A DNA stretch of 42,896 nt from Octopus bimaculoides (Eukaryota), in NCBI RefSeq assembly GCF_001194135.2, contig NC_068993.1, positions 21,548,196 to 21,591,091 on the forward strand. The letters are read 5' to 3'. This document shows, in pieces, positions 1-42,896 of the stretch (positions are counted from its first letter, which is position 1; each line of letters opens with the position of its first letter). The notes under the pieces are model-generated. The model saw nothing but the letters and a program-made list of their open reading frames with translations, made no database searches and was not told the origin of the DNA. A program made the position numbers and the translations under genes.

Positions 1-580
1 AGGTATCCGACCTTTGGCCAATATGTCTATACACTTCTGCCAGCGTTCCTGCCACTGTTGGAAACACTTCTGGAAATCACTTTTTGGGATGCTGTAGGGT
101 TGTGCCGTTGAAGTTTGCTGCTGACTCAAATCCTCTCCCTTTGAATGTTTTTTTTTAGCTTTGAGAATAGCCAAAGGTCACACAGAGCCAAATCTGGGGA
201 GTAGGAAGCCTGACGAACAAATGGTGCCTTTTGCTTGACGAGAAATACTTGGACGACGCGGGCGGAATGAGTGGGTACTTCGTTGGCATTTTTTTTGCTG
301 CGTACATGTCAGGTCGTTTTCGTCCACAGCTTCACGAAGGCGACGAAGACCCCCACCCAGGTGACATTCTTTCCTAATTGTCTGGCCGCAACGGGGCTCC
401 CTCTCCACTTAGGTCCGGCCATCTTGGAACCGGTTGTACGACTCGTTTATATGTGGCTTTTCCCATATCATCATCTCCAAAGGTCTTGCGAATCTTCTCG
501 ACGGTCTGGGCTTGCGTAGCACCAAACTTTTGGCAGAATTTGATACAGTATCTTTACTCAATGCGTTCATTCATCTTGAC
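1..580 (-). mobile_element. Mariner-family transposon remnant, internally deleted
   Basis: Minus-strand translation gives a mariner N-terminus from the ATG at 574 (MNERIE*RYCIKFCQKFGATQAQTVEKIRKTFGDD, then EREPRCGQ). SYSPDLALCDLWLF (~163-205) is a YSPDLAP-type motif and IPKSDFQKCFQQWQERWQKCID (~26-91) is the C-terminus. The catalytic core between them is missing; stops and frameshifts are present. Confidence 0.85.
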
Positions 581-1244
581 TCAAAAAGAAAAGAAACTCG
601 CACAACACACTCTTCACGTCTGTACTCAATGGGTGACTATGTTCGAATGGCGCAACCTACAGGCAAGAAATTTTTGCGCATCTGGTTTTCACATGGTGGT
701 TTATTGCAGCCACTTTAAACTACGCAAGACCTATATGATTGATGACTACATCCCTATGATAAATCGTGTATGTGTGTGTGTTCATGTGTGTATGAAAGCA
801 CATACGTCAAATAATGAGATACACCAATGAAAATGCGTCTCCACCTGCGTTTCGTATCTTTTATGCTTTCCTTCTCAATCGCTGGCGTCAACTATCCCCT
901 CCCTATATCTCTTCCCTTATCTTTTAATCTATCTATATCTATATTTATTTAAGAGAATTATTTCTCTATGTCACCATATCGTAAGTCTTTCAGTTGCTCT
1001 CTAGAAGTAATTAATTGAAATATATATATAAGACAAAACTAATAATATCTTCAATGACACTGGAATATGCGACAGATGGTCAGATTTTTCTACAAGACTG
1101 AAGTACAACACACTGGAAATAATACGCATCGATATACAAATTTACATAAATACAAATATAAGGTAGCACATAATTTCGTTAACACTAAAAAAATATATGC
1201 ACGTTATTTCACGTCAATACTCTTTTCTTTTATACCGAGTTTCT

Positions 1245-1331
<87 letters not shown>

Positions 1332-1332
1332 A

Positions 1333-2530
1333 CAGGGGTTGGACAAAATAATGGAAACATCTTAAAATTTCAAACAAATTTCAAACTTTCAAATTTATTT
1401 TAATATGGAGTAGGACCACCTTTGGCAGTAATTACAGCTTGAATTCTTGTGGTGATGATTGTGGAGGATATCGACTCCTTACATGCTTTTCTAAAACGCA
1501 CCATAAATGTTCAATAATATGAAGATCTGGCGTCTGTGGTGGCCAGATAAGATATTCAACTTCATTAGAATGTCCCTCGTGCCATTCAGCACAACTTTCG
1601 CTGTGGAAATTGGTACGTTATCATCCTGAAAGACTGCGTTTTCCTCCGGAAACAGTTCCGCAACCGTAGGATGAATTTGATCAAATAGAATGCTTAAATA
1701 GTCTTGACTGTTAATTCTGCCATGAAGGGAAATCATTGGGCCGGCGGATTTCCAAGATAAAGCCACCCTGCGTCCCAGATCATCACAGAACCTTCTTCAT
1801 GTTTAACAGTTGGAAAAAGGCAGTCTGCGTCAAATGCTTCTTATGGCTGTCTCCACACGTATACTCGGCCGGTGGTCGGAAATACGGTAAAGGATAACTC
1901 GTCTGAGAAAATAACATTCTTTGATTGCTCTAGGGACCAATTCTGTAAGTTTTTACTCCACTCTAAACACTTTGAAACGTTTGTCTTTGAAACTAGTGAA
2001 ACCATGAAATCCGGCTTTGTACAGCTCCTGGCGAACAATTTTTGCAGAAACTGGTTTCTCGAGGTGATCATTAAGCACTGCAGTGATTTTGAGAGCCGTA
2101 CTTTTGTGATCATTTCTAACAATTCGCGTAAGAGTCCGACAGTCACTATCTGAAAGTTTTGGTTTTCTTCCGATTTTTTTTTTTCGATGAGGAGGTTTTT
2201 CCCTCTTTCTTAAAGGCTATCATTACTTTCGAGACAGTACTTCTTGATACCCCAAACATTTCGGCTGTTTTCGATACGCTAGCAACTGCCATACGAGCAC
2301 CAACAATTTGAGCTCTTTGAAAGTCCGATAGATATGTGATTTTAATGAATTTCAATTACCGTTTTCTGTTGATATTTGAAACGAAACTGCAATTTTATCA
2401 AAACATATTAGCAGCACTAATAATAAATAAAAAAAAACATTAAAATAAACAAGCTTTTGACAGTTTTATAGATATTTCAAAATTATGATGCTATGATGCT
2501 TGGCGTTTCCGTTATTTTGTCCAACCCCTG
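1333..2530 (-). mobile_element. Tc1-like DNA transposon with both TIRs and a frameshifted transposase
   Basis: 26-bp TIRs CAGGGGTTGGACAAAATAATGGAAAC (1333-1358) and its reverse complement (2505-2530, 1 mismatch), TA on both sides. ORF pieces: HTH LSDFQRAQIVGARM..GVSRSTVSKV (2146-2355), VIFSDELSF..GRVYVWRQP (1841-2146), FQDDNVP (1491-1766). Confidence 0.93.
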
Positions 2531-2640
2531 TATATATATATATTTAACGCCCCAGCTACACACACAAATTCTTGTCCACATAAAATTCATAAATATTCAC
2601 AGCAACAAGTACATTGAGTTAAAAGATAAATTCTCTGTAG

Positions 2641-2755
2641 ACACTAGAACCCCGCGACTACATTTTACAAATCATTTATATCGGAATTTAATCAAAGACT
2701 CACCTACAAGCCACACTGGGAAGGTAGGGTATACCTACCTCACAGAAAACACCAA
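2641..2755 (+). CDS. Candidate internal exon of an unidentified gene: (D)TRTPRLHFTNHLYRNLIKDSPTSHTGKVGYTYLTENT(K)
   Basis: Acceptor ttctctgtag| and donor |gtaagt. Only one open frame (phase 1 to 2), compatible with the candidate exon at 4089. An alternative donor lies at 2724. Confidence 0.35.
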
Positions 2756-2893
2756 GTAAGTTCTCTGTCTCTTCATGTTTTCGCTCATGTTAGGTAACAT
2801 GGATGTATGTGGTCTAAGATCGAATTGGAGCCGGGGACGCTTGGTAGGCGATCTCAGTTCATAGTATGGATAAAAGTGGCGCGCCTGGTGCAT
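2739..2893 (-). CDS. Candidate first coding exon of a minus-strand gene: MHQARHFYPYYELRSPTKRPRLQFDLRPHTSMLPNMSENMKRQRTYLVFSV(R)
   Basis: ATG at 2893 after an in-frame stop, locally GC-richer sequence, donor GTGAG|gtaggt at 2738, preceded by a purine-rich GAA/GGA tract resembling a 5'UTR. No homology recognised. Confidence 0.4.
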
Positions 2894-3584
2894 GTAGCTT
2901 TCCACTTCCCCCTCCAACTCCTCCTCCAACTCCTCCTCCTCTTTCTTCTTCTTCTTCTTCCTTCATTTTCCGTCGTCCGATTCTTCTCTTTCGACTTCTA
3001 TTCCTTTTTCCCCCTTTCTCCTTCCTATCGTTATATATATCCACCTTCTAGATCCCCACCGCCACTGCCACAAAATTTCTTCCCCACAGACCCATCCTGC
3101 ATACACGCTTTTAATTTTTTTCCTTCTTATTATCTCCCGATACTTTCATCACAACAATATTTGAGAAACGGAGAATGTAACAGCATGCTTATCATGCCTA
3201 AAACCGTATGTTTCGTAATTTTTCTTTTAGAATCTTTGCGTAAACTGGAGATGGTACGGAAACATGTGCAACTTATAATCGAAAATGTGTTAAAAGTTTT
3301 TCTTTGTCTTCTTTTCATNNNNNNNNNNNNNNNNNNNNNNNNNNNNNNNNNNNNNNNNNNNNNNNNNNNNNNNNNNNNNNNNNNNNNNNNNNNNNNNNNN
3401 NNNNNNNNNNNNNNNNNNNNNNNNNNNNNNNNNNNNNNNNNNNNNNNNNNNNNNNNNNNNNNNNNNNNNNNNNNNNNNNNNNNNNNNNNNNNNNNNNNNN
3501 NNNNNNNNNNNNNNNNNNNNNNNNNNNNNNNNNNNNNNNNNNNNNNNNNNNNNNNNNNNNNNNNNNNNNNNNNNNNNNNNNNNN

Positions 3585-3623
<39 letters not shown>

Positions 3624-4088
3624 CATATATGCATGCATGTCTATATGTGTTCACGCGCGTGTGGGTTCGAATTGATGTGCGTACGTATGTATGTATGTTT
3701 CTGTTTATGTAGCAAATTAAAATCTGTTGGCGGCTGGAGAAATATTTATAATTAAAATTATTTACAGTTCCAGCCTCCTCGATCAACCGAGGAACTAATT
3801 TATGTTCGATTTTTCTTTATGAAATAATAAATACAGATTCATTAATGTCAACTGCTCAACGCTTAAACTAATCTTTGACAGCTTGATGACTCTTTAGCAA
3901 CACTAAAGAAATATAACCGAAAATCCAATCAAAGAATAGCTCCTTTCAATAATTGAGAATTCTTGTGCATTCCGCATTGATCTCTACACGATGTGGAATA
4001 AACTGCATTATGTTTTCATAATAAAATTTAAAAAAAAAACAATTTTCGTCACATGTTTCAAATAAAATTACTTATTTTTGTTATTCAG

Positions 4089-4136
4089 ACCGCAACAGCC
4101 TTTCTTGAGTAGACGGAAATTCAAACAAAATTCCAG
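4089..4136 (+). CDS. Candidate 48-nt exon, PQQPFLSRRKFKQNS
   Basis: tttttgttattcag| acceptor, CAG|gtgtga donor, open in phase 2-2. Confidence 0.35.
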
Positions 4137-4833
4137 GTGTGATCATATAGTGTCTGCTTCAGACATAATCCGTGCTGGATCGCGTCATGCAATGTGTTTC
4201 TTTTTAATATGGTTAGTCGCCCGGTAATGAAAAATACACACTTCATGACATAACTCCTTTTTTTTTTTCACCGGACAATAACCCTGCATTATCCCCTCTA
4301 AAGGAGTATAAAAGTAATTTTGGATCTATTAAAAAATTTTCGTAAGCATGGATATTAATCTTATGAAATTAAATCTCAACTAGCTGGAACCTTAGATATT
4401 TCGTGGAGCAGACAACCTCTGCTTCGTTCTTATATTTCATTCTTAAAACATATTTTCCACTGCTACGAAATACATTCCACTGAAAAGTATGTTTCAACGT
4501 AAAATTCTACAATACTTTGTAGTGTGTACATTATTATACGATGAATTAACAGTTGTGTATATTCGGAATGGATCAAAGTAACAATTGATTTATTAAATTA
4601 GAATTCTATAATTTGGTATGATTTTCTGTTTATATNNNNNNNNNNNNNNNNNNNNNNNNNNNNNNNNNNNNNNNNNNNNNNNNNNNNNNNNNNNNNNNNN
4701 NNNNNNNNNNNNNNNNNNNNNNNNNNNNNNNNNNNNNNNNNNNNNNNNNNNNNNNNNNNNNNNNNNNNNNNNNNNNNNNNNNNNNNNNNNNNNNNNNNNN
4801 NNNNNNNNNNNNNNNNNNNNNNNNNNNNNNNNN

Positions 4834-4866
<33 letters not shown>

Positions 4867-4929
4867 TAGTTTACACGATGTGTGGCGTTCAAATAAATAA
4901 TAACATAAATAATGTGTATATATATGCAT

Positions 4930-5450
4930 ATATAGGTACAGGACGTTACCAACTGTAAACAACATGAAGTACGAAAACACGCGAGTTAATTGCGCAAACA
5001 ACAAGAAAAGAAAATTAAAGACAGGACAAGTAGCACAAAGAACGACCCTTCATCAGTTGTCGGCTGTTTATCTATTCCTGATTTCGAGCATTCAACGACA
5101 ATATAAGACTTCGAAGACAGTTGCTCCCATAACTTCCAAAATGAATATTGGATTTTATGGAGAGTCAAAGTTGGGAATAAAAGCAGAACAGTGGAAACAA
5201 ACAAGGAAATCGAACGAAAATAAACATGGAGAGTCTTTAGACCAGAATGAGAGGAAAAATAATGAACGCAGGAAGAAATACTTTCTTTGAACAGAGAAAA
5301 GATAGAAGAGAGAGATAGAAACGTCCGGTCCTTCTTGCAAGATTGAAAGGGATGTTTGTTTTGGTGTGTCTTGGGTGGCATGAATTAAATAATAGATATT
5401 GTTTGGCATTTGTGGTTTAGTAAAATTCAAAATCAAATCTGATTTTACGT
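4930..5450 (-). mobile_element. Truncated Penelope-like element: RT thumb fragment plus 3' non-coding (pLTR-like) region
   Basis: 5413-5330 (-) translates TNAKQYLLFNSCHPRHTKTNIPFNLARR, the PLE RT C-terminal 'YL.F.SCHP.H....IP..LARR' motif. No GIY-YIG follows; instead non-coding sequence containing hammerhead core motifs. Confidence 0.8.
5040..5108 (-). ncRNA. Candidate hammerhead ribozyme with permuted strand order
   Basis: Minus strand: TCTTAT-A-TTGTCG-TT-GAATGCTC-GAAA-TCAGG-AATAGATAAACAGC-CGACAA-CTGATGA-A-GGGTCGTTC. Core motifs and three stems are present (see findings). Confidence 0.6.
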
Positions 5451-5700
5451 GTGCATTAAAAAACCTGATTTAATGTTATAAGATGCTCGGAATGCCACCA
5501 AAACTACATAGTGTCCACAGGATCATCACTCAAACGCAGATGCACTCGGCACCGACAACAGATTGCATTCTCATAACACAAAATGATACCCTTTAGTGAA
5601 CACATTGAGAGATGCGCAAACTAACTGCTACCACAATTTGTAATTTTTTCCATTTTATCAATGTGCCATTGGAACACCAACACGGGTTAGATTAAACAAA

Positions 5701-5820
5701 GAAACCTACCTCATTAAAAAAACATAAACCAAAACTTAACCATTTCTAACATTTTTAAGTAAGGAAACTTACCTCATTGAAAAAAATATAAAGCAAAACT
5801 TAACCACTTCTAACATTTTT
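5701..5820. repeat. Tandem duplication with ~63-bp period
   Basis: gaaacctacctcattaaaaaaacataaaccaaaacttaaccatttctaacattttt (5701-5756) recurs at 5764-5820 with several substitutions. Confidence 0.85.
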
Positions 5821-6552
5821 GTTCTATCAAAACCAAATCATGTTACATTAATAAAACCTAAACATTCCCAACGTTTTTGATTATCTCTCTTATACCGAAA
5901 ATATCCCTCATAACCTCCCCCAGTCTGAATCACTCCTACTTCACACCATAGCGAAGAGATGACACCATATCGGTAAGGAAATTTGAGAAATTTTAAAAGA
6001 AAATATGAAACCGGTTATTTCTCCAAAACTAATGTCACTACACACAAAATTATATAACATTTTTTCCAAAATGACGGTTTAATATATTCTTTAAGCATAT
6101 AACACAAGTCTTCTGTAGTTTNNNNNNNNNNNNNNNNNNNNNNNNNNNNNNNNNNNNNNNNNNNNNNNNNNNNNNNNNNNNNNNNNNNNNNNNNNNNNNN
6201 NNNNNNNNNNNNNNNNNNNNNNNNNNNNNNNNNNNNNNNNNNNNNNNNNNNNNNNNNNNNNNNNNNNNNNNNNNNNNNNNNNNNNNNNNNNNNNNNNNNN
6301 NNNNNNNNNNNNNNNNNNNNNNNNNNNNNNNNNNNNNNNNNNNNNNNNNNNNNNNNNNNNNNNNNNNNNNNNNNNNNNNNNNNNNNNNNNNNNNNNNNNN
6401 NNNNNNNNNNNNNNNNNNNNNNNNNNNNNNNNNNNNNNNNNNNNNNNNNNNNNNNNNNNNNNNNNNNNNNNNNNNNNNNNNNNNNNNNNNNNNNNNNNNN
6501 NNNNNNNNNNNNNNNNNNNNNNNNNNNNNNNNNNNNNNNNNNNNNNNNNNNN

Positions 6553-6587
<35 letters not shown>

Positions 6588-6589
6588 AT

Positions 6590-6820
6590 TCTTTTATTGT
6601 ATTATTTGTTTCAGTCATCTGACTGCGACCACGCTCGAGCACCGCCTGAAAGGTTTATTATCGAAGAAATCGATCCCAGGACTTATTCTTTGTAAGCCTG
6701 GTACTTATTCAGTTTGTCTCTTTTGCAGAACAGCTAAGATACGGGGACATAAAGAGACCAGCATCGCTTCTAAAGCGATGGCGGGGGTGCGTGGAGTAGA
6801 GATACACGAACACAGACACA
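6590..6820 (-). mobile_element. SINE family 1, 3' portion
   Basis: Reverse complement of the tail GGCGGTGCTCGAGCGTGGTCGCAGTCAGATGACTGAAACA; homologous to the copies at 6985-7340 and 9730-10037. Confidence 0.75.
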
Positions 6821-6984
6821 TGCACACACTTAAACATATACATATGTGTATACATATACAACAGTCTAGAAAAACAGGAGCACACTAACGATTCCCACAT
6901 GCAATAACCTAGTAACTGGACACCGGTTATGCTATGGTATATCCTTGAAGAAGTTTTAGGTAAATAAATCGGCTGTTGTACTTT

Positions 6985-7340
6985 TTCTTTAAGTCTGAAA
7001 CTTATATCGATCTATTTTGCCGAACGCTAAGGTACTGAGTCGTAAACACACAACACTGATTGTCAAGCGATGGTGGGGGCCAAACACAGACAGAAAGACA
7101 CATACACATACACACATATATACACACAAAACACAAACACTGACACAAGAACACAAACATACGTGCACACACATACATACATAAATACATACATAATACA
7201 TACATTACACACACACACAAACACACATATATATAATATGGGCTACTTTCAGTTTCTATCTACCAAATCTACTCACAAGACTTTGGTCGGTTATAGTAGA
7301 AGACACTTGTCGAAGGTGCTACATAGTTGGACTGAACCAG
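6985..7340 (-). mobile_element. SINE family 1 with internal (CA)-rich expansion
   Basis: ctaccaaatctactcacaagactttggtcgg..tagtagaagacacttgtc..ggactgaacc is antisense to the head of the 9730 copy. Confidence 0.75.
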
Positions 7341-7514
7341 TTTTCATACCAGTTTTCATACCAGACACACACGCATGCCCTTATATGTAAGTTAAAAATA
7401 CAAAACTTATCATTGTGAAAATCCTTTATCTTTTAAATAAAGTTTGCTACCCAATAAGTTTCTGAAAAAGTACGAATTGAACTGTCTGCAATAATTAAAC
7501 AATTCACATTTTAG

Positions 7515-7598
7515 AGTGACAATAGAAACACATACTTCTGGGAAGGGCAGAGATCAGAAGTTCCAATACAGCTGGAAGAATGTGAATGAATTCCAAAG
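7515..7598 (+). CDS. Candidate 84-nt exon, VTIETHTSGKGRDQKFQYSWKNVNEFQ
   Basis: cacattttag| acceptor, AAAG|gtaact donor, single open frame, phase 2-2, coding-like composition within AT-rich DNA. Confidence 0.55.
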
Positions 7599-8080
7599 GT
7601 AACTTTTCTCTTTTAAGATTGTTATATTGTGAAGCAAAGCATAACTATTCAGTAGCAATGTATAGATAACACTTTCGTTACCTTTCCCACTCTTTTTCTT
7701 TTTTTTTGTATACGACTTGATTTTGTGGTTAATAATATTTTATTTAATTATACAGAAAACACGGACAAGATGGAAAAACACATCGTTGAGCTTTCTGAAA
7801 ACTGCTGAAGGAATCAGAGAAGATAGTAAGCGACATATGCACATGAGAGAATATAAAATAAAGAGAAACAGCAGAATCATAAGTGGGGATCATATTTATA
7901 CGAAGTGGTTCATTATAAATTAATCGCATAATTTAAATGATTCAATAACAAACAGAGAAAATTCAAATAGTTAAAAAGGAAGGAAACTCACGATTTTCTA
8001 TCAAGAATCATTCGAAGAGACAGAAAACCAATATACACATACACATGCATAAATTAAAGTGCACCTACAAAATACGCACG

Positions 8081-8115
<35 letters not shown>

Positions 8116-8152
8116 NNNNNNNNNNNNNNNNNNNNNNNNNNNNNNNNNNNNN

Positions 8153-8209
<57 letters not shown>

Positions 8210-9376
8210 GACACACACACACACACTACAAATACTCAGACACACATAAATCTTCTGTAGGCAAACGTGCCAGTTAAGAACCTATCTTAACATACAAAAA
8301 GATGGAGGAAATCTAATTTTGAAGTACGTTTTGTAATATTTGAATTTAAATCTATGAAAATAGCATATGGAATAAAGATGAATAACAAGTGATAAAACAA
8401 GAATCATCCCATACAAGAGACTAGCCATCATATATACATATAGTCACACATAGGCGTGTACGTGCCTTTTTTGTGTGCCTGTGTATGTGTGTATGTTTGT
8501 GTGCGTGTGTGTATGTGTGCCTCTGTGTCTATGTGTGCGTGTACGTGTGGGTGTAAATCAGGAATAACTAATAGATTTTCACTTGCATATTAAGTGTATT
8601 TTAGGAATTTTACAACGAAGTTGTCATGTATCGCCTTTCTGAATACCTTCTTTCTTCTCTAGTCATTCCTTTTAATACGTGTCTCCACACACGTCATTTG
8701 ACTATATGTATGAACGCAGCATATATATATATATATATATGCAAACACACAAATGCACACATATGATCTATATGTGTGTGTATGAATATACATATATATG
8801 TATGCATATATATATATCTATATCTATCTATCTATCTATATATATGTATATATATATATATATATATATNNNNNNNNNNNNNNNNNNNNNNNNNNNNNNN
8901 NNNNNNNNNNNNNNNNNNNNNNATATATGTATATGTATATGTATATGTATGTATGTGTGAGTATACATATATTTAAATAGATAATTGTACACAAACACAA
9001 AAGCACATGCACACGCACGAACTTACACACGTATATGTATGCATCTACGTATGTACTACGTATATATTTTGATACGTATACATATGCTTGCACGTGTGTT
9101 TTGTGTATCTAGTAGTGAATTACTTCTTTGAAATTTCTATACATTATTCTTTGAGCGAAATGTTTCCTCAATTCACGGCACGCCTTGTAAGGCCGCTACA
9201 ACGCCTATCTTTGCATCACGCAAATTTGCAACATGAATCCATTGAAATTCTGAATATTATTGTCTTGAACCATAAAAAAATTTATTTTTAAAAGTTTGCA
9301 ATGTGGACTAAATATATTTTATGCTTTCCTAGCCAACAAGTATATTTCTAAAACATCTTCAAGTAATTTTTTTCAG

Positions 9377-9436
9377 ACATGGTCTAGTATTTTATACATT
9401 TGAAGATATTGGCGTAGATCACATCGGGAGATTGCT
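9377..9436 (+). CDS. Candidate 60-nt exon, HGLVFYTFEDIGVDHIGRL
   Basis: tttttttcag| acceptor, |gtaact donor, phase 2-2, joins the 7515 exon in frame (..NEFQR-HGLV..). Confidence 0.45.
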
Positions 9437-9729
9437 GTAACTGGAATCTTAAAAATTATTTCTTATGTTGAGTTTTGTTACAAAAGATTAATAAAAAATA
9501 TTCCCCTGTAGTTTTATTTATCTTAACGTATTTATAAATTAAGTTGATGGGTTTTACAGTAGTCGCTATTATGGAAAGAAATCGTTTCTCCGCATTGATG
9601 CATATCTGTGAATCTCTTGCTTTTCTAAATGGAATGTTTTCTATGTTACCTTAAATACATTACATATTTTGTAAAATAAATAGCAGGATTTGTTTTTAAT
9701 ATCCAGTTGAGTAATGGGAAAATTTACAT

Positions 9730-10037
9730 GCGCAGGTGTGGGTGTGTGGTAGGAAGCTTGCTTCCCACTACAAGTTCTGGGTTCAACCTCACTGTATGAC
9801 ACCTTGGGCAATTGTCTTTTACTGTAGCCTCAGACCGACCATAACCTAGTGAATGGACTTGGCAGATAGAAATTGAAAGAAGCCCGTTTTATACATACCA
9901 ACATGTACACACACGTAACTTAGCGGCTTGGCAAAACTAAACGTTAGAATAAGTACCGTGCTTTAAAATTTTATATATATATAAGTACTGGGGTCCATTC
10001 ATTCGACTAAAATTTCTTCAGGATGGCACCCCAGCAT
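9730..10037 (+). mobile_element. SINE family 1, near full length, degraded
   Basis: Head gtgtgtggtaggaagcttgcttccc..gggttcaacc (B-box-like), body ccttgggcaattgtct.., tail ggatggcaccccagcat. Confidence 0.75.
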
Positions 10038-10479
10038 TACCTCGATCTAATGCGTGAAATGAGAAAAAAATATGTAGAAAATATAATAGAAAAATAATTC
10101 AATTGAGCGAAACGTTGAAATATTTCTAAACAATATGATATTTTTACGAGACAAAAAGGAAATGTTGTGTGCGAGACAAAGACGATCACTATGGTATTAA
10201 GGCATTGATCAACCTGGAGAAATTTTAGCGAAAAATTTAGAATATATATTTTAATGTTGTAACCTCTATGCATGTGTATGTGTGCATTTATCTAATAACA
10301 CATACGTATATGTGAGTGTATGTATATATTTATGTGTACGTATATCTGCGTGTATGTATGTACAAATGCGTATATTTAGCGATTGTTACAATTATACCAT
10401 GTTCTTTCCATTTGATTGGAGTCTTCAAAGGTGTTTTGCTTTCAAATTTACCGTTTCATTATTTATATCGATTCCAATG

Positions 10480-10670
10480 CAGTGAGCTGGCAGGATCGTT
10501 AGCGCGCCGGGTGAAATGCTAAGCGGTATTTCGCCTGTCACTACATTCTGAGTTCAAATTCCGCCGAGGTCAACTTTGCCTCGATAAATTAAGTACCAGT
10601 GAAACGCTGAGTATTGATGTAACCCCTCACCCCAAATTGCAAGTCTTGTGCCTATAGTAGAAAGGATTAT
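10480..10670 (+). mobile_element. SINE family 2
   Basis: gagctggcaggatcgttagcgcgccgg..ttctgagttcaaattccgccgaggtcaactttgcc..gataaattaagtaccag; at least five homologues elsewhere in the window. Confidence 0.8.
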
Positions 10671-10894
10671 TTATATCGATTCTGTTTAGACATCGAAAAA
10701 AGCTAGTAACATTGTTTGAATTCCAGAAAATATAAATACTGAATTATTTTGAATGTAGGTTTTATTTCCAAACATAAAATCCTGCTTTAACTATTATTTT
10801 GAACTTGATGCTAAATGATACTCATATAGTCGAATGCACCAAATACTGAAGATGACATCTCGTAACAGGGAAAACTCCTGCCTGGAGCGCATGT

Positions 10895-11395
10895 CATAAA
10901 CTGAGAAAGGTATGGGGTTCAAAGTTAGCAAGGCTGGCAACAGTGGAGTTGTTCTTCAATAAGGGGCTGAAACATGGACGCTCACTAACGCATTGAAGAA
11001 ACAGTTGGACGGTTGTTATACGAAGATGCTTAGAATGAGACTCAATGTATTCTGGAAGAGTCATACAAGAAACGCCGACTACCAAAAGTAACATTGTGAC
11101 TACCAAATGTAACATTGAAGGTATAGCATGGAAGGATGAGACAGCTGGAAACTGCATCAGACACACCAATGAAATTGCTAACAAGCTAGTGCTCTGGCAA
11201 CCAACAGAACGAAGAACTAAGAGAGGAAGGACGAAGAGGACCTATATCGACAACTTGCTGGAGGGTACTGGTATGGAAGGAGTAGAAGAGCTGAAGGCCA
11301 TTATGGAAGATCAAGATGAATGGGGAAAACGTGTGGAAACAGTATTGGGGCGTCCTATGGGACGACCTAGATGAGATGATGGACAACAGTTTAAA
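10895..11395 (+). mobile_element. RTE-clade LINE 3' fragment
   Basis: ETWTLTNALKKQLDGCYTKMLRM, then AGNCIRHTNEIANKLVLWQP..RGRTKRTYIDNLLEGTG..MEDQDEW, typical of the RTE post-RT C-terminus; short gatga repeats at the 3' end. Confidence 0.85.
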
Positions 11396-11902
11396 CATCG
11401 CAAGTTGAATGTTTAAAAATAGCTAGAGTAAATCTAAATGAAATTCGAAAGTGTCCCAAAGGCGAAAATGGAAGTGAAATCTGCTTCGTGGTGAGAAGAT
11501 AAAGCAGAGATTGAATAAGTCCAAATTAAGGTTTCCGCAGTAGCTAAAAAACTTTAATTTTAGCTCCCCATAATCAATACTAGCTACAAATAATTGTAAA
11601 AATGCACTTGAGAAAGAAGCCTCTCTTCTGTAGCTATTTTAGCAATAAAGTTTCACTATTTCATCAACGGTTGACCAGTATTTGCCAAGTCCGACTACTC
11701 ACACACAATATGGAATAGGAAGTTATGTTTTCAGGGCACTAATGATTATCCTCCTATGTAAAAAAGTAAAACGTTATAAAAAAAAACGCTATACATTTGG
11801 ATACTGACATGGACGTTAAGGCAAAACTTCAAGAAAATTAATACATATTATCGAAATGACACTGTCAAATATATGTACTCTTTTGTATGTAAAATAAAGT
11901 AG

Positions 11903-12059
11903 ATATATTCGATCATAGTATTAAAAGAACAAAAGTTGGGCTTGGAATTGAAATCATTTCCAATGTTAAATGGAGAATTATCTACGATGAAGAACATGAT
12001 TGTGGGCATAAAAGTAACATTAGCGTTTACACTGTTACAATCAAAATTAGACATTTTAA
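11903..12059 (+). CDS. Candidate exon; frame and acceptor uncertain (e.g. VLKEQKLGLELKSFPMLNGELSTMKNMIVGIKVTLAFTLLQSKLDIL)
   Basis: Strong donor |gtaagtt at 12060 and two frames open over ~150 nt. The acceptor is weak, with alternatives at 11900, 11903 and 11919. Confidence 0.3.
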
Positions 12060-12111
12060 GTAAGTTAATTTCTATTCATTAGCGAAATTCTTCGAGTACA
12101 TTCTCTGAAAA

Positions 12112-12188
<77 letters not shown>

Positions 12189-12279
12189 CCACTTTAGAAA
12201 AAGCACCGAAGAAAGAGCATAGCAAACTACTCTATGAACTCAACAATCTAAAATATAAAACAATTCATATTACCGTTGT

Positions 12280-12435
12280 TTCGTCTGTCTTTACGTTCTG
12301 AGTTTAAATTCTGCCGAGTTCGACTTTGCCTTTCATCCTTTCGGGGTTGATAAATTAAGTACCAGTTGCGACTGGGGTCGATCTAATCAACTGGCCCCTC
12401 TACAAAAATTTCGGGCCTGCTGCCCAGAGTACAAA
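12280..12435 (+). mobile_element. SINE family 2 fragment
   Basis: tacgttctgagtttaaattctgccgagttcgactttgcctttcatcctttcggggttgataaattaagtaccag. Confidence 0.8.
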
Positions 12436-12962
12436 AAGAATATTTTGAATATAGGATGGTATTGATATACTATAATACAGATTCAATTGTTAGGAGTAGC
12501 AAAAGCATTCCTGATCACGTAGCATCAAGATGTAACGTGGCTGCTTTGTATTCTGAAAATATTAGACATATATCATGTATATTATACTAAATAATTAAAT
12601 AAATTTAGTGTCTATAAAAAAGATGTGATGGACCTACAAGCAGAAATACGAAACAGACAAGGATACGCACGTACACACACACACACACACATGCACACAT
12701 TCACTTAAATATATGTATGTACACATAGATATGAATCAAGTTATTCGACTTTTGCTTGCTGGTAAAATTTAATTTATGCACGACAGAAGAAGGATACGAA
12801 ATGTTCTCCCAGATAAAAATGAACTTTGAAAAGTAAAGTACGAAAATTAATCACGAAAAACAATTTTTCCGGTTGACTCTCTTCGACGACTATGTCAGTT
12901 TCACTCTATGTATACATGATCTTTGCAAAAGTCTACGACTGCATTTCTAATATAGATATATA

Positions 12963-13107
12963 TTAGGAAGTTAAAAGTTATGGCAGGTCATAGAGTCACC
13001 ATTGGTTTCGCAGGTATAAAGGACTTGAGTCGTCTGCACTGTAAAGTATTTTATGGGTACGATACCAATTACCATTCTGTTACCGGTCATAACTTCTAAC
13101 TTCCTAA
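12963..13107. mobile_element. MITE-like fold-back element
   Basis: TIR ttaggaagttaaaagttatggcaggt / accggtcataacttctaacttcctaa (3 mismatches in 26), with an inner imperfect inverted repeat. Confidence 0.65.
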
Positions 13108-13151
13108 AGAATATATTACTGCTTTAATGCCATACACACACACGCTCGCAC

Positions 13152-13209
<58 letters not shown>

Positions 13210-13295
13210 CGTTTGGACACACACATATCTATCGTCGGACATGTATATTTATACATGTGTGTGTGTGTGTGTGTATGTGTGTGCGTGTATTTTTA

Positions 13296-15660
13296 CTAGC
13301 TGCAGTTCGAGAGCTGCGGCCATGCTGGGGTACCACCGTGAGTTTTGCTACCACTTTGAAACCTACCTGTGAGATGTAGCATTTGGTGAATGACGGAGTT
13401 TGATGTTGCTGTCCTCATATGCGCTTCTTGCCACAAGATAGTTTCATCCAGATCTCATGATAGGAGGGAATATAGTTTTGTTTTGAAAACACCTACATCC
13501 CCCCACTGTTGGTCTGTCAGGCATTTTAGATGGATATTGAAAAGCTATGAGCCCTTGAAACCCAAGTTGTTGCAATATCTGGTCCTGTATCCTGATAGCA
13601 ATGTTGAGATTGTTGGCACTGTTCTGTGTCGCACCGTTTGTGTAACTTTCAATGATGTAGTCTGGTAGAAGTCCTTCCAGGAGTTTCCAGATATCTATCA
13701 CTGCATATCTTTCCTACCTTTGTTCAAGGAAGTAGAGTCTTTACTTTTTTCGTCTTTCTCAGTAGCTGCCATGTAGCAATGAGACTATCATCTTTGTGTA
13801 GCTTCGCTGGATTGCCTCGAGTACCACCGTAAATTTTACATTGCATGGTGATCATAGTTTGGGGCAGTAGTTGAAACAGTTGAGGAATATGTCGTCCAGA
13901 AAAACATCATTGTTTTCTGCTATTTTGTTCTGAATGGTTTTTAGGATCTATCTGACTAACTGTCTGCATTTTATTGCCAAATCAGTAACATGCGTTCGGA
14001 AAGATACATCATTAGTCGTTTCAATGCTCAGGTCGCGCACTAATTGTGATTCAGAGATCACAATCCCTCTTAGGTCAGTGTATCTTGTCTGCTTTTCTTT
14101 CAGTTTTGCATGTTGGTAGTGTAGAGCTTGGAAATTTCCAGTATTAAACTGCATGTTATTGCCTTCAGTCCGCTTGAATATTGCGCCCACCACCTGTTGC
14201 AGCTGCGCAACTAACCCAGGGTTCTCTATCCTCAGGGAAACTTTTTTATCGTCTGCATTACTAGCAATGGTGGCTATATGGACAGCTGAGACACGGCTGA
14301 TAGTCACTATGAATTACAGCCTTAAGATAGCGCCCTATGGGTAACCATTCACTATTCATTTTTTGTGATACCTTGGAAGTTGGTTACTACTGCCTGATTT
14401 CTTGCTTTTAGAAAGTCGTATACCCACACTCCAAGTATCGCGACTATGCAAATATCACACCGCTCGTAGTATATCATACATTATTCTATTTTATCAAAGG
14501 CTTTAGCAAAGTTGAAATGTATCACACTCACTTTTGAATTGCTGAGTAGCAGCTTTAAAATGAAGTTGTAGTGCTGTAAGTGCTGCATTAGGCAGCTTGT
14601 ATCTGGTCAAAAACCATGCTGGGTGTCAGTCAGCATGTCATTCTCTTCAAGGAGCACAATTAGTTCAATCCTTTGAACTATTTGTTCCATGACCTTGCTG
14701 ATGTGTGAAGTCTTAGGGATAGGCTTATAACCTTTAGCATCAGCCCTGCTCTTCCTCCTTTATGGATAAGGCCTATTGTCCCCTTCTTACAATTTGCAAA
14801 GAATCCCTGGAAAAGAAGCTGCAGTGCTTTTGCAAGGGTCGTTCGCATGATTTAAGAAGGATTGGTAGGAATCCATCAGGACTAACAGCTAAGACTGCAT
14901 GTATCAAAATTGTGTCCTTCTTTTCTTTGATGTCGATGTAATCAATTGCTACTACCTCACATGTGTTGTGGTAAACAATTCTTCAGGTTTCCTGTCTTGC
15001 ATGTGCGGTCAGGTTGGTGTGAAATCATTTTTTAATTGTCCATTCAGTGTTTCACTTATCCTCATTGCGTTACCTGTGTGAGAACCACCATTTTGGAGAT
15101 GTGGCCCCAGCCTGCAACTCACAGAGGCCGTTTCTTTGGTATACGTAAAGAAAGATTTAATGTTTAATTGTATATTTTCCATAAACCAGGCTTCTTTTCT
15201 CCTTTTTCAGATTTTCTTTAATCTCCATCAGTGTAGTTTATAGGCGGACGGGATTTTTCACTGCTGTTGAGTTCCCTGTTTAGACAGATTGCAAATTTGA
15301 GCGCCGTCTCATGAAAAGTTTCCTCTCCTTGCGAATGTTGTCCTCATGTATAGCTGCCTTTTACTTTGAGACACTCTTCTAGCACATGGTGTGCATTACA
15401 AATATAAATTCTTTGAGTTTCATATCGATGCCAGGTGTAGATACATTGAGAGAAATCTCCTTTGATGATCTCTTTGGCAATCGATTTCCAGTCTGTTTTA
15501 TGGAGGTTAAGATAGGATAGACTTCGGGTGCTTTTTTTAGTCTGTATGTCTGGGGTTTCTTTGGTCCATACGCGGTCAGCTCTATCATATTGAAATCGTG
15601 TCCATTCTGTCGCTTCACAATATAACGTATAGTGTACGTGTATTTCTGCATCTGTGATGT
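13296..15660 (-). mobile_element. CR1-like LINE, 5'-truncated and degenerate ORF2
   Basis: Post-endonuclease region LSYLNLHKTDW; RT motifs KGGSRADAKGYKPIPKTSHISKVMEQIV, NFAKAFDK and SNADDKKVS..NNMQFNTGNFQAL; C-terminus DIWKLLEGLLP. Many stops and frameshifts; 3' tail at 13296-13340. Confidence 0.88.
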
Positions 15661-15879
15661 CGAATTTTAGATGCATTTCATTGCACGCACGCACACACAC
15701 ACACACACATACACACACAAACACACACACATAGACGCATAAATACACACACAAACACACACACGCACGCATGCACTCACGCACTCACGCATGCATGCAC
15801 TTACTTACAATTACACACAAGCATATATATTTGCGTTGATGTTCACTTATAATAAAGACAATTTTCCATTAATATGAAG

Positions 15880-17391
15880 GATTAATGTACACAATCAATG
15901 CTAAACGGAGTAATTTTTATGTTAATGTCCATATATGTTTGGAGAATGGGGTATCATTGGTTGGTTGTAGCGTGTTTTTGATCTGGGTCACTTGAGATGC
16001 TAAGTATGTAGATATAGTAGTTGGTGTCGTCTCCGTGGTTACCGTTGTGCTACATATGATATTGCTTGAGAACCAAGTTCCTTCTATAGGGCACGATAAT
16101 GTTCTACAACTGCAATTTTTATGTTATATTGAGGTTTTCACTTTAAGACCACATTTGGTAATTGCAATTGTGTAAAAAAAAATTTGAAATTGTCGGTTGT
16201 GGAGTATGACAATTTTACGTTGTTTTTGTTTTTGTTTATTAGTTTGTAATACTTTTGGCTGGAATGGAAGTAATTTTGCCGCATTCTGAAAAATACTTTT
16301 GCTATTAGAGCCAAGACTAGTATGTTGAAGTGCAGATTAAACAAGATGATTTTGTTTTTCCTTTTTCTTGTGTAAAAATTTATTTGTTGTTTATATAGTT
16401 GTTGACGCCGTCATTGAGAACTTCAGTGTATGCAGTTGCTATTTTTTCATGCAAATGTAACATGTTTTTCATTTGAAGATGAAAAGGAAAGTCTAAGAGA
16501 AATGTTCTTTACAATGTTTGTAAAATTGATTTTTGAGTGGTTGGATTGATTATGAATACATTATGAATTTTTCGTTGCCTTTATTGTCGAGTCTGTAGAT
16601 ACTGGATTCTAGGCTAAGTGTATCTTCTAGGAAGTCGACTGACTTTAGTTGTGTTTCGACTGTAATAGAGAAGGTCAAGTTCTTAAACAAGTGACTTAAT
16701 TCTATTCTAAATTTATCAGATTTTTCCGAGTTATAGTTTCTTAGAAAGAGTATACCGTCATCCGTATACAGACCATCTGAGACGGATAAGCGTTGCCTAT
16801 TCTTTTGATCCTATGCGTATATCAAAAAGTTCTTTAATGGAAGAGAAGCTTTTTCCTTGCTTGTAATACTGTTTCTATATCGGTGAGCTTATTGTAGTTA
16901 TAGCTTTAGCGAAGTACAAATAAGCCATAAAGATAGGCTTTGTTTTTGACGCGTAATAATCTCGGATATCAAAGAAATGGCATTCATTTTTGTGTTGGAT
17001 CTTCTTAAACTAATCTATCATTTTGTATGTGTTACTCTAGATATAATGTTAATATCGCTTTCATTTTTGATGGGAATTTGTCAGTTTAAAAAAAAATTAA
17101 TAATGGTGCCCAGGCCTGGTTTTGAAGGATTTATAGGTCTGCTATTGTTTGGTTTGCTGTCTTTCATGGTCATATATGGGCATTTTGGTGTTAAGGTGTT
17201 AACACAATCCTTTATTATAAGTTTAGGGGTCTTATTTGTAGCTGTGGTATTTATATAAGTTAAAGCTGCATATGTTGATTCTTTGCTTGTGCGTTAGAGA
17301 CGGTGTTCGAAAGGAACCGGATATGTGTAGTTTCACTTATCTGGTGGAGGTTATTTGTGTTGTCCGATTTCACAAATATAGTTCGGCTTAT
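15880..17391 (-). mobile_element. Penelope-like element PLE1: RT and C-terminal GIY-YIG, degenerate
   Basis: IFVKSDNTNNL; MTMKDSKPN..RPINPSKPGLG; FFDIRDYYAS; ITVETQLKSVDFLEDTL; FNLHFNILVLALIAKVF..NVKLSYST; NCSCRTLSCPIEG..SSNII; TPFSKHIWTL. The order matches PLE RT-linker-GIY-YIG. Confidence 0.85.
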
Positions 17392-17808
17392 TAATAAAAG
17401 CAGCAAGTAAAGAAACAGACCGGCTAAAACATACCACCTACTTACATTCTTTTACATTGTTTTGTGAAGCTTTAAAACAATTTATTAGAAACATTTTGAA
17501 ACATCAAAGTCCTTAGGTCTTAAAAACAAGAGTAAAGTTCAAACTTTTAACATTGCATGCATACACACATACATACATACATACATACATACACACACAC
17601 ACATTGGGAAAAGGTTTGGGGAAGAATTTATTCAAACTACTATCGTTCATGTTTGAAGTTGTGATTAGCAGCTGAGGCGCAAAGAAGCAATTTTGGATGA
17701 AGCTGCTGTTTATATGATTCTGTACAAAATTTCGATACAAGAAATAACAACAGAACTGCTAAATGCACGCATGAACGATCGATTGTTTTCGAAACCGAAT
17801 ACTCGACC

Positions 17809-17875
<67 letters not shown>

Positions 17876-18360
17876 GTCTATATGTATGTCTGTCTGTCTG
17901 CTTGTCTGCCTGTCTGTCTGTCCACCACCTCTCCAACAGTCCGTCCGTCCATCCGTCCGTTTATATATGCATGTATGTACGTATATATGTACGTGTGTAT
18001 GTATGGGGAGAGAGAGGATAGCCAAGTTATTCAGTAATATGCATAACCCAGCAATATAAAGAAGTTAATGCAAGAACGTATATTGCGCACATTATTTTAG
18101 CTGAGTTGGCATAAACTGCAATAATTTGGTCCATGTTTTACGAATTGAAAGCAAAAGCGTTATTAAATGAGACATTGTTTTCATCTATGTACCTGATAAA
18201 TTATTTAAGATGATGAAAATAAATATGTTGGCATATTATGGTATATTTGATCTTATCTGTTTTCATTAATGACAATAGAAATGATAAATTTCCGATGTAG
18301 AACGTTGTATAATATACTAATGGGTTCTTACATTTGGATAATTTCAATGCCTTCTTTTAG

Positions 18361-18426
18361 AAATACGTTTATTCGCGGCAAGAAAATGTTTATATGATGA
18401 ATGTTTGCCTTTGCTGTGGTTTCCAT
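18361..18426 (+). CDS. Candidate exon, IRLFAARKCLYDECLPLLWFP
   Basis: ccttcttttag| acceptor, |gtaaga donor, phase 1-1, joins 18732 in frame. Confidence 0.55.
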
Positions 18427-18731
18427 GTAAGATTATATTTTTATTTTGAGACGCAAAGAATACACCCTTCGTTACTCTACTTATAACCTTTGGCATATTG
18501 TTATAAATATCTTTTTTTTCTTTTTAGTTTGTAACAATTTAATTTTCATTGTTAATTTTCCTGGACATTTATACAAACATTTCCAGCTTTTTAAATGAAA
18601 TTCCATGCCTCTGAAATGAATTCATGAATTTATTCGCATTTAAGGTGTTATAATAAAAAGGTTTGAATTGTCAGTTCTAAATTAAAGTTATACAAAAATA
18701 TCCATTACGAAAGATAAGAACAATTTAACAG

Positions 18732-18768
18732 TAAATTTCCAAGATGAAGTGAGTTATATGAGCGAAAG
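18732..18768 (+). CDS. Candidate exon, (L)NFQDEVSYMSE(R)
   Basis: ttaacag| acceptor, AAAG|gtaata donor, open only in phase 1 to 2. Confidence 0.5.
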
Positions 18769-19017
18769 GTAATATCTGTGGAGGCTTTTACTAATGACGT
18801 TTACAAATTCTACCATGTGTGTGCGCGTACAAATCAAGCTAAATTTAACCTGACATCTATTCATACGTGTGTGCGCGAGCGCGCATATGCTTGGGAGTGT
18901 ATGTACGATAGTTTAAAATTGCTTATCTATAAACAGGAAATGATTGGAAATGCATGTATATTAAGTGAAACGGAGCAGGGCATTGAACCACCAAAATACT
19001 AGGTTTCCTATTTTCAG

Positions 19018-19060
19018 GTGTCTGTGGTTGAATGATATTTATATATACAAACACATCACT
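19018..19060 (+). CDS. Candidate exon, CLWLNDIYIYKHIT; 3' end uncertain
   Basis: tttcctattttcag| acceptor, phase-2 start continues the previous exon. Ends at donor |gtaata or reads through to a stop at ~19140. Confidence 0.4.
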
Positions 19061-19405
19061 GTAATACGAAGTTACTTTATTCTGGAAGTTATTTCTGATA
19101 GTATACTGGACAACAGTATAATATTATTTTTCACCGAATGATTCATTTTGATATATACACATGCATGTATATATGGATGTATGTATGTGTATATGTAAAT
19201 AAGAATGTATGTATATGTGCGTGCATGTATATATATATATGAAATTTACAGAAAAACAAAAAAACTAAGACAGGTGTATAAACAACAAGCAGTTTGATGC
19301 CCGGGAAGGTGAGGAAGTGTTTTACGTGTCAACCTACGCTCTTCAACCGAAAGGAACACGAGGAAATAAACAGAGGCAGAAAAAAAAACCTTTCATGTTT
19401 GCGGT

Positions 19406-19442
<37 letters not shown>

Positions 19443-19664
19443 GAGGAAATATTCAGGAGTGAATATTTATATAGATATTTTATTGTTATTATTATCCTAT
19501 TATCCAGAGGCTGTCATATTTGTGGGTCCTTATGATATATATATATANNNNNNNNNNNNNNNNNNNNNNNNNNNNNNNNNNNNNNNNNNNNNNNNNNNNN
19601 NNNNNNNNNNNNNNNNNNNNNNNNNNNNNNNNNNNNNNNNNNNNATATATATACCCTTTTATTA

Positions 19665-20021
19665 GCGTGTAGCTCCGGCGAAGGTCTGATTGAAGAATTC
19701 CTCTCTGATACTGTTTTGTGAAAGGAGTTGGTATATTTAGAGAACTTTAAATTCTTAATCGTATTCATTATATCTGTTTCAAAATAAGCGAGATCCGGAT
19801 GGAAAGGAGGATTCCTATAAGATTTAAGGTTATAAAAGCCTTTATCAAAATCAGATTTGTTTTTACTGTCCAATTCCATTTTGTTACTTTTCTAAAAAGA
19901 AACCACGCTATCTCAGTTTGTTAATAAACTCGGAAGTTCTATGTATAAGCGACTCCGTGTATAGTTTCCTCGAACGTATGGGAATATTGTTAGTTGATAG
20001 ACCTAGAAGCTGTTTATTCAT
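19665..20021 (-). mobile_element. Penelope-like element N-terminal segment, probably the 5' part of PLE1
   Basis: ATG at 20021: MNKQLLGLSTNNIPIRSRKLYTESLIHRTSEFINKLR*RGFF, then NLKSYRNPPFHPDLAYFETDIMNTIKNLKFSKYTNSFHK. This is the PLE N-terminal region that precedes the 'V.ADKT.N' motif. Confidence 0.8.
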
Positions 20022-20665
20022 TTTGCAGCCTATATGTATTGCTCCATATAGCCAGTGAGTATAGGAGGATAATTTTATAACTTCGTTAAACCGAAAGGCA
20101 ATTTCGTTAAACCGAAGAGCAAAAATAAAAATAGAACTACAGCTGGAAGTGCTCAGCTAACACCGAGGCGAAAGGAGAAATAAATTGAAAGGTATAAGGA
20201 ATAATCGAGCCCTCAAGTTTCCGTTCAATATTCACTGTATATTAAAATTTACTCATGTACGGATTGCTTTAGATATTACCGATAAACTATTTTCGAAATA
20301 TATTGCTTTCTGACGTGCCATCGAACTCCGTTAGAACATTGTTTTTACGAAACCATTGAATATAAAAAATTCCTGCAAATTATGTATTTTTAGTCATATG
20401 TAATTCCATTGTCGATAGAAAAAAACCCAATATGTCTATGAATAAAAGAATAGTGATTAGCTGGAATAATTCGGTTGATCACTTTCTTTCCGCCCACAAT
20501 GCATATAGTGACTTGATGCTTACTGATGTACTTAATAGAGTTTTGGCTTGTGATCTACTAGTATATCTACTGTGGTGCACTGTAATATTGAAACCAAAGA
20601 CTATTCATTTACTAGTAATTCGAAGACATGAAAACACACGTAGACACATAGGCCACACACGCGCG

Positions 20666-20746
<81 letters not shown>

Positions 20747-21098
20747 NNNNNNNNNNNNNNNNNNNNNNNNNNNNNNNNNNNNNNNNNNNNNNNNNNNNNN
20801 NNNNNNNNNNNNNNNNNNNNNNNNNNNNNNNNNNNNNNNNNNNNNNNNNNNNNNNNNNNNNNNNNNNNNNNNNNNNNNNNNNNNNNNNNNNNNNNNNNNN
20901 NNNNNNNNNNNNNNNNNNNNNNNNNNNNNNNNNNNNNNNNNNNNNNNNNNNNNNNNNNNNNNNNNNNNNNNNNNTCTTATATATATATATATATATATAT
21001 ACATATATATAGATATATAGATATTTATGTATTTATGTATGCATAAGTAATTATTTGAATGAGGGAAGGAGAAATCAAATTTCATATAGCGTACCATA

Positions 21099-21349
21099 TT
21101 ATGCATTTCATAGAATGTTGTGTAATAAATGCCATAATACATGGAAATATATAAGAATTCTATAGTCCATTCGCTTCCTCAGATGTCATTCTTTCAAAGC
21201 ACGATTGACAAAATGAATGTTTTGGGATGACTTCATAGGGTGTCACAATATGTAAATAGACCGAACATGTATAGCTTTCACTTGATATCTCATGTAGGTC
21301 TTAAGACTCTAAATATTAACAAAAGTTTTAGAATAAAGTCAAAATAAAG
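21099..21349 (+). repeat. Left arm of a ~250-bp inverted repeat
   Basis: ctatagtccattcgcttcctcagatg and tatagctttcacttgatat match the reverse complement of 24750-25012 exactly; roughly 80% similar overall by eye. Confidence 0.9.
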
Positions 21350-21774
21350 AGAAAATGGAATTTATGGGTAGATCAAATCGTTTACTGCAGAACGGCCATT
21401 AGCCATTTTATGACTTAAACAATTCGTAAAGGAGGTTTGTGTTTTAAATTCACCTACCTTTTCAGTCAAATCCTCCGGAAACCATGCACTCATCCACTTA
21501 CAAAAATGCACACACTGACATACAATTACATACACTGATATGAAAATATCCACCTACTCTTACACACAAAATTGCGAGTCTAAGATGGCCACACACATAT
21601 CATGTACATGATACATATAGACATACATACACGGATATACATAGAGTCAAACACTTACATGTCCAAATACACACAAGCACGCCTACATGCATACATACGC
21701 ATTGGCTTACATGTAATCATCGATATACATAAATACACACACTGAAATGAATTAGCATCTACGTACTCGCGCAC

Positions 21775-23345
21775 ACAAAGATTCTGTTTACGTTTCGGAC
21801 CTAGTGGGTATATATATTTCAAACAGGTTAACAATGAATTTTCCGGATATTACGGGCGGTCTACATCGGGAAGGCGCATTATCTATTTTCAGAAATCGCC
21901 GTAAATCTATACTTGAAAGAATAAGTTAAACTTATATCATTTCTTATTAGATATGCGGTTATTGATTTCTCTCAAAAAGGAACATAAGATAGTAAGTTTT
22001 CTTGTCGTGACACTTCAACTTAATATGGGTCTATATAAACCGTATCACGAGCCAAATGAGAACCTACATTACGCAAAGATAAATTCTAACTATCCAAGCC
22101 AATACTCTATAGTTAACAGTGTATCATTCAAGATCTCTAAATAATCAGCAAATGAGGAGATTTTTCAACTAGAATGCTAAATATTATAACAGTGCTCTTA
22201 GAAATATTGGATACTAAGAAACTATTGAATATACACCGGACGCAACGAACCTGACCTGACTAGATGTAGAATTACTGTGGGATATTTAAGCTCTAAAGGT
22301 AGAGGCTACAATCCCACTACACAGCCTAGCATTAATGTCATTCATAACCACCTTGTGAATGGATGTTACCCTTCAAGTCTACACTACTGAAGGAACGTAG
22401 GTTTCAACCTTACACGCATCTCCCTCCTGCTATAGATAAAGTGGACGAGACTATGTTTATAACTAAAGAATATTGAATGTATAGATTTGATATTTATTGC
22501 CCCATGTGCAGTAAATGTCAAATCTCACCCAAGAAATTTTCTTGGAAATAATTTGGTAAATCAGAGTTTTCAGAATGATTGTCCAGGTTCGATATACCTA
22601 TCATTATAAGTATATCGAAGCGGGAAGGCACTTATAACATAGCTTGTGAAAGGAATAAGTTGCTGAGGACTTAAGTCAATCTAGTTCTGTTTGTCGCCTC
22701 CCCAATGGTTGGATTACTCAATCAGTAGGTTACTAACGGCGACGAAGATGCACACATTACTACCACATTACATAATAGCCATTGCTTTCTTAAGAATAGA
22801 TATGATAGTAATAACAGTAATTTCAGCTGCGATGAGAATGTACGGAGTAACGAATTAACTAGCCAAGATATTCGTGTTAAGTATGATAACCCATCTCCTC
22901 GTATTGACAATTGCATAGGTCCTGAGAGAAGGATAGAATTATGTTTACTTACAGAAGACCGGCTGAGTATCTCCTACAAAATAGATGCCTCATAAATAAT
23001 GTTGTTTACAAATGTTGTTTCCTTATATCTGGAAAAACATATAATTAGATTGCTGCGACTTCAAATAAATGTAAGATCTGATTACGAAAGCATTATATAA
23101 TTTTAGGAATGAAAGCTAGGATAATTTCACTTCATTATCGAAGCTAATATGGGAGCTTAAACAGAACGGCAAGAACTACTCAAGCTGTTTGTCTATTATC
23201 AAATGCGCTACGGCTTACACAGGCGGTGGAGGATATTGTGTGCTCTACTGTAGCAATGCGCTCCCTATTATGAACTTCAAAGACATCTTGATAAATAAAT
23301 TCCACGAAGTTATTGTGAGGTGATCACATCTTAGAACGTTCCTTT
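21775..23345 (+). mobile_element. Penelope-like element PLE2, 5'-truncated: RT C-terminal half, linker and GIY-YIG, degenerate
   Basis: SDLVGIYIF; KIVSFLVVTLQLNMGLYKPYHEPNENLHY; YYNSALRNIGY; RRPAEYLLQNRCLINNVVYKC; TSLSKLIWELKQNG; AYTGGGGYCVL; LINKFHEVIVR. Confidence 0.85.
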
Positions 23346-23395
23346 ACAACACATATTAACTAAATTTACTTCTCAGATTGTCTTTGATTCATGAT

Positions 23396-23430
23396 CACGT
23401 TTCGAACCATAAGCTTTATCTTCTTCGGGT
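23396..23430 (-). ncRNA. Degenerate hammerhead-like motif, probably inactive
   Basis: Minus strand CCCGAAGA-A-GATAAAGCTTATGGTTC-GAAACGTG has CCGA for CUGA and GUG for GUH; ~50 nt past the end of the PLE2 ORF. Confidence 0.35.
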
Positions 23431-24749
23431 TAGAATACTTCTGCTATCTCCTTATTTATACTTTACTTTGTAGCTTTAGTTCTATATTCTTTCTGGATTC
23501 TCTTAAGATTGCGAATTCTTATATACCCTCAACATTATAATTTTTACTCTATCCTTTCAATACTACCAGTTTTTTATTTTATTTTATACTCAATCACCTG
23601 AATTATTTTTATTTATGCATCACTTTTAAACAAGGCTACATCCCAGACAATCGATTATCACTTTCCTTCTATTTGATATTTCTCAATTGTCTTACGTTTC
23701 TCTTTATCAATGGTATCATATATTAAATATATTATTTTCACTTACCTTCACTCAATTTTATATTATATACATCGCATTTTATTTTTATGTTGTTTGAATT
23801 TATTTTATGTATCTTTATGCTTTATGATTTCACTTTGCTTTTTGTATTATAAGATGTATTTTTATAGTTATATTCTTTAATTTTTATTGTATAACTTATA
23901 AGGCATGAACGTCAATCACTTTCTCTCTTGAACATCTTTTCCCTACAATTTACAATCAATTATCATTTCCTTTTCACTTTATTTATAGTATCATATATTT
24001 ATACGACATCCCTTACATTGCTATGTGCTCTACTATTTTTAATATGTCGTTTATTTTTATACTATTTTCTTTAATGTAACTTTTATTTAAAATTGTACTT
24101 TCGCATTTTTCCTTTTTGTATTTTAGGATGTATACTTATAGGTACAATCTATGTTTTATATCTTATAACTGGATAGGATAAATATCAAATACTAGCTACT
24201 AGTAACGTTATTTTATCTTTATTATGTGTATAATTAGGTGTGTGTGTGAGTGTGCGTGTGTGTGTGTGTATTTGTACGAGTGTCTATAAGTGGAATACAT
24301 TTAGTATGCATCTTGCTATCTTAAAACATTGTAACTTTTGAATGTGTGTGCCAATGTGCTGATGCTAATGCATGTTAGTGTATGTATTAATGTATGTCCA
24401 TAAGAGTGAGCCTGTATATGCGCGTGTATGTGTGAGAACATGTATGTATTTGTCTCTATAGGCATCGGCGTGCGTCCATATGTATAATATATATAGTGGG
24501 AGAATTGCAATTTTGCAAGTGTGAGTAAGGGAATGTTTTCATGTTAGTGTGTGCATTTGTGTATGTCGAGGGGTGCGTTGTTTCGATGGAATTGTAGGAG
24601 AAAGGGGCGGTTTAACTGAAAAGGTTGACATTCTTTAAAAAAATTCTATCTTAGTTCTATTGTCGCCACAAAAGTCATCAAATGGCTGATAGTTGTTCTG
24701 CGGTCAAAACCTTGATATGTAAGATAAATTCCAACCGGCTTTACTCAAA

Positions 24750-25012
24750 CTTTATTTTGACATATTGTATACCTTTTATTTAGATTTATTATGAAAACAT
24801 ACAGGAAATATCAAGTGAAAGCTATAAGTGTTCGCTCTATTTACATACTGTGACACACCCAAATGAACTCATCCCAAAACATTCATTTGGTCAATGGTGC
24901 CTTTGAATCATCCCATCTGAGGAAGCGAATGGACTATAGGGCTCTTACGTATTTCCATATATTACAGTATATATTACAGCATATATTACATAACATTGCC
25001 TGCATTGCATAA
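24750..25012 (-). repeat. Right arm of the ~250-bp inverted repeat
   Basis: Reverse-complement homologue of 21099-21349. Confidence 0.9.
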
Positions 25013-25622
25013 CGTTTAATGAGATATAGAATAAAAATATTGTCAGTTTAAAGGGACAATTTTAACGTCAATTTCACTTGCCGACACCACATTTAAATTA
25101 TGTCTTTTATCATTCACTCTGCTGCGATGTTTTGTAAGCCTGTTGTATCTTAACTTGGTGAGGTATAGTACTCCCGTTTATATCATTCGAAGTCTTACAA
25201 GTCTCTTTTTGAACAGGAATACTATGCTTGCCAAGATACGGCATGATGTGCTTATGAAGTTATAGCCAGGGCTATAATTATCTCCTCAATGTATATATAT
25301 TGGAGTAAATTTACAATACTACAATGGCAATGAAAACAAGATATATAATGATATCCAAGTATATATATATATATATATATNNNNNNNNNNNNNNNNNNNN
25401 NNNNNNNNNNNNNNNNNNNNNNNNNNNNNNNNNNNNNNNNNNNNNNNNNNNNNNNNNNNNNNNNNNNNNNNNNNNNNNNNNNNNNNNNNNNNNNNNNNNN
25501 NNNNNNNNNNNNNNNNNNNNNNNNNNNNNNNNNNNNNNNNNNNNNNNNNNNNNNNNNNNNNNNNNNNNNNNNNNNNNNNNNNNNNNNNNNNNNNNNNNNN
25601 NNNNNNNNNNTATATATATATG

Positions 25623-25701
<79 letters not shown>

Positions 25702-25791
25702 TAATAGCACTTAAATACATGGACTGTGCCCTTGTGCATGTGTGTGTACATGTATATACATTAAAAACAAAAATACAAATATTCGTTCCAG

Positions 25792-25830
25792 AGCTCGCTG
25801 TAGAGACAACGACTTTATATCGATTGGCAG
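25792..25830 (+). CDS. Candidate 39-nt exon, LAVETTTLYRLA (phase 1) or ARCRDNDFISIG (phase 2)
   Basis: attcgttccag| acceptor and GCAG|gtataa donor; the phase 1 reading joins 27679. Confidence 0.3.
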
Positions 25831-26115
25831 GTATAAGCACCGATTAGCAAACATGTATTTTCCTTCAAAGTATAGACAAATCCTTGATAATTTGCTGGAC
25901 TCAAAGGTCCGCCGTTGTTCTGGCTACATAGACACACTCCCAGTACACTCTGCACCAATGTGTCGATTGCACTATCATCATTAAAGAGGGAAAATTGTTC
26001 TTGACATACATACATTAAAGCGGCTAGTGTATTTTACAACTGAACCCACCTAGACTTATGAAGAATATGTATGCAAATATTGATTCCAGATATTGATGTA
26101 CACGGCGGAACAACA

Positions 26116-26161
<46 letters not shown>

Positions 26162-26334
26162 CTTACATACATATATATGTGTCTGTATGTATGCATATAT
26201 NNNNNNNNNNNNNNNNNNNNNNNNNNNNNNNNNNNNNNNNNNNNNNNNNNNNNNNNNNNNNNNNNNNNNNNNNNNNNNNNNNNNNNNNNNNNNNNNNNNN
26301 NNNNNNNNNNNNNNNNNNNNNNNNNNNNNNNNNN

Positions 26335-26427
<93 letters not shown>

Positions 26428-27266
26428 GAAAGTGAGGGGAAAGAAAGAGGGAGAAAGCGGGGGAGAGAGAGAGAGACAGAGAAAAGGAAAGATCTATGTG
26501 TGCCTATTCCGAGAATCGAATATTATTTTAAACTTATGGTAGTGAAATCAAAATGAAATGTGTACGAATTATGTAACCCACGTCTCAAAAGTAAAAATTA
26601 CAGCATTGCTTTAACTGAATTATATTTTATCTGGGAGGAACACTCCAAAGATCTTACAGGTCATATTTTTTCTTACATTTCTATACACCGTTATATAAAG
26701 TTGGTTCTTTGAGCGATGTTAATATAAATATGTAGGAACCAAAAGAAAAAATGATCTTGTATACAAAAAATTGTAAAACAACTTGTAAGCTGTCATATAC
26801 TATTTCCTTTTTCTTAGTTTATAAGAGTCATCTCTTAGAATCTAAATAATGCTCTCATTTTAAATATTGAATCATACTAACGCATATACAAATATCTATA
26901 CATATAAATGCATACATACTGTCATACATACAGATTCACTGATGAAGAATGTTTAGTTTTTCGGTAAACTAAGTTACCAGGTTAACTGAATTTCCGCGTA
27001 AGAGATGCTGTATTTAAAAGCAACTGCATTCTAAATGCAAAGCTAAAGCGAATCCCTGTTTGCGCAGTATAACATGGTTCTATCTATAAATTGCAAATTT
27101 AATATATTTAATGGGATTCTAACGTTTCTATCAACTTAATTTCACTCACATAGTGTAGAGGGACTCGTGGTCCCTCTATATCAGGAAATATCTGGAATAT
27201 ACACGCAGGTAAACACACATGCATATACACACACATACATATATTTAAATGAGTAAGTATGTGTGC

Positions 27267-27302
<36 letters not shown>

Positions 27303-27678
27303 ATGTGTGTGTTTATACGATTTTTAATATAGGAAAAAAGGTCAATTTTGAAAGGTGTGTGTGAGTAAATATTATCGACCTCAAAACATGGCAGATACTT
27401 TATTTTATCGATATGCAAAGTTGACCTGAGTGGATTTGATTTCAAAGAGGAAACTCAGAAAAGCGGAGGAAACACAGAAAAGCTTTCTCTGATACACTAA
27501 CGATTCTGTGAAGTTTCAAATCTTCAGTGTACACAAACACACACGCAACCACACGCGCAAACACACAAATATACACATATACACAAGTGTATTCTCAAAT
27601 GAAAAAATAGCACTCACTACACTTAGTTAAAAATGTATATATTTAAAGCACCATGTGTCACCACTACATTATTTATAG

Positions 27679-27815
27679 TTTTCTGGAAGAGAACAGGTCC
27701 ATATCAAATGTATAAAGCCGGAGTCAGGAAGGTTTTAAAGAGATTGAATATGGACTCTAGATTAGAGTATTTTGGCATCCATATGAAAACTGAGTTCATG
27801 TGCTTGCTTCACTAT
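27679..27815 (+). CDS. Candidate exon, FWKRTGPYQMYKAGVRKVLKRLNMDSRLEYFGIHMKTEFMCLLHY
   Basis: atttatag| acceptor, CTAT|gtaagc donor, 137 nt open in phase 1 to 0. Confidence 0.45.
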
Positions 27816-27951
27816 GTAAGCGACATCATTTCTTCCAGTGGATACACAACAACGAGGTTCAGTTACTCGGCATCCAGTAATATCAAGAATACCCATGCCT
27901 AGACTGTTATTCTGGGATATATATGTGTATACATATATATATATATATATA

Positions 27952-27983
<32 letters not shown>

Positions 27984-28759
27984 NNNNNNNNNNNNNNNNN
28001 NNNNNNNNNNNNNNNNNNNNNNNNNNNNNNNNNNNNNNNNNNNNNNNNNNNNNNNNNNNNNNNNNNNNNNNNNNNNNNNNNNNNNNNNNNNNNNNNNNNN
28101 NNNNNNNNNNNNNNNNNNNNNNNNNNNNNNNNNNNNNNNNNNNNNNNNNNNNNNNNNNNNNNNNNNNNNNNNNNNNNNNNNNNNNNNNNNNNNNNNNNNN
28201 NNNNNNNNNNNNNNNNNNNNNNNNNNNNNNNNNNNNNNNNNNNNNNNNNNNNNNNNNNNNNNNNNNNNNNNNNNNNNNNNNNNNNNNNNNNNNNNNNNNN
28301 NNNNNNNNNNNNNNNNNNNNNNNNNNNNNNNNNNNNNNNNNNNNNNNNNNNNNNNNNNNNNNNNNNNNNNNNNNNNNNNNNNNNNNNNNNNNNNNNNNNN
28401 NNNNNNNNNNNNNNNNNNNNNNNNNNNNNNNNNNNNNNNNNNNNNNNNNNNNNNNNNNNNNNNNNNNNNNNNNNNNNNNNNNNNNNNNNNNNNNNNNNNN
28501 NNNNNNNNNNNNNNNNNNNNNNNNNNNNNNNNNNNNNNNNNNNNNNNNNNNNNNNNNNNNNNNNNNNNNNNNNNNNNNNNNNNNNNNNNNNNNNNNNNNN
28601 NNNNNNNNNNNNNNNNNNNNNNNNNNNNNNNNNNNNNNNNNNNNNNNNNNNNNNNNNNNNNNNNNNNNNNNNNNNNNNNNNNNNNNNNNNNNNNNNNNNN
28701 NNNNNNNNNNNNNNNNNNNNNNNNNNNNNNNNNNNNNNNNNNNNNNNNNNNNNNNNNNN
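27984..28759. other. Largest assembly gap. Others: 3319-3584, 4636-4833, 6122-6552, 8116-8152, 8870-8922, 19548-19644, 20747-20974, 25381-25610, 26201-26334, 31236-31661
   Basis: N-runs, mostly bordered by (TA)n or (CA)n; adjacency across gaps is not guaranteed. Confidence 1.
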
Positions 28760-29365
28760 ATATATATATATATATAAGCAATGTTAATTCTCTAAATGAA
28801 GTATTAACAGTAACTGCACGATAAAGTGTAGTATATTGCCACTTAAGTGTGGCTGACCCCTAGGGGTGGATGTTACTGTTGCTTTTAGCCCCAGGATGAC
28901 ATCTCCTCCAGCTGGCTTATCGACACACGACTCAAGTGGCAATATACTACACTATATATATATATATTTCCTATTTCTCAACAACCTATGATATATTAAT
29001 CGCTTCTTTTCTTTCCTTAAGTCATAATAATATATACTACCTTCTCCCCCTATATTTGGTTGGTTCAATGTGTAACCGGTTATTTTGTATATTTGTTATC
29101 GGTTTCATAGCCATTATCTCAACATGTATTTCTAATCGGTATATGCTTACTACCTCTGAAGCGATTCATCTCATAATGATTTTAATTTTATAAATTAATT
29201 ATCTAAAATTTTCTGAATCGAAACAGCTGTCATTTTTTCCTTATTCTTTAAATATATGTATATGAACCACGATTCATATGGTAACCTTATAGTTGATCTT
29301 TCTATAGATTGGTAACTAACCAGTATTTTCATTGGATCTACGATCCGTTAATGAGGGCACCCCTT

Positions 29366-29449
29366 GCAAATTGATACTCAAACGAGTATATACTGCAAAT
29401 TTATACTCAAACGAGAATATACTGAAAATGTATACTCACACGAGTATTT
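29366..29449. repeat. Three tandem 29-bp units, each with an internal palindrome, next to a SINE fragment
   Basis: gcaaattgatactcaaacgagtatatact / gcaaatttatactcaaacgagaatatact / gaaaatgtatactcacacgagtattt. Confidence 0.85.
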
Positions 29450-29530
29450 CCATCTACCAAATCTACTCACAAGGTTTGGCTATAGTAGAAGACACTTGTC
29501 CAAGGTGCATCTCAGTGGGACTGAACCTAC
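29450..29530 (-). mobile_element. SINE family 1 fragment
   Basis: ctaccaaatctactcacaagg..tagtagaagacacttgtccaaggtgc..gggactgaacc, the same motif as 7260-7335. Confidence 0.7.
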
Positions 29531-30029
29531 GAAGCAAACAAAGCCACGCACACGCACACCCACAGTCACACATACACGTGTGTATGTGCGTATACATACA
29601 CCTTGAAATTTTAATTGGGTCACGACTAGAGTGTACCTGACAAGACGTACACCTGACAGGAAGAGATTAGGTCAGTTTTCCTATTCATCATGCTGCAGTA
29701 GTGATTTCCGTGGTTCTGGCGTCTCCAGACGAAGAGAAATGTAGGTATTTCATTTTCCACAAAAGTTCTACCTCTCTCAAACATATTGGGAAATTGTATT
29801 AATTTCTGTTGTCAGTCGGCAAACGTAATGTCAACCCTAACACATGTAATTTGGTGTGGTAAATTCATTTAGCCCTGCAACTAATAACTTGTAACTTTAA
29901 TGCCATACACTGCAAAATATCAACTTTTTGATGCCCACACTATCTCTGATTTACCGATTTAACGCATGAAGCATCCGCGCTAAAAACTAAAGCCATTGAA
30001 ATATTTACAGTTGCAGAACGTCGACTGAC

Positions 30030-30134
30030 TGACGTCAGCACCCCTAGGGCAGTTGATCATTCCAGGAAAACTGACGTCACTGAGAAATAACCACAGAACC
30101 AGAATTGACAAATGGTGACATAAATACTGTCACC
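30030..30134. promoter_or_regulatory. Pair of perfect CRE palindromes plus an inverted repeat
   Basis: TGACGTCA at 30030-30037 and 30072-30079; GGTGACA-taaatac-TGTCACC at 30114-30134. Confidence 0.4.
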
Positions 30135-31710
30135 TAGAAGCTAGTGTATATTTCTTGTAAATTTTATGCATTCTGAAACTAAATATCTGATATGAACGCA
30201 GTCTACGTTGAGGGAAACGTAAATACTGAGGAGTCAGATGAAACCTTTATTAACAAGCAATTACAAACACAAACATAGACATTCATTCACAAAAATCTCG
30301 TACATACATATGATATATATATATATATATACAAATATATATGTGTGAGTGTCCATATATATATATCGTGTGTGTATGTGTGATGAGAAGAAGACAGAGA
30401 AAATGATTTAACACGTCTTTAATGTTTCGCTACAACTGTTTCTGTACCAACTCTGTTCGCAACGGAAGTTACACAAAAATTCGATGATAAAATTTACGCA
30501 ATGTTTGCGGTTTTAGACATTAGAGAGGCACTTTATCAGACTTGCGTCAAAGGTGTGCTATTGCATTGTGCCTCTTCCAGACCTTGTTATATTATTCAGC
30601 CCGACTTCGAAATGTATTTGGTTACATGAAATGCTAACAGAGTTCGAAGTGTATACCATCAACAAAATATAAAAGTCAGTATGAATAGAATTAAAATAGA
30701 TATTACAATTAGCTTAACATTATACTGAGTCACTGCAAAGAATATTTAGCAACGATATCTATCTAAATTATTTATATAGATATGATAGATAGAAAAATAG
30801 ATAGATAGATAGACAGGCATATACATATATAACAGTGTACATGCAACACATACATTCGTATAGATTTGCATTTGTGTATGTATATGAGTATGAATTTGTC
30901 TTTGCACATGTGACTGACCATTTAAGAAAAATCCTCGAGCTCACCTATAATTAAATACATACGCATACGTTCATGTATATGCACGAGCGTTTCCATATTT
31001 ACTGTCGACAATTGTCAGCAACTGGTCTGACTCACATCCGTCTATATTTATACAGAACAATGTTCACATAAAGTTTTATTTCTAAAAAAGACAAAATCAG
31101 AAGTCACTAGACCTAACATCAACGACTCCAATAACGCCTACTCAGCAATATAGGTTACAACTCTCTCTCCCACTCTTCCACAAAACTTACACACACGCAC
31201 GCACACAAACACACACACACACACACACACACACANNNNNNNNNNNNNNNNNNNNNNNNNNNNNNNNNNNNNNNNNNNNNNNNNNNNNNNNNNNNNNNNN
31301 NNNNNNNNNNNNNNNNNNNNNNNNNNNNNNNNNNNNNNNNNNNNNNNNNNNNNNNNNNNNNNNNNNNNNNNNNNNNNNNNNNNNNNNNNNNNNNNNNNNN
31401 NNNNNNNNNNNNNNNNNNNNNNNNNNNNNNNNNNNNNNNNNNNNNNNNNNNNNNNNNNNNNNNNNNNNNNNNNNNNNNNNNNNNNNNNNNNNNNNNNNNN
31501 NNNNNNNNNNNNNNNNNNNNNNNNNNNNNNNNNNNNNNNNNNNNNNNNNNNNNNNNNNNNNNNNNNNNNNNNNNNNNNNNNNNNNNNNNNNNNNNNNNNN
31601 NNNNNNNNNNNNNNNNNNNNNNNNNNNNNNNNNNNNNNNNNNNNNNNNNNNNNNNNNNNNNTTTTGGATTTTGTCCCTAATATTATTATATATATATATA
31701 TATGTATATG

Positions 31711-31741
<31 letters not shown>

Positions 31742-31786
31742 TCATATGTATATGTGCATACACTAACATACATGTATATACATAAG

Positions 31787-31825
<39 letters not shown>

Positions 31826-34139
31826 GCATACTACACTACACTTGCACTGGTGCACTCATTTATACTGTAAATATTATCGTCCATTCATTATACTTTGGCA
31901 TTACTATTTCTAGTTATACAAACTTCGCTCCCCCCGCTCGCACTCTTCTTTCCCGTGATATATTAACAACGGAACGTAACGTTAGCGTACAAACTTTTAT
32001 CTTGTATATATTCTTGGATAAGCCTCTATGACTGTAAGTTCAGAGTGCAATTGAAATGTAATTTATCATCTATGATCCTTAGAAGATTTGTCATTGTTAA
32101 ATCACGAAGCACTATTCCGAGAAAAAATGCCTTGAACTGAAAAGTGTTATAAACAAAAAATGATCTGGAGGGCCCCCCCAGAATTGCAGAAAGTGATGTC
32201 AAGGTAGCAAAATGGAAACAAAACATACATATCAGTTACTGAATCTATAGACAAGATATAATGATATCTTAGAATCATATTTAAAAAAGTAATCTGACTT
32301 TGTGAGTTTATATTTATAGAAACAAATAAAATCATATTTTAGAGGAGTCCTAATTGTGCTTTTAAATTTATCCCTTTTCCTGGTCAAATAAACATCTATT
32401 TTTGTTATTTTTAGACAGTGACAAACGCTATTTTTAAGGAAACTTAAAATCCATTTTCATATTTTAAAATGGTTCATTTGATATATTAGATGAGTAGTCG
32501 ACATCAGATATTGTTCGTCAGCGCTCCGTGTCCGGCCCTGCCACTTTATCCAATCTAGAAAGTTAGTATTGATCACTTCAAGTCATAATAATGTATTTAT
32601 CGCATGTGAACTGTACATTACCCTCAGTATAGGTAAAACAAGATTTCCATTTTTGGTCAGATAGTATTGTTGATATGATTGAAATTGTTGTCAAAACAAG
32701 AATTTCTCATTCTACAATATCAAGTATTGTGTAATGTGGAACATCAGCTAGTATTTTTCAAATTATTAAATAACTACGTAATAAGTCAATAACTTTACCA
32801 TACCATTGACAGATCCTTAAGTAATAATTACATTAGCATGAAAGATTTATTTTTAATATTTAACAACAACATTACAAATATAATTATTAATAATAATTGT
32901 GATATAGAAATTCAGCGCAACCTATTACATATATAATACAGAAAGCTTATTCAATATGTTTAGAATGCATAGAATTGACTTGATGTATATGGACATACTC
33001 AAAATAATATAATCATAAATAATAATTAAACCTATTGTTTATTTGATATTTATACATAATTGTATATACTTAGTAGCAATTTAAAAAATCATTTTATGTA
33101 TATATCCAGAAATACATATTTCCAGCGTTGATTGTCGATCCGATAGTATTGAATTTTTACAACTAAACTAAACGTATGAAATCCAAATATTCTGGAAGAT
33201 GTAGTAAGATTTATCTCTAACACGCAAACTAGCGGATAAAGAATGTAACTACACATAGCAGAGGCATGATGAGTAGTCATGTAATGAAATATATAGGGGC
33301 AGTACTGGGAGATGTCCTGCTGTAAGAAATGAGGTTGGGGGATCAAGTAAGGAATGATAGAAAGGTGATGAAAAGGGTAAAAAAATGTAGCACCAAGTTC
33401 GAAGAGACGAGTAGGGACATGGTTATAACAATAAAGTGAAAATGCGTGATATTAGTTGCAACTCTCTGCTAACTAATATTCGTAAAATATATACAGAGGA
33501 TCTTCAAGTATCACAAAATCATTAAAAGTGGATTTTTGTTTACATGAATATGTGTCTTAGACAACTCAATATTTTACACACTATCGTAATTATATCCATC
33601 ATCTATTATTTAGAATTGAGCATTCAGTATCCCATTGCATTTTCAATTTTAGCAGTTCCCTTGATAAAGTAACATGTTTGATACACTCGTTAATCAGTAA
33701 TTGACATATTGGATAAGAGTGTACAAACAATGTCAAGTTTGCGTTGCATACATTTGAGGAAGATGGAAAACAGTGCTAAAAATGGATGAAAGCAACTAGG
33801 GATGACTCAAACTTTTATAAAGGAATTTGTGAATACTGGTGGCTAGAAGTGGAAACAGGATTGGTGAAACTCCGGAACATTCAGGGAAAGGAGTCTATCT
33901 ATCTATCTACCTATCTATCTATCTATCTATATATATATATATATATATATATATCTGTCTGTCTGTCTGTCTGTGTGTCTGTCTGTGTGTCTGTCTGTCT
34001 GTCTGTGTGTCTATCTGTCTGTCTGTCTGTCTGTCAACATTTATATTTTCAAGGCTGTGCTCTAGCATGACCACAATCAAATGACTGAAACAAGCAAAGG
34101 AATAAAAGAATATATATGTATGTATGCATATATAGACAT

Positions 34140-34174
<35 letters not shown>

Positions 34175-34399
34175 GCACACACACGCATACACAAATGCAC
34201 ACGTGACAGAAGTAAATAGACACCCTTATAATCGTTAAAATTTATTTACATTTAAAATTATACATTCAAATTACTTATTCATTATTATTATGTGAATATC
34301 TAATATTTAATAGACATGTCCGTTATATTTTTCAATGCAAGGAAACTATTGGACATGCTACTGATCAGATGACGAATATTCTCTAGCAGTAATCTCAAA

Positions 34400-35110
34400 A
34401 TATCTGGTTTTGAGGATATTTTCTTCTCTTTTTATGAAGTCTCCTGTACATTATGTTCCAGACTTGTTCAATAGGCATTGTATTTGATGACTTGCTTGGC
34501 TATGGAATCTTTTTGATGCCATTCTCTTCCAACTAATCTTGGGTCTTTTTAGCCGTGTAACAAGGAGCCCCATCTTCCATCAATAAAGAGTCCTCTTTAA
34601 CCATTTCAACACTGGAGAAAATTTAGAGGGAGTCCTTTCAGTAATATGGATACATATTTTGCTGAGTTTATGTTTCCCTCACACTCCACCAACTCCACCA
34701 TATTCTTAAACATATTCAATAAGAACATGCTTCATAAACATATTCTTAAACACCTCAGTAAAGTGTTTATGTTTATTGGGGGGGGGGGGTTACATATGCA
34801 CTTAATTTTTGTCTTTGCTCACATAAGTTGGGGTGACTTTCCAAAATATGTTTTAAACTTTTCGAATACAAGTAATTCATATTTCAGAACATATCATTTA
34901 ATTAGCATTTAGAAATGTATGCTTTGGGTTAATTTCCATTTAATTTGAATAAGAAGTTTCACTCTTCTGTATGAGATTGTTCAAAAATAAATTAATATTG
35001 TTTGTATCTTATTCTTTACTATAGTTCTCGCATTCATTAGAACTTCTGGCTAGAGATGTAATACAAAGCATTATTTTTCTCCCTTGACTAGGAGCACTGA
35101 TTGTTTTTAT
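34400..35110 (-). mobile_element. Tc1-like transposase remnant (DD34E)
   Basis: GVGELVECEGNINSAKYVSIL; LMEDGAPCYTAKKTQD*LEENGIKKIP*PSKSSNTMPIEQVW, with 34 residues between D and E. TIRs not identified; boundaries approximate. Confidence 0.8.
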
Positions 35111-35879
35111 TAGTTTTGTATCAATACACAAAGAACAGAATTCTGTATACAATGAATACAGCTAATTTAACAAGTTATGTATTTTAGGAAAACCAAAGAA
35201 AATAGATAATTAAATTAACATTTCAATAAATGTTGACCTCAGTTGATGAATTAATATTTTGTCAAGTTGCTATTTAGAAATTTAAAAACATTTGCCTATG
35301 GAATAAATTTATATTTAGAAATTTAAAAGAAAGGCAGCATTTCATTATGGATCTTTAAAATCCCACCCCGTCCAGTTTTGACTGTGATTCTTCAGCGTTT
35401 GAGAAAATACATAGTCAAATACTGGTTTGATTTAATAGCTAAACGCCTTGTGATATTTAGTTACTTAGCTAATTTTCTGGACAGAAATCTTGCGATATCC
35501 GTTTAGATTTCATGTTGCAGTTTTGATAACAACAAATATCAGTCAGTTACTGTAACATTACCCTAACACCTCAGAGCTTGTGACTAATTAAGAAGGATGT
35601 AGATATATATATATAGAGAAAGACAAAATAAGAAGAGGAATGAATAGCATTCTTTTGGTATACTGCTTACTTATCCTCTCAAAGTCCTATTCTGATATGG
35701 GAAAAGATTTGCTGGTGAAACCAATCGAAAATTTGCATATTCATCCTTACGTTAGATACCGATATTTAGTGGTATTTAGTGGATAGAATATGGGATTCTC
35801 GAAGAAATAACTGAAAATATTACACAAATATGCTATTAAGGTAATGTTATATTCTATTAAGACAGCAAGGTTAAACAGT

Positions 35880-36030
35880 ATTTCGTCTATCTTTACGTTC
35901 TGGGTTCAAACTCTGCCAAACTCGGATTCCCTTTCATCTTTCGAGTGTTGATAAAAGAAGTAACCGATTTAAACCCCCCCCCCCACACACACACCTAAAT
36001 GACTGACCTTGTGCCAACATTTGAAACTAC
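35880..36030 (+). mobile_element. SINE family 2, degraded
   Basis: ctttacgttctgggttcaaactctgccaaactcggattccctttcatctttcgagtgttgataaa. Confidence 0.7.
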
Positions 36031-36141
36031 TGATAGATTCTTTTAAGAAAAAACAAACAAACGAAAGGATGACTTGCAGTCAAATTTTAATGGTCTTAGA
36101 ATAGTACCTGTAAATATTTTGCTGACTTTTGAGTCAACAAA

Positions 36142-36210
<69 letters not shown>

Positions 36211-36215
36211 CATGT

Positions 36216-36500
36216 ATGGCCTAGTGGTTAGGGATTTGCACTAACGATCTCGAGATCGTGGTTTCAATTCCTGGACTAGGCGGTGCATTGTAATCTTGGG
36301 CAAAATATTTCATCTCACATTGATCTGCGATTCCTTGTGCACTTGACGCGTGGTACACCGTGCCCAGCTGTCGGGCTACGGTGATTTGTTGGTGAGAGTT
36401 AAGAGACTGAGCTAATGTACACAACATACATTTGATCACTATAAACAAATCACTTTTGCAGGCTGTTCGGAAAGAACTGAACGTTCATACGTCGTATTAG
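36216..36500 (+). mobile_element. tRNA-derived SINE
   Basis: A-box TGGCCTAGTGG and B-box GGTTTCAATTCC, followed by a non-tRNA body. Confidence 0.7.
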
Positions 36501-37036
36501 ATGGGAGACACCATCACACACATATATATGTAGTAGTTTGTCGTCTGTAGCTGAAACAGTTGAATGATATAATCTAGCAAGAAGTGTTATAGAGTAATCT
36601 CCCTTTAGTAAGTTTCTCGGAAGATTATATTTCATGAGAAGTCATTCTTAATTATTCAAGAAGCTTCGCATTTCTCTTGGAAGTTTCTAGAATGTCTAGC
36701 GTTCCATTAATAAAAACAATTTCCTTGCCCTGCTCTTTGTTTCTTTGTCGATTAGACTCAGAGCCATTCACGTCATTGCTATGTCAATCTATTTCTCTAT
36801 GCCACATTGCTAAAAACCACTATTTAGCTGTTATTTCTTTATTTCTGAACTTTCCTGCATAGATTATTTCATTCAATTAGTTTCTACATTTTGATTATGT
36901 TTCATCGACAACCAGTGAATAAAATATATTTTATGTAATAGATATATAGTTCTTAAATTTATTCTTCGTCTTTCTAAGAATTTTTCTAATAAGATACATG
37001 CAGCATTTCTAAACATATATTCACACTACATATATA

Positions 37037-37790
37037 TATGATGGGGTACCCAAAATTAACCGGAAACGTTCTTTGTGGGACACGCCAGTTGCAATTCAGG
37101 CTTCCACCGTTACTAGCCCCCTGATGAGACTCTCAGACATTAGTCTGGCAAATGGCATCGTCGCGTGAGGTTGTATGGCCACGGGCCTCTCCCCTTTGCG
37201 ATGTCTGAAACAAAGAAACAACATACTTCCCTGACATTCTGTTTTCTGCTGTGGAACACGGTGGCCGAAACAGTTCTCATGCTTCAAACAGCTTACAAGT
37301 ACTCTGCCATGAACTAATCACAAGTTTACTAGTAGTTTTCAGACTTTAGTAATGTTCACTTGTCGCTTGAAGATCAGCCTTGTGCAGAGTGACCGGCGCG
37401 CTCCCAAACGAATGGAACTATCACGAAAATTCATGAACTGATGTTGGAGGACCGTCACCGAACAATTGACGAACTTATTGGTATGACTGCTGTATCCTGG
37501 AGGAATTTCGAATGAAAAGAGTTGCCGCAAAATTTATGCCTCGCTTGCTCACGGAAGTACTCACCACTGAATGCGTGTCGTGGACTGAAAGAACAGTTGG
37601 AATTTGATCCGAACCTTTTTTCCGAAGGTCATCACAAGTGACGAAAGCTGGTGCTACAGATACCACTCGGAAACAGTAATCAAGTCAATGGAAGCATTCA
37701 AAGTCACCACGCTGCCCACCTACCAAAGCGCGTCAAGTGAAGCCCAGTGTCGAGACGAGACTGATCTATTTCACAGAACGGTGATAAAAT
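37037..37790 (+). mobile_element. Mariner-family transposon remnant, 3'-truncated
   Basis: TIR-like start (ta)tgatggggtacccaaaattaaccggaa; KIHELMLEDRHRTIDEL; KRVAAKFMPRLLT; KVITSDESWCYRYHSET (first catalytic D). Confidence 0.85.
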
Positions 37791-38766
37791 ATCTTACAAA
37801 CGTGAGCATCCAGTTTTTTTTCTAATATCACAATTGTCGAGTTTAGAAAATGTTGACTGGTTTTCCAGTAGATTAACTGACCGCTTGCAGATGTCCTTTT
37901 TGGTAACATTTACTTTATTATAATAGAGCAAAGGAAGAAATTAACTTATGTTGATTAAAATGATATTATATTTTCTTGATGGATAGGGTTGGCACTGTTT
38001 TGGCTTCACAAAATAAGGAATTCATCTAATTTGGTTCCACATACAATTTTTATTTTGTTGTGCGTATAAGTATGTTTTTTAATTATATCATTTATTTAGA
38101 ATAGCATATACATTTTGATATATTTCAATCAACATGATTTTATATACATTTTTGAGATATTTAAACATAGAAATTTTAACATAATTGCACTCTACAACAA
38201 AGTATTTTTCCAGACGCATCGCTAATCACATCATCCTTTGAGTATCAAGCATTTGAATTCGGAGGTCAGCATCGTTGTGTGGTTACAAAATATGCTGGTG
38301 TACTTTTGTGATTAAGAAGCTAGGTTTGCAACTGTGTCGTTTACAGTTCCGCCTCACACTGAAGCGTCTTCAAACCAAAATATCTGATGCCGTGGTCTCG
38401 AATGGACCACGGCTTGCCGAGTGATATTTGGTTAGTGGAAACTTTATGAAAGCTAGTCGGATAATCCATACTTGTTTTGGGGTGAAATATTTAATTATCC
38501 ATCGCGCTTTTAAGACCATTATTAGACCGTCAGATACATTTAGCAATGTATACTCTTCTGAGCCAGTCGGCTAGTGTTCCGCTCTGCAGATAAGCTCCTC
38601 CGCATGCCAATTAGTATGCGGGGCCTTGAAAAACAATATGAGAGCGTCCACTTATACTGTGAATAATCTATGAACCAATTTGCAACCTTCATTCCAGGAT
38701 ATTGCCATGCTGTCCAATACTAGTTTCTTGTGACATTTCTAATTATCAATATATTATACTGTTTTG

Positions 38767-38960
38767 AGGCGACGAGCCGTCAGAATCGTTAGCAAACTGG
38801 GCAAGATATTTAGCGGCGTTTCATCCGTCTTTACGTTCTGAGATAAAATTCTGCAGAAGTGGTTTTTGCTTGTTATCATTAGGTGTCGATAAAATAAGTA
38901 CCATTTGAACACTGGGTCGATGTAATGGACCTATCCCCTCTGCCATAATTGCTGGCATTA
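38767..38960 (+). mobile_element. SINE family 2
   Basis: ggcgacgagccgtcagaatcgttagc..tttacgttctgag..gtcgataaaataagtacc. Confidence 0.75.
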
Positions 38961-39221
38961 TGCCAGTTCATATTATTACATATGGGCAGTTGGTTCCTCG
39001 TAATGTGAAAGTACTACACCTATCATTACTTCTACAAGTTATATTAGAATTCCTGTTTCCATCTTATTGTTGCTAGTGTTCTGGTTGATATCAACGATCG
39101 TTATCATACCAAATTTGCTGCTGCTGCTAAAATTGTTCCTTGTCGTAGTATTATATTTCGGTCAAAATCAAAGAAGGAATAAAGACCGAATATAGACGAT
39201 CCATATCTTTGTTAGAAAATT

Positions 39222-39410
39222 GGCAGCGAGCAGGCAGAACCGTTTGTGCGCCGGGCAAAATGCTTAATGGCATGACGTCTAAGTTCAAATTCCGCCAATG
39301 TTGACAGTACTTTTCATCCCTTCGGGAATTTATAAAACTACCAGTTGAGCACTGGAGTCGACAAGCCCCCGCCTACCAAGTTTCAGACCTTATGCCTAAA
39401 GTAGAGAGAA
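39222..39410 (+). mobile_element. SINE family 2
   Basis: ggcagcgagcaggcagaaccgtttgtgcgccgggcaaaatgc..aagttcaaattccgcc..ctaccagttgagcactggagtcga. Confidence 0.75.
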
Positions 39411-40308
39411 TATTCTTTTGTGTCTGGGGAGAGAATATTATTGTTAGCAATAACCCATTACAGTAGAGCTATTTGTATAAAATGACATTAAAACAACGTG
39501 TTTCTAATATTTCTACTAATTCTCCTAACAGGAAAGCGTATTCAACGTTAAAAACAACAAGTCTTAGAGTGCACCTCCTCTCCAAAGAAGAAAATTAAAA
39601 AAATTAACACTAACATGCAGACAGTCAAAGCGAGGAATATAAATGACATACTATTCGAAACTTCTACTGCGACTGTATAAAACAGCCGAGAAGAGTAAGC
39701 CATCAGTAGAATTCAAATACGCATACAATTTTCCAGTCCTATTGATTCTCGGGAATGTGTGGCAGAGAGAATGAAGAGCTATTTATTTCTCTTTAGATTT
39801 TCTTGCATGAGTTGCACATTTTATTAAGACTATCAAACTATCAATGCGAAGAATGTTAAGATAACTATCGATCACGCATCAAATACAAAAATATCTAAAG
39901 ACCTGAGAGAATCAATGTCGAAAGTAATGTTCCAATAAGTTTTTTTTAAATTTATATATTTTTAATAATGTCTGGCAAAGTATTACTGCTGATCTGTTGG
40001 ACTCGCAGTTAGACATGATTCTGTGGTATATTCTGCACAACTGAAAGGTTAAATTGCATAAACATTTCCTATGACTTTTGTTTGTATTTTGAATAAATAA
40101 ATTTCATTATATTAATATATTTTTTAAAGTTTATTTTTGAATCATGATCATACTCATGATAATTAGCGCCATCAATGTAATCCGTATTCTAATGTAGAAT
40201 GTTCTCCGTATCATCATCATCATCATCATTATCGCCATTGTCGTCTGCTATTTTTTTTAGTTTTCTTTTTCTATCTTCACAACAGTAGCTGCAGTTACAA
40301 TAACAATA

Positions 40309-40505
40309 TGGTTTCAAGTTCTGGAATGAGCCCAGCAATATCAAGTAGGAGGTAAGTTGATTGCATCGACCCCAGTGTTCAACTAGGATTTATTTTATCG
40401 ACACCGAAAGGAAGGGAGGTGTAGTCGACCTGGGCCGAATTTGAACGCAGAACGTAAGGCCGGACAAAATAACGCCATACATTTTGCCCGGCGAGCTGAC
40501 TGACA
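40309..40505 (-). mobile_element. SINE family 2, antisense
   Basis: tcgaccccagtgttcaac..ttatcgacaccgaaagg..ccgaatttgaacgcagaacgtaa is the reverse complement of the family 2 body. Confidence 0.8.
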
Positions 40506-40515
40506 ATTACAATAA

Positions 40516-40551
<36 letters not shown>

Positions 40552-40737
40552 CAACAGCAACAGCAACAGCAGCAGCAGCATCAGCAGTAGTAGTAGAAGT
40601 AGTAGTAGTAGTTGTAGTAGTAGTAGTAGTAGTAGTAATAGTAGCAGCAGCAGTAGTAGTAGTAGTAATAGTAGCAGCAGCAGCAGCAGTAGTATTAAGA
40701 GTAGTAGTAGTAGCAGCAGCAGCAGTAGCATCATCAT

Positions 40738-40797
<60 letters not shown>

Positions 40798-40808
40798 TAG
40801 TAGTAGTA
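40516..40808. repeat. Compound trinucleotide microsatellite (AGT/AGC/ATC blocks)
   Basis: In-register runs of agt, agc, aac and atc. Confidence 0.95.
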
Positions 40809-41227
40809 ATCTAAATAAACATTAACATATACTGTACCTAAGTCACGAATTCAATATTAAAACCATGACTATCAATCTACTTTCCTCAAAATATCATGGC
40901 TCAAAGAATGAGACGACACTACGCCATAATTTAGTTTCCTTCCTCTTTGTATAGACTTCTTCCGGATGTATTGATGTCGGATAAATTAATATTTTGGATG
41001 GAAATTTAAGAATATATTTAATTATAAAACCGAATATTTGAATGCCCAAGGTCATTGGGAAGTGGCGGCAAAAATTAAATTTGTGCATTGCTGAATGAAA
41101 ACTAATAATGAAACAGCTGGGCCTGACTTAATTCTAAACTCGTTAAACTCTGAAAATGTAGAAAGGAAAGAAAAGTTATACTAAGATCACAGTTGACAAC
41201 ATGTTTTAATATACATAAAACAATATT

Positions 41228-41606
41228 GTTGTTGGCACTCCGTCGCTTACGACGTCGAGGGTTCCAGTTGATCCGACCAACGGAACAGCCTGCTCGTGAA
41301 ATTAACGTGCAAGTGGCTGAGCACTCCACAGACACGTGTACCCTTAACGTGGTTCTCGGGGATATTCAGCGTGATACAGTGTGACAAGACTGGCCCTTTC
41401 AAATACAGGTACAACAGAAACAGGATGAAAGAGAGCAAGTTGTTGTGAAAGAGTACAGCAGGGTTCGCCACCATCCCCTGCTGGAGCCGCATGGAGCTTC
41501 AGGTGTTTTCGCTCAATAAACACTCACAATGCCAGGTCTGGGAATCGAAACCGTGATCCTACGACCGCGATTCCACTGCCCTAACCACTGGGCCATTGCG
41601 CCTCCA
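41228..41606 (-). mobile_element. tRNA-derived SINE, well preserved
   Basis: Minus-strand head GGAGGCGCAATGGCCCAGTGGTTAGGGCAGTGGAATCGCGGTCGTAGGATCACGGTTTCGATTCCCAGACC with A- and B-boxes, followed by a ~300-bp unique body. Confidence 0.8.
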
Positions 41607-42896
41607 AAACAATACAATATACATAACAAAAAAAAACAATCACAATGTTGTACCTCCATAATGGCAGATGAAACTGGCGGTACTGCATCTAACATCTGAT
41701 ATCGCAGTGCAGCATATCTTACTGTAAAATTACTTTATACCGCCTTCCAATAACATCTCCCAATTATTTCCCTGTGTATGTATATAAGAATTCGTCCAAT
41801 TATCCTAACTCGCAAACTGCACACTTTACGCCTTTTAACCAATCAATCAATATGTGTGTGCGTCTCTGTGTATGTATGTATGTGTGTGTGTGTGTGTGCG
41901 CGTCTGTGAGTGTCTCCTTGTGTCTCTGTGTGTGTGTGTGGTAATGTATGTGTGCGTGCGTATGTGTGCGTGCGTGCACGTGCGTGTGCGTACACGTGAG
42001 TGTGTGTTTTGAAGAAGAATATTTCGAGTGAGACACCGAAAACAATAAACCAATATTTCCTACTTCACATAACTCATTGCATATCCAAAATCCAATCGAG
42101 TGTTAAATATTATGTTTCCTCCAGTTTTCTTTTGGTATGATATACATTTGAATAATTTACCGAATGTTATATCCGAGAGTAAAATGCAAAAACAGTGTCA
42201 ATTTCAATTCTTTATTATAACACCAAAAATATATAACCTTTACACGTATTTCACTAGTGAACGAACACAAACATGTTCTGTGGTATTCGTTACGTGGAAG
42301 TTTGCATAAAACTGAAGGACCTAATTTTCTGAAGGAAATAGCAATATACATATAATTATGTATTAGTCAGGGACAACCACAAAAAAAAAACATTGAATTC
42401 ACACTACACGGCATGATTTCAATTCACAGTCACATGTAGTACGCTTATTTCACTTCCGTCTCGCTCCATACGATATTCTAATACACCCAACCATGGACAT
42501 AAACTGGGAGGAACAAAACATGCATTAGTTAAAATTGCATATGAAAACCGCATTGAAGTGGAGTTGATTGTCCCATTCTGATCGAATGATTGGGAAAATA
42601 TGCAGAGAAAACACATATAGTGATATCAGAAGTCATAACATGCGGTGAAATACTGACATTTAATACCCCCCCCCCACACACACACAGACAATAAGCATTT
42701 ATTATTCCTGTCTGCAACTGAAGCTCTAGATGGAATCTGGAATGAGTCGCTATCAAAGATTCCCAAATGAAGAATATTGTCACCGTTTAATATGATAAAT
42801 AACCGTAATCCTGTACGTGTATATGAGCATGCAAAGGCGCAGTCAAATGCGAGCTTGCATATAAATATGTATGCATGTATGCATGTATGTATATAT

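What the first reader, a model, noticed from the sequence alone, without database searches (positions are those of the whole stretch)
5040..5108. Hammerhead ribozyme candidate with reversed strand order (triple-crossing pseudoknot) in a Penelope-like element
Seen, minus strand 5'->3': TCTTAT-A | TTGTCG | TT | GAATGCTC-GAAA-TCAGG | 14-nt linker | CGACAA-CTGATGA-A-GGGTCGTTC. Stem I, TTGTCG/CGACAA, is a perfect 6 bp abutting both the UA cleavage site and CUGAUGA. Stem II, GGG(T)CGTTC/GAATGCTC, has 8 pairs (2 G-U, 1 bulge) and abuts GAAA. Stem III, ATCAGG/TCTTAT, has 5 of 6 pairs (1 G-U, one C-U mismatch), including A15.1-U16.1. Established: the core is CUGANGA/GAAA/NUH; an extra A after A9 is tolerated (CChMVd plus-strand hammerhead); PLE pseudo-LTRs carry hammerheads. 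This motif is sense to, and downstream of, a PLE RT fragment. Types I-III all keep the cyclic order CUGA-strand, GAAA-strand, UH-strand; here it is reversed (helices 1-4, 2-5, 3-6). Inference: the 2-nt link would join the distal ends of stems I and II, which lie side by side in folded hammerheads, so the fold is sterically plausible. Standard type I-III descriptors would miss it. I know of no description of this topology but cannot search. Trans or multimer assembly is an alternative.
Basis: partly seen in the sequence, partly recalled or inferred. Interest (0 to 1): 0.88.

Follow-up and report, generated by a model that had tools for sequence, protein, structure and literature searches.

The report
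Lone match to known permuted hammerhead
The bases are exactly as described, but this "reversed" hammerhead layout was already published in 2023 as the type-SGC hammerhead ribozyme, and this single, weakly paired copy lies outside any Penelope-like element and is most likely a chance match.

Summary
It has CUGAUGA, GAAA and a UA site, with three mutually crossing stems.

The topology is not new. It is the S-G-C block order of the type-SGC hammerhead (Eckert et al., NAR 2023, PMC10085705). That type was validated by cleavage assays, compensatory mutants and covariation. The candidate also shares its 2-3 nt link between stems I and II and its extra base after A9.

Nothing beyond the pattern supports function:
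- It is a single copy in the window, and I could retrieve no homologues.
- Stem III is unstable as a duplex (+0.4 kcal/mol).
- The fourth helix that type-SGC needs for cleavage is at chance level.
- The region folds less stably than its shuffles.

The chance rate is about 1.2% per window for any block order. For the SGC layout it is 1.7e-4 from shuffles, and real DNA gave 4-20 times more hits than shuffles.

The motif is not in a Penelope-like element (PLE). PLE-like coding fragments lie only at 19834-16055 (-) and 21780-23341 (+), so the nearest ends 10.9 kb away. Intact relatives of that PLE carry canonical type I hammerheads about 160-190 bp from their ORF.

Verdict: probably a chance match (0.85). 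A genuine animal-genome type-SGC ribozyme has a probability of about 0.04.

The parts
5103..5108 (-). Block S: 3' strand of proposed stem III, UCUUAU (16.6-16.1)
   Evidence: Read directly. It pairs with 5082-5077 in 5 of 6 positions. The isolated duplex is +0.4 kcal/mol.
5102..5102 (-). Block S: H17 = A. The predicted scissile bond is between 5102 and 5101.
   Evidence: Position follows by analogy with the hammerhead numbering. Not tested.
5096..5101 (-). Block S: 3' strand of stem I, UUGUCG (1.1-1.6)
   Evidence: Perfect 6-bp complement of 5062-5057. Duplex -5.5 kcal/mol.
5094..5095 (-). 2-nt link (UU) from stem I to stem II
   Evidence: Validated type-SGC ribozymes have 2-3 nt here.
5086..5093 (-). 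Block G: 3' strand of stem II, GAAUGCUC
   Evidence: 8 pairs with 5048-5040, including one bulged U and two G-U. Duplex -5.2 kcal/mol.
5082..5085 (-). Block G: GAAA (G12 A13 A14 A15.1)
5077..5082 (-). Block G: 5' strand of stem III, AUCAGG (15.1-15.6)
5063..5076 (-). 14-nt G-to-C linker. Bases 5072-5063 could form the 5' strand of a fourth helix.
   Evidence: Best duplex with the 3' tail is AGC/GCU plus GAUAA/UUGUC around a 2x2 internal loop, -5.5 kcal/mol. 500 of 2000 composition-matched shuffles do as well.
5057..5062 (-). Block C: 5' strand of stem I, CGACAA (2.6-2.1)
5050..5056 (-). Block C: CUGAUGA (C3-A9)
5049..5049 (-). Extra A between A9 and G10.1
   Evidence: SGC-1, SGC-2 and SGC-3 have an extra U at this place (oligo sequences). 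PLE minimal hammerheads also have an unpaired base here.
5040..5048 (-). Block C: 5' strand of stem II, GGGUCGUUC
5025..5034 (-). Possible 3' strand of a fourth helix (GCU..UUGUC), 5 nt beyond stem II
   Evidence: Not better than chance (25% of shuffles).

Best explanation
This is a chance match. A stretch of unique, pyrimidine-rich, apparently non-coding DNA in a repeat-rich draft animal-type genome happens to satisfy the loose consensus of a hammerhead in the S-G-C block order. It has no biological role. If transcribed, it would mostly adopt competing nested hairpins that tie up the GAAA and the cleavage-site strand, and it would not cleave efficiently.
For: - Single copy: a self-comparison of 4834-6121 against the window gives only microsatellite matches and a local 64-bp duplication.
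- No relatives: the ORF spanning the motif has no Pfam hit and no homologue among 5.8 billion proteins. The exact core string is absent from viral contigs. Three exact-product look-ups found no contig.
- Chance rates: 1.25% per window for any block order. For the SGC layout the rate is 1.7e-4 per window in shuffles. Real DNA gave 4-20 times more hits than shuffles. That implies a few dozen such matches per gigabase.
- Helix-II-like pairings of 7-9 pairs next to a core and a GAAA occur six more times in this window.
- Weak structure: stem III is +0.4 kcal/mol as a duplex, against -3.5 to -7.1 in validated SGC-1, -2 and -3.
- The fourth helix, which mutagenesis shows is needed for type-SGC cleavage, is matched by 25% of shuffles.
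- The 96-nt region has an MFE of -15.1 kcal/mol, weaker than its shuffles (z = +1.29). That MFE structure contains none of the three stems.
- No supporting context: the motif is not within or beside a PLE. No hairpin or other ribozyme hit on either strand. Relatives of the window's PLE use canonical type I hammerheads.
- Known type-SGC ribozymes come only from environmental RNA.
Against: - It has the S-G-C order, a 2-nt I-II link, an extra base after A9, and a G-to-C spacer of permitted length.
- On my crude pair count it scores 20. Four genuine type-SGC ribozymes score 19-20.
- Only 2 of 12000 shuffled windows reached that score in this layout.
- A single pattern-found sequence without covariation (GCS-1) did cleave in vitro in Eckert et al., so pattern matches can be active.
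Confidence: 0.85

Rival explanations
1. It is a genuine, DNA-encoded type-SGC hammerhead ribozyme. The transcript folds into the triple-crossing S-G-C arrangement, with stems II and III stacked and stem I held beside stem II by the UU link, possibly helped by the weak fourth helix. It then self-cleaves 3' of A5102 by the usual hammerhead in-line transesterification.
For: - All core bases are present. All three stems abut the core.
- The 2-nt link and the extra base after A9 match validated type-SGC ribozymes.
- The pair count equals that of true examples.
- The shuffle rate in this layout is 1.7e-4 per window.
- A fourth helix can be drawn at the right place.
Against: - No covariation is obtainable. 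Single copy, no relatives.
- Stem III is unstable and mismatched at its third pair.
- The fourth helix is at chance level.
- No structural energy signal.
- Every known type-SGC ribozyme is in environmental RNA with a hairpin ribozyme on the other strand. No such partner is seen here.
- Eckert et al. searched RefSeq 85 with type-SGC patterns. The supplement lists 'RNA' as the molecule for the type-SGC variants, and its Note 1 says all their data on the rearranged hammerheads came from assembled metatranscriptomes.
- The false-positive rate in real DNA is 4-20 times the shuffle estimate.
Confidence: 0.04
2. It is a decayed relic of a hammerhead once carried by a mobile element, either a PLE or retrozyme family or a rearranged minimal PLE hammerhead. 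It is now inactive. The G-U pairs and the C-U mismatch would be mutational decay.
For: - The block CUGAUGA, one unpaired base, then an 8-pair helix II resembles the PLE minimal hammerhead described in PMC4209133: helix II of 7-8 bp with an unpaired base at its 5' end.
- The window contains two decayed PLE-like copies.
- Three G-U pairs could be deaminated G-C pairs (inference).
Against: - S-G-C is not a circular permutation of C-G-S, so no tandem junction or simple duplication of a canonical PLE hammerhead produces it (reasoning from block order).
- Reading the G block's own UC as the site gives no helix I (sequence).
- The flanks have no similarity to PLE loci or to any other part of the window.
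- Hammerheads of the related PLEs have a different core and arms, GCAC-CUGAAGA...GAAAC...GUC|GUGC.
Confidence: 0.06
3. It is active only by assembly of two or more transcripts, as a dimer or in trans. That would relieve the pseudoknot topology, as in the double hammerheads of PLEs and some viroids.
For: Weak stem III is typical of hammerheads that act as dimers.
Against: - In a dimer of two identical S-G-C molecules the S-to-G link of 2 nt is kept, so the topology is not relieved unless three molecules take part (reasoning).
- There is no tandem or nearby second copy.
- Stem III here is not palindromic.
Confidence: 0.01

Closest known systems
Type-SGC hammerhead ribozyme (HRIMA-1 motif and type-SGC variants; Eckert, Friedrich, Weinberg and Weinberg, Nucleic Acids Res 2023, PMC10085705)
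   Same: - Block order: site, then GAAA, then CUGAnGA.
- Three mutually crossing stems.
- Stem I joined to stem II by 2-3 nt (2 nt here).
- One extra base after A9 (U in SGC-1, -2 and -3; A here).
- Stem I of 5-6 bp.
- A spacer between the G and C blocks within the published 0-44 nt range.
- The same predicted cleavage site.
   Different: - Known examples (583 sequences) come from soil, spruce and freshwater metatranscriptome RNA, usually with a hairpin ribozyme on the other strand. They show covariation in all stems.
- They have a 6-8 bp fourth helix shown by mutagenesis to be required.
- The candidate is a lone DNA locus in an animal-type genome.
- It does not share HRIMA-1's invariant stem I (AUGUU/AACAU).
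- It has a mismatched, unstable stem III and only a chance-level fourth helix.
Minimal type I hammerheads of Penelope-like elements (Cervera and de la Pena, Mol Biol Evol 2014, PMC4209133)
   Same: CUGAnGA is followed by one unpaired base and a long helix II (7-8 bp). Helix III is weak.
   Different: - PLE hammerheads are in canonical C-G-S order, sit in the flanking repeats next to the RT-endonuclease ORF, are multicopy, and act as dimers.
- In relatives of this window's PLE they read GGCAC-CUGAAGA-U-CGCCU-CCA-AGGCG-U-GAAAC-UACUA-GUC|GUGC, about 160-190 bp from the ORF ends.
- The candidate is S-G-C, 10.9 kb from the nearest PLE-like coding match, and single copy.
GCS-1, the single type-GCS hammerhead candidate of Caballeronia peredens (same paper)
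   Same: A lone pattern match to a non-circular hammerhead permutation with no covariation support.
   Different: GCS-1 has uninterrupted stems and was shown to cleave in vitro (about 0.014 per min). Even so, its authors consider its biological relevance unclear. The candidate is untested and has weaker stems.

Membership tests
Type-SGC hammerhead ribozyme | 5'-to-3' block order S (cleavage site), G (GAAA), C (CUGAnGA) | tested here: met
   Order read directly. My scanner labels it UGC (S-G-C).
Type-SGC hammerhead ribozyme | All conserved core bases: CUGAnGA, GAAA, A15.1-U16.1, and H (not G) at position 17 | tested here: met
   CUGAUGA 5056-5050, GAAA 5085-5082, A5082-U5103, A5102.
Type-SGC hammerhead ribozyme | Stems I, II and III directly adjoining the blocks, with at most 1-2 inserted bases | tested here: inconclusive
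   Stems I and II are present (-5.5 and -5.2 kcal/mol) with one inserted A. Stem III has only two pairs before a C-U mismatch and is +0.4 kcal/mol as a duplex. Validated examples are -3.5 to -7.1.
Type-SGC hammerhead ribozyme | Short linker (typically 3 nt) from the 3' strand of stem I to the 3' strand of stem II | tested here: met
   UU, 5095-5094. Published description.
Type-SGC hammerhead ribozyme | Fourth helix joining the other sides of stems I and II, required for cleavage (M8/M9 mutants) | tested here: inconclusive
   5072-5063 with 5034-5025: 8 pairs around a 2x2 loop, -5.5 kcal/mol. 25% of composition-matched shuffles do as well. Requirement described.
Type-SGC hammerhead ribozyme | Covariation in the stems across homologues | not testable with these tools
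   No homologous copy found in the window, protein databases, viral contigs or by exact-product look-ups. The collections hold no searchable eukaryotic genomes at DNA level.
Type-SGC hammerhead ribozyme | Site-specific self-cleavage abolished by the G5 mutation | not testable with these tools
   Needs a bench experiment.
Type-SGC hammerhead ribozyme | Usual context: environmental RNA with a hairpin ribozyme on the opposite strand | tested here: not met
   The window is repeat-rich genomic DNA with transposon fragments, microsatellites and N gaps. No Rfam ribozyme hit on either strand. This context is typical rather than strictly defining.
Penelope-like-element hammerhead (minimal type I) | Canonical C-G-S order with helix II closed by a loop | tested here: not met
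   The GAAA block is upstream of CUGAUGA. There is no GAAA in the ~150 nt read downstream of CUGAUGA (5049-4900).
Penelope-like-element hammerhead (minimal type I) | Location in the terminal repeats flanking the RT / GIY-YIG ORF | tested here: not met
   PLE-like coding matches lie only at 19834-16055 (-) and 21780-23341 (+). Relatives have their hammerheads about 160-190 bp from the ORF ends.
Penelope-like-element hammerhead (minimal type I) | Long helix II (7-8 bp) with an unpaired base at its 5' end | tested here: met
   A5049 followed by 8 pairs.
Classical hammerheads, types I-III (Rfam models) | Match to an Rfam hammerhead covariance model | tested here: not met
   No hit at gathering score in the window, and none at E<=10 in 3500-7500. 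Control: Rfam 15 also misses a true type-SGC ribozyme in L133 and the true PLE hammerheads in L135-L141. This negative therefore says little.

The most novel reading that the evidence does not exclude
The motif is the first DNA-encoded type-SGC (non-circularly permuted) hammerhead ribozyme in an animal-type genome. It would be either a single-copy cellular ribozyme or the visible member of an unrecognised repeat family. That would take this permutation beyond the environmental viroid-like RNAs where it is so far known.
Probability: 0.04. Interest if true: 0.65.

Novelty: not a real feature. Interest (0 to 1): 0.25.

Why it matters
If it were real, it would show that the pseudoknotted S-G-C hammerhead permutation also exists in cellular eukaryotic DNA. 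So far it is known only from environmental RNA, probably viroid-like replicons. It would also suggest that standard type I-III descriptors undercount genomic hammerheads.

As the evidence stands, the value is mostly cautionary:
- The topology is already published.
- Loose hammerhead descriptors that allow any block order hit about 1% of 43-kb windows by chance.
- Dinucleotide shuffles underestimate the false-positive rate in real DNA several-fold.

One practical by-product: Rfam 15 detects neither true type-SGC ribozymes nor the minimal PLE hammerheads found here. A negative Rfam scan therefore cannot be used against such candidates.

Tried and rejected
- Rfam scans of the window gave no ribozyme hit. 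I later showed this is uninformative for this class.
- Looking for a second copy in the window found none.
- Looking for relatives through proteins found nothing. The spanning ORF has no homologues. Exact-product look-ups of three window ORFs found no contig.
- A DNA pattern scan with the candidate's core gave 0 hits in viral contigs.
- Collecting true type-SGC ribozymes for a covariance model failed. A 15-mer gave only chance phage hits. A gapped HRIMA-1 pattern gave 0 hits in viral contigs and 16 in metagenomes, of which only L133 is a real type-SGC ribozyme. The published alignments are held as images only. With four sequences from a different lineage a model would test only homology to HRIMA-1, which the different stem I already excludes, so I built none.
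- A type II (G-S-C) minimal hammerhead reading, using the G block's own UC site, was rejected. AGGAAU... cannot pair with ...GACAA, so there is no helix I.
- A tandem-junction origin from a canonical PLE hammerhead was rejected, because S-G-C is not a circular permutation of C-G-S.
- Confirming the RT fragment with Pfam and the word-indexed protein search failed. The exhaustive HMMER search succeeded.
- Two other weak pattern hits in the window, near 30226 (+) and 27527 (-), were looked at and judged to be chance.

Full report
**1. The observation**

On the minus strand the window reads, from 5108 to 5040, UCUUAU-A|UUGUCG-UU-GAAUGCUC-GAAA-UCAGG-AAUAGAUAAACAGC-CGACAA-CUGAUGA-A-GGGUCGUUC.
- Stem I (5101-5096 with 5062-5057) is a perfect 6 bp.
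- Stem II (5048-5040 with 5093-5086) has 8 pairs, one bulged U and two G-U.
- Stem III (5082-5077 with 5108-5103) has 5 of 6 pairs with a C-U mismatch at the third position.
- The three helices cross one another pairwise.

**2. The topology is already known**

- They divide the hammerhead into blocks S (site), G (GAAA) and C (CUGAnGA).
- Types I, II and III are CGS, GSC and SCG.
- They describe a fourth natural order, type SGC, which is the order seen here.
- It comprises 583 sequences with covariation in all stems.
- Cleavage occurs at the predicted site, is lost in a core G mutant, and is lost and then restored by disruptive and compensatory mutations in each of four helices.

I rebuilt SGC-1, SGC-2 and SGC-3 from the oligonucleotides in their supplement. 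All three have a 2-3 nt link and an extra U between A9 and G10.1. Each also has a 6-8 bp fourth helix, formed between the spacer before the 5' strand of stem I and the tail after the 5' strand of stem II.

No later paper in the library reports this type in animal genomes or PLEs.

**3. Fit to type SGC**

Layout: S, 2 nt, G, 14 nt, C, with an extra A after A9. All of this is within the published pattern.

On my pair-counting scanner the candidate scores 20. SGC-1 scores 20, and SGC-2, SGC-3 and a genuine metagenomic example (L133, Ga0265779_101469) score 19.

The weak points are these.
- Stem III is +0.4 kcal/mol as a duplex, against -3.5 to -7.1 for the validated ribozymes.
- The best fourth helix is 5072-5063 with 5034-5025, at -5.5 kcal/mol. 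It is equalled by 25% of composition-matched shuffles.
- The 96-nt region folds to -15.1 kcal/mol, worse than its shuffles (z = +1.29). That nested structure sequesters the GAAA and the site strand.

**4. Chance**

- CTGATGA occurs 4 times in the window, with 6.1 expected.
- Any-order descriptor: 1.25% of 1200 shuffled windows reach 20 pairs.
- SGC layout with a link of 5 nt or less: 2 of 12000 shuffled windows reach 20 pairs, 0.04% reach 19, and 0.33% meet a basic descriptor.
- Calibration on 1.24 Mb of unrelated real DNA gave 4 lax and 2 basic hits, against 1.03 and 0.083 in shuffles of the same DNA. Shuffles therefore understate the rate 4-20 fold.
- A realistic rate is about 1e-3 per window. 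That means a few dozen equally good matches per gigabase.
- Helix-II-like pairings of 7-9 pairs next to a core and a GAAA occur six more times in this window alone.

**5. Context: not in a PLE**

- The three minus-strand frames of 4870-8115 show nothing RT-like.
- The ORF at 16553-16810 (-) has 253 relatives in an exhaustive HMMER search.
- Long relatives have the RT motifs followed by a C-terminal GIY-YIG-like segment. Their precomputed Pfam hits are PF26215, PF28514 and PF01541.
- tblastn places PLE-like coding fragments only at 19834-16055 (-) and 21780-23341 (+).
- The nearest fragment ends 10.9 kb upstream of the motif. Between them I read a LINE-like RT fragment at about 13.4-15.2 kb, but Pfam did not confirm it.
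- BLASTN of 4870-5700 against 12 PLE loci finds nothing.

I fetched intact relatives (L134-L145).
- They carry canonical type I minimal hammerheads in direct repeats on both sides of the ORF, about 160-190 bp from its ends. They read GGCAC-CUGAAGA-U-CGCCU-CCA-AGGCG-U-GAAAC-UACUA-GUC|GUGC.
- The Solemya velum locus has three copies of a version with a 9-bp helix II.
- No S-G-C match, even at the laxest threshold, occurs in these 85.6 kb.
- No hammerhead remains beside the window's own decayed PLE fragments.

**6. Other searches**

- There is no second copy of the region in the window.
- The spanning ORF has no homologues.
- The candidate's core string is absent from viral contigs.
- Rfam finds nothing. 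However, Rfam 15 also misses the true type-SGC ribozyme in L133 and the true PLE hammerheads, so that negative carries no weight.

**7. Conclusion**

The sequence observation is correct. The fold it suggests is a legitimate, published hammerhead permutation. What is missing is any sign that this instance is more than a pattern match.
- There is no conservation, no copy number and no element context.
- Stem III is unstable, and the fourth helix required in the validated ribozymes is at chance level.
- All known type-SGC ribozymes are in environmental RNA.
- A RefSeq-wide descriptor search by the discoverers reported the type-SGC ribozymes only from RNA.

I put 0.85 on chance, 0.06 on a decayed mobile-element relic, 0.04 on a functional type-SGC ribozyme and 0.01 on trans or multimer assembly.

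Detectable cleavage in vitro is a separate and somewhat likelier matter, roughly 10-20% by my judgement. Sequences that satisfy the consensus can cleave whatever their origin, as GCS-1 did.

Noticed in passing
window 19834-16055 (-) and 21780-23341 (+): Two decayed Penelope-like-element copies lie head to head. tblastn with full-length relatives matches about residues 56-595 on the minus strand and about 323-712, including the GIY-YIG-like end, on the plus strand. Both are interrupted by stops and frameshifts. No hammerhead survives beside either.
   Followed up: yes
L136-L145 (e.g. L137 388 and 2890; L138 100 and 2603); L135 35690, 39206, 44518 (+), 36698 (-): Intact relatives of that PLE carry canonical type I minimal hammerheads in direct repeats on both sides of the ORF: GGCAC-CUGAAGA-U-CGCCU-CCA-AGGCG-U-GAAAC-UACUA-GUC|GUGC. 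The Solemya velum locus has three copies with a 9-bp helix II. Rfam 15 at gathering score detects none of them.
   Followed up: yes
L133 about 722-800 (-), contig Ga0265779_101469: A genuine type-SGC (HRIMA-1-like) hammerhead was found in a JGI contig by pattern search. Rfam 15 gives no match to it even at E<=1, so the current Rfam release has no model that detects this class.
   Followed up: partly
window about 13400-15200 (-): Reading frames with non-LTR (LINE-like) reverse-transcriptase motifs: YKPIPKTSHISKVMEQ, FAKAFDKIE, NADD. This rests on my reading of the translations only. Pfam gave no hit on the pieces tried.
   Followed up: partly
window 11039-11371 (+): An ORF ending ...WQPTERRTKRGRTKRTYIDNLLEGTGM...MEDQDEWGKRV resembles, from memory, the C-terminal tail of RTE-type LINE proteins. 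Pfam gave no hit.
   Followed up: no
window 1494-2216 (-): ORFs with Tc1/mariner-like transposase motifs (FQDDNVPISTAKVV; RKPKLSDSDCRTLTRIV). This rests on my reading only. Pfam gave no hit.
   Followed up: no
window 3319-3584, 4636-4833, 6122-6552, 8116-8152, 8870-8922, 19548-19644, 20747-20974, 25381-25610, 26201-26334, 27984-28759, 31236-31661: Eleven runs of N, nearly all flanked by (TA)n, (CA)n or similar microsatellites. This is a draft assembly with gaps at simple repeats. The weak Rfam microRNA matches at 3580-3700 are such repeats.
   Followed up: no
window 4913-5384, both strands: Long ORFs overlap on opposite strands (125 aa on plus, 132 aa on minus) in roughly 30% G+C DNA. The minus strand here is strongly pyrimidine-rich, which removes stop codons. 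Neither ORF has homologues.
   Followed up: partly
window 5692-5820: A local tandem duplication of a unit of about 64 bp (84-93% identity), 0.6 kb from the motif and unrelated to it.
   Followed up: no
window about 30147-30250 (+) and 27527-27470 (-): Two further weak hammerhead-like pattern hits. One is in type III order with a 3-pair stem III. The other is a type I minimal pattern whose helix I comes from a CA repeat. Both are judged to be chance.
   Followed up: partly
1.24 Mb of fetched loci (L001-L145 except L133): Methodological point: real DNA gave 4-20 times more S-G-C descriptor hits than dinucleotide shuffles of the same DNA. Shuffle-based expectations for RNA motif descriptors are therefore optimistic.
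   Followed up: yes
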